From NCBI GenBank assembly GCA_976226885.1, contig OZ320323.1, positions 39,060,001 through 39,124,000 on the forward strand: a stretch of 64,000 nucleotides of DNA. The letters run 5' to 3'. Under the pieces are notes generated by a model. The model was not told the DNA's origin and ran no database searches. It worked only from the letters and a program-made list of their open reading frames with translations. The translations under genes were made by a program, and so were the position numbers. Positions 1 through 64,000 of this stretch are shown one piece after another. The DNA comes from Iphione sp. A-MEVVRFRX5 (Eukaryota). Position 1 is the first letter of the stretch. Each line of letters opens with the position of its first letter.

Positions 1-14235: not shown

Positions 14236-17200
14236 TCCCCCTGGCCTTTCACCACACATGGAGAGGTGCAGAAAATCGGCCGAATTTCTGGAACTTTCTG
14301 CACTGACACACATCCATGGAAAGCAGACCTTACAGTTAGTTATTGACTAACATCAAAAGCAGCTCATGCCATGAAGTGTACAGGAGTCCTCTGTATGTAT
14401 AGACAGTTAACCAGCCTCATAAGGGGCATTTTAGATGTGTCCATTCTTCATGCTAATGGATACATTGATGTGAGTGTGTGAACAAGTGGACTTTGATTAT
14501 AACCAACTATTCACATGTATACACTGTTCATGCTAAAAGATTTATTTGTGTTCCACCAGCCGGCCAGGATGGACTATAATGCAAACAGATGTTTTAACAG
14601 TAGACATCTATAGTGTCTCCTCCAATCTGGACATCTGGAAGTCATTAGTTCAGGGACAGCCATCCAAGTATAATACAAAGGATCACCTTCATTCTTTCAG
14701 ACAATTCGTGCATGAAAAAAAACCCTGAGGCTCTCTCCCTGAGACAGATTTATGATGATACAAAATAAGGAGTAATGCAAGGCATGGGTATGAGGTGTTC
14801 AGGAAACAGGAAATTCTTTTTATCTTTTTATTTACCTAGGTTAATACAGGTGGCAGCAGTGTATAAGTGAATACATATCATAACATCTCCCTCCTCCAGA
14901 TCTTTTGTTTGTATGAAAAGAAGAAAAAATAGGTACAAAGCTATATGTTAAGTTAATGAGGCCATAAGGTCAACCTCTAGCCCTTGGCTAGTGGGGTTTC
15001 CCCTTTAGCTCAGATGGTTAGGTGTTGGCCTCTCATGCCAAAGGTCTGGGGTTCAATTCCCCACTGGTGCTAGTTCCCCAAGACCGGAAAAGTCTTCATA
15101 AACTAAAATATATGTCTAGGTAAACAAGCTCTGACAAAGGTAAGGTCACATAGTACTTGTAATCAACTCAAATGCCAATTACAAAAATCCAAGTCAATTC
15201 ATAGATCAAGTTATTTGGGAGGATATACTAAACAACCAGATCTAGTTGTGGAGTGGCTTCCCGGATCTGCCACAGTGCTAAACACATGTTCAGGTGCTGC
15301 ATTTGGTGTTTTGCTCTGCTGTTATTAACACCCTGCTTGGCAGGCTCAGTAATGTCTACAAAGTTATCATTTGTGGATTGACATGCTACAAAACTTTCAA
15401 CAGTTGTTCCTATGTGCCATTACTTTCTATGATACTATGAACCAGATGTTCTAGTTGTAACATGAGACTTTGGTTCACCTTTTGTTTTGTCTACAACAGC
15501 AGGTTCTCACTTTTTGGTGTGCTGGTCTTAAACTTGGACACTCTGTCCTTCATGCAGCTCCTTCAGTGGCTTGGCATGCTGATTGTGCTAATATTGCCGA
15601 TTGGAATTTCTAGCAGCTTTGTGATGTTTTTCCTGAGTTGTGACCACAGGTAAGTCAGTCTGAATTCTGCAGTTCAATGGTATTTCAGCAGGTGAGGGGA
15701 TTTTGCTTCAACAGGTGTTGAAAGAAGATATAGGAGTGCCATAGCAGGGTCTTCATCAGCTTAACAAATGTTCTCAAGAGTTTTCTTGACAGTGTCAATG
15801 AACCTCTTTGCCTTTCCATTACACTATAGATATCCTGGACTGTTTATCTCATGCCTGAAGTTGAACTCAATTGTGAATGTATGGAGTTTACTCAAGTCAT
15901 CCTGTTTGGCATTATCACTGATGAAAGTATTTAGAATGCCAAATTCTAAAAAGATGATTTCCAGTTTGCTTATGATGCCATCAGGTGTTGTGAAAGTTAG
16001 TTTGCAAACAATGTCATGCCTGCTGTAGTAGTTAACAGCTAACAGATATTCTTTGCCTCTCCAGTGGAACATGTCTGATACAATAATGCGCCATGGATGG
16101 ATGACTTCAATGTGTATCAGCTGCTTCTTTGGCTATGCTGACATGCACTACATTTTCTTACCATGCCGTCAATATCACCGTTGATACCATACCAGAACAC
16201 AGGTTTATATGTTCTCAGATGACATTCCTCAATGCCTTGATGTCCAGTGTATGCATCATTTGGAGTATTTCATATTGCATTTCCTTTTGGATGTTTCATC
16301 AAAATCTGGGGAGCCTCATCATTCTGTGGTGCATTTCTTGATCTTTATGTTGATACACATCCAATGTCATGGATGATAAAGTCAATGTCCTTGACTTTTT
16401 TACCTTTTACTGGTAGTCAAGGAAGTCCATCAGTTACAGTATAGGTTTTCTAGGTACATACTTCTTGGCAAAATCATACTTCTGAATGAAAAGTAACATC
16501 CTCATCAGTCTTGGTGGTGCACAGGTAAGAGGTTTCTTTATGATAGACTCATATGATTTATTATGAGTCACAATGAGTGCATGATGACCATATACATAAT
16601 GACCATATACAAAATAGTCATAATGCAACTGTTCATGTACTTGCCACTGTTATTGAGATTTATCCTTGCAACATGGCGCAACGCAAGCCTTCTAATGCAC
16701 AGTTAAGATATCTGGCAAGTGGTCTTGGTGATTGACAGGGTCTCTGGTTTGAAGTTGACTTTCAGATGTGTAGTTCCTTGTATGTCCTCCTTTTAGTGAG
16801 TCGTGTGTATTCTTTATCCTATATTCTCACAATGCTGTATCTTGAAGGGTGGATGCATGCTCACAGTGTCATGTATATTTATGATGATACAAAATAAGAA
16901 GCCATGTAAGCCATGCCATGTATATGAGGAGTTTAGGTAAAAGGAAGTACTTTTTCTTTTTTATTTACCTAGGTTGAAACAAGTGGCTACAGTGTATGAG
17001 TGAATACAGGCAGCAGGGATACACACATCCTGGAAGATGCTAGATGGTTGTCTAGATGACTCACTTCCAAGGGAGGTTATCCTTGACCCGAGTGTTGGAG
17101 GATTGGATCCCTCTCCCTAGGAGAGTACCTTAATTACCTCCTTAATACTAGTGGCTGCTTCAGCTATTCCATTGTTGGGGGGCATTATTTAAAACACCTC

Positions 17201-20200
17201 AACCTTTTAAGGGTTGTCTAACCAAATACCTGTATCCTGTAGTGATTTTGTTTGATACTTGTTATAGCATTAAATGCATTGAAAATGTTCACCTGTTATT
17301 TTTTTATAAATGTTATATCACAATGACTAGTGTTAAGTCATGATTACAAGACAAGGAGATCACTGCACCATTTCGAGACTACATAACTGCAGTGAGTGTA
17401 CATTCCAATAGCATCACTTAAGGCAAGTGACATACCACACAAGCAGTGGTTGCAAGCAGAGTATAAACATCAGTATTTATAGATCAGAACATTAAAGACA
17501 AAATGTGCTGCAATCCTCCATGTAGGCTACCTTTGATGTAAATACACATAAGCCTGTGATGGTGGGGCAAACCACCACTCGACACACCACATCAACTCTT
17601 CAACCATTACACTCTGCAGTCTTTATGTACAGACATCACCTACATAGCAAGTTGTGAGTTTCTTGGCTACATTACATGTTCCATAGAGGTTGCTACCAAT
17701 ACATTAAACTATCATAGGGAAGAAGTATTAGTTTATATGAATATGCCTCTCTCAGTTTTCCTGATATCTTACCAGCTGGTAGACATTCAACATTCTCAGT
17801 GAAAAATTTATTGTAGAAGGTAGGAAAAGAACTATCAGTTAAAATAAACATGCCTCTCTCAGTTTTTCTGATATCTTACCAGTTGGTAGGCATTCAACAT
17901 TCTCAGTGAAGAATGTATTGTAGGAGGTACGGTAGACTCCCTTTTTCATTGCTATCTCTAACATAGCAGATGTTGGGTCCAGTGCATCTATTGTTTGGAA
18001 TCCCCGCTTTTGTAACTGTGAAAAATAAAATCACTTAAGTCAGTGACCAAGACCAGTGACCAGTCCTAACTGGCTTTAAGTGTGATATTTTTTTGAGCCT
18101 TGTCATCTATATTTTTATTCTTTGGAACTGGTGGAATAAAATGGTGTTAAAAGTAAATGTACTTGATTGATAATGTTTTCTTTTATTAATGAGACTTAAT
18201 CTATGATAAATGTAAGCTTTTCTTACTCAGTAGAACCTTATGCCTACAGATTGTGCTGAAACAATAGAGGGCCTGCTTTTCAGCATTTTATAGAGTACAA
18301 TTAAAAATCCTGAAAACACACTCCATCAGAGGATCTATCTGTATTTACTGCTGAGTGAATTTGTACAATGCTTGTCACATCATAAATCTTTCAACATAAA
18401 TACATAACCCACACATCATATGCAGGTCTGTAGTTCAATCCTATGTGTAAGAGAAGAGAGAACACTGTTCTAATATGTTCCATCAATAATATTCACACAT
18501 AGGAAACATTTGTGATATATACATAGTCCTCCAGTAAGCCAACACCTAATTTATTACAATACTAGTATACTTGCTGTACTATGTAATTTATAAAGTGAGG
18601 TGTCCTGATGATCGGACCCTCTGGGTATGTTTGCTATGGCTGGTCAGCCCATGTGTATAAAAGGGACCTCTTTGTATGACCTTAGAGTTATACAAAGCTG
18701 CACTGGGGCTGGAGTTCTACTAATAGTGCCATAAATGTGTGCAGATGTGAACTGTTTTTTAGTTTGATAAAGTTAATGCACAAAGTTTTGTGCTACCTCA
18801 AATCATGACTGTTTATAGAAAGCAAAGACAATTTTATAAGGATCATAAGGCTCTTTCATCACTTATTCAAAGGGATATTTATACAAGATTATTATGGTTC
18901 AAATTAAAAGGCAGAACTTTGAATGTGTTAGATGTATTTTCTGTCTGTGTATATATAATATATAGTGTATTCTACAAGTGACTGACATTTGTGATTTGTG
19001 TTTTGAGTACTTTCTTAATCTTACCTCTTCACCAACAAAACCTGTCCCAGCTCCTATATCCAGGATGACGACGTTGCAGTTGCCCTTAACATAATGGTTG
19101 ATGGCTTCTGCACATTTAGATGGCCCAAGATAGTTTTCAAGTAGAAACTTGAAGAGAAGAATATAATTTTAGACTTTTTTTACTTTAAGAGACTATTTTA
19201 ACAATAACTGCATGAACCCCAGGTGACTACCTAAACAGGGGATTTTCACTGCCATTCTCAAACATAATCTCCTACTTATGATATACAGCAGAAATTCTCC
19301 TTAAAATCTAAACTAATATAACATATGCCTGGTGTTAGACATGCAATGGCTAAGAAAATCACTAAATTCACCACAGAAATACCTGGTTCGCTCCAATGCA
19401 GAACTCTGAAGAGTGTAACTCTCTCAAAGTGTGTGTGAGAGAATGTCTGTTCATTGAGAAAAAGTACAGCCTTATATATACTGGGCAAATCACATGACAA
19501 TGTTATTCTGGGAGAAAGTTACATAAGATAATTGACAGAAAAAACAATTTCTTCATTCCTGTTTGGTTGCTCTGGCAACAATAACAGATCAAGTACTGGA
19601 GCACCTTAACAGAGCAGTCACATAACCTGCTCTGGTACCCATCACAATGCTCGTAACTGTTAATGCTCCTGAACCAACCCTGGTGGGACATGGCCTGTCT
19701 CCACTACACTTAAGACACACATTAAGTAGGTATTTTTTTGTTGAATTTTCAAAATCTCTAATATTTTGGGAAAGAATTGATCTCTAATAAGGTGTTCTAC
19801 AAAATGCAGAACCATAAGTGTGGGGATTGCACTTTTAGGGGGATCTGATCCTTCTTGCACACCTTCTAAAAGGATAGTGATAATATAACAAGAAAGTGGA
19901 TAAATTCTTTCAAGGAGGGAAAAAATATGGACTGAACCAAGCTAAATAAGTATAACTTCAATAAAGAAAAGCACAACATATATATATATATATATATGTG
20001 TGTTTGGTTATGCTGCCTTTGGTGAATCAAAACATTATTTTTTCCCGTAACATAAGCAACTTTTCTAAAGAAAGGTAGGAGCAGTTAAGCAGGCTCCTCT
20101 GTAACATTACAGTAAAGCTTTGCTATTCTGACAATGCTTGGGACTAAGTAATTATGCCTACAATAGCGAAGGTGGTGGAATAGAGGGGAGCTGTGTGGAC

Positions 20201-23200
20201 TTCTGAGGATATCAGGAGGACAGCCAAGGATGGGAGAGCACCTGATGGGGTGTTGGAACTTCTAAAGGTGACAAGAGGATTGTAACACAGTGTGTTAGAA
20301 GTAACAACGTTAATATCCATAAGATTATGATATGCACAAGTGATTGGGATACTTAACAAACTGTTCTTATTTTGACTTTACTCGAGTAACGTTATGCAAC
20401 AATTGAGATAATGTTCTGCTGGGCCATGTTATTAAATGGCACCATTGAGGATATCAACACTGGCAGTTTTGGGTAGAGCAAACAGTAATAAGACATGTAG
20501 AACCGATATGTGGACATAACAAAAAGGTACCACTTAATGGAGATCTCAGTAGTCTGTTTCCCCAAGTGTTGACAAGCAGAACCTGGTAAAGACATCCATC
20601 AAGTAGAGTTGTGACCTAAGGTCAGGGGTTTAATTGAAAATTGACCAGGAGGTACCCAGGTCAGGTCTTAAGGTAAGAGATCATATGAACTCTGACCAAA
20701 GGTTATAAACTCTGACCAAATTGTTGTGATGAATGACTATATGGTCATGAACTGATGGTGTATAACAATTATGATTTCTCCTGTCTTTTTGGAGAGCTCT
20801 GAAGATCTGGCTTGTACGTATCTTCTATGCCGAATAAAGAAAACTAAACTGGAAGCCTTGGTCATTTTAAATTGTGTTACAGGCTGACCAAGGATGGCGG
20901 AGCACCTCAGGAGAGCTGTGGAGACATTTAAGAGCAACAAGAGTCGCACCTGGAGAGAAGTGTGAAATTCTAAGAGTGACAGGAGGATGGTCGAGGATGG
21001 GGATAGCACCTGACATGGTGTGGAGAGTTCTAAGACCAACTGTAGGAGGGCCAAGGATGGGGGTAGCATCTGACGAGGTGTAGTGAGTTCTAAGAGTGAC
21101 AGGAGGATGTTCGAGGATGGGGGAGCGCCTATTGTAATTTTCAAACATCTGAAAATATTATGGTGTTTGATGAAGATAGTACTCATAAATAGAAAAGGAA
21201 AAAAGTCAACTTACAGAGTTGAGTTTAAAGAAGAGTGACAATGTATCACTCAAGTAGGAAGAGGATATTTTATTAAAAGACTTGTTCTTGCAGATTAGGA
21301 AACAAAATACAGTTGAATGACATTAAGAAATTAGGATAGATTAAAGTTGTGAAAATGATGCTATATAGCAAAGCAAAAGAATTGAGGTAACAAAGACTAG
21401 ATGTGAAATCTTCTGTATTTGCAGATGCATTGGAGGATGTACAGTTAGGACTCAATAACCGCATACTGGAAAACCAAATCATCTGAAATCGGGATGGTTT
21501 TTGCTGGAACGAATCGTATTTCACTATATACATATTCAGATGACCAAAATATTTCATTCCCAAATCCAAACGCTTTTCTTTGATAAAATTACATTATAGT
21601 TGTATTCAAAAACTGTATGCTCCTCTTTCAAAGGGATAGCTGTTGGTTGAGGAGTTCGGGCCTCACTTCGGTGTTTCCTACTGCTCCCCTCCCCCTAGCC
21701 CTTCAATGGGTTAGCTACCAGAAAAATCCAAAATTTGAATGAAATTGGCAGAAACGGTGACTATTCGGTTTTTGAGTTGTGACTGTACACAAAGACAGAG
21801 GAAGTATAGTATATTTGTGGATGGCCTATTATGCCCAAAATGAGAATGTTTATGATGGAGCCATTGTTTTATTTAAAAGGATGAATGTTAAAAAGAAGTA
21901 GAGCAGACTTGGACATTGCATACTGGCAAAAAAGCAGAGATGGTTGATCAATATTGTATATGAGAGTCTCCTTCCTTGAGGCTAAGCAAAGAGTAATGCT
22001 AGCAAGAAAGGAATTGAAGGGTATGGACATATAGGTAAATGATGAACCTGGAAACCAGTATTGAGGTCACAAAAATGTTCAAAGAATCCAAAAATAGATC
22101 AGGTATAGCAGTCCATCTCTCTCTCTCTCTCTATATATATATATACATATATATATAACAGAACACGGTGACTGCACACGAATTGTGGAATGTGTATGTG
22201 TATGCCATGGCCAAGGCTGAGGGAAATGGTAATGTGGCCGAGTGGTATTTCTGGCCAAAACTCAGGCAACAATAAACACGCATAAGGGTCACACAAACCC
22301 AACAGACAAAGAGGACAATGACAAAATAGGAGTTATGGAAGGATTATTAACAGCCAAATATGATCAGTGTTTGGAAACACAGCAGAAGTTACAGGCAATC
22401 GAACAGATGATTCTCACTGAGGCCGCTCACGACACATTCTGAGGAGCAGGTGTACCACTTTATTCGAAGTCATTATTCACAGGTTAGTTCCATGGAAAAA
22501 TCACCTAATTACCACCTAAGAGTACTTGATTCAGTAAAGTCATGTTTTTGATAGGTAACTGAGATGTAATTAGCTTGAAATTATGACAATTATGGTTACC
22601 CACCCCTACCTAGGGTTTTGGCTGGTTGTAACCTGAAACAGACCTATTTTTTTGAGTGGGGGGCCTAAGTGCTAGTACCTGGGATGAATCACTATGAAGG
22701 GAGGTATGGGTTAACAGGAAATTTATCACAGAAAGCATGCAAGGGTACTATTATTAGATCAGAATGATTTATGATTTCCCAAATGGAATACTAAAATAAG
22801 AGGTTATTTTAATGGCAGATAGTTACAGAAGAGGATTAAAAAGACTATTTTAATTTTATGGCTGTCCCATTGAGGTGTTGTACTGTCCAAAAGCCAGGAT
22901 AAAAAACAGAGCAGTTAAATTTGTTACAGTGGTCTTTCCATATGCACCAGATGTTTTTGATGTACAGAGAGAATTCAAAAACCGAATGATTGCCATTTCT
23001 GCTAAAATCATTCAGTTTTTGGATAATTCGGATTTCGAATTGTGGCAAATCCCATGGAGAAATTGCCAAAAAACAACTATTTCATGGAGATTTTGGCAAA
23101 TTCCATGGAGAAAGTGCAAAAAAACATCAAATTTCAGGGAGAAAGTGCCAAAAAACAGTGAATTTCCAGGAGAATGTAATCCTTGGGAGAGATCTCATCA

Positions 23201-26200
23201 AATGGTTGTGTCTACCTTTGATTATAATGAACCTGGAGGAGAGTGACCAGGCTCAACATCTTGGGCTCACCGAGGTGCGAGCTCATCAAACAGTAGCAAA
23301 CACAGGGGAGAGCAACTGGGCTTTCAGTCATCTCGCCGAGGTGCAAGCTCCATCAAATGGTAGCCTTTGATTTTAATGAACTTGGGGAAGAACATTCAGT
23401 TTTTGAATATAATTTCTATGTATTTTGACCAAATAACAGCATTCAGATTCAGAAATTGCATATTTTAGATATCTGAGTAGCTAAATACAGGGAAACGGTT
23501 GGTTCCCAGAAATATCATTCATAATCAGAGAAATTCGGTTTTTGAGTGTTTGGATTTGGAGTCACCTCTGTACTAGGTGGGGGAAATGACCTTACTAGAA
23601 GGGTTAGGCTGATCTTGGTTTTAATAAACAATAGGGGACTCAAAGAATGAAGAGTGATTAAAGAGATGTTGAATTTTATATACATCTCCTTAAATAACAA
23701 CTACAACTACATATTTGGTTGTTTTGAAGGTTTCTAAAAGCTTTTAGATTCAGTATCACATAGAGCAATTCTAATTCAATACAAAATTGTGAAATGGAAA
23801 TCTTGGATTGATTTAGAAAGTTCGGTAGAAAGCAGAGATAACTGATGTTTTTTCCAATTTGGGAAAGTCACAGGGTCAGTGTTACTACTGGCCTTATTCC
23901 AAATCTTCATCAATTCCTTACCAGAGTATATGAGACGCACAAAATGTACATTATGTATGCAGATGATGTATTATTGTTAGAAAAGGTGACACAAGAATCC
24001 AAAAAGTGTAATACCCGAGGCTATTGATTTCTTGGTAAAGTGGGTAAGGGGAAGTAAGATAAGTATAAATAAACCAAAACCTCAATGTAAAAGTTTTGTA
24101 CAGTTGAAACACTGTTTACGACCACCCCTCTGGACCAAGCTCAACTGGTCGTAGTGGCAAATTTGGTCATAAATTGATTATTGTTAATTATAGAAATCAA
24201 TATATTAATTCCCACCTCAAAATGGTCGTAATATCAAAAATGGTTGGAAATTGATGCAGTTGCAAAAAGAGAGTCCACTGTAAATATTAAGAAATTAAGC
24301 CAGATTAACTGCTGGATGATGAAAAAGTTTAAAATATCAGTAGTATCACTTATTTCAAGAGTAGGATAGACTTAAAACTAAGTTGGAAACAATATGCTAA
24401 GAATGTATTGATTAAAGGGTATGGGAATTTGGATTATTTTAAAATAATAAGAAAGTTCATGAATAAATGAATGGTTATCAAATCGTTACAAACTATGCTT
24501 CTACCTGCAATATGGTCTGGGAATTATGTAATGGTAAACAAAAATACATGATATTATATGGAGTTGATAATGTTGAGGCAGGGATTATATGCAGTGGCAC
24601 ACACTACAAGGAGGGAAAAACTAGTGCCAAATAGAAAGATTCTAGGACGGGAGTTTAAAGAGACATTAGACAACATAATATTGTGTTTTGAGTAAAACAG
24701 AGTAATATTCAGAGACAACATAGTATTGAATATGTTTGTGCCAGGAACGAGAAATATAAGAATAGTATACAATTGAGATCTCAATAATAATGGTGTGGAT
24801 TCATGGTGGCTATCTGATAAGTACTCTGATAGTGCGTTGGAACAGTTGGGATATACTTTATATCATCTTGATAGAGGATGTAATAAAGGGGGAGGTTTAC
24901 TTATCTCTTTCAAACTTCCTTATCAATAGGTATAGTAGTTCTTAAACCAAGATCATATATTCATAGAAATATTGAGCTAGAGTAGTTAAGAATTAGTAAT
25001 AAAAAAATCAGCAGACATACAATTTGCACATTATATCATCCCCCATCTGGTATTCTGTCAGCTCCTCACGATCGGCTTGGAGAACAAAATTTCATTAATC
25101 AGAAAAGGGAACTTTCACAGAAGAGTCATCTTAATAGATGATATCAATGTTGATACTGTACATCAGGCAAGGTATCTACAAACACTATCAGAATTTAGAA
25201 CTAATTCTGGTCTAAGGCAAGTTATTAAGGAAAATACTAGGGTTACTGTGAGTTCTAGAACTTTAATTGATTTGGTGTTTACTGATGTTGCAATGTCCAC
25301 TATTGAAAGCTTGGTGATAGGCTACACAATAAGTGATCATAATATGTCATATACTGATTTAACTACTGATATATTAAGCGAGAAAACTGAGGCTAGTTAT
25401 TGTAAGTGGTCATGCATGATGTCACAGATCCTTAGGGACATGATATCCTGTTATAAATGAGAGAGCCTGCAATGGCTATAAAGCGTGCAGGCTAAATGGG
25501 ACTTGATTGAATCCGTTTTTAGGTGTCTCCTGGATGCATTTGTCCCCATTAATATCAGGAGAAAAGAAGCTATAATGCCAGAGTGGTATACAAGGTTCAG
25601 ATTCAGATTCAGATTCTTTATTCAACTTCTCCAACGTACATCAGAGCTATCATCGTTGATATTTCAGACAGGTGCAAAATAAAAAAACTGGTGTATACAT
25701 ATAATGTCGACCAAAGGTCATACAATTCTCATCATCAAGACAATCAGCAGTGTCAGAAAAAGTCCTCTGCATATAACAGTGTACAGTACCAGCAGATGGT
25801 AAAATACTATATCTCGAATAAATCTACTAATTTCCCTCCTACAGGTCTAATCTAATGCTCATTATGTATAGTATGCTGTTAGGCATCACATAAACATTGG
25901 TTACCAGATGCACAGTTTCAAGTGTAGTATGAACTGGGAATCACATGATTATTGTCATTGTCATGTGGATCACATAAGTTAATAAAATTTACATCTCAAT
26001 TTGCATCATCAATTGTTCTTTGTAGTGGCACATCACAGGTACTAAATCAGCAAAAGTTTCAACCTAATTAACATTGCAGACATGAATACGATAGTATATG
26101 GTACACTGGTGAGGTAATGGTTCAGACAGACAGAGTGTTAGTACTTGCTGTGTCTACTCCCATTCTGTGTGTATGTTGCTGGCTGTAATAATAGATAATT

Positions 26201-29200
26201 GCATCCTAACAGACCCAGTTTCAGTATGTTGACACTTACACACAGTACTGCATTTTGGTTGTTTTGTTCACAAATGGGATTAGTGTTGCATGCAGCTTGC
26301 AGTGTGAGTGTCCAGTGGAACATTTACTACTGTCGTTGGGTGCGTTTGGCAGGGCATCCCTCCTGTGAGATTCTCACTGACCCAAAGTGTTAATAGCTGG
26401 AGCATGCCTGGCATCATGCAATGCAGAGCCCCTCAGCCTGTCCATCTTCTTCAGGTGAATGGGGAGCAGGTTCCACTCCCTAAGACCCAGGTACCTTAGG
26501 GACTTGGTGTACCTGGTGCTCTTAGGCCTAGGCACAGTTCCACGGATCTCTTTACCCTGTCATGTTTTGGTCAACTTTTTTAGGGATATCAGCCCTAATC
26601 AGATCTGTTTGTGGATTGCACATAGGCCTTTTTGGGTGACGAGGTCCACTACCCATGTCACCCCCAACTTTCGATGTAGCTTTGCTGCAGACAGGTGGTT
26701 GTTGCCCTGTAGGCAGACTCAGGCACACCTATTAAGGTGTACCTGCAGGTCTACTGTTACTCTGCTTGGGAGGCCATACCATAGCACTGCATGGTATTGG
26801 TAGTGGGTGACAACTAGACTCTTGAAGAGCATTAGTCATGCATTCAATGGTAAGAAGCTTTTAGTTCTTCCTACCTTCAGCCACCCAGGTCTTCATTTTG
26901 ACCTCCTTGCAACACTCACGCATGTTCAGCCTCCCATCTAGCCTGTACCCTAGAAGTTTAGGGCTCTTGTCCAGGCATAGTGGCTGCCCACTTAGGGATA
27001 GATCCATGGGTATACCATGTGCTTTGGCTAGAGGGCAGTAGGTGCATTTAGGCGCACTCAAGACCAGCCCCTCTTGATGACACCACACAGAGACAGCATT
27101 TAGAGCCATTAGCGCAGTACCGCAGAGTCTTAGCAGATCATGGGCAAACACCACCACCGAAAGGTCATCAGCATAGATGACTGCCTTACAGTCCACCGGG
27201 AGTGACCCCACTATGCTGTTGATGGCCAAGTTGAATGCCACAGGGCCAAATATTGAGCCCTGTGGCACCCCTTGCTTAAGGACCCTTACTTGTGAGTCCT
27301 TCCCTGCACAATGTACGAACGGGCACCTATCATTCAGGTATGACCTAACCATCTTCCTTACTTTTGGACCAGCACCCATCTCACTTAGCCGATTCACAAC
27401 TGTTTGATGGGGTACCAGGTCAAAGGCCTTCTTTAGGTCAAAGGCAAGCAAGCAAGTGTAAAGTCCCTCATTTGTTAGGTCCTGGACATGGTTTACCAAG
27501 TTGACAATTGCTGTTTCAGTCCCTCTTCCAGCCCGGAAACCATGTTGGGTGGACGTTATTGAGCCGTTTGACTCTAGCCTCTCGACAATTTCTCTAGTGA
27601 ACCATCTTTCACAGAGCTTCAATTGCACTGGGAGAATAGAGACAGGATGGTAGTATGAGAGTCGGTCGACGTCTCCCTTTTTGTACACTGTAGTTACCCG
27701 TACACACTACCAACTCCTTGGTAACTGGCCAGTCCTGTAGATTTCTGCAAATAGCTAGGCTATGAAGTCGGGACAGAGTAGCAGTAGTGGCTTCAGAATC
27801 TTGGTACCTTTAATTCCAGAAGATTTCTGGACATTGATTGTTTCAACCAGCTTGTGGGCCTGTAAGGGAGTAGGAGGAACAATGTCAAATCCATCCAATA
27901 GTAAGTACCCATCAGTGTTCTCATCATGCTTGGCAGGCCCCGCCAGTCTTTCAACTTCTTCAATGAAGTAGTTATTGAATGATGTTGACAATGATTCTCC
28001 ATGTGCTCACTCCCAATCAGTACTGTCCGGTATTCTGGTAGTGAGATTAGGAGAGCATGGAGGGAATTTATCATGGGCAAGGCCTTATTGTATATAAAAT
28101 CTTTATTTATACTGGCAAGAATCATACATTCAGTATTTGCAGCCAGATTTTCAATACATCAAACTGAGATTACATACATTCATTCAATCTATACCGGAAC
28201 AACTAATTAAGGTAATAAAAAGAAAAATGAAAAGAAATGTAAAAGTAATTAGTTACTTAATCAATTAACTAATTAAATTAACCAGTTTTAGCTATGCTTC
28301 AGCATATATACTACAAAGTGTATTCAAAGCTCCTATCCATTAATATTATATCTTAGTCTAAGGGATGTGTAATTTTATATATAAGACCAATATTAATTAG
28401 ACCACGTCCATCCCAAGTAATGGAATAAGCACTTCATTCATTTTGTTTCAGTTTTTGGTATTAGACAACGTCCTTCCTGACCATTTTCCATGAGACAACG
28501 TCCATCATAACAATATCTCTCATTATTAATGCAAACTGTTGTTAAGTTTTCTATTATTCAACAATTCCACATATTATTGACAACATCCTTTCCTGGGTTA
28601 AGTTTTAGACCAATTAGAAGCCACTAGTTTAACACTTCATGATACCATATAATTCGACTTGATCCTTTTGTGGAGTTGTGTAGAATGGCCGAGTAGAGAA
28701 GACGTGTCTTGGTGCTCTCCCGGATTTCTCGCTCATATGTCAGCATGGGAAGGAAATGAATCAAACCAATTTCATCATCGGGGAATGGTAGTTCCATGCA
28801 ACTGAGATCGACGTCTCTAAATGACCTACGCCGCTCAACTCTAGAAGAAATGCATAAGAGGATGTCGGCAGATTTGAACATGAGCGACAATAGGGAGAAG
28901 GTCGACAATCAGCAGATGGATGCAGATATGAATCCTGGTAAGGAACCTGACAATGGTGACCACGCCAAGTCGATGGGTGTCAATGCGAGTGAACCCCGAA
29001 GTGACAGTCAAGACTGTGACTGCCATGAGCGGCTATCCAAACTCGAGGACACTGTGACTAATCTGAGACAATTTATCAACGTTGAGTTGAATAGGCTAAA
29101 AGAGGAACTAAACAGTGTTCGAGACGGCGGCGACTCAACTCAATCGGGAGATCGGGCGGATATTGATAAGCTGGTGGACAAGCTTCAGAGGGACATGGAG

Positions 29201-32200
29201 CAATCCCAACGGAAATTATCTGAGTTGGATCGTAAGTGCAAAATGGTTGATCTGGACTTAATTAGACTCGAGATTAACGACAGATGTAGACGACTAGTGA
29301 TCGAGGGTGCACCTACGAAGGACCACAACGCAATGAGACATTACGTAAACAAGTTAGTTTGGGAAGTGGCCAAGATCAAAGGCACGGAGGTTGAAGACAT
29401 CAAGGTTTTCAATGCTGCCAAGGAAACCTGCAGGGTGGGCGTGCTCCTTACTTCTATAGAAGCGAGGAATTTGATTCTCAAAGGCAAGTCTACATTGGCT
29501 AAACGTGAGCAGTACAAACATGTATTTATTAAGGAAGATCTACCAACTAGTGCACTGAGTCTTAACAGTCGGCAACAGAGGCTAGCGGCTAAGGCGCGCG
29601 AAAACGGTAAGCGCGCGATTGTCAAGGGACTTGACCTAATTGTGGAAGGTGAAAAATTCACTCCGCTGGACGAGGAATTTCTTCCTGACTATCTCATGCA
29701 TGAAAATGCCCATGTGTGCACAACGGATGATGAGGTGCGTTTTGATATTGATCATAAATTTTTCTCTATGATGTCGTCAAATCCGACTATTGTTCACGGT
29801 AAACAATTTGGTTCTCCAGAATTAGCGTTTCAATTTTCGAAATCGCGCATGCTCAACGACACGAAAGCTCAACGGGAGATCTGCCGAGCTAAATCGAGTG
29901 AAGACGGTCGTAAAATTGGAAGTTTGATCAAGGACTCAGAAGAATGGGCATCAAATTCCGAGGTAATACTTGAGGAAACCATGTGGGGAATGATTTCAGC
30001 TAATCAGGAGGCCCAATCAATGTTGTTGCAGACTGGTAACAGAGAAATCATCTACGATAACCGAGATACGACACTCGGTAGCGGTTGTGCCCAGCTGAAT
30101 GTAAACAAAACTGTAATTGATCATTCACAAAGTGGGGAGAACAGGCTGGGTAAGGTATTAATGAAGATTCGGGAGAATTTACGTCTAAGATGACTGTAGA
30201 ACTCCAGCAATTACACCAATCGAACTCATTTTTCGACATATTTATTCTGGTGTACTTTATTCGCTGTTCTTTTCATACACAGCGACAGTGTTGAGACATC
30301 CAAGGTCGGGGTCCGTGTCACATCAGACTCGTATATTGATATTTGTCGACACAAGAACAAAGATGTCAGTTGATAGGCTGAAGGATGTGGTGCATACTCT
30401 ACCACCAACAGTCATTCACATCATATACATGAGGAGATGCTCGTACAGGCGGATCGTGCGCTGGCTACAGTATACGGAAACTCGCCGCTACCACCTTGTC
30501 ATGACGGCGATTGGTATGTACGACTGGGTCCGTCGCGAAACGGGGCAATGGGCAGTCACTACAGGCAGCCCAAGCGAATATTCTGCCCGGCAGGATTGGT
30601 GTTTCAAAAGGATCCGGCAGCTCGTAGAGGAGAGAGATGGGGCATCGACAAAGTTGATTCACGCCTGTGCTTCGAGTATCGACATTCACGCAATGGAGCT
30701 GGACATTTTGGACCATGAGGAGGAACAAGCGAAGATTGATGCTGCAGTGGTCATTCACAACTTCTCTTGTGAGTGGTCAAGTGCCAGGCACGGCATGGAC
30801 ACCTGCATGCTGGATTGGCCGATTTCCAGGCTGACTGCTGGGAACATCGTCAATGATTTTACTAGAGTGAATTCGGATGGATTCACTCCGACTGACGCAA
30901 CTCAGCCTGAATGGACTCATATGGTGCTACGGTTTCTTAGGGAGTTCATCAGAGAATATGGACATCAACATATCTGTTAACTCAAACATGCTGCGCTCTT
31001 GCTGTCGTTTTTTGCTATGTGTAGAGTCTGCTGAATTATCAGCCTATGCGTTATAGGGTATGCAAGTACCAAACAATTGTCCTAACTTCGGCCAACAATG
31101 TACATTACCGTGATTGGAGCTCAAGATATGTGCATTTCACGACTCTTTGGATATATTTGCCGTATTATCTGTATTAGTATCACTAGTGTAATCAGGGTCA
31201 GAGAGTGTTTGTATTGTGCATATCACGACTTTTTGGCTATATTTGCCGTATTATCGGTATTTGCATCCTTAGTGTATACGGGGTCTGAGAGTGTTTATAT
31301 CCCTGGAGACGCATTTACATGTGCTTGTCTCATACAGTGACTGGGAGTGTTTGTATCGTGCATTTCATGACTTTTTGCTACATTTGCCGTATTACCTGTA
31401 TTTGCATCATTGGTGTAAACTGGGTCTGAGAGTGTTATATCCCAGGAGACGCATTTACTAGTGCTTGTTTCATACAGAGACTGAGGGGCTTGTTCTTGCA
31501 CAAATCAATTTATGCGCCTTCCACACAAAATCCTTATTTATCACTGTGTTGTAATCATACAACTGTTTCCTCATATATAGTTGTCCACGCTTCAACGTTA
31601 CTAGTAGTAAGTCAACCGTATGCCGACGTTACTAGTAGTAAGTGAACCATATGCTGGATCGTTTATCCGGGAGAGCACAAGGGTATTGAATCGTACATTG
31701 AATCTTATATTGAATCATTTATTCCATCCTTTTTCATCCTTTCGCGCGCTACCAATTCTGACCATGAAGGGTATTAGGTTGTTAACTTGGAATGTTAGAA
31801 GCCTATCCAACAAAATTTCTGAAGTGTCTGATTTGCTTCATGCAGAATCTATCTCTATAGCATGTATTACCGAGTCGTGGCTAACTGACAATCACAATGA
31901 TGCAGAGGTCGACATCCCAGGTTTCAACATAATTCGGGCCGACAGGGTTCTGGGTAGAAAGAAGAGGGGGGGTGGGCTATTGATCTATGTCAAGGACAAT
32001 TTTTCTGTCCTATCAATAACGAAGCTGTCATTTGAAACTAGTGCCTGTGAATTCCTTGGAGTTGTCGTAAAGATGGGCAACCACCGGCCGCTGGAATTGC
32101 TCGTTCTGTACAGGCCCCCGGAGGATAAAATAAATTCTTCTCTTGCGGCAATCAACGCAGCATGTAGCAGCTTCTTCAGTAGGAAGAGACGGGATAGGAT

Positions 32201-35200
32201 TATAACGGGTGATTTTAACTTTGACTATCATGGGTGTGGCAGGGCGGGCACCGCTATCACTAACCTCCTATCTGGTAGGGGATTTACACAGTTAATATCA
32301 CGTTCGAGTATGCTAGACTCGAACCGTCTGCTCGATCAAATTTGGTGTGATTTTTCTGGATGCTGGGAGCTAGACCTTCTCATGGGATTTGTGAGTGACC
32401 ACTTGCCAGTAGGGATAAGAATTAAAAAAGGGACATCAGCTAAAGTAGTAGAAAAGAAAACAATCCGCAAATGGGATGGGGTCAATGTAAACGAGGTCCA
32501 TAAGAAATTGCAGGATGCGGGCTTGTTGGAGACCTCGGGGAACCATGAAAAGGTATGGGATGATCTGATAACGTTCACTCAGAAGGAGTTGGAAGAATGT
32601 TGTCGGCGGAAAGAGGTGACTAGGAGGAGGGACAGGGATGGTTTTTCCCCATCTTTGGCCCTGAAGGAAATATGCAAAGACAGAGCCCATTTCTTCAGGA
32701 AATGGAAGACCGACTCATGTACAGACAGTAGGAATATATTCAAGTTTCTCAGTAAGAAAATTAATTCCATAGTCAGACGGGAGAAGAAGGAATATTGGTG
32801 TAACAAACTAAGGGAGGTAAAGGGTTCTCAAGCAGGAAGCTGGGGTGTAGTGAACAAGCTGCTCGGCCGCAGTCAAAAGAGGGAGACACTGCCTGATGAG
32901 ATTACGGGTGTATCTAACAACACTCCTGACCCAGTCACTCGCAATCCCAAAAATCTGGCAACCAGCTTTAATGATTTCTTCTATGACAAAGTTCGGACAC
33001 TATGTCAGAGTGCTCCGAATTGTAGGGAGAATGATTTCTTGCCATCCAGTGGCAGGTATGACCTCACTCCTCCCACCCCATCTGAGGTTGCGTCAATAAT
33101 AGCAAAGGTGAAAATCATAAAACCTTTGGGTATTGATGGTGTTCCAACCAGAGTCTTAAAGCCGTTGATGCTAATGATACCAGAGGTACTTTCTTGGATT
33201 TTCTCTGAGATTCTCCGCACTGGGAGTTATCCACGTAGCTGGAAAGTGGCTCGGGTGACGCCAGTGATTAAGAAAGGTGACAAAACTGATCTGGGAAATT
33301 ATAGGCCAGTCTCCATCCTGCCTCTTCCGAAACATGGTTCACTTCGCAAATAATGCAAATAGTCGAGCGGGATAAACTTCTGTCTGATGCGCAGCATGGG
33401 TTTCGAAGAGGCAGGAGCACGGAGACGGCATATGTGAAGCTAATCAATGACATCATGTCTAGCCTCAATCAAGGAGTGTATAGTTGTCTTGTCACATTCG
33501 ACCTAACGAAGGCGTTCGACCTTGTGCCCCACTATAGTGTACTGGCCGCTCTCCATTCTCTTGGTTTTGGCAGAAAAACCGTCAACCTTGTAAAGGGTTA
33601 CCTGGAAGGAAGATCACAGTTTGTCAGATGCAAGGGGGTGGATTCAAATCAACTGGCACTCAAGCAAGGCGTTCCGCAAGGATCCGTCTTTGGTCCGAGT
33701 GCTTTTCTGCTTGTCATTGATTCATTGGCTAAGCAGCTACCACCTGGAGCGCACCCGGTCCTATATGCCGATGACCTGAGTATTCTAATGACTGCGAGGG
33801 ACCTACTCATGCTAAGGGGTACTACTATGAGAGCGATAGCAGCAGTACACTCATGGTGCAAGGCTAACGGCTTTGTCTTAAGCGAAAAGAAATGCTGCTA
33901 CAACATGCTGGGTCGTGCTGCTGGTATACCGCTAGACCTATCACTGAACGGTGAAAGCCTTGACATGCATGACCCAATCAAATTTCTAGGGTACCGTATC
34001 CAGGGAAATCTCCGGGCTAAATCAACTATTGCTAGAGTGGTCTGTAAGATGTGGGGTGCCTCTAAGAAAATCTCTAGGGTGAAGAGATATCTGCCTAGCC
34101 ATGTACGCAGTCAGTTATTCAACTGTCTGGTAGTATCGCATCTGAAATACCATCTTGCAGCACTGTATGGCATCAGTAAGGCAGAGAGGGTAAATCTTCA
34201 AATTCAGGTGAATCGTTGTGCGCGAGCTAGTATCCAATGTGGCTCCTTTCTCTCTGCGAGAAAGTTACAAGACAACTTTGGTGTTCCAAGGGTTGATGAC
34301 CTAATTCAAGAATGGGGATTAAACGCTATTAACCGCGAGATAAACCTGAAACTGCTACCTGCAGACTCTCTCACTAAGACTCGAAGGGGTAAATTACCAC
34401 GAGCAACACTGTCCAAACCTCGAAGTAACCTCTATCTGAAGTCTTTGCGCTATCATGGCGTCAACGCTTGGAACTCATTACCCCCTGACCAAAGAGCTTC
34501 GAAACGTATCATACTGAGGCATTAAGCGAGAGTGTGTTATCGTTGTGGTCGTCTGCAAGTGTTTAACCATGTAATGCTATTCCATCCATGATCTGTATTC
34601 TCATGTTTCTCCTGTCAGTTGCCTACGAAACTATCTGATACTATAATGTGATACATAACCCACAGAGGGGTACTTCTGGTTCTTTCATGACTATAGTTTT
34701 GTGCTTGTTACATTGTATTGATATTTGTCCATAATTGCCCCCACTGCTTATCTGTATACAGTCGAACCAAGATCAGTATTTATCTCTTTCAACCACTTTA
34801 TTCAGATTAATTACATCAATTGCTTGAAATCTGTGATACTTAATTAGGAGACATCTAACGTAACCATCCCAGCACAGTGGATTAACAATGTATGTACTTG
34901 AAGTTTCAACATACCTGTCATTTATCATTAGGTTGTGCCTCAGCTCAACAGAACTCCCTGTGTATGCCAATAACCCATGTGTATGCTGATGTTCACCCAT
35001 GACAGTCTTATAGACATCCAGTCGTTTAATTGTGATACACTCAAGTCAACACTTCCAAACATGCTACTACCTGTATATATCTGCGTCTTGTACCCCTGCA
35101 TAATGCTGTAAAATGTGATACTTCTTTTCTCGAATTTATCGTTTACATGTTTATTCCTGTTATTAATTATCATGCCTTTTGTTCTATAGGGATAAGTCTC

Positions 35201-38200
35201 TGAAATCTCTGTAACTCATTTATAGAGAAGACAAATAAAATCTTGAATCTTGAATCTTGAATCTTATCTCTACGTAGTCTCTTCCACAGACTCTGCATTT
35301 TCTTATAATCATAATAGGTTTCATCAGCACTGAGATTATACCAGATTTTCTGAAATTTATAGATAGCTGATATTTTTGTTGATTCCTTTTTAGGTCGTAT
35401 TTGCGGTATGGGTCTCTTTTTCTGAAGCCTGGTTTGTGTCGAGCCAGAGTATTCTTCAGTCTCATTTAAGCCATAGTAACAATATCCCAATCGCAAAATT
35501 ACTGAATTCCGAATAGCTGCCATTTCTTCCTTGGTGCTCTAGACGGAGGTTCCCTTGGACTATAACCAATTCTATAGACAAGCCTTCTTAGACTAACCAT
35601 CTTCTTATACCACGGACTTTTCTCATTTAGTAACAAGAAAGAGCCATAATCCAGAATTGGTAGAATCATTGATCTAATAATTATTTGGGCATAGTACTGA
35701 TTGATTAGAGTCCTTATGCATTTAAATTGCTTTACCTTATGATAACCTTTCTTCAATAAGTCCCTGATCTGGCTATCCCAGTTTAGGTTAGTAGTAATTG
35801 TGACTCCCAGGTACTTAAATGATGTAACCTGCTCTATTGCTACATCATTCAAGCACACTTGAAAGTTTACCTTTTTCTTACCATAACTGAATGGCATAGC
35901 CTTTGTCTTCTTTAAATTTATTAATATTCTGTTCTTAATAGACCACTGATTTAACAATTCTAAGTCAAGTTGCAAACTGTTTATGGCTTCTTGCCAGGTG
36001 TCACCCACTGATACAATGGCAACATCATCAGCATATAGAAAACAACGTGACCTTTGAAATTCATCAGGCAGATCATTAATAAAGATCAGAAACAACAATG
36101 GACCTAGCAGAGAACCTTGTGGAACACCACAGCTAATCCTGTTTAATTCACTAAACTTAGTATCTACTTTAGTTTTTTGCCACCGATGATCCAAATAGGC
36201 TGTCATTAATGGTATAATTTCTTCTGCCCCAATATTGTGTAACTTTTTTAATATTATTGAGTGGCTCACTGAATCAAACGCCTTAGAGAAGTCAATAAAA
36301 CAGCTCATAGCCTTCTTATTGTCATTAAAGATACTAGTTATATAGGTTGTCATTGAAAATATTGCTGACTCAGTACCCCTGCCACTCCTAAAACCAAATT
36401 GATCATGCGACAGCGTTATTGGTCTTATCTTGGTGAATAACTTGGTTTTGCATTTCCCCAACTTTTATTGATGATCTTGGTGTTGTGAACGGCTTAACTA
36501 TCATTATTGATAAATTGAAGGACTATTATGTTAATGTGGTGAAGGATAGCCTTTGTGAAGTAGGAGGGGACAGATTAATCGTTGGTAACATATAGTCACT
36601 GTACATTTAAGAATGGGTATGCCACCATTTACTGTAAAAGAATGGTGTAATACCCTAGCTGATCTCCGAAATAACAAAACGTCCAATTTTCTAGGGGTGC
36701 CCATGAGATTATTTAAGAAATTGTTTTCTATGAACTTTTACTATTACATAACCGAAGTTTATGTAACAGTAAACTGCTGCAGCAAATGGCTGGGTGCTGA
36801 TATCGTGCTGGTATACAAAGGTAAATGGAAGCAGGAATTTAAAAATTTTAGACCAATCAGTCATCTGTCTCCTGATGTTATAGTTATTGAACACATGGTT
36901 GATAATGGAATACATTTATATTTAGAGGGTGTTAACAAATTAAGTGATTTACAGTATGATTTGCCTATGGTTATAGGGACAGCAATCTGCTTGAAGGGTT
37001 CATCAGTTATTTAATCAAAGGCAACACGTGTCCCTGTGTTTTATCAATTTTCCCAAGGCCTTTAACTTGGTAAATCATGATATTTTTTTGTAAAATCAAT
37101 TTCGACCTTGGAAACATATCAGTAACATGTTTCTGCCTATTTAAGCAGTCATACACAAAAGGTGAGGATAATTAAAGTGGAACCTCTCTACTACAGACAA
37201 AAAGGATTGACCAAATACTGTCCGTAAAGAGGAGTGTCATTTATAGCATGAGTATTTAAACATGAATAGATTTGGTTCTGTTTCCAACATATACATAATG
37301 TGAGGTGTCCTTTATAGAGGGTGTCCTTAGTAGAGGGGTTGGTGTTTCCCAAGGATGACTCCTCAGGCTAACTGTTTTTGATTTTTATTAATGACCGACA
37401 CTTATGCATCATTGGTCCTGATTGCCTTCTATACATGGATGATGCGGTTTGTATTAACATTAACTTTTCCTGTAATTGATTAGGGCAATTAAATGCTCAC
37501 AATTAAACTACAGGAAAGTCTTAATTTCTGACCACATCAATTTCCGACCAAACTTGCCATTCCGACCATTTGTCTCTGGAACGGAAATATTCTCAATACA
37601 TTTCCTATATGTTTGACTATCGATTTCTGACCATATTGATTTCCGACCATTTTTGCCATCTGACCACTCATCTTAGGGTCATTTTCTGTATATTTTACTA
37701 TTGATTTCCGACCTCACACCCTGGAGGGGGTGCCGGGAGAGGTCGGCAGTGTCAACTGCGACCTCTCTGATGTGAGCCTCACACCCTGGAGGAGCTGGTC
37801 GGGAGAGGCCGGGGGTGACAATGGCGACCTCTCTGATGTCTCTCACACCATGGAGGGACTATCTCACACCTCTTTAGTTATCAAATTCAGCACTTTTTGG
37901 ACTTTTAGTCATCAAATTCAGCACTTTTTGGACTTAAAGTCATCAAATTCAGCACTTTTTGGATGTTTCAGAGATTATACACATGCAAGTAGAGAGAGAG
38001 GGAGAAAGGGATATTGCTTCCAACCCAGACCCAGATGTTGGATTACTCAGTATGCTTTTTCACAAGATAGTGCTCCTGGTATTAGTATGATTTATGGGGG
38101 GGTCACAGAAGAAGGAATTAAGGGCGACACCTAGAAAGGTTATAATTATTCCAGACACACTAAGGAGGAAGAAATTCATGTTGTCAACCTATTACTGCTC

Positions 38201-39060
38201 CTCTAGGCTATGGATTATCGAATGAGGTAACACTGCTGGGCTGAGAGGACTTTTTACATTATCTGAAATGCGGGGGAAAGCAACTTAAAATTTTGAATCA
38301 TCTGATAAGGAGAATATTCAAATTTATTATGTGATCAGTATATGTGGCTAACATGTGAAAACATTTTTGTAACTTTTGCTTCCAGATTGCTTACATGCTG
38401 ATCTATCACTTTGGTACAGTAGTGCAGGTGGTGGATCTGCATATATGCCCATATATACATTAATACTAAAGCACTGGAGAGAAGATAAGAACCCCTGAGT
38501 AGGTGATTGGAAGCTGGAGACACCTCTGAAATTGCATTCTGTGGTTGTTGACCTATTGGTCATCAACTGTTGCGGAGTAACGATATAGACCACCAAACTT
38601 ATTCACTTGTAGATTATAATTGGAGATCTGGTATAGATACTGCATATACATATTTCCTTTTTTCCTTTCATTACATCATTGTCATGTTCTGGACAATATA
38701 TAATCAAAAATTAAAACCAGAACCTAAAAGACATATGAAAGCCATAAAGCCATAACTCTCAGTGGTTGGTCATCAGTTGTGTATTGTTGTTATTGAAACA
38801 GTTGCCTTGGTTACATATAGTTGTGCAGTAATTGGTGAAAAGCTACCTTCTGAAAAACTTCACCAATTACTACAATGATTGCAAACTTCACATGTTACCG
38901 GACTGACCTTATACATTATTATTTTAATCTTAATCAGACTTACCTCATCATACAAGTTATCAACAGCTAACTCAGTGTACATAGCAATATGATCCTCTTG
39001 TGAGTCAAGCTTACGTGTAGATAATTGGGATTGAAGCTCCTTACATTTTGCTGCATCCAT
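12565..39060 (-). CDS. METTL27: METTL27/WBSCR27-like class I SAM-dependent methyltransferase, copy 1 (5 coding exons, 217 aa)
   Basis: Exons in transcript order: 39060-38944 (MDAAKCKELQ...DNLYDE), 19147-19025 (ILDIGAGTG, motif I), 18015-17880 (GFQTIDALDP), 13572-13480 (DGYDVIV...GHM...RCTKPG), 12749-12565 (GGIVVIAIRE...FVFKVK*). All GT-AG, phases compatible, 654 nt. The symbol is a family-level call. Confidence 0.8.
13298..13470. mobile_element. Tc1/mariner-type MITE
   Basis: TA|CAGTTGAAC...GTGCACTG|TA with imperfect TIRs. Absent from the homologous intron position of copy 2. Confidence 0.7.
14999..15070 (+). other. tRNA-derived element (SINE head or pseudo-tRNA), anticodon position CTC
   Basis: A-box TAGCTCAGATGG, anticodon arm TTGGC-CTCTCAT-GCCAA and T arm TGGGG-TTCAATT-CCCCA are present, but the acceptor stem does not pair and the D stem is imperfect. 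Confidence 0.65.
15450..16800 (-). mobile_element. Degenerate Ty3/Gypsy pol fragment (RNase H and integrase)
   Basis: YVYG...VTHNKSYESIIKKPLTCAPPRLMRMLLFIQKYDF (RNase H); MFHWRGKEYLLAVNYYS...FGILNTFISDN (integrase core). Lies inside intron 3 of the copy 1 methyltransferase. Confidence 0.8.
20880..21130. repeat. About 60-bp minisatellite, with a related copy at about 20170-20290
   Basis: Recurring AGGATGGGG..AGCACCTGA...TTCTAAGAGTGACAGGAGG units. Confidence 0.7.
23880..25595 (+). mobile_element. Degenerate, rearranged LINE fragments (RT YADD piece and APE piece)
   Basis: MYADDVLL at about 23955; APE-like VILIDDINVD...LRQVIKENTRVT...LIDLVFTD...ISDHN in ORF 25077-25460. Confidence 0.65.
24101..24280. 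mobile_element. Tc1/mariner-type MITE
   Basis: TA|CAGTTGAAAC...GAGTCCACTG|TA with internal inverted ACGACC/GGTCGT motifs. Confidence 0.6.
25596..28100 (-). mobile_element. 5'-truncated, degenerate LINE of the same family as LINE A
   Basis: RT in ORF 26861-27688 (QHGFRAGRGT, GVPQGSIFGP, YADDLS) shares unusual segments with LINE A ORF2 (DLL.L.GT, GIP.DLSL.G). Long 3' UTR ends in AATAAA plus (GAATCT)n at 25596-25622. Confidence 0.85.
28200..28680 (-). mobile_element. Decayed LINE ORF2 C-terminal remnant
   Basis: Minus-strand translation gives EVLN*WLLIGLKLNPGK and PKTETK*MKCLFHYLGWTWSN, which resemble LINE RT and C-terminal motifs. Confidence 0.45.
28796..30193 (+). CDS. LINE A ORF1p: coiled coil + RRM-like + CTD + C-terminal NADAR-like domain (465 aa)
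   Basis: Heptad-rich region (ERLSKLEDTVTNLRQFINVELNRLKEELN), RRLVIEG (RRM start typical of L1-type ORF1p), VFIKEDL and GLDLIVEGEKF (CTD), then FSMMSS...SPELAFQFSK...LLQTGNREIIYDNRDTTLGSG...GENRLGKVLMKIRENLR. An in-frame ATG at 28745 (MGRK) is cut off by TGA at 28757. Confidence 0.8.
   Translation: MQLRSTSLNDLRRSTLEEMHKRMSADLNMSDNREKVDNQQMDADMNPGKEPDNGDHAKSMGVNASEPRSDSQDCDCHERLSKLEDTVTNLRQFINVELNRLKEELNSVRDGGDSTQSGDRADIDKLVDKLQRDMEQSQRKLSELDRKCKMVDLDLIRLEINDRCRRLVIEGAPTKDHNAMRHYVNKLVWEVAKIKGTEVEDIKVFNAAKETCRVGVLLTSIEARNLILKGKSTLAKREQYKHVFIKEDLPTSALSLNSRQQRLAAKARENGKRAIVKGLDLIVEGEKFTPLDEEFLPDYLMHENAHVCTTDDEVRFDIDHKFFSMMSSNPTIVHGKQFGSPELAFQFSKSRMLNDTKAQREICRAKSSEDGRKIGSLIKDSEEWASNSEVILEETMWGMISANQEAQSMLLQTGNREIIYDNRDTTLGSGCAQLNVNKTVIDHSQSGENRLGKVLMKIRENLRLR
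30288..30980 (+). CDS. LINE A middle ORF: SGNH/GDSL esterase-like protein with substituted catalytic residues (230 codons, GTG start)
   Basis: Blocks IFVDTRT, AIGMYD and SDGFTP align by eye with the esterase ORF of LINE B (FFTDSQG, IVGTCD, EDGCHL). The internal segment Q.....A....N.......HG..T is shared. The true start is unclear. Confidence 0.65.
   Translation: MLRHPRSGSVSHQTRILIFVDTRTKMSVDRLKDVVHTLPPTVIHIIYMRRCSYRRIVRWLQYTETRRYHLVMTAIGMYDWVRRETGQWAVTTGSPSEYSARQDWCFKRIRQLVEERDGASTKLIHACASSIDIHAMELDILDHEEEQAKIDAAVVIHNFSCEWSSARHGMDTCMLDWPISRLTAGNIVNDFTRVNSDGFTPTDATQPEWTHMVLRFLREFIREYGHQHIC
31764..34525 (+). pseudogene. LINE A ORF2 (APE endonuclease + reverse transcriptase), one frameshift near 33330
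   Basis: APE motifs LLTWNVRSL, CITESWL, GGGLLIYV, LYRPP, TGDFNFD and SDHLPV. RT motifs NYRPVSILP, QHGFRRGRST, FDLTKAFD, GVPQGSVFGP and YADD. Track ORFs 31620-33353 and 33353-34525 join through a small deletion. Confidence 0.92.
35270..36461 (-). mobile_element. 5'-truncated LINE (RT and C-terminus)
   Basis: QFGFRSGRGT, DFSKAFD, GVPQGSLLGPLLFLIFIND, YADD, FKYLGV; continues by frameshift into KISAIYKFQKIWYNL. Confidence 0.9.
36500..37180 (+). mobile_element. Degenerate LINE RT fragment
   Basis: FKNFRPISHLS...HLYLEGVNKLSDLQY in ORF 36613-37014, with decayed downstream RT motifs. Confidence 0.65.
37710..37965. repeat. Two adjacent minisatellites (GACCTC..CTCACACC..GGAGG units; three copies of an about 22-bp CAAATTCAGCACTTTTTGGA unit)
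   Basis: Direct tandem repeats visible in the sequence. Confidence 0.7.
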
Positions 39061-40869
39061 GGCTCTCTTAAAAAGAATCAAAATGTATCCCAAGTTAACT
39101 TTTAAGTGATGAGGCTTCATCATACCAGCACTAATGGGGTTTGGCAACATAAGATCTTAGGTGGGATATGTTTTATAGAGGTAACCTGGTGACCCGAGCT
39201 CTTCACATATATAACTATCAACCTGAGAATGAGTCAATAAATAGTAAATTGAACAACATTTCATTGATTACCCACACATGGGGCCCATTGTGCATTGAGT
39301 GCACGCTGACTATAATTGATATGCAGATGCAACACATACATCTTAATGTAAATTTAACATTTTTTATTTAACTCCATACTGCTGGTGCAGGCTAATACTT
39401 AGCATAGTTATAACTGTACAATTTACACTTAACTAACACTGTGAAATACCTAACTGTGTTACAGTAGACTTAAGACACTATTCTCAAGTTTACTAAGGAG
39501 AGAACAAGGTTAGTTCAAACGTTTCAACAAGGAAATTTAACATAGCAGTTATGAAGGTCATGCTGCTGCCAATCATTAAATATGCTATCAATGTACTGAT
39601 GGGTGGGGGTCAGGTGTAGGGGCAAGGAGGTATGTCCCAATTGACCCATTGCTGAATGTTGAAGTAGCAGGTAGCGCAGATGTCACTTTTACATAATTGT
39701 GACAGTGTCTCAATTTTAAGCAATCTGATTGGTTGATTCACCTCATGAAGTAATAATTCGTAAAAATTACGTCCGCGCTACCCGCTACTTCAGCGTTCAG
39801 CGATCAGCTCATTGGAGGTGCCGTACTGTTTCTGAATTTGACATTATACTGTGCACATGGATGTACATACATAAGGTATGAAGAATCCCAAGTAAATAAA
39901 GATTTAAAAAAACATAAGTTGTTCCGCTCTCAGCAGCCATACTCTTTACTGTCTAACTCTTCATGCAACAGTGTGGGGCTCAATGAGAGATTTTATTTTA
40001 TAGGAACAAGTCTACCACCTACCAGTGGAAGCAAAATTCATAACTGCCTAAAAACAGCTGGAATAGAGATTGATATACCTCCTTGAATGGTGATCCCACA
40101 TGGACTTAATACTATGGATTATACTGGCTTTGGGTTTCATTATCACCACCTGTTTCCCCTTGATTAAATATTTTTAGTGACAAATCCCATAGTGAGCCTT
40201 ACCCGATACAGAGTAAGACTAGGTCTGGTCATGCTCAAAGGACCAAGCAAAGCCATCTATCCAGTGACAAAGAGAGTTAATCCAGCTGTCTTGGGTTCTA
40301 CATGCTCTACATCCAAACCCTATAAACGACTACATAAGTTATACACTATAGGCCTTAATTCAGTTTGGATGAAGCTGATAAGAGGATTAATGTGGGAGTT
40401 TTGGGAGTACCAATACAGATCACTAAGTAATACAAATATGGCCATACAAGTATCCTAGTATTAGTAATAGAATGTTGTCAATGCCTGTTTCCAAGAGAAG
40501 CTCTTGTAGCTATAATACTCTTGGTTTGTTGATAGTTACCAGTAATGTTTCAGAGGATACATTAATATTACTGATTTGAGGTTAACTAATCACCAATTAA
40601 GGGATAGGTGTCACATTGTAGGACTAATGGCATACAAATTTATGTGTTACATAATCGGTTTTGACAAAATAGTCTTAATCAAGTGTTATTAGAAATTTAT
40701 TCCTTCCTGGAAATGTGTTACTGGGTTGAATTTACCCTTCCTGAGAGTCAAGTTTAACTGTGATACTGGAGAACAAGGACATCACAAATTGCTATGAGAC
40801 GCTAATGTTTGCCACTTACTTGTGATATTTACATCACTTAGGTGGAGCTATAATTAATTTCTATTACAA

Positions 40870-42041
40870 ATAATGGCATGTTTCTGCAATACAGATATGA
40901 CTATTCCATGACATTTGCTGCCTTTGTAAACTTGGATCCGGTACTGTCAATCTACCATACATTAACCCTCTCTGCTGACATTCACAACCAGGCAGCACTA
41001 GGTCTCATTAACTTGAAGCCCCAGATGAAGACACATAAAGGGAGAGGGAGGAGAGTTGTGGTACTCAAACCTAATAGTAGTCTAGCAGCTCACTGACTGA
41101 GATTTAGGGGAGTATCTGAGTGGAACAATCTTCCTCCTAACCAGAAGATGGGAAAGACGCTACAACTGAGGGTAGGTTGCCTCCACTAGGCAGATCAGCA
41201 ACTTGAAGACTCCTGGGTTATGACCAATGATGTACTCCTAAATTGAGTACTGGAAGTCTGGGTAAAGTTGTGGTTCATGGTACTGGTTGAGCTTGTTTTA
41301 GTAAATAAGTCTATATACCTAAACGTCTGGACTGGGCTCAAGCTCAAGGGAAGGAACAGATACATTTCTGCAGTAGAGTATCTCACTAAGTTCCCCCTGT
41401 AATCGATACATGATCTTGAGGTTACTTTACTTGGGCACATGTCATAAAGTGAGGCAGCTTGTAGTTGGCCTAACCTGCAAACCTGCAGCTCACTCTTGCT
41501 TATGTAAGCTGGATGTTATGTGGTGCAATCTGACACTTTGGCAGGACCAGATAAACTACATCTCTTTTTGGTTTATCCAACCCTGGAGAAATACTTCATG
41601 TGCAACTACTACAACCAGTGCTAGTGATGGCTTATGTATAACATTTTTCTTCTATGTGATATTCAATCCAACATCTTTAGTGAACAGATGTAAGTAACAA
41701 CTGGATGAGTGCTTGGCATGTCATATAATTACCTAATTGTTCTGCTAGGTCAATCATATTCCTTATTACCTGTTTTCATTGAAACCAAGATTGTCTATAT
41801 TATATTCATTCATTACCTGCTGGTGTATAATCACAACTGCTCTGTGGGTGGTATTGTTTGCAAAGTCACTTTATCCCAGAGTATATTGTATCAGTCATTA
41901 CTTAAGCTATGTGTGTGAATATATGTTCTATGATTTGACAATGGCTGTACTACTGTTTATTGTTGTGGTTTGCTACCTTTCAACACTGATAGCTCTGTAC
42001 TCATATAGAGATATTGAATAAAGAAATTCAAATTCAAAATT
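40870..42041 (+). mobile_element. 3' fragment of a LINE related to LINE A
   Basis: KTHKGRGRR...LRFRGVSEWNNLPPNQK resembles the LINE A C-terminus LRYHGVNAWNSLPPDQR. Ends with hairpin CTCTGTA-CTCA-TATAGAG, AATAAA (42017) and (AAATTC)n-like tail. Confidence 0.7.
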
Positions 42042-42829
42042 ATATCTATATATACTGTTCATATTTATTTCTCTTTACCTGATTTACACATTTTCACCGT
42101 CCATATTCATACATGAAAAACTCTGCACATGATGTCAGAAATGTTTAAATAAAGAAATCTGAAATTTGACTAGGCATTGTTCAGTTTTGTCACAATGGGA
42201 GATAGAGAACACATTTGAAAATAAACAGGCATTCAGTGTCTGTAAGTGGCCATGCATACACCTACCTTGTTTTCCATCTTGGATGAGTGGTGCAATTAGC
42301 TAACAGATGGTATTCTGTCTGTATCACTTCTCTATATCTGTTTACTCCTCTATTCCCCTAATGGGATTAAGAAGAGATGATGTAAAACAGATCAGAAGAA
42401 ACTGGCAGCAGTAGTCTTAGTGTAATAAGGTGGCATAGATTCATACAACAGGAGTGGGGGTAGAAAGATGATAATTATGCCCTCCACTCAGCCAAGCAGT
42501 CTGCATTGACCCAGTACCAACAGTCATGCTCTGTATGTGAACAAATGCACAGAATATCCATGTTCGTTACAGCCAACCAGAGCTGACACAGATAATACTG
42601 GCGTTCCTACAAAGTCTGGGCACTGCAGGGTGGAGGGGTTGGGGGGATAGGAGGGTGGGAATCAAGGGGATAGGACTGAACATTGTGGGAAGGTGGTAGG
42701 GGATGAGATGGTGGTGCGTAGTGAGTGATGGGGTCAGGACAAGGCCAGTGGGAGAGTAGGCCAGTGGCAGTGATGCTATTATATTGTAACGTGTCTCTCG
42801 TCGGCAGATCGGATGACTTCGCGAAATAA

Positions 42830-44285
42830 AGAACTTCCACACAGAATATGCGTTCGTTGTGCTCAATTCCAAGTCCGGATGAGAACTGTCTTTATTCAGA
42901 AAATGTGGGCCCTTATATACAGAGACTGGCTCTAAATTTAGCCACAGCAGTCCTTAAAAATAGTAATCTTTCTGGAAGGGTGCTTCTAGAACCTTCTACT
43001 CCACATACTACCTTTCTCTCCAAGATCCTTCTGGAGAGATCCTTTCTAGAACCTTCCAAGCTATGCTTAGTACACACGTCCTCCAACCTAGAGGAGTTTC
43101 CAGAATGTTCTTCCCACCCCACGCCACTGGTGGCTATTTCGGAGGATTATCCTCCAAGAACCCTTTCGGAGGAAACACTCTCAATGCGCATTTTGTCCAC
43201 ACCAAACACCGAAACGCTACAATATATCAAACATCAAATGGAGAAATATTGTTCAAAGCAATAAAATGGGGATAGTAAATCAGTCCGATGAACTGCCTTC
43301 AGCCAAGTTTGGTACCAAACCATATTTCTAACTATACTGGAGGATGAAATTATCCATATAAATTTGTTATCCTGAATTCTCTTGATATTCTCTTAACTTC
43401 ACCCTTGACCGAGAAATGCTAGCATATTTGTCCACATATACCACTTAGGCAACAAATTCTGTGGCTCAGTTGAGATCCCCTCCTCTGTCACTAGATGTCC
43501 TAGGAAGTTAATACTTTTAAGGAAAAGTCACATTTCTTTGCCTTTAACTTTAATCTTGCTTCCCTAAGTCAAGAAATTACTTATCGGCATCTTTCTATGG
43601 TTTGTATGTTTGTCCAAAGATCAGTATGTCATCCAGATACACTAGGCACTCATTCCAGGCAATCCCTTTCAGTGTGGCATCCATCAATCATTCAAAAGTT
43701 GCAGGTACATTCACTAATCTGAAAGCCATTACTACAAATTTGAGGAGTCCTAGAGATGTGACAAAAGCTGTCTTCAAAATGTCTTCTCCAGTCTTTTCTA
43801 CTCCTCAGTATCCACTTGCCGATTCCAGCAAGCAGATTCCCATCACAGCATTCCAAAGCAGTGGATATGTATCTTTTCGAGTCATCGCATTCAATTTTTT
43901 GTAGTCTACACAGAAATGTGCAGAACTATATTTCTTACCAACAATCATAATAAGACTTGCCAAATGACTTATACCTTCTCTCATCACCTTAGTCTTGAAC
44001 ATTTCTTGTACTAATTTTTGTTCTTCTTGCCTCTTGTTGAAACTCCTTCTTTTATTGTTGCAGCTGCTCAGCCATTTTGTCTTCAGTTTGCATAGCTCAG
44101 ATCTTCCTTTGGGAGCTGTACCTTTCTTCCATTTCTACCGCTCTCACCCCTTGTTCAAGGGTTTTTACATCACTGCTCATGCATCTCAGTTTTAGCTTAT
44201 CCCCCAGGGATCACTGAATGAAGGCCACTGAAAATAAATCTTTCCTCCCTCTGTCCTCATCAGGATAGACTCGATGCATCAATCA
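42830..44285 (-). mobile_element. Degenerate Gypsy element, left part (gag end, RT and integrase fragments, LTR-like segment)
   Basis: ASLIMIVGKK...FCVDYKKLNAMTRKDTYPL (RT); gag-like LMHRVYP...FSVAFIQ...KTLEQGVRAVEMEE; homologous to 58900-60610. Internally deleted and rearranged. Confidence 0.7.
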
Positions 44286-44490
44286 TGGCGCGAACGTGAG
44301 CGGACGTGTTTTCACGGACCGGGGGAGTGATTAACTGCATTTATATGAGTGATAAAACTCTTTCTACAATATCCCAGTTCATATCTGAACAGGGCAGGAG
44401 CAACGAGCATTACTTCAAGTAATTCATACTCCATAAGCTAGCAATATACAACACGTTATTAAAAAATCTTGTCTCGTCTACGCGGAGACA

Positions 44491-45088
44491 ATGGCTAACG
44501 CTACAAGTGGTAGCATTGTTTTGGATACCTCAACAGACTCGGCCACTGGCTACGTGGACGCGGTACTACCTACACCAACTGCTGTAATCAAGCAACCGAC
44601 ACCTGAGAGGGTTACAACTGATTTATTTCCACAAGTGTTCAGCACTCCAAGTGAACAGCTACTGAGGACCGATTTAAAACAGAAAGAGGGAACCGTTACT
44701 GCCGACAAATCAACACCAGGGGCTGTGAGTTCGCTACCGCCAACTGAAAATACAAAAGAACAACTATGCAGTATTCCAAATGACGGGGGCATAAAAAGAA
44801 AGGAGGTAAGCCCAATCGATTCTAGTCTTGACCATAAAAAAAATCAAAGATGACATAACACAGGTGGAGAAGCAGTATCAAGTGTTAGTACACATCATTA
44901 CTCGCTCGATTACACTCCCGATAGGGGAGACACGATTAGTAGAGGCGTCAACTGACAGCAAATGGGGAGCTGGTGCGAGTCTCTGCTCGCAGGCGATTGG
45001 TTCTGACGCAGTCACAGGGACAAACTGGGCAGGGGAAATCTTAGCGTCAGTTCGGTCGGGTCTCAGAGCAGAGACCGCCTTAAAATGA
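44491..45088 (+). pseudogene. LINE B ORF1 (frameshift at A8 44836-44843, apparently internally deleted) ending in the C-terminal half of a NADAR domain
   Basis: Low-complexity N-terminus with KRKEVSP...HKK(I)K, then after the frameshift IGETRLVEASTDSKWGAG...TGTNWAGEILASVRSGLR. Confidence 0.72.
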
Positions 45089-45123
45089 GAAAGACGTGGG
45101 GATAGCAGTTCGAGATTGACAGA

Positions 45124-45807
45124 ATGAACAACCATCGATGCCCACCATCGGTGTATTTTTTCACCGACTCCCAAGGAAAGACTCTCGAGGAGGACCTACG
45201 GCGACGGGGAATAAGCGTTACAGTGAATGCGTACCCAGGCCTAGGTGCAGCGGAGGTAACTCGTAAGGTAATGGAATACGAGTTTCATGATATTCCACTG
45301 TACATTATACTGATTGTTGGGACTTGCGATGTTACCAAATTGAATAAGAAAGCTCTGTTACCGGATGGGCGAGTAGTATGACAGATCTACCTAGCTGACG
45401 ACAGTTGTGACAAAATGATTCTTAGACTGTCTGTACTTTTTGAAACATGTTATAATAGACTTGCCAAACAATTCCCATCGACATTTATCATTTTCTCTGA
45501 ATTTTTTTGTCCTGACTTGGTCAAATATAACAAATACTTGTGCGGAGAATCTGTTGCAGAGAAGTACACCAGCCGGGTACAAACAGAGCTGAACTCGGCG
45601 ATGCATGAGCTAAACAACGGGGTGAGGGCCCTTAATAGGGCGCATGGCCTAATGACTCCGCATATAGGCAGCATCATCCATGGGCACGCCAACCGCAGAG
45701 ATACCAACAAGCATCAAAAGCTAGAAGACGGATGTCATCTTGACTCGCTGGGAAAGCTGGAGATGCTGGAAAAAATAGTCAAGTTCCTAGGCAAGTTATA
45801 TTGTTGA
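45124..45807 (+). pseudogene. LINE B SGNH/GDSL esterase ORF (227 codons, one in-frame TGA at 45379)
   Basis: Block I FFTDSQG, block II AYPG, block III VGTCD, block V EDGCHL. Track ORFs 45124-45381 and 45415-45807 are in the same frame, separated by a single TGA. Confidence 0.82.
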
Positions 45808-46433
45808 GCCATGACGAATTGACTGTACATATGTCATCAACGTGAAATTTTGTTGAAATTGTTAGATTTCCCTGACTCATGCTATCGCTGCTTGAGCCAT
45901 GATGAATTGACTATATATGTGACACTAATAACGTGAAATCTGATTGAAATCATTAGATTTCCTAGACTCACGCAATCACCGCTTGGTCCGCCTATGTATC
46001 TATATCGCACACACGTTATATTGCCATGTATCCATACCAAGTATGAAGTGTAAGCAATGTACTTTAATTGAGAAAACAAGCTCAACTACTATTATGTCCT
46101 CCCGCTATAAGACAGGTCTCGATTAAGAGACCACAATGACTCTTTTCATTCATTCATTGATATTGCAAACCCACATATTTTGTATCTGAAGTTGTATTAT
46201 TTTGACTCTCTAAACGCAATGAGAATAAAAATCTTTATGTAACAATGTTTAACTGACCTACTGGTCTCGTCATTGAGACCTAGGTATACGAAAGTAGATT
46301 AATTCATAATCATCCCATTACATCGACCTCCCCCGGTCCGGCTTAATTTCACATCCAGAAAAGAGTGTATAGGCCTTATATAGACATTTCAAAATAATAA
46401 CAAAAACTTCTCGCTTTGGCTAATCAAACTTTA

Positions 46434-49262
46434 ATGAAAAAAAGTACCCCTATTTCACAGGATTGTATAAAATTATTGCACATCAATGTAAGAAGTCTTT
46501 CGAACAAAGTATTGGACATCGGGCATCTAATCACACAGAATTCACCAGACATTATCGCTGTCTCAGAAACTTGGCTAACTGCATTAGTTCCGAACTCTGT
46601 GATTAAGATCGATAACTACAGCATAATACGACAAGACAGAGCATATAAGGCTGGAGGAGGACTAGTGCTATACATCAGGGATGGAGTTGACTACGATGAG
46701 ACAAACTACGGATATCTGAATACTAGCACCAACAACCTTGAAGCATTATGGGTGGGTATTCATCTGAGAAATCGTGAAAAAATGTTTATTGGGGCAGTGT
46801 ATAGACCACCGAAAGGCAACATAAGAAATATGACTGCTACATTAGATATATGTTTAGAAAAAATCTATACAAAAACTGGTAAGATAGTATTAATGGGTGA
46901 CTTTAATATTAATGCGATATCCCCAAACGCTCACTATTTCGAACTATGCCATTTATGTAAGAATTTTGATCTCCATCAAATTATAACTACGCAAACTCGC
47001 TCAACTATACTTACAGATACATGTATTGACTTGTCATTTGTTAGTAAACTTGAAACTAGCAGCGGCAGAGTAATCAAATCATTCATAAGTGACCATCATT
47101 GCATAGAGGTAACAATATTTTGGAAATCTGAAAAACCATGTCTCCCACCCTTTAATTATCGAATCTGGAAAACACCACAGAAGGAGTTATTTAAACTGGC
47201 TATAGATAATTTTGACTGGTCTCGTTACTATCAGAACAGAGACCCGAATTATCTATGGAGCTATCTGGAGTCATTTATTATAGAAACTCTTGACAAAGTA
47301 ACACCACAAAAACGATCACAAACAAAGTGTATAGAAAAGATATGGATTGAAAAGAAAACCATCTCTATGATCACTGAAAAGAATAGACTATATAAAACAG
47401 CACTAAGGCTTAAAAGCCGCAGTCTTTATGAATGAGCTAACAAACTACGCCTGGAAATAAATAAGCAGTTGTGGGAAGATAAATCGAAATTCATCAATAA
47501 GCAATTGAATGAGAATAAGACTAATCCAAAATCATACTGGAAAATTATTAACTCTCTACTCGGAAAGAAAAAAGCTACCCAATCCATATCTCTGTCTCAT
47601 AACAACATAATGATAGCTACTAACAGAATCGCAGATGTGCTTAATGAACATTTTGCAACCATAGGTAGCTCTAGTTATAACATAGACAGTAAACTAATCA
47701 CAGAAAACGTCCCGTATCTGATTGACAACATGAGCCTGATGTCGGTGGATGCTATTCGAGTACTTGAAATGTTAAGAAATTTGGACAAAAACAAACCAAG
47801 TGGCATAGCAAATTGTTCTACTAAGATCTTAATAGATGTTCTGATTATGCTAGTAGACCAATTTGTACATTTAATTAATAGTATTTTAGACTGCAAGATA
47901 TTCCCTTACAAATGGAAAGTAGCTACAATTACTCCATTATATAAGGGAAAAGGGCCGAAAAATGATGCAAACTCATATAGGCCCATCAGTATTCTGCCAT
48001 TACCAAGTAAAATCATTGAAAAGATAGTCTTCCAACAAACAACAGATTTCATTGAAAAACATGGCTTATTGTCTAAAACACAATTTGGCTTTCGGAAGGG
48101 AAGAAGTACTACTAATGCAATAGATTGCATTCTAGGCTATATCATGGAGAATATTGAGCAAGGAAATATAGTAGGTGCAATATTTGTGGATTATAAAAAG
48201 GCTTTTGACTCTCTTCAGCACTGCATTCTTCTGAAAAAAAATGGAAAAAATGGGTTTCGGTAATATCTTGAAATGGTTTGAAGATTACTTGACAAATAGG
48301 AAAATTGTGACTAAGGCAAACTGCAAGCTTTCAGAACCCATGGAACTCAGACTCGGTGTCCCGCAAGGGAGTATTCTAGGTCCAATGTTATTTACCTTAT
48401 TTATTAATGATAGTGTTAAATGCTTCAATAAAAGCCTGTGTGTTATGTACGCTGATGATACATTGATCCTTTTTGCTGACAAAACACCAGAGGCCGTTAA
48501 CCGGGTTCTAAGTCAGGAGTTTCATAATCTGAATCATTGGTGTCAATCTAATGGGATCAGAATGAACTACACTAAGACTGAAATGATGATATTTTGCAGT
48601 AAACGCAGTAAACATAAAAATTCAGAATTAAAAATCAACATAGATGGAAATTTCCTGGCCACTGCCTCTGAGTATAATTATCTGGGATTTGTGTTGGATA
48701 AATACTTGGACATTAATCTGGAACTCCAGAAGAAAATCAAAAAATCATATCGTCTGTTGAACCTACTAAGACATGTGAGAAAACAGAGCTCTTCCAATGC
48801 CACCGAATGTGTCCTTAAATCATACTTATCCCGAACCTAGAATATGGCATTGGGTCTATACAATGTCACAATAGTAGGCTATTTCATAAACTTGAACGTC
48901 AACTGGAAAAGGCTATAAGAATTACTTGGGGTGACTTCAGAACAAATTACAATGAACTTTTGATAAAACACAAATTAAATACATTTGCTAGTAGAAGTCA
49001 GTATTATGTAGTCTTGTCACACTTCGAAGTATTGTCAAATGAGCACATGGTAAGAACCAAAACATGCAACCTGCGTCGACCCAGACTGAGAAACCCTAGA
49101 CCCAAAAGAGACCTAATCATGAGACATCCGCGGTACTGTGCTAGAGCAAATTGGAACAAAATAGATTCTGACATAGTTCATATGCCCAAAAACAAATTTA
49201 AGAAGTATTTCAGACAGGAACTTCTAGAGCGACTGAGAAAAGAAAATCTGACAGTCCATTAG
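46434..49262 (+). pseudogene. LINE B ORF2 (APE + RT) with one TGA (47433) and two frameshifts (A8 at 48234-48241; about 48830)
   Basis: LLHINVRSL, AVSETWL, VYRPP, MGDFN, SDHH; SYRPISILP, QFGFRKGRST, DYKKAFD, GVPQGSILGP, YADD. The C-terminal frame continues to TAG at 49262. Confidence 0.92.
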
Positions 49263-49531
49263 ATTTAAAAATCAAGGGCAGATAGGGAATACTGACCATT
49301 TTTTTGTCCCCCGACTATGATTTCCTGATCTACGTTCATACATCGATCCATCATTCAGATCATCGCCATCAGTTTCACAAACCTTGTACATATGTGTATA
49401 CTGTATATACTGTATATATTGTAAATAAGCCGTTGTACATAGCATTAAGAACAGTACCTACAAAACTATAAAATTCTGGCACCAATAAGGACTGCCAGGT
49501 GAAATAATGGAATAAAAAAAAAGAAAAAATT

Positions 49532-50730
49532 ATCAGACTTCATCCACCATTTCTTTAGATGTCTGATCCTTGATCCAGTGAAGGGTAGCCATTCCCTACA
49601 CTACTTGCACCTTCTCCCTCCCTCATCAAAATTCATCCATGAGAACGGATATGCACTGCTGGTAGGTAGATGTGTCCATTGTGGTTAAGTTGCCATAGGA
49701 GGATTGGGCTGCTCCAGTGAAGGATAATGCCAACATGCTCTTCTTGGGTTCTACATCCCCAAGAGCTGACTTGTGCCCACCCTTTGAATTGTGAGTGCCA
49801 CCCTCCCCAATCAACTTTCCCATACCTGTCTAGTTTGATCAGACTGAAACAAGATGGTGATTTCATTTTAGCTCAGAGAGGCGTTTTCTGAGAGGAAGAG
49901 ATCATCTGAGATGTCAGCATCCTCCTTCTACGTGATCACTTCACTTTTCTCTATGCTAAATATTTGCTAAATATCTCCCTGTTTCGTCTTGGCTTCCTGA
50001 ATATCCTCACATTGATATTGTGACTCTTTGGTAGTCTCAGTCGAATAGGAGGATTATGTTTTTTGCCTTCTTTTTAGTGGACCGAAGCACGGTCCCTTTA
50101 ATAGTCATGTACAGTATCCAGTACCCTACTAGGCACAGGGACAGGGCCTGGATGAGCTGACTTAACTGGCTCAGCTGGTGGCTTTAATGTATCATTGTTG
50201 GGGACCTGTTCTCTGGCTGCAATGTATCTGGATCTTGCATTTGATCTGGAACTACTGTCTGATCCAACTCTTCCTCGACTTCCTCCTCCTCCTCTTCCTC
50301 GTCAGTCTTATCCTTGGGGTCCTCCCACCTGGTCCCAAATACTTCAGTATCTTGGTCAGGACTAGCATTGGGGTGCTATCCACTGGTACTGGAGGGTTCT
50401 CTGTTGCTTCCGCAGTCTTGTCCCTCTGAATCATGGCCATCACTGCACCTGGGGTCATTGTTCTGGATCCCCTTTGCAGAAGGAATCCTACCACTACCAA
50501 AATGTAACATGTAGATGAGCTGATAAGCAGAGAGGCTAAGACTGAGGGGGTCATCATACTAAATAATTCTCACACAGAAAAATCTGTTTCACTGCACTGT
50601 AGGAATTCTGCTCAATGTAAGCCTCTCCTAATGCAAAGAAAGAATATCTGTTTATTCAGAAAATTCCTGCCTCTTATATACAGGCGGTGGCCTATTGGCT
50701 TGTATAACATCCTATGTCACAATACATACA
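49532..50730 (-). mobile_element. Degenerate Gypsy element, right part (gag start and LTR-like segment), split from the left part by LINE B
   Basis: DWGGWHSQF...KKSMLALSFTGAAQ (gag). LTR-like segment near 50570-50720 has minus-strand TATA and AATAAA and shares short motifs with 42840-42950 and 60520-60600. Confidence 0.6.
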
Positions 50731-53372
50731 ACATATTAACTTATTTTGCAATCATTCTGATTAGTCCACCAACCATCCAACACATTGAATCATTCGTATT
50801 GGATCAGGGAACCAGACCTCAGCATCTGACTTATAGATCTGACACCAAGCGTCCAACACGATATCTTACGCTGGGTCAATTTGGGATATCAAAATAGCTT
50901 GTCATTCAAGTCCAAATCACTTTATTTGGAGAATATGTAAAGACATGTATGCAATTCAAAGCAGCAGTTTGAAGATATACACACAGTTCTGACCTAGAGT
51001 TCAATATAACATACAATTAGATTGATAGTTTGTGATCCAGAAGGGTCGGAGATCATCCATTCATGTTCTGAAGGGGAAATCAGTTATTGGAAATACTTGG
51101 GGGACAATAAGTCCATAGAGTTCTGAGTTCAAAGTATATCATTCTTTGATTTCTTGTAGCAATACAGGTCAGATAACAGGTTCAGAGACTGATCTAATGG
51201 ATGCTGAATTAGTCCCCTCTTGTTGGAGCCCTACCTCAGATGTTAAGATGCAAGATGGGAATCGAGTACAGTTTCAGGATTTTCCCACCTTCTTCTTGCC
51301 ATTCTGACTATAGGATGTGGATTTTATTCACCGTTGTGTTGTGACGCATCAATTCATCCTCCCAAGTGTGCCAGTTTTGCCTTCCCCTGGTGGGAGCAAA
51401 CATAGGTGATTCCAGAGAGGACTAAGGAAGTCCCCAGCTGGTAATTGCCCTTTGACTAGCACCTCACTGGTGGCCACAGACACCGAAACAACATACATTT
51501 ATGCAGGTGTCTAGGTCTCCCATTTTGGGAGGAGGTCGCAACCAAAATCCTAAATACAACCAGATGGGATTAGAATAGAATTATTTGCCTCTGTGAACCC
51601 ATATATCATAATACCGCAATGTGTCCGGACCAGAATGCAACCAAAATAATGCAACCATTTTTTAAACACTTTTAGGGTGCTTACTTATCAAATCCAGTAC
51701 TTGTAGGACTCCTACTTATCAAATTCAGCACTTGTTAGACTTTAAGAATAAATAAATTGTTCAAAATGTTCATAAGGCATGTATTGGTAACTGCATTCCC
51801 ATGAAATATGAGCTTAGACCATAATGCAACCAAAACTACCAATGCAACCACTTGAGCTTAAAATGGAGGGCTGGTTACAATACAGCATTCAACTGTATTC
51901 TTTCAAATAGAGGGCATTGTCTTTTCTGTGGATGTCTGGATTATGAAGGCATAAGGCATACATTCATAGTAGGATGGGATTGGCCTGCGTTAACATACTA
52001 TTCAATTGCTACCAGAGGAGCCAGATCAAAGCCACAGTTAAGGTTTCTGAGAGGTCTGTTCCTCAAACTGGGGAAAAGGAATGTTGACTGTTACAGTCAG
52101 CCTATGATATGCAAGGGGATGGACAAGGGAGTTTTGGCAAATTAGCCAGGTGTGCTGGTAGTGAACTGTTTTGTCCAAATGGAAGGGAATTCTGTGCTTC
52201 TTGTCCTCATTAACCCTTTCATGCTGGCTTGTATTCCTGAGATTATACTGTATATGCTGCGTTGTATCAGTGAGGACAAACACGTCTTGGTGCTGGACTC
52301 CAAACAAGGCTTTATTATACCAGCCTTTTTGATGGTCCGCTTACACTGATGAATAGTAGCCAGTATTACTCACTGCGCCTCAATGACTGCACTATATTTT
52401 CATGTCAACTTGTTAATAATCTGTCTGGAGTGTATCCTACTACCCCTGCATACTTTTTATATTTATGAATTGTGAACAGTTCTGTATACTGGGGAAGCAC
52501 AATAAATGGATATTCAAATTCAAAATGTGTCTTTTTTTCTTCAATTGCTTTTGACGAAAGAGCCTTATCAAAAGAGTATATTTTCATATGATGTCTCTTG
52601 ACTATGAAAAACAGTAAACTCTACTTTAACAGTATTTGTTGTTCTGACATCTGTTGGACTAAATTAAAATTGTTTCAGAAAAATTGTCCTGAATTGGATT
52701 TTGTGAAGTGCTGTATTTGTCAACATTTACAATGTGGATATATCTCAGGATCAAGTGAAATTACATAAACAATTATTATTAAAGTATTAAGCTGTGGATA
52801 TCCTTTTATTAGAATGATCCAAATAGTGACATGACATAAAAATAGTGTATAAAATGTGTACCCAACAGCAGCACATCAGACAATGTATGAGCCTAAGCTA
52901 TGTTCTATACTAACTGGCTCATGTGTGTTTATAATCATAAAATGGGTATTGTTCAATTTTGCACTAAGGTGGATATGGTGTTCACCTTATGCTATTGTAA
53001 ATCTTAATACCTTATGTATGGTTGATAACTGACTCAGCATTCTTCCATCCAGAATGAAAAAACCTACTGCCTTCATGAATGAACTGGTCTTTCTCCAGAC
53101 CACTAGTCTATAACTAGTTTTTCTTTAGATACTACCAATTACCTGAATTATATTTTATATATTGAGTATATATAAATATAGCACACAATAAAAGACACAT
53201 TTAATCTACTACAGAGAGCTCCTGCCTCAATTGTGATTAATTTTTAACAGAACAGACTTTGATTTCATCATCAAGAGTTGCCTGGTGGTAATGGAATTTC
53301 TCCTATAATTTAGACTGATACATTTTTTAAACATACTATAAAATATGTGTTCTTATCATTTTTAATCTTGGT

Positions 53373-56300
53373 TTACTTGACTTTAAAAACATACAGCAGT
53401 CCAGATTTGTCAAAGCAGTATTTGGGGATAACTGTTCTCTCAAGCATCTGCCACTTTCCTTCTTCCTCTAATCGTTTCGTCTCAGGTTCCAGTCTACCTT
53501 TATACTCCTTAATAGTGTATAAACGCTCCTCCTTCATTGTAATTATGACAATTCCTCCTGTAAAAACAATAAAAAAGGATGTTGTAGTGTAGATTTCCTC
53601 CTGGATGTACAGAAATTCTCTCTCTGTATTTTACAATTATCTTTCTCTGTTTCTCTTCTAATATTCTCTCTATCTGTGTCTCTCAGTCTGTAAAACTTTG
53701 CCTGACTCATCTAGCATGATATAGGCATGAACTGGTAATTGCATGAGTTGGTTATGGTACAATCTAGAGATAGTATAGTTTAATGATGGTGCAACTAAGT
53801 GCTAGGGTGATTTGCTTTGCAGAAAGCAATTTTAACATAGGGTGATCTGGCTGTAGTGCAATTTGCTTGGATCAAGAATAGATAACTCCAAAAGATAATG
53901 TTAACTGTAATATATGGCAGTGACAGCTATGATATATTTGATTAACATTTCATACTACAGCAACAACCCTACAATATGACCACCCATGTCGATTTGCCAG
54001 CAACTAAAGGTTGGTCATATGTCTGAATGAGCTCAATATCAAACAGACTAGAACCATCATGTGGGGAGAGGGTTTACCGATTTACACCCAGAGGAGGCAC
54101 GAAAACATCAAATAGGCCATGACCAATGTGTGAAGAGAGTATCTACGGCTGAATCAACACATGGAGGAGGTGCGACATACATCACAGAGACCTCTTGTCA
54201 CAGGAATTTATTGCATACCCAGACTGAATGGCTCTTGAAATACATGTTCTCAGAGTGAGTTGCCCGCATCTGCATGTTGGTCATATTTCTGAATCATATT
54301 TATATCATAATATATAGAAAAACCCATTTAGGACCATGCAAAAATGCCCGTAAATGCACATCATCCACCTGGCTGAGGCTGCGTTCATACTGTATTATTC
54401 TAAACAATCACTTTTTATGCTATCAATTGTTATACATGTACATGCTTCTATAAATAATAATTTTGAATACGATATGGAGACCACACCAACAAAACACAGG
54501 AAGCAAAGTTTTAGGTGGCTTTAATAAAGTTCCAATGTTTTGGCGTGCCACTGCCTTCTTCAGGGGTAAATAATTTGATTTCTACTGCTCTGAAGTACCT
54601 TTCTTGGCCAGTTAGGAGCCTACCATAGCATACAATAGTGATACTGATTGAGTCTGAACTGGATAATGTATAACGTGCCTGAGTATATGTAAGTGAATAA
54701 AATTAAGTTAAATAATAATTTTGATTATTGCTATTTTCATTCTGAAACTACACGGATTTTTGAGTTTAAATAAACAGTAACAATTACAAATATATAATAT
54801 ATCTCTGAAAGCATTATACCCACCAGGCTTTGTACAGCGAATCTTTTCTTGCAGTGTAGCACATTTCATATGTTCTCCTGTAAAGGCTCCACTTGAAACT
54901 ATCACATCATAGCCATCTATGAAACACAATGCAAGCAATATTAAAGGATTGCACTCAATAATAGTATACTCAGTGTAAAACACTATACTTATCAAGTATT
55001 TTAACTATGCAAATGTAATTTATGGTTCATACTACAAGTATATGGACACTGATGAAGGATTTGTGAAAATTGGCACAGCATGTATAGGCAAAAATATCTC
55101 TGTTTCACTGCCAAATGCAACACTAACAGTTAGTTACTGACTAACATCAAACCCAACTCATACCATGAATTGTCTAAGAGTCCTCTGAGCACAATAACAG
55201 GCAACCGGCCTCATAAGGGGCCTTCTTCATGGTAATGGATACATTGATATGATTGTGTGAACAAGTGGACTTTGATTTTAACTGAACTACTCACATGTTT
55301 CACACTAATGGATCCATTTGTGTTCCACTTACCCATCTAAGATGGGTGGAACACAAATAGATGTGTTACCAATAGACATCTGTAGTGTCTTCCTCAACCT
55401 AGACTATCTGGATGTCACTAATTCAGGGAGAGCTGTCGAAACATAATGCAACATGTTGCATTTGGTGTTACAGACAACAACTGCATGTAAAAGGCCTCTT
55501 AGTCCGTGAAACAGTGGTCAAACCTGGTGGAGGAGGGATGTCAGAATCAATGAGCTGGGTTGCAATCCACTTGCAAATATGGTCTGCGATCATTTTGAGC
55601 CATTAGTCAAGTTCCTATAGGCCAGGTTCAGTCATGACCCTCAGTTCTGACAGTCTTCTTGCTGAGGTTAGAGCTATAATTTGATGGATGGATGCTCACA
55701 CTGATATCTAGATTTATGATGATACAAAATAAAGAGTGACTCAATCCATGTGTGTGAGGAATTCAGGAAACAGGAAGTTCTTTTTTAACTTTTTATTTAA
55801 CTAGGTTGACACAGATGCGGCAGTATATGAGTGAATACATATCATAACATCTCCATCCTCTAAACTTTCTCCTCATATGAAAAGAAGAAAAAATAAGCAT
55901 AAAGTGAAATGTCTTGGTCAATAGTTCTGACTAATGTAAGGTAACATAGTACTTGTAGTATCAACTCAAATATCTGTTACAAGAATTCAAGTCCATTCAT
56001 AGATCATTTACAAGGATGTAAATGGGCCTGTCTGAGTACTGCAATCTGTCTTTCCTTCTGGTGTTATCAACACTCTACATGGCAGGCTCAGTAGTGTCCA
56101 TGAGGTCATCATTTGTGGATAGACATACTCTGAAACGTAAGATGCTCCCCCTTTTTAAACAACACAAGGGGTCCCGCAACAGAATTTGCAGCTAATCTGG
56201 TCAGCATACAGGGTGTCACCCAATGGCCCACCCCCACATGTACCACAGAAGTGTTACCAGAGGTAGGGCTCTGCTAATCTTTAGGCCCCTCACTTCGCCC

Positions 56301-59300
56301 CTTGGGGGCCAGCTCCTTAGCCATTGTTAGAAGCATCCAGCTCTCCTGCACATGGCAATGTAAAAACTACTCCGCAATAAACACAATTCCTTCAATAAAT
56401 ACATATTCCACACATGAAAGTCTGGCATTTATTCAGCAGAACACAACAGAAAAATGAGCAAAACTCCTCCATGCAGGCCATCTTTTTTGTAGCTATCCAT
56501 AATCCTGTACTAGAGGGATAAAGCAACACATACTGCACATGCCACACCAACTCTGGATACACTGTTCTCTGCAATCCTTACATGCACACATTTCCTATAT
56601 AGCAAGTTGAGAGTTATTTGGTTACACTGCCTTTTCCACTGGGACTGCCCACAGTAAGCTAACCTATGATGGGGAAGAAACTGTCAGTTTACATGAACAT
56701 GTCTCTCAATTTTTCTTAATTCTTACCAGTTGGTAGGCATTCAACATTCCCAGTGAAGGCTGTATTGTAGAAGGTACGGTAGACTCCCTTTTTTATTGCT
56801 ATCTCTAACAAAGCAGATGTTGGGTCCAGTGCATCTATTGTCTGGAATCCCAGCTTTTGAAGCTGTATCAAAAAGAATCACTTGAGTGAGTAACCAGTAT
56901 CTGAGCCCAGTATTAAGCGTAATATTTCTTGGAACATTGTGCTCTATATCATTGTTCTTTGGAACTGATGGAGTAAATTAGTTTAACTGGAAAAAAATAA
57001 ATGTACTTGATTAATAGTAAATCTCTTTTCCTAATAAGGTTTAATCTGTAATAAATTTGTATTACTCAGTAAAACTGTATGGCTAGAGACAGGGTTGTGC
57101 TGAAATAATAGAGAGCCTGCTTTTTAGCATTTTACAGAGTACAATTAAAAGTCCTGACAACACACCCCATCAGGACATCTATTGATATTTACTGCTGGGT
57201 GAATTTGTACAATGCTTGTCCTATAATAAATATTTCAACATTAATAGGTGTAGGTCTGTAGCTCAATTTTATCTGTAAGATTGATTAAGACTCCATATCT
57301 GCACACTAAATGTCCAAAATAAGGTGATTGTCATACAAATGTATCTGCATCTAATTATCTGTGAAGTATAGAAAAAAAGATCTAAGTGTACTTGCTTTCT
57401 GAATATAGCAACCATTTAGATATTAAGAATTATTAACAATTATAAACAAAGTTCTCCATTATTTATGTCACCAATGTTCTAAAGTGTGCCATCATTGATA
57501 TTTACACATAGGAAAACTACACATGACATACATAGTCCTCAGATGAGCCCATACCCAATTTATATATACTAGTGTATTTGCTGTAATTCATAAAGTATGG
57601 TATCCCAATGATCAGACTCTTTGGGTATGGTCACCATGGATAGTCAGCTCACTTGCATAAAAAAGACCTATTTGTTTGATCCTAAAGCCATGCAAAGCTG
57701 CTCTGTGACTGAAGTTCTGATGATACTACCAGAAATGTGTAAAAAATGTGAACTGATAGTTAATTGTGACTGGATTTCCTGCACAAAAATGTTGTGCTAC
57801 CTGAAATCCTGACTTAATGTAAAGAAAAAGTTTAAAAGGATCATAAGGCTCTTTCATCACTTATTCAAAGGGATAATTATACAAGATTGTTGATCAAATT
57901 AAAATGCATATGTGTTGGATATCTCTTCTATCTGTGTATATATTATGTATACTTGGCTCATTCTAAAAGTAACTGACATCTGTTTCATGTACCTTCTTAA
58001 TCTTACCTCTTCACCAGCAAAACCTGTACCAGCTCCTACATCCAGTATGGTGACATTATGGTTGCCCTTAAGATGATGGTTGACAGCTTCTGCACATTTA
58101 GATGGCCCAGTGTAGTTTCCCAGTAGAAACTTAAAGAGGAGAATGTATAGATTTAGACTTTTTTTTACTTAAAGAGATTGTTTTAGCAATAACCAAGTAA
58201 ACGGTAAGTGACTTTACCTAAAGATGATTTTTACTGCCTATTCATAATCTCCTACTTATTATATGCAGTGGAAATCCTCTTTAAAATCTTTACTAGGGAT
58301 ACACCTTTACTAGGGATACACCTTTAGTTGGGATGTTTTGGGGGAATTTGTGGAATGAAGACAACCTATTCCTGTTAAAGACGTCCCTGTCCCCATCCTT
58401 ATCCATCCCAGTTCTTGTCTGTAATGCTACTTCTTCTTCCAGTATGGCTATGTATCTAACAATCCGATCTCTCTTGCACTCTTGGGTTAAGAGGTCACCC
58501 AAGAAAACAAAAGATAATTTTGATTACGACTTCTGGGCATGTGTGTGAATGGAAGCAGCCTCATGGCCCTTAAATCTCTGTGCAAATATTTTGAGAAAGG
58601 GGGAAGGTAATACATGAGTGAGCGAGTTAGGATTTGTAGGAAATGAGGAGGCTGTTGAACCATGGACCTATTTTATTTGGTCATAGCCAAGGAATTCTGT
58701 GACGTCATACACGGGCCAAGGAATTCTGTGACGTCATACACAGGTACCACAATGGGTCATTTTTGCCAACCAAGGGAGCAGCTTTGGTTCAAAGAACAGG
58801 CTACATCTACGACGTTAGGCACCTACAAACCTCAACAACGAACTTACCAACTTGTGCAAACCAAGCCTTTAGCTCAAACTGGCGCCACGATTTCCCCAAA
58901 TGCCTGAAACGGCTAAAAAAAGACACGTCGCTACTACATCATGTGAGGCCATTAATAGTAGAGATATGCTATGATCCTTTTTATTTTAAAATGTGTTCCA
59001 GCTGGACCTGAATGTACTTCAAATACTTTCTTCTGATGGTCCTTAGCTGGAAGTATCTCCTGTAAAGAAGTACTTCCATCATCAAATTCATGCCATGTAC
59101 GATACAAAATTCCATCTTTGGCTTGTAGTTGATTACACTGGTTACTGGAGTTTTAGAGCCTTCTGGAAGATTACTGATTTGGGACTAAATTGGTTGGCTT
59201 TTGCGAAATAATGTCCCCACAGAATATGCATTGGATCTGCTTACAGAGGCTGGCTCTAAAGCCACAATAATCTTAAAAGTAGTAACAGTGATACCCTCCC

Positions 59301-61385
59301 TCCAAAGACCTTTCTGGAGGGATGCTTCCAGAACCTTCCATTTACGCTTTGAAAAACACTTCTTCCAAACTGGAGGTGTTCCAGAATGCTACACTTATCC
59401 TATGGTGGGGATAAATTGTCCTGTACTACTAGTTAAGTGAAGTTGCTCTCTTCTGGTTCCTGCTGGAGATAATTCCTCTTTAGCCAGAGAGACCTCAGTC
59501 CCAGTGTTTATCAAAGAGTTTACCTTCTAATTGCTTATCCTTGCTGTAAATATAGTCCAGTACCTGCAACCACGCCCTACTTGATTGTCTTGGCCAGTTG
59601 CTGTGTTCCCGTCTTTTGGGTGCTATCTTCTCAACTTCGTCAGACAGTGCTATTCTGAGTCACAGTGCCAACACACAAATTTGCCTTCTGGCCCTTGTTT
59701 CAATGCTTCTTTTCCTGCCCTGGCAAAAGAGTCTTCTCTCCTTTTATGTTCTCTCCCTTTACTCTTGTTGTGCTGCTGAGCCTTTTGTGCTGTCAACTTC
59801 TGTTCATATTCTTCCTTTAAAACCTTAAATTGCTCTGCCACTGACTCTCTAATCTAAACAGCACGAATTTTCTTCTGTTTGGCATACCATTTCTCCATCT
59901 CCATAACTCATTGCTGGAATGAAGCCACACTGAAAGAATCTCAAGTTTCCCTGTTTACATTGGGGTATGCCCTACGCATTAATCATCCAACATCTTGGTA
60001 TGATGCAGAGTGGCTAGTTCCTGTATGGCTTGGACTTTCCCTCACCCTTTCCTAAATCAGTCTAGCAGGGTGAGGATGTGCTGCTGGAACATAGAGGTCT
60101 CCACAGATGTCAGGTCACTGTAGAATGATCAAGCTACCCCTGTCAAAGACAATACCAACATGCTTTTTTTGGTCTCTTCATCTAACTGAGAATGCCAGCC
60201 TTCCCAATCCACTCTTACATCATAGCATTCTGGCTTGACCAGCTCGAAATGAGAGTGAGGCATTGGTTCTTTCTGAATAGATTTTTCGATGAGCTGGAAG
60301 GTTTCTTGTGGAGACATATCTATTTGGGTACCAACCGACCGTGTTGCAACTTCTGCATGTATTCACCAAATTCCTGCATCATCCAATTCCAGTCAGAGTC
60401 AGACTGTAATGTGAGCCAGTCTCAGATGAGGATGTCTGCCATCCAAGAATGAACAAAGTCCACATAAGAATATCTGGTTTACTCCAAATAAAGGACTTCT
60501 GCTGGGTGTGACTCTCTCAAAGTGCACTGCAGAATATCTGCTTTATTCAGAAAAACATGGACCTCATACATCAAAGTCTTGCTCTAAACTTAGCCGCAAA
60601 GACGGATGATATAACTGATATACATCATTCGATGTAATCTAATATGTGTGCAATTGGTTTAATGGTACAGCTATTTACACCTAACCGGATTAATCCTATT
60701 ATATGTGTATAAATTAAAACATACTGATGGTTATCAATGATACTCAGGTTTAGCACATGTAAAACTGTTGTAAACACAACAGAGTTGCAGTCTACTTGAC
60801 AGTAAAATTTCTGTACCCAATTGAAACTGAACCTCTGTGATTGTATAAATTCATACAGAGTGACAATTATCGGGATTAAGCATAGGAAACGTACATTGTG
60901 AATACAAGAATAATTAGATGGTGGTAGCAGTATGGATATGAGCAAGGGTAAAATTATTCATAATTGGAATTGTTCCCATAATGGTTATGTTCAGTATACT
61001 TTCAAAATGAGCAATTGTAGTGTAGAAAGGGAACAATGTAACAAAGTCATATCATCTTCATTATGTTCACACTAATTAATAACTACCCTCTAAGTTAGAC
61101 CAGCAATAGCACTGGATGTGACGTACTCAAGTGATATAATTGTCCAGGGTAAATAAGTAATTTATAAAAAAAAAGGCAATAGCACAAATCACCTTATGAG
61201 AAGGGTTGCAAACTTTACATGTTACCTGACTGACCTTATAATGTCATCTTAAACATAATCAGACTTACCTTTTCATACATGTTATCAACAGCTAACTCAG
61301 TGTACATGGCAGTATGATCCTCTTGTGAGACAAGCTTGCATGCATATATTTGGGACTGAATCTCCTTACATTTTTCTATATCCAT
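53373..61385 (-). CDS. METTL27: METTL27/WBSCR27-like methyltransferase, copy 2 (5 coding exons, 217 aa)
   Basis: Exons 61385-61269, 58129-58007 (ILDVGAGTG), 56862-56727, 54916-54824 and 53557-53373. Exon lengths are identical to copy 1 (117, 123, 136, 93, 185 nt), splice sites are intact and the frame is open. Confidence 0.8.
58900..60610 (-). mobile_element. Degenerate Gypsy element in intron 1 of methyltransferase copy 2
   Basis: gag DWEGWHSQL...KKSMLVLSLTGVA, LMRRAYP, zinc knuckle CWHCDSE.H; pol-like LQAKDGILYRTW. Confidence 0.7.
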
Positions 61386-64000
61386 AATTCTCTTGAAAAA
61401 GAATCAAAATGTATCCCACGTTAACTTATGATGATGAAGGTTCGTCATACCAGAGCCAATTAGGTTTGACAGCATAAGATCCTCAACGGGATATGATATA
61501 AAGGTGAACTGATGACCAGAGCTCTTCACATAAGGGACTATCAGCCTGAGAATCAGTCAGTAAAATAGTAACATTCGACCTCAAAATCTTTACACTGTAG
61601 TGACATGGTGACCTGGGAATGCTCAAGAAATCAAGCTGGTGACCTCCACATTGTCTGTACCATCGTAATTTTGTTACTGCTGGAACACACCTAAAAGTCC
61701 ATGGTTTTTCCTGACCTTAAAATCTTTACATGCTTAAATTCGCCTTTAAGAGCAAAATTCTTTCAAATCTCACTATTTTCCTGTGTGCATGCTTTAATAA
61801 GATAAACTAAATAATGAGATTACAGATTTTTTTAGCAGAAAATTTTAAAGAACAGTTACAATTGTCATGTTGCTGCCAATCTTTGAGCATGGTGTCAATG
61901 TACTGAAGCAAAATAACTCAGTGGCATTTAGTAGGCTCTCCAGACTGTATAAGGCTGAATTTCCTTAGATGCATGTTTCTATGGCCATACTGCTGTGGTT
62001 GTTTTGAGAAGCATGCTTCATACCAAGACGGTTTCCTGAGGTGCAAGTAACATGTAGTGTGTTTTCATCGGCATGATGCCATGTTTTTGGATTGGGAAGG
62101 TTACAAATTTTTATGGCTGTGTGTGTTTTGCAAAGCAGTATCCTTATGGAAAAGGATTGAATCCACAAATCCATACACCTTTTGATCGGTTTTGCCATTT
62201 TGTCAACTAAACTTGCATGACTTTCGCTTATTTTCAGTCCAAATTACATGAGGTTGACTGTTTCCAGAAGAATTCGTAAGCAATTTGCTCTTTTGGGGGC
62301 CAAATTTACCTGAATTTGCCATTTTCATCTGCTTTTCAGCTGAATTTGCATGAGTTTTGCTGTTCTTCAGCCACATTTGCATGAATTTCGCCTTTTTTCT
62401 ACTCAGATAGTAGTTCATAAATTAGTTGGAGTAATTGTTTGACGAGGCTAAGCCCTTTCCTCTCTGATAGCTACGGAGTCAGTGTTCCTGCCAGCTTTTT
62501 GCTAGAGACCATATAGCCTTTTTTGTTGTGGTTGTAGCTATGGTGACAACTGCTTCCTGTCTTATTCAGGTATCACTGCAGTGTCTCCCTTCATGAATGC
62601 AATAAAGGCTTAATGTTTTGTTACCTATGACACGGTTTCAACGGTTGTCTCATCAGGCTTTGAATTTGGGGTGATAATGTGTGGAGTATATATGGGGAGC
62701 ATAGAGGTTTTGCTTATAGCATTATTTGTTTAGAAAAAAACACATAATGGTTGGAGGTAATAGGAGGAGCCAGGGGTGCCTGCAAGTAGCCAAATGGTAC
62801 ACTCTGCTAGGAATGAAGGATATGACAATAATTCAATACATATATGGGGATCTTCCTTTTTTAGGAGAGGAGTGTTTGATCCTGTAGGGAGAATTAGAGA
62901 AAGATGATGTGCTATGGGGCTGTTAGGCATCGTCTGACAGCCCAGCCCCATCCTGCTGAACTACAAACCCATAAAAAATCACTGGCCACGTTACTCGTAG
63001 ACAATCAGAAGGTAGCACAGCAATCATCTTTCATGTGTATAGAAATACTACTTCATAGAATTAGTACTTTATGTATTACAAGACTCGGGTAAATGTGTGC
63101 CTGTTAAGCATCATTTGTTGATGACACCCTGCCAAATTGTGCCAATAAGAATGAGGGAACAACAGACCTAGTTACAATGAGAAATATCATGCCCAAAGGG
63201 AAAAAGTATCCTTTCTGTATATAATAACATCACATACCATTGCATTGTTTGTATTTTGTGTAAATGATGAATTGAAGATAATATAACAAAGGATTACATG
63301 ATGCCACAAGTACACACATGAATTAACATTTTTCTTTAAGTGCACCTTTCTCTGTTCACACTTTATTCATGACTTCACTCATGACTCCAACAGCTCCATC
63401 AACGGTCCACAAAAAGCATAAAACATTGCTCGGTGCTACCAGTTGATCCCATTGTCTCTAAGATATGTATGAGGGAGTAAAAGGTATTGGTGAGGGGTTA
63501 GGGATAGGGATGGAAGGATGGAGTTGAGGGGTGAAGGGTAGCAGGTGAGACAAATGGGAGGGTGGGGTTGAGGCAGCAGGAGGTTTGGGTGAGGATGTAG
63601 AGGTTAGGGTTGAATTCTATGGGAGGTCTAAGGGGTAACCGGGTGGGGGTGAGAAGAATGTCCTGATTAGAGGTGGCCAACACTATTAGGATTTGACAAT
63701 GTACTGCCCACATAAGTTGTCCCTCTCTCAGCAGGAACACTCTTTGCTATCCAATTCTTGGTACAACAGTGTCGTGCTTCACGGGAGACTTAATTTCATA
63801 AGAATAGGTCTATTTTCAACATTAGCCAGAGACTGATTTGCTACTAACACTACACTATACTCTGTGCTGCATAGTTAAAGAAAGTCTGCCTTTTCTCTGC
63901 ATGCTTACACAGGCATAGAGACATTATACATTATGTAGATGTAACATTCAGTCACTGATATATATGGGCATTCGTTATATTTACCTATGGTAAAGATGTA

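Follow-up and report, generated by a model that had tools for sequence, protein, structure and literature searches.

A three-ORF LINE copy from Iphione sp. with a NADAR domain in ORF1 and a separate, probably SGNH/GDSL-fold protein

The window studied here, 64,000 nucleotides of contig OZ320323.1 from Iphione sp. A-MEVVRFRX5, contains a LINE copy with three ORFs rather than two (Table 1). The layout put forward in the original prediction, which was made from the letters of the DNA, is confirmed. ORF1 begins with a variable N-terminus, followed by a predicted coiled coil, an RRM, a CTD and a C-terminal NADAR domain. It is succeeded by a small middle ORF (ORFX), a spacer, an APE-RT ORF2 and a long 3′ UTR. 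The copy is dead because a 13-nt gap breaks ORF2. With somewhat more confidence than doubt, we read it as a defective tricistronic LINE copy in which NADAR and ORFX are non-catalytic and are kept as binding or scaffolding modules. The copy would belong to an old, low-copy subfamily within a large group of invertebrate LINEs, whose unit would be tricistronic, encoding an ORF1p (coiled coil, RRM, CTD) with a fused NADAR, a free-standing ORFX of ~229 aa, most likely of the SGNH/GDSL esterase fold, and the APE-RT ORF2.

Table 1. Positions of the LINE copy, its parts and a second LINE in the window
Feature	Position	Strand	Evidence
LINE copy	28685-35265	+	three ORFs; homology to diverged copies bounds both ends
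5′ UTR	28685..28795	+	alignment and sequence
ORF1, 465 aa	28796..30193	+	ORF list, Pfam, alignment, AF2 and Foldseek
Predicted coiled coil of ORF1p, ~aa 77-160	29024..29275	+	heptad-like sequence
L1-type RRM and CTD of ORF1p, ~aa 161-300	29276..29695	+	AF2, Foldseek, VIA
NADAR (YbiA-like), aa 321-463	29756..30184	+	Pfam PF08719, PDB 8BAU
ORFX, stand-alone, 230 codons	30288..30980	+	ORF list, alignments, ESM-atlas, fold searches, dN/dS
ORFX-ORF2 spacer, 783 nt	30981..31763	+	TRF
ORF2 part 1: start, APE, linker, N-terminal RT edge	31764..33353 (frame open from 31620)	+	Pfam PF03372
ORF2 part 2, other frame: RT and C-terminal domain	33353..34525	+	Pfam PF00078
3′ UTR, variable part	34526..35195	+	subfamilies unalignable here
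Conserved 3′ module: stem-loop and microsatellite	35196..35265	+	identity among copies, alignment, fold, TRF
LINE B, second, very divergent LINE	44286-49531

In alignments, homology with the family members L034 and L032 starts exactly at 28685, and 3′ homology ends at 35265. The order ORF1-NADAR, ORFX, spacer, ORF2 is also found in L034, L032, L033 and L007/L031. Copies that diverged independently and lie on different chromosomes, at least five of them, have it in the same orientation, with 50–70% protein identity. In L034, which is intact, ORF1 has 512 aa and contains NADAR (E 1.5e-13), ORFX has 229 aa and an ATG, and ORF2 has at least 912 aa. L036 and L003 are 5′-truncated, as is typical of LINEs. 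An ORF1-NADAR and ORFX block might have come to lie by chance, or by nested insertion, upstream of a separate 5′-truncated APE-RT LINE. The unconserved, repeat-containing spacer, an insertion of ~4.8 kb in the spacer of the relative L035 and the failure to find a target-site duplication when one was looked for are all compatible with such an origin. It is nevertheless extremely improbable, since the same gene order is present in diverged copies, one of them intact. Co-variation with these copies extends to the 5′ UTR and the 3′ module, and the very distant LINE B has the same order. Chance juxtaposition is thus effectively refuted, and the claim that the three separate ORFs belong to a genuine LINE lineage holds. 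Segmental duplication of one locus is disfavored because the flanks of the diverged copies differ.

A short upstream ATG at 28746 is followed by a stop after 4 codons; at this site ORF1 of L034 is extended N-terminally by 17 codons. The coiled coil of ORF1p is inferred from sequence, this segment giving only weak matches to coiled-coil Pfam families. In an AF2 model, the helix running into the RRM aligns in Foldseek with the point where the trimer coil of L1 ORF1p ends. The modeled topology is β-α-β-β-α-β, then a helix and three strands; pLDDT is 65–80 in the RRM. The top 10 Foldseek matches for the RRM and CTD model are all human L1 ORF1p (2ykp/2yko/2ykq/2ldy; E 2e-5 to 2e-3), and VIA gave a Z of 9.3 for the RRM. 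These two domains are the best conserved portion of ORF1. Besides L1 itself, some subgroups of CR1 and L2 have ORF1 proteins of the L1 type (type II, Transposase_22-like; PMC4120745). The Iphione protein shares their coiled coil, RRM and CTD, and the trimer structures of human L1 ORF1p match its model. Unlike them, it has no match to Pfam PF02994 and carries ~165 aa of NADAR added at the C-terminus.

The NADAR assignment was borne out by Pfam PF08719 (E 4.5e-20, 73 bits; cut-off 35.1) and further supported by PDB 8BAU (E 1.2e-4). With residue roles taken from PMC11543638, the equivalents of E43 and K50 of 8BAU are retained as E342 and K349. Where YbiA-type NADARs have their catalytic Glu on the last strand, the alignments show Tyr or Phe in the window copy and L034. 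The window copy has Tyr at this position and an Asp directly after it, which could stand in for the Glu. Both copies also carry Ser at the position equivalent to R79 and LG in place of WG in the WG motif. The NADAR of the window lineage therefore appears, from its sequence, to lack a key catalytic residue.

All NADARs tested so far hydrolyze guanine-ADP-ribose (PMC11543638, PMC11125620). The domain had been proposed as an ADP-ribose eraser. An alternative to our reading is that it actively counters an ADP-ribosylating restriction by the host, with guanine of the element RNA, cDNA or target DNA, or proteins, as targets, and that ORFX is a working lipid-directed esterase. The record of the tested NADARs, the mutationally important E43 and K50 equivalents, which are invariant in all copies compared, and the Asp adjoining the replaced Glu speak for activity. 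LINE B, which consists in order of the C-terminal half of a NADAR, esterase pieces (TDSQG and DGCH motifs) and APE-RT, retains the canonical LVEAS Glu of NADAR and the Ser/His motifs of the esterase. Against Pfam, the best NADAR copies of the genome reach 93–109 bits, above the window lineage. Against activity are the substitutions in the window copy and L034, the NADAR bit scores of 73 and 52 in this lineage, well below those of other copies in the genome, and the changes in ORFX described below. A weak search with two Pfam models, which carries little information, found no pierisin-type or exotoxin-type ART in the host. The eraser proposal is weakened for this lineage, even though the E43 and K50 equivalents are kept, and we consider active enzymes unlikely. 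An eraser role may hold in the wider group, because the motifs are kept in LINE B and the top genomic NADARs score higher.

ORFX lacks an ATG in the window copy, which has GTG-TTG codons at the site where L034 and L032 carry ATG. It is the most constrained of the three genes, with dN/dS of 0.05–0.06 (0.060 for L034-L032 at dS 0.73; 0.048 for window-L035), indicating strong purifying selection; the values for ORF1 and ORF2 are ~0.17. The prediction of a separate 230-codon SGNH-like ORF was correct as to the ORF, while the SGNH identity is only probable. HMMER, Pfam, PDB and hhalign searches gave no link to SGNH. The AF2 model is unreliable (pLDDT 43), and its fold matches are not significant (E ~0.1) and, at Z ≤7.5, are tied with other α/β/α folds. 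The longest full-length matches to this poor model are SGNH esterases, with nearly whole targets covered. An ESM-atlas feature search with two 70%-identical queries returned almost exclusively GDSL clusters, at 0.93–0.94, and the recognition values exceeded the 2300 mark, although about one third of shuffled proteins likewise get one uniform family among their top matches. Leftover motifs fall in the correct order on predicted strands and helices: xxD of block I, GxxD of block III and DGxxP of block V. ORFX is probably an SGNH/GDSL-fold protein that is catalytically dead. In the motif alignment, the SGNH Ser, Asn and His positions are all replaced. The block I residue is variable (T/E/V/D; Thr for Ser in the window copy) and the block V His is T or M. 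If this alignment is right, ORFX is not a working esterase, and a catalytic role becomes doubtful for the middle ORF as it does for NADAR.

ORFX could instead be an unrelated, lineage-specific α/β protein, for example flavodoxin-like or periplasmic-binding-like, with the GDSL signal an artefact of a β-α-β order common to both folds. Such an origin would fit the absence of profile matches to GDSL families or PDB, the absence of an hhalign link to the esterase pieces of LINE B, the equal Z of lumazine synthase and sugar-binding proteins among the top VIA matches, and the behavior of shuffled proteins in the atlas. It does not readily account for the near-uniform GDSL result of both atlas queries, the longest alignments being with SGNH esterases, or the ordered motif remnants. 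In addition, Pfam-positive GDSL ORFs of the genome's other NADAR LINEs occupy exactly the position of ORFX and match it in size. We regard an unrelated fold as improbable and favor the SGNH/GDSL fold. The genome has at least 4,416 candidate NADAR sites; 150 scored candidates gave 93–176 bits, mostly within open frames of 500–700 aa. ORFX-like candidate sites number at least 2,401, mostly stand-alone open frames of 240–290 aa. In four places a Pfam Lipase_GDSL_2 match lies immediately downstream of a NADAR match on the same strand, two of them above the cut-off.

The predicted repeat-containing spacer was recovered, with tandem repeats at 31129-31483 (TRF; periods 86 and 141). Its sequence is not conserved among subfamilies and its length varies from ~380 to 800 nt. 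ORF2 has a conserved start, MKGIRLL. The expected APE-RT identity is evident from matches to PF03372 (APE endonuclease, ~31782-32261, E 4e-7) and PF00078 (RT, ~33371-34000, E 5.4e-27), and the C-terminal domain ends ...WNSLP.... The frame is split in two in the window copy because of the 13-nt gap, which lies between 33328 and 33329 in the alignment with L036; in L036 and L034, ORF2 is a single intact ORF of 912–933 aa. The long 3′ UTR with hairpin and microsatellite tail is also present, 740 nt in all (34526-35265). The stem-loop, in which the variable base lies in the loop, has an outer stem at 35196-35232 and an inner 9-bp stem at 35206-35228 and is followed by (AATCTTG)x3.9 at 35239-35265 (TRF). 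The module, ~68 nt, is near-invariant among subfamilies, and the flanks diverge beyond it. In many copies its identity is 93–98%, against 66–70% for their coding regions. It is likely the recognition site of the reverse transcriptase. Copying would proceed by target-primed reverse transcription, with the RT primed on the stem-loop and (AATCTTG)n tail. A ~930-aa APE-RT, the conserved 3′ stem-loop with microsatellite and the lack of poly-A point to the CR1/L2 type, a putative assignment.

The suggested novelty is partial. NADAR-bearing ORF1 proteins were already reported in 'Tx1' LINE families of the oyster Crassostrea gigas (Repbase), with a role in processing of the RNA intermediate suggested (PMC12477816, Genome Biol 2025). 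As in Iphione, a YbiA-family NADAR lies within an invertebrate LINE ORF1 protein. That account gives no architecture, separate esterase ORF, catalytic-site analysis or copy numbers. By description the oyster elements, labeled Tx1 (L1 group), are set apart from the Iphione element with its ~930-aa ORF2, stem-loop and microsatellite. Ectocarpus Gypsy LTR retrotransposons have an N-terminal NADAR in Pol (PMC12477816). There too a retrotransposon has acquired a YbiA-type NADAR, independently. The case differs in that the element is of the LTR type, the domain is on Pol rather than a Gag/ORF1 analogue, and its nearest NADAR relatives are bacterial. Type IV (esterase) ORF1 proteins are known in CR1, L2 and RTEX LINEs, such as zebrafish ZfL2-1 (PMC3905857; Kapitonov and Jurka, 2003). 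ZfL2-1 resembles the Iphione element in having an SGNH-fold module, probable here, upstream of APE-RT, and the 3′ stem-loop and short-repeat tail of a stringent-type LINE. ORF1p of ZfL2-1-type elements contains the esterase as a domain fused behind a coiled coil and has no RNA-binding domains; the catalytic residues of this esterase are strongly conserved and active. In Iphione, by contrast, the esterase-like protein has its own cistron, apparently lacks Ser/Asn/His and coexists with an L1-type RRM-CTD ORF1p. Enzymatic ORF3s (GDSL esterase, DEDDy exonuclease) occur in LTR retrotransposons and Athena Penelope-like elements of bdelloid rotifers, and catalytic residues have likewise been lost in some lineages, as in Athena-L (PMC5408684). 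Unlike the Iphione LINE, these elements are of the LTR and PLE classes, with the ORF downstream of pol and no NADAR.

The three-gene layout is real and common in the Iphione genome, and has barely been described before. In the window lineage, the accessory modules would have lost catalytic residues, the Ser/Asn/His of SGNH and the last-strand Glu of NADAR, yet they are maintained by strong purifying selection. They most likely bind or scaffold within the LINE ribonucleoprotein particle. We infer these binding roles, as we do the mode of translation of ORFX and ORF2. The ligand of NADAR would be a nucleotide, ADP-ribose or a modified nucleic acid, and that of the esterase fold a lipid or membrane, in line with the proposal that the type IV esterase of ZfL2-1 has a role in associating the RNP with lipids or membranes (PMC3905857).

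The element in the window, at 28685-35265 on the forward strand, carries three genes. An ORF scan agreed exactly with the arrangement originally predicted on this strand, namely ORF1, a separate second ORF (ORFX) and an APE-RT ORF2, and the spacer repeats, hairpin and microsatellite tail claimed with it were likewise confirmed. The second cistron begins 95 nt, and the third 783 nt, downstream of the preceding stop codon. At the 5' side, alignment with two diverged relatives places the start of homology, and thus the limit of the element, at 28685. When eight 3' ends from diverged copies were aligned, the last ~68 nt, consisting of the stem-loop and heptamer repeats, were almost invariant. The rest of the 3' UTR, which precedes this 3' module, could not be aligned between copies, and the flanks diverged directly after the tail repeats. 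The 5' start of homology and the divergence of the 3' flanks show that 28685-35265 is the whole insertion. In a search for a target-site duplication the flanks shared only chance-level 7-8-mers.

Coordinates of the element's features, of the second LINE in the window (LINE B), and of related sites elsewhere in the genome
Feature	Position	Strand	Details or basis
ORF1	28796-30193	+	465 aa; ORF scan
ORFX	30288-30980	+	separate ORF, 230 codons; ORF scan
Spacer tandem repeats, period 86/141	31129-31483		TRF
ORF2, two consecutive frames, jointly APE-RT	31620-33353 and 33353-34525	+	ORF scan
9-bp hairpin	35206-35228
(AATCTTG)x3.9	35239-35265		TRF
LINE B NADAR, C-terminal half	44828-45088	+	Pfam 7e-6
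LINE B esterase piece with TDSQG	45124-45381	+
LINE B esterase piece with DGCH	45415-45807	+
LINE B APE start	46416	+
LINE B RT start	47469	+
NADAR/GDSL pair	C4:30365851/30366351
NADAR/GDSL pair	C17:26333411/26333911
NADAR/GDSL pair	C15:6654336/6655026
NADAR/GDSL pair	C26:29677723/29677115
Isolated 3'-module match	G000:C22:16202560-16202628
Isolated 3'-module match	C4:10727274-10727338
Isolated 3'-module match	C11:79411697-79411761
Isolated 3'-module match	C10:46394527-46394592

PF03372 and PF00078 are both matched in the window, with a frameshift between them, and in the intact ORF2s of two relatives, L034 and L036. In the window Exo_endo_phos lies in the first ORF2 piece and the RVT_1 match (PF00078) in the second, at E 5.4e-27 in Pfam. 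The RT is related to the structures of L1 ORF2p and R2, which are its only PDB relatives. Copies on other chromosomes begin at query positions 2406 and 3261 yet extend to the 3' tail, as is typical of LINEs. The element is an APE-type non-LTR retrotransposon (LINE) with the standard TPRT machinery.

LINEs of the stringent L2/CR1 type typically end in a stem-loop and short tandem repeats instead of poly-A. The element ends in the same way, and its stem-loop with microsatellite is of the kind recognized by stringent-type LINE reverse transcriptases. Across the family no other nucleotide feature is as well conserved as the 3' module, and the sole variable base of the stem-loop sits in the loop. 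The 3' region as a whole folds no better than shuffles (z -0.9); the hairpin is supported by its conservation and not by its folding energy. The 3' module also has many isolated matches, 65-70 nt long and 94-98% identical, with no LINE body detected adjoining them, such as those in the table; they may have arisen by extreme 5' truncation or be SINEs that borrow the tail.

The window copy is defective. Compared with L036, which is 90% identical and has ORF2 as one open frame of 933 aa, the window has a gap of 13 nt between 33328 and 33329, which puts ORF2 out of frame. A 17-codon N-terminal extension of ORF1, present in L034, is closed in the window by a stop codon. ORFX has no AUG in the window, where GTG-TTG (30288-30293) stands in place of the ATG of L034 and another copy, L032; the diverged copy L007 has GTG-CTG here (about 2195-2200, - strand). 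The missing AUG is thus common to the window/L007 sub-branch, and the sequences suggest that ORFX may be translated there by non-AUG initiation or reinitiation. A DNA search of the assembly reported three other copies at least 80% identical to the window, each 5'-truncated or interrupted, and dS between the window and L036 is 0.17. Taken together, the few close copies, this divergence and the defects indicate that the window subfamily is old and low-copy.

More distant relatives were found by a DNA search of the 1.18 Gb assembly, with tblastn on the fetched loci. The order ORF1-NADAR, ORFX, spacer, ORF2 recurs on other chromosomes, in copies whose proteins are 50-70% identical. The original prediction would have failed if other copies lacked the upstream ORFs, but these diverged copies do carry both, and a chance juxtaposition of ORF1-NADAR and ORFX with APE-RT is rejected on the strength of the shared order. 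L034 is intact, with an ORF1 of 512 aa (NADAR E 1.5e-13), an ORFX of 229 aa that starts with ATG, and an ORF2 of at least 912 aa that begins MKGVKLL. A fusion of ORF1 and ORFX by frameshifting is rejected, since the ORFX frame in this copy is closed for 86 nt past the ORF1 stop. The spacer varies from ~380 to 800 nt among copies, and its repeats are confined to the window's subfamily. In L035 (G000:C19:3576000-3585999), 82-90% identical, ~4.8 kb separate ORFX from ORF2 (about 4420-9356), probably because the spacer took up an insertion at a later time.

The same module order is seen in LINE B, a second and very divergent LINE in the window (44286-49531, + strand), the ORF2 of which is about 23% identical to that of the element. 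Its esterase is spread over two frames by a frameshift and its ORF1 is mostly missing or decayed. The element itself lies in a LINE-rich patch, flanked by opposite-strand LINE fragments at 26434-27997 (-) and 35499-36461 (-), the second of which abuts its 3' end; identity to the element's ORF2 is 41-48% for one fragment and about 27% for the other.

An AF2 model of ORF1p (aa 150-465, 3-row alignment) was confident in the RRM only, at pLDDT 65-80; the CTD was of moderate confidence, at 53-67, and the NADAR part was poor. The ten best Foldseek matches were all human L1 ORF1p (2ykp, 2yko, 2ykq, 2ldy), with prob 1.00 and E from 2e-5 to 2e-3 over about 155 columns, and VIA recognized the RRM at Z 9.3. 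By these matches the modelled ORF1p is an L1-type (type II) RNA-binding protein to which a NADAR domain has been appended. Its N-terminus has coiled-coil sequence character and weak matches to coiled-coil Pfam families; Transposase_22 (PF02994) gave no Pfam match in ORF1 at E up to 1. In ESM-atlas features, the nearest clusters to aa 75-300 are from arthropods and carry Pfam Baculo_FP_2nd, baculovirus FP25K-like (0.93, 200/256 features), with Transposase_22 clusters farther away at 0.82-0.88.

The NADAR-like C-terminus claimed for ORF1 was borne out by Pfam: PF08719 matches aa 321-463 over HMM positions 11-163, with E 4.5e-20 and 73 bits, above the gathering score of 35.1. The L034 domain scores 51.7 bits, and the match to PDB 8BAU has E 1.2e-4. 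Residues were compared with 8BAU, the P. nicotianae NADAR, using a chain offset of +2 that fits seven named residues and the residue roles assigned earlier, in which E43 and K50 are E88 and K95 of E. coli C7 (PMC11543638). E125, the catalytic Glu of the last strand, defines the YbiA family (PMC11125620). The active-site residues E43 and K50 correspond to E342 and K349 of the window and are invariant in three ORF1 copies. In the window lineage K75 is replaced by Arg and R79 by Ser, and E125 has become Tyr in the window and Phe in L034, with an Asp at +1 of the replaced Glu; in LINE B alignment places the canonical LVEAS Glu at this position. The last-strand catalytic position is Asp in the BC4488 family and His in phage NADARs. 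The lineage also scores lower in Pfam, at 73 and 52 bits compared with 93-109 bits for the LINE-borne genomic copies among those scored. Together with the replacement of E125, this points to a catalytic centre that is altered or lost in the window lineage, though the Asp at +1 leaves some doubt.

There are at least 4,416 candidate PF08719 sites in the genome, and all 150 of those scored reach 93-176 bits, mostly within open frames of 500-700 aa. ORFX-like candidates number at least 2,401; the 150 scored all have E below 1e-49, and nearly all are stand-alone frames of 240-290 aa. Lipase_GDSL_2 (PF13472) matched at 68 places, 15 of them above the cut-off, and here too the frames, 220-280 aa long, are intron-less. 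Four NADAR matches have a GDSL match 70-270 nt downstream on the same strand (two above the cut-off; frames of 234-271 aa), compared with ~0.02 such coincidences expected by chance from the list sizes. The counts and the four pairs indicate that LINEs with NADAR plus esterase are a major repeat class of this genome. By far the strongest NADAR match, on C22 (G000:C22:27636416-27636865, -), covers the full HMM at 176 bits and E 5e-49 in a 329-aa open frame, well clear of the 93-109 bits of the LINE-borne copies; this locus may hold a NADAR gene of the host itself or the source of a recent capture.

The esterase assignment of ORFX is less direct. Profiles upheld the NADAR half of the original prediction but not the SGNH half, as Pfam gave no match for any of seven ORFX sequences at E up to 10, and an ORFX profile matched nothing in the PDB. 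A phmmer search of 1.84 billion representative proteins returned one spurious 28-aa match only, and hhalign found no relation between the ORFX profile and the two LINE B esterase pieces. A search for homologous proteins with ORFX, ORF1 or NADAR alone found none, but the method demands shared exact words and similar length and says little. The evidence in favour is indirect and points one way. ESM-atlas features of two 70%-identical versions of ORFX retrieve almost only GDSL/SGNH clusters (0.93-0.94). An AF2 model from a 7-row alignment was poor (pLDDT 43). Searched with this model, Foldseek ranks SGNH esterases first among its full-length rows (E about 0.1), and in VIA they align over the greatest length, 126-133 residues at Z 6.3-7.4, although other alpha/beta/alpha folds score equally. 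In size, position and predicted beta-alpha order ORFX matches the GDSL ORFs that Pfam recognizes in sister elements, and its place is that of the PF13472-positive ORFs after NADAR at the four paired sites and of the TDSQG and DGCH pieces in LINE B. An SGNH/GDSL fold is therefore probable.

In a block alignment of five copies, inferred by motif and not from structure, the catalytic Ser of block I is replaced by T/E/V/D, the oxyanion Asn of block III by Y/F and the His of block V by T/M. If this alignment is right, ORFX would be a pseudo-esterase. Even so, no gene of the element is more tightly constrained than ORFX, with dN/dS of 0.060 between L034 and L032 (dS 0.73) and 0.048 between the window and L035; ORF1 and ORF2 are at about 0.17.

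Esterase modules are present inside the ORF1p of CR1, L2 and RTEX elements, where they are catalytically conserved and without RNA-binding domains (PMC3905857, PMC4120745, PMC13343379), and stand-alone GDSL ORFs are known from LTR and Penelope-like elements of rotifers (PMC5408684). One paper notes divergent NADAR matches for the ORF1 of 'Tx1' LINEs that Repbase lists from oyster, as well as a NADAR in the Gypsy Pol of Ectocarpus (PMC12477816). This is the one mention of NADAR in LINEs found in the literature. In the papers searched, no description was found of the tricistronic layout, in which an L1-type ORF1p-NADAR is joined by a separate esterase-fold ORF, or of catalytic-residue loss under strong selection. 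The ORF1-NADAR/ORFX/ORF2 architecture is confirmed as real and little described. To our knowledge, the esterase is the sole enzyme fold so far described in LINE ORF1 proteins.

As to function, LINE ORF1 proteins are generally seen as RNA chaperones. The interpretation first offered stands for the architecture, which recurs in the same order in other copies; that the modules act as 'eraser plus esterase' is improbable in the window lineage, given the replaced catalytic residues, and may hold for the wider LINE group. In the window lineage the NADAR and esterase-fold modules would then serve the RNP for binding or as scaffolds, and not as enzymes, and in sister lineages with intact motifs both may be active. 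A search for host ADP-ribosyltransferases of the pierisin and exotoxin types (PF01375, PF03496) gave no match, and its controls were equally silent, which makes the negative uninformative. We hold it to be rather improbable that, in the wider group, NADAR on the RNA-packaging protein erases guanine-N2-ADP-ribose from the element's own RNA, cDNA or integration site, with the window lineage a derived branch in which NADAR and esterase have turned into non-catalytic binding subunits. If NADAR does erase base ADP-ribosylation, this would imply that animals have a nucleic-acid ADP-ribosylation defence against retrotransposons, and that the LINEs have a counter-defence analogous to that of phage NADARs against DarT1.

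In one very abundant LINE group, an RNA-binding ORF1p of the L1 type and a NADAR domain occur together with an esterase-fold gene that is separate. The group thereby provides a natural series, from copies with canonical catalytic motifs, of the LINE B type, to those that have lost them, as in the window lineage. With NADAR copies in the thousands, there is also a consequence for annotation: what has been reported as 'NADAR genes' from mollusc-like genomes may for the most part be LINE ORF1s. The copy series could serve to test both base ADP-ribosylation in the conflict between animal hosts and retrotransposons and the role of the enigmatic LINE esterase.

What the first reader, a model, noticed from the sequence alone, without database searches (positions are those of the whole stretch)
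29738..30187. NADAR (YbiA-like) domain fused to the C-terminus of LINE ORF1p
Seen: FFSMMSSNPTIVHGKQFGSPELAFQFSK...D....REI..AKSSEDGRKIG...EEW...MLLQTGNREIIYDNRDTTLGSG...GENRLGKVLMKIRENLR. This follows the NADAR pattern F-S-N..F.S.E..yQ..K / D....I..A..P...K.lG / W / LL.TG..L.EAS..D..WG.G / G.N.LG..LM..R in order and spacing. The E-x3-Q-x2-K and D positions are retained, while EAS becomes YDN and W becomes L, so it is divergent but not obviously dead. Inference: ORF1p would deliver the domain in many copies onto the RNP.
Basis: partly seen in the sequence, partly recalled or inferred. Interest (0 to 1): 0.9.

Follow-up and report, generated by a model that had tools for sequence, protein, structure and literature searches.

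The report
LINE ORF1 protein carrying NADAR domain
A jumping gene (LINE retrotransposon) in this animal genome really does have a NADAR domain, an enzyme type that strips ADP-ribose off DNA and RNA bases, on the end of its RNA-coating protein. This copy has lost a key catalytic residue, and the fusion itself has already had one passing mention in print.

Summary
Window 29738-30187 is the C-terminal NADAR domain of a 465-aa ORF (28796-30193). It scores 73 bits against Pfam NADAR (cut-off 35.1). An AlphaFold model (pLDDT 94) matches Phytophthora NADAR 8BAU at Z 20.1. The preceding 150 residues match the RRM-CTD of human LINE-1 ORF1p at Z 10.4.

Downstream lie a ~200-aa SGNH-like ORF and an endonuclease/reverse-transcriptase ORF2. 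The same three-ORF order recurs in independent public assemblies. More than 800 relatives share the ORF1-NADAR layout.

In one lineage the NADAR is as constrained as the RT (pN 0.15, pS 0.76). The family nearly always keeps the catalytic residues.

This copy does not. It keeps E342 and K349, but the YbiA-class Glu is Tyr (Y420) and the Trp is Leu (L427). It departs at 9 of 27 highly conserved columns. The three ORFs have no stop codons, so these are lineage features, not decay. ORF2 has one frameshift.

A related pair that also lacks the Glu still has NADAR as its best-conserved ORF1p part.

The likely role is an ORF1p-tethered eraser of base ADP-ribosylation, here probably impaired or re-specialised. 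That is untested.

The scan has reported this fusion repeatedly elsewhere in this genome, and a 2025 paper notes it for oyster LINEs.

The parts
28796..30193 (+). ORF1, 465 aa, intact, with an ATG start and the stop at 30191-30193
   Evidence: ORF list. It is collinear with more than 100 relatives of about 430-470 aa.
29018..29305 (+). Predicted coiled-coil region of ORF1p (aa 75-170)
   Evidence: Long helices at 75-111 and 119-169 in the single-sequence model. In the best heptad register the a/d positions are LIVM in 7/11 and 10/15 cases. The end of this region aligns with the end of the human L1 ORF1p coiled coil.
29243..29716 (+). L1-type RRM plus CTD of ORF1p (aa 150-307)
   Evidence: VIA-align Z 10.4, rmsd 2.9 A, 150 residues against human LINE-1 ORF1p 2YKP_C residues 141-322. 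Foldseek E 1.8e-5 to 5e-4 against 2YKO/2YKP/2YKQ.
29699..30190 (+). NADAR domain (aa 302-465 by structure, 321-463 by Pfam). E342 is at 29819-29821, K349 at 29840-29842, and Y420 (in place of the YbiA-class Glu) at 30053-30055.
30288..30980 (+). Middle ORF (230 aa), homologous in position and block order to the SGNH/GDSL-like ORF of related elements. Here block I Ser is Thr and block V His is Thr, and no ATG covers block I.
   Evidence: Alignment A2. Relatives score sub-threshold against Lipase_GDSL_2, 23-28 bits. The window copy has no Pfam hit.
30981..31619 (+). Spacer before ORF2, with 86/141-bp tandem repeats at 31129-31483
   Evidence: TRF. Comparable repeat-bearing spacers occur in LINE B and in L002.
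31620..33353 (+). ORF2 part a: APE-type endonuclease, linker and the start of the RT. It ends in a frameshift just after ...NYRPVSILPLP.
   Evidence: Pfam Exo_endo_phos; three-frame translation
33353..34525 (+). ORF2 part b: RT and a C-terminal domain ending in the ...YHGVNAWNSLP... motif, with no CCHC knuckle
   Evidence: Pfam RVT_1, 95 bits; C-terminus comparison
34526..35265 (+). 3' UTR ending in AATAAA followed by an (AATCTTG)x3.9 tail at 35239-35265

Best explanation
SHOWN. 28796-30193 encodes the ORF1 protein of a ~6.5-kb three-ORF non-LTR retrotransposon: ORF1, an SGNH-like ORF, then an APE/RT ORF2. ORF1p consists of an N-terminal coiled coil, an L1-type RRM-CTD and a C-terminal YbiA-class NADAR fold. 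This layout is shared by a large, old family of elements. In that family the NADAR active site is nearly invariant, and the domain evolves under purifying selection as strong as that on the RT.

INFERRED (family). ORF1p coats the LINE RNA as a coiled-coil multimer and so tethers many NADAR units to the RNP. NADARs are the only known hydrolases that remove ADP-ribose from guanine (and cytosine) bases of DNA and RNA. The domain therefore most likely erases base ADP-ribosylation on the element's RNA, its cDNA or the target site. That would counter a host ADP-ribosyltransferase that would otherwise block translation or reverse transcription.

INFERRED (this copy). The lineage has replaced the YbiA-class Glu (Y420), the Trp (L427), the S-N Asn (M325), the K-F-x-Q motif and several ADP-ribose-contact residues. 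It keeps E342, K349, W384 and D424. The canonical reaction is therefore probably lost or much weakened, and the domain persists as a binding or structural module or with altered chemistry. The copy itself is recent but not autonomous, because ORF2 carries one frameshift.
For: NADAR identity: Pfam 73 bits; Z 20.1 to 8BAU and Z 16.6 to YbiA.

L1-type ORF1p: Z 10.4 to 2YKP over the RRM and CTD.

Element context: ORF1-NADAR, then a ~200-aa GDSL-like ORF, then an EN-RT of about 957 aa, in L001, L002 and L004 from two different ENA samples.

Family size: 812 hits at E<=1e-3, and all 121 aligned members hit Pfam NADAR.

Active-site conservation in 120 relatives: E342 in 118, K/R349 in 112, E420 in 114, W/F/Y427 in 120.

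Selection: between L001 and L004 the NADAR has pN 0.147 and pS 0.764, the RRM-CTD 0.149 and 0.822, and ORF2 0.137 and 0.721.

This copy: 9 departures at 27 conserved columns, against a mean of 1.76 for relatives. The residue equivalences agree between HMMER, MAFFT and BLASTP.

Not decay: no stop codon in 4986 coding nt, which has P=0.019 at only 2% neutral divergence.

Glu-less relatives under constraint: in P0048 versus P0272, NADAR is the best-conserved ORF1p part (62% identity, pN 0.226, pS 0.795).

Biochemistry from the literature: the catalytic roles of E43, K50 and E125 (PMC11543638, section 12); removal of G-ADPr from RNA by NADARs only (PMC11833690); removal of C-ADPr, including by a sponge NADAR (PMC12945103).
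Against: There is no biochemical or genetic test of any LINE NADAR.

No ADP-ribosylating enzyme ('writer') has been identified in this host. The pierisin/CARP-1 link is only an idea.

Residue equivalence rests on sequence alignment and a predicted fold; I could not inspect coordinates. D421, next to Y420, might conceivably substitute for the missing Glu.

The two selection tests each use one sequence pair from other genomes, with saturated synonymous sites.

No close relative of this particular family was available, so fixation of Y420 in its active lineage is inferred from ORF intactness, not observed.

YbiA-type NADARs also act on riboflavin intermediates, so a small-molecule substrate is not excluded.
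Confidence: 0.55

Rival explanations
1. The NADAR of this copy is still a working glycohydrolase that uses a rearranged active site. For example, D421 or D424 could take over from the missing Glu, much as DarT1-associated NADARs use an Asp two residues away. It may have a shifted substrate preference.
For: E342, K349, W384 and D424 are kept. The ORF is intact and young. The BC4488-class NADARs show that the acidic residue can move (PMC11543638). Other lineages with Y/N/Q at this position persist, and one pair is under strong constraint.
Against: The strand ends at Y420, so D421 (position i+1) should point away from the pocket, unlike the i-2 Asp of the BC4488 class. That is an inference from the secondary structure. 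Several ADP-ribose contacts are also replaced: the equivalents of R79, Y84, R93 and W133. The K-F-x-Q motif and the S-N Asn, each at least 85% conserved in the family, are lost.
Confidence: 0.22
2. The odd residues are simply post-insertion decay of a dead copy and say nothing about the lineage.
For: ORF2 carries a frameshift. The middle ORF lacks an ATG covering its first catalytic block and has Ser and His replaced. The window leaf has the longest terminal branch in the tree, 1.79 against a median of 0.52.
Against: There are no stop codons in 4986 coding nt across the three ORFs, which has P=0.019 at 2% and 5e-5 at 5% neutral divergence. At most 2% decay would change only a handful of the 150 NADAR codons, not 6 of its 19 most conserved positions. 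The long branch is explained by the lack of close relatives in a library clustered at 50% identity.
Confidence: 0.12
3. The ORF is not part of the LINE. It is a host NADAR gene, or a chance juxtaposition created by nested insertions.
For: The window is a patchwork of LINE fragments in both orientations. No target-site duplication was found.
Against: The same ORF order and spacing occur in L001, L002 and L004. The RRM-CTD has the L1 ORF1p fold. More than 100 collinear relatives exist. All three ORFs lie on the same strand and are followed by a 3' repeat tail.
Confidence: 0.03

Closest known systems
ORF1 proteins of Repbase 'Tx1' LINE families of Crassostrea gigas, noted to contain YbiA-family NADAR domains (PMC12477816, Genome Biol 2025)
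   Same: A NADAR domain inside the ORF1 protein of an invertebrate LINE. Its role is stated there to be unclear, with a suggested part in processing the RNA intermediate.
   Different: That mention is a single sentence with no architecture, active-site, selection or structural analysis. The element here lacks the C-terminal CCHC knuckle and has a ...WNSLP... C-terminus and an (AATCTTG)n tail. By my knowledge of LINE clades that points to the CR1/Jockey group and not Tx1. RT phylogeny against reference clades was not done, so whether it is the same family is open.
Human LINE-1 ORF1p (PDB 2YKO/2YKP/2YKQ, 2W7A, 2LDY)
   Same: Coiled coil followed by RRM and CTD. Z 10.4, 150 residues aligned to residues 141-322. 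It sits 5' of an APE-RT ORF2.
   Different: Sequence identity is only 12-16%, and Pfam Transposase_22 does not hit this copy. L1 ORF1p ends after the CTD and has no enzyme domain.
Phytophthora nicotianae NADAR (8BAU) and E. coli YbiA (2B3W)
   Same: The same fold (Z 20.1 and 16.6). The equivalents of E43, K50, W89 and D130 are present.
   Different: Those are free-standing enzymes. Here the equivalent of E125 is Tyr, W133 is Leu, R79 and R93 are Ser, and the loop bearing Y84 is shortened.
Esterase (SGNH) domain of CR1/L2-type ORF1p, e.g. zebrafish ZfL2-1 (PMC3905857)
   Same: A precedent for a LINE ORF1 region carrying a hydrolase in addition to a coiled coil. An SGNH-like ORF also accompanies the NADAR here.
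   Different: In ZfL2-1 the esterase is part of ORF1p. Here the SGNH-like unit is a separate ORF and the fused enzyme is a NADAR.
C. elegans SNA-3, a three-NADAR protein of the SL1 trans-splicing snRNP (PMC9303266)
   Same: Animal NADAR domains working inside an RNP. One of its domains also lacks the YbiA catalytic residues.
   Different: It is a host gene, nematode-specific, and has no RRM-CTD or retroelement context.
Ectocarpus Gypsy LTR lineage with NADAR at the N-terminus of Pol (PMC12477816)
   Same: Independent capture of a YbiA-family NADAR by a retroelement.
   Different: It is an LTR element in a brown alga, with the domain fused to Pol and not to an RNA-binding ORF1p.

Membership tests
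NADAR superfamily (Pfam PF08719) | Profile match above the curated threshold | tested here: met
   73 bits against a 35.1 cut-off, E 4.5e-20, covering profile positions 11-163 of 163
NADAR superfamily (Pfam PF08719) | YbiA-like fold | tested here: met
   Model pLDDT 94.3. 8BAU: Z 20.1, rmsd 2.4 A, 163 aa. 2B3W: Z 16.6.
NADAR superfamily (Pfam PF08719) | Conserved Glu and Lys of the first helix (P. nicotianae E43 and K50; E. coli C7 E88 and K95) | tested here: met
   E342 and K349 align to them. Their roles are taken from PMC11543638.
YbiA subfamily of NADAR | Glu of the E-A-S/T strand (P. nicotianae E125), the residue that classifies the subfamily | tested here: not met
   Y420 here, against E in 114 of 120 LINE relatives
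YbiA subfamily of NADAR | Asp and Trp of the D-x-x-W-G motif (YbiA D130 and W133) | tested here: inconclusive
   D424 is kept. W is replaced by L427, whereas relatives have W in 87, F in 26 and Y in 7 cases.
YbiA subfamily of NADAR | TIGR02464 equivalog-domain score | tested here: not met
   67-70 bits, below the 73.7 cut-off
NADAR superfamily (Pfam PF08719) | N-glycosidase / base de-ADP-ribosylation activity | not testable with these tools
   Needs an enzyme assay
L1-type (coiled coil-RRM-CTD) ORF1p | RRM followed by the CTD fold | tested here: met
   2YKP_C: Z 10.4, 150 aa, model residues 1-158 against human residues 141-322. Foldseek E 1.8e-5.
L1-type (coiled coil-RRM-CTD) ORF1p | N-terminal coiled coil that drives multimerisation | tested here: inconclusive
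   Long helices and a heptad bias. Oligomeric state was not tested.
L1-type (coiled coil-RRM-CTD) ORF1p | Pfam Transposase_22 match | tested here: not met
   No hit for this copy. Only 3 of 121 relatives hit, weakly, E about 2e-3.
APE-type non-LTR retrotransposon | APE endonuclease plus RT ORF2 downstream on the same strand, and a 3' repeat tail | tested here: met
   Exo_endo_phos and RVT_1 hits. (AATCTTG)n tail. ORF2 is broken by one frameshift.
CR1/Jockey-group versus Tx1/L1-group LINE | RT phylogeny with reference clades | not tested
   No reference TE library was available. The indirect signs are no CCHC knuckle, a ...WNSLP... C-terminus, and nearest named homologues annotated 'jockey', one carrying a PHD finger.

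The most novel reading that the evidence does not exclude
LINE ORF1p-NADAR is an anti-restriction device. Invertebrate hosts would mark retroelement RNA or cDNA by base ADP-ribosylation, for example with pierisin/CARP-1-like guanine-specific transferases known from shellfish, and the ORF1p-tethered NADAR would erase the mark. In some lineages, including this one, the enzyme has turned into a catalytically silent module that is still kept by selection, possibly a reader or shield of ADP-ribosylated nucleic acid.
Probability: 0.15. Interest if true: 0.85.

Novelty: new member of a known kind. Interest (0 to 1): 0.5.

Why it matters
LINE ORF1 proteins are usually regarded as pure RNA chaperones. 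A widespread, selection-maintained fusion to the only enzyme class known to erase base ADP-ribosylation would imply that nucleic-acid ADP-ribosylation is part of the conflict between animal hosts and retroelements. It would also give the poorly understood eukaryotic NADARs a concrete, testable substrate: the LINE RNP. This copy adds the point that lineages without the canonical catalytic Glu persist with open reading frames. In one related pair the Glu-less NADAR is the most conserved part of ORF1p, which hints at a non-canonical role.

Tried and rejected
- The single-sequence AF2 model of the whole ORF1 was useless (pLDDT 41). It was replaced by an alignment-based model of aa 150-465.
- The search for homologous proteins with the full ORF1 gave nothing. 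With alignment A1 it gave only 4 unnamed hits. Two cluster look-ups gave no names or organisms, so the host range rests on Atlas hints (Eukaryota, Annelida) and hidden-organism AFDB rows.
- Pfam Transposase_22 does not recognise this copy. The L1-type assignment rests on fold.
- No target-site duplication was found, and the 5' end is not defined.
- There are no Rfam matches in 28000-36000.
- I tested whether the 570-810-aa relatives are ORF1-NADAR-esterase fusions. They are not: the extensions are low-complexity tails unrelated to the middle ORF.
- I considered neutral decay as the source of the odd active site and rejected it on the stop-codon calculation.
- I considered a host gene or a chance juxtaposition and rejected it on the conserved gene order.
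- Tail type cannot classify the clade: L001 and L004 end in AATAAA plus poly(A), while this copy ends in a heptamer repeat.
Full report
**Observation.** It is the C-terminal third of an uninterrupted 465-aa ORF, 28796-30193. Several independent checks identify it as a NADAR domain:
- Pfam NADAR (PF08719) matches aa 321-463 at 73 bits, E 4.5e-20, against a cut-off of 35.1.
- The riboflavin-type NADAR model TIGR02464 scores 67-70 bits, just below its 73.7 cut-off.
- phmmer against PDB sequences finds the Phytophthora nicotianae NADAR 8BAU and E. coli YbiA 2B3W.

The domain is real and lies at the stated place.

**Fold and architecture.** A single-sequence AlphaFold run failed (pLDDT 41). I therefore aligned aa 150-465 with 120 relatives (A1) and re-folded, obtaining pLDDT 94.3 and pTM 0.85.
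- Foldseek against the PDB returns 8BAU (E 6e-9), YbiA (2.5e-6) and then nine chains of the human LINE-1 ORF1p trimer (E 1.8e-5 to 5e-4).
- VIA-align places model residues 153-316 (ORF1 302-465) on 8BAU at Z 20.1, rmsd 2.4 A, 163 residues, and on YbiA at Z 16.6.
- It places model residues 1-158 (ORF1 150-307) on human ORF1p residues 141-322 at Z 10.4, rmsd 2.9 A, 150 residues. That span is the end of the coiled coil, the RRM and the CTD.
- Upstream, aa 75-170 are predicted as long helices with a heptad bias.

ORF1p is therefore coiled coil + L1-type RRM-CTD + NADAR.

**Element context.**
- After ORF1 comes a 230-aa ORF (30288-30980).
- A 640-nt spacer follows, with 86/141-bp tandem repeats.
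- Next is an APE endonuclease-RT ORF2 split by one frameshift just after ...NYRPVSILPLP: 31620-33353 and 33353-34525.
- The 3' UTR ends in AATAAA plus (AATCTTG)x3.9 at 35239-35265.

The same order recurs elsewhere: an ORF1-NADAR of about 440-470 aa, a roughly 200-aa ORF with faint GDSL/SGNH similarity, and an EN-RT of about 955-960 aa. I found it in L001 and L004 (ENA sample ERZ25767047) and in L002 (ERZ23498523). The ORF is therefore the first gene of a tricistronic LINE, not a host gene.

ORF2 has no CCHC knuckle and ends in a Y-x-G-x-x-x-W-N-x-L-P motif. Its nearest named homologues are annotated 'jockey', and one carries a PHD finger. By my knowledge of LINE clades this points to the CR1/Jockey group and not L1/Tx1. 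No reference phylogeny was possible.

**Family and selection.** An exhaustive HMMER search of 1.84 billion representatives gave 812 hits at E<=1e-3 and 96 at <=1e-10. Most are 400-500 aa, collinear over the whole ORF1, and only 22-28% identical. All 121 aligned members hit Pfam NADAR, and three weakly hit the L1 Transposase_22 model.

In the 120 relatives the active-site positions are almost invariant:

| Position (window numbering) | State in 120 relatives |
|---|---|
| E342 | E in 118 |
| K349 | K in 84, R in 28 |
| W384 | W in 113 |
| E420 | E in 114 |
| 427 | W in 87, F in 26, Y in 7 |

Between two diverged elements of one genome (L001 versus L004), synonymous sites are saturated. The NADAR is as constrained as the RRM-CTD and the RT:

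| Region | pN | pS |
|---|---|---|
| NADAR | 0.147 | 0.764 |
| RRM-CTD | 0.149 | 0.822 |
| ORF2 | 0.137 | 0.721 |

The domain therefore matters to the element.

**State of this copy.** Schuller et al. (PMC11543638, section 12, read) give the residue roles for the P. nicotianae enzyme. E43 and E125 hold the distal ribose, K50 is essential, and K75, R79, Y84, D86, W89, R93, D130 and W133 contact ADP-ribose. E125 defines the YbiA subfamily. The HMMER alignment to 8BAU, MAFFT and BLASTP to the nearest relative P0034 agree on the equivalences:
- Kept: E342 (=E43), K349 (=K50), W384 (=W89), D424 (=D130).
- Changed: Y420 (=E125), L427 (=W133), S376 (=R79), S388 (=R93); the Y84 loop is shortened.
- Also lost: the family's S-N Asn (M325) and its K-F-x-Q motif, which reads M-I-S-A here.

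Overall the copy departs at 9 of 27 columns that are at least 85% conserved. Relatives show a mean of 1.76 departures and a maximum of 9.

This is not decay after insertion. The 4986 coding nucleotides of the three ORFs contain no stop codon. That has probability 0.019 at 2% and 5e-5 at 5% neutral divergence. The substitutions must therefore have been present in the active lineage that produced this copy.

The middle ORF shows a parallel pattern: Ser to Thr in SGNH block I, His to Thr in block V, and no ATG covering block I.

**Glu-less relatives.** In a FastTree of A1 the window sequence has the longest terminal branch (1.79 against a median of 0.52). It sits in a 12-member clade (support 0.94) that also holds P0048 and P0070. 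Those two have Asn at position 420 and Asp or Thr at position 342. P0136 elsewhere in the tree has Y-C-N at 420-422.

I fetched the genes of P0048 and P0272 (a member of the P0070 cluster), both from sample ERR14368249, and compared the regions of ORF1p:

| Region | aa identity | pN | pS |
|---|---|---|---|
| NADAR | 62% | 0.226 | 0.795 |
| RRM-CTD | 56% | 0.292 | not recorded |
| N-terminus | 39% | not recorded | not recorded |
| C-terminal tail | 32% | not recorded | not recorded |

NADAR domains without the canonical glutamates can therefore still be under strong constraint. This is a single pair, so it is a lead and not proof.

**Mechanism.** The shown steps are the domain identity, the fusion to an L1-type ORF1p, the gene order, the family-wide conservation and the constraint.

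The inferred step for the family rests on analogy and on published NADAR biochemistry:
- By analogy with trimeric, RNA-coating L1 ORF1p, the fusion would place many NADAR units on the LINE RNP.
- NADARs reverse guanine ADP-ribosylation on DNA (PMC11543638).
- They are the only hydrolases that do so on RNA (PMC11833690).
- They also remove cytidine ADP-ribosylation, including a sponge enzyme (PMC12945103).

The family's domain therefore most plausibly erases base ADP-ribosylation on the element's RNA, its cDNA or the target site. Candidate writers in invertebrates are the pierisin/CARP-1 guanine-specific transferases of butterflies and shellfish, cited in PMC11543638. That link is speculation.

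For this copy, loss of the YbiA-class Glu and of about half the ADP-ribose contacts makes the canonical reaction unlikely. I rate an impaired or re-specialised domain at about 0.55, a still-active rearranged site at about 0.22, and pure decay at about 0.12.

**Comparison with what is known.** One paper in the searchable library touches this (PMC12477816, Genome Biol 2025). [quoted passage not shown] Searches for DUF1768 or NADAR together with ORF1 or non-LTR found nothing else.

Accessory enzymes in LINE ORF1 have a precedent in the CR1/L2 esterase (PMC3905857). NADAR domains inside an RNP have one in nematode SNA-3 (PMC9303266).

The scan itself has already followed up this fusion several times on other pieces of the same genome, with the same conclusions: a real, widespread fusion, one passing mention in print, and many copies lacking the catalytic residue. 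I reached the paper and the architecture independently before reading those notes.

**Verdict.** It is a further member of a kind that is barely described but already noted in print. This particular copy has a non-canonical, probably impaired active site and a frameshifted ORF2.

**Limits.**
- There is no biochemistry.
- The host taxon is unknown.
- There is no close relative of this family and no reference RT phylogeny.
- I had no access to model coordinates for a residue-level view of the pocket.

Noticed in passing
window 22248-22499 (+): A third, decayed NADAR fragment with in-frame stops. tblastn matches P0054 aa 301-392 at 33% identity. It still shows the canonical T-E-A-A strand, unlike the intact copy.
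   Followed up: partly
window 44286-49531 (+), 'LINE B': A second, very different three-ORF LINE. Only the C-terminal half of its NADAR remains (44828-45088), with canonical V-E-A-S and W. Its SGNH-like ORF is split in two (45124-45381 and 45415-45807) but keeps T-D-S and D-G-C-H. Its EN-RT is broken into three ORFs (46416-48840).
   Followed up: partly
window 30288-30980 (+): The middle ORF of this element aligns to the SGNH-like ORF of L001, L003, L004 and L002. It has Thr for the block I Ser and Thr for the block V His, and no ATG upstream of block I. It has no Pfam hit, whereas relatives reach 23-28 bits on Lipase_GDSL_2 (cut-off 32.9).
   Followed up: partly
window 31129-31483; window 45804-45985; L002 4677-5699: The spacer between the SGNH-like ORF and ORF2 carries tandem repeats in three unrelated elements: 86/141 bp x2, 91 bp x2 and 485 bp x2.1. 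This may be an internal promoter or a translation-control region. It is unexplained.
   Followed up: no
window 26861-28125 (-) and 35499-36461 (-): The element is flanked on both sides by 5'-truncated LINE RT fragments on the opposite strand. The left one is 48% identical in its RT to this element's ORF2, so it is a related but distinct family.
   Followed up: partly
L001 13494-13835 and L004 7865-8200: These two related elements share a conserved 3' end followed by AATAAA and a poly(A) of 19-23 nt, whereas the window element ends in (AATCTTG)n. Tail type therefore varies within the NADAR-LINE group.
   Followed up: no
P0047 (1075 aa, ENA contig of 13 kb): A protein with five tandem NADAR domains (Pfam 442 bits, 5 stretches). 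It is reminiscent of the multi-NADAR nematode protein SNA-3. Its context was not examined.
   Followed up: no
P0026, P0048, P0070, P0074 and other relatives of 570-810 aa: About a third of ORF1-NADAR relatives continue past the NADAR into 150-350 aa of low-complexity, probably disordered tail (Q/N/S/P- or RG-rich). The tail is not the esterase.
   Followed up: partly
window 28385-28514 (+): Just upstream of the element there are three to four copies of an AGAC(A/C)ACGTCC(A/T)TC motif at 30-94-nt spacing in AT-rich DNA. It is unclear whether this is a 5' UTR or promoter monomer of the LINE or unrelated flank.
   Followed up: no
AFDB cluster hits K1R4Q0 ('Enolase 4', residues 704-855) and K1QS99 ('Neuroligin-4', residues 208-357): Gene models with unrelated names contain a NADAR-like segment. 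They may be chimeric annotations that swallowed a LINE ORF1. This is a lead only; the organism was not shown.
   Followed up: no
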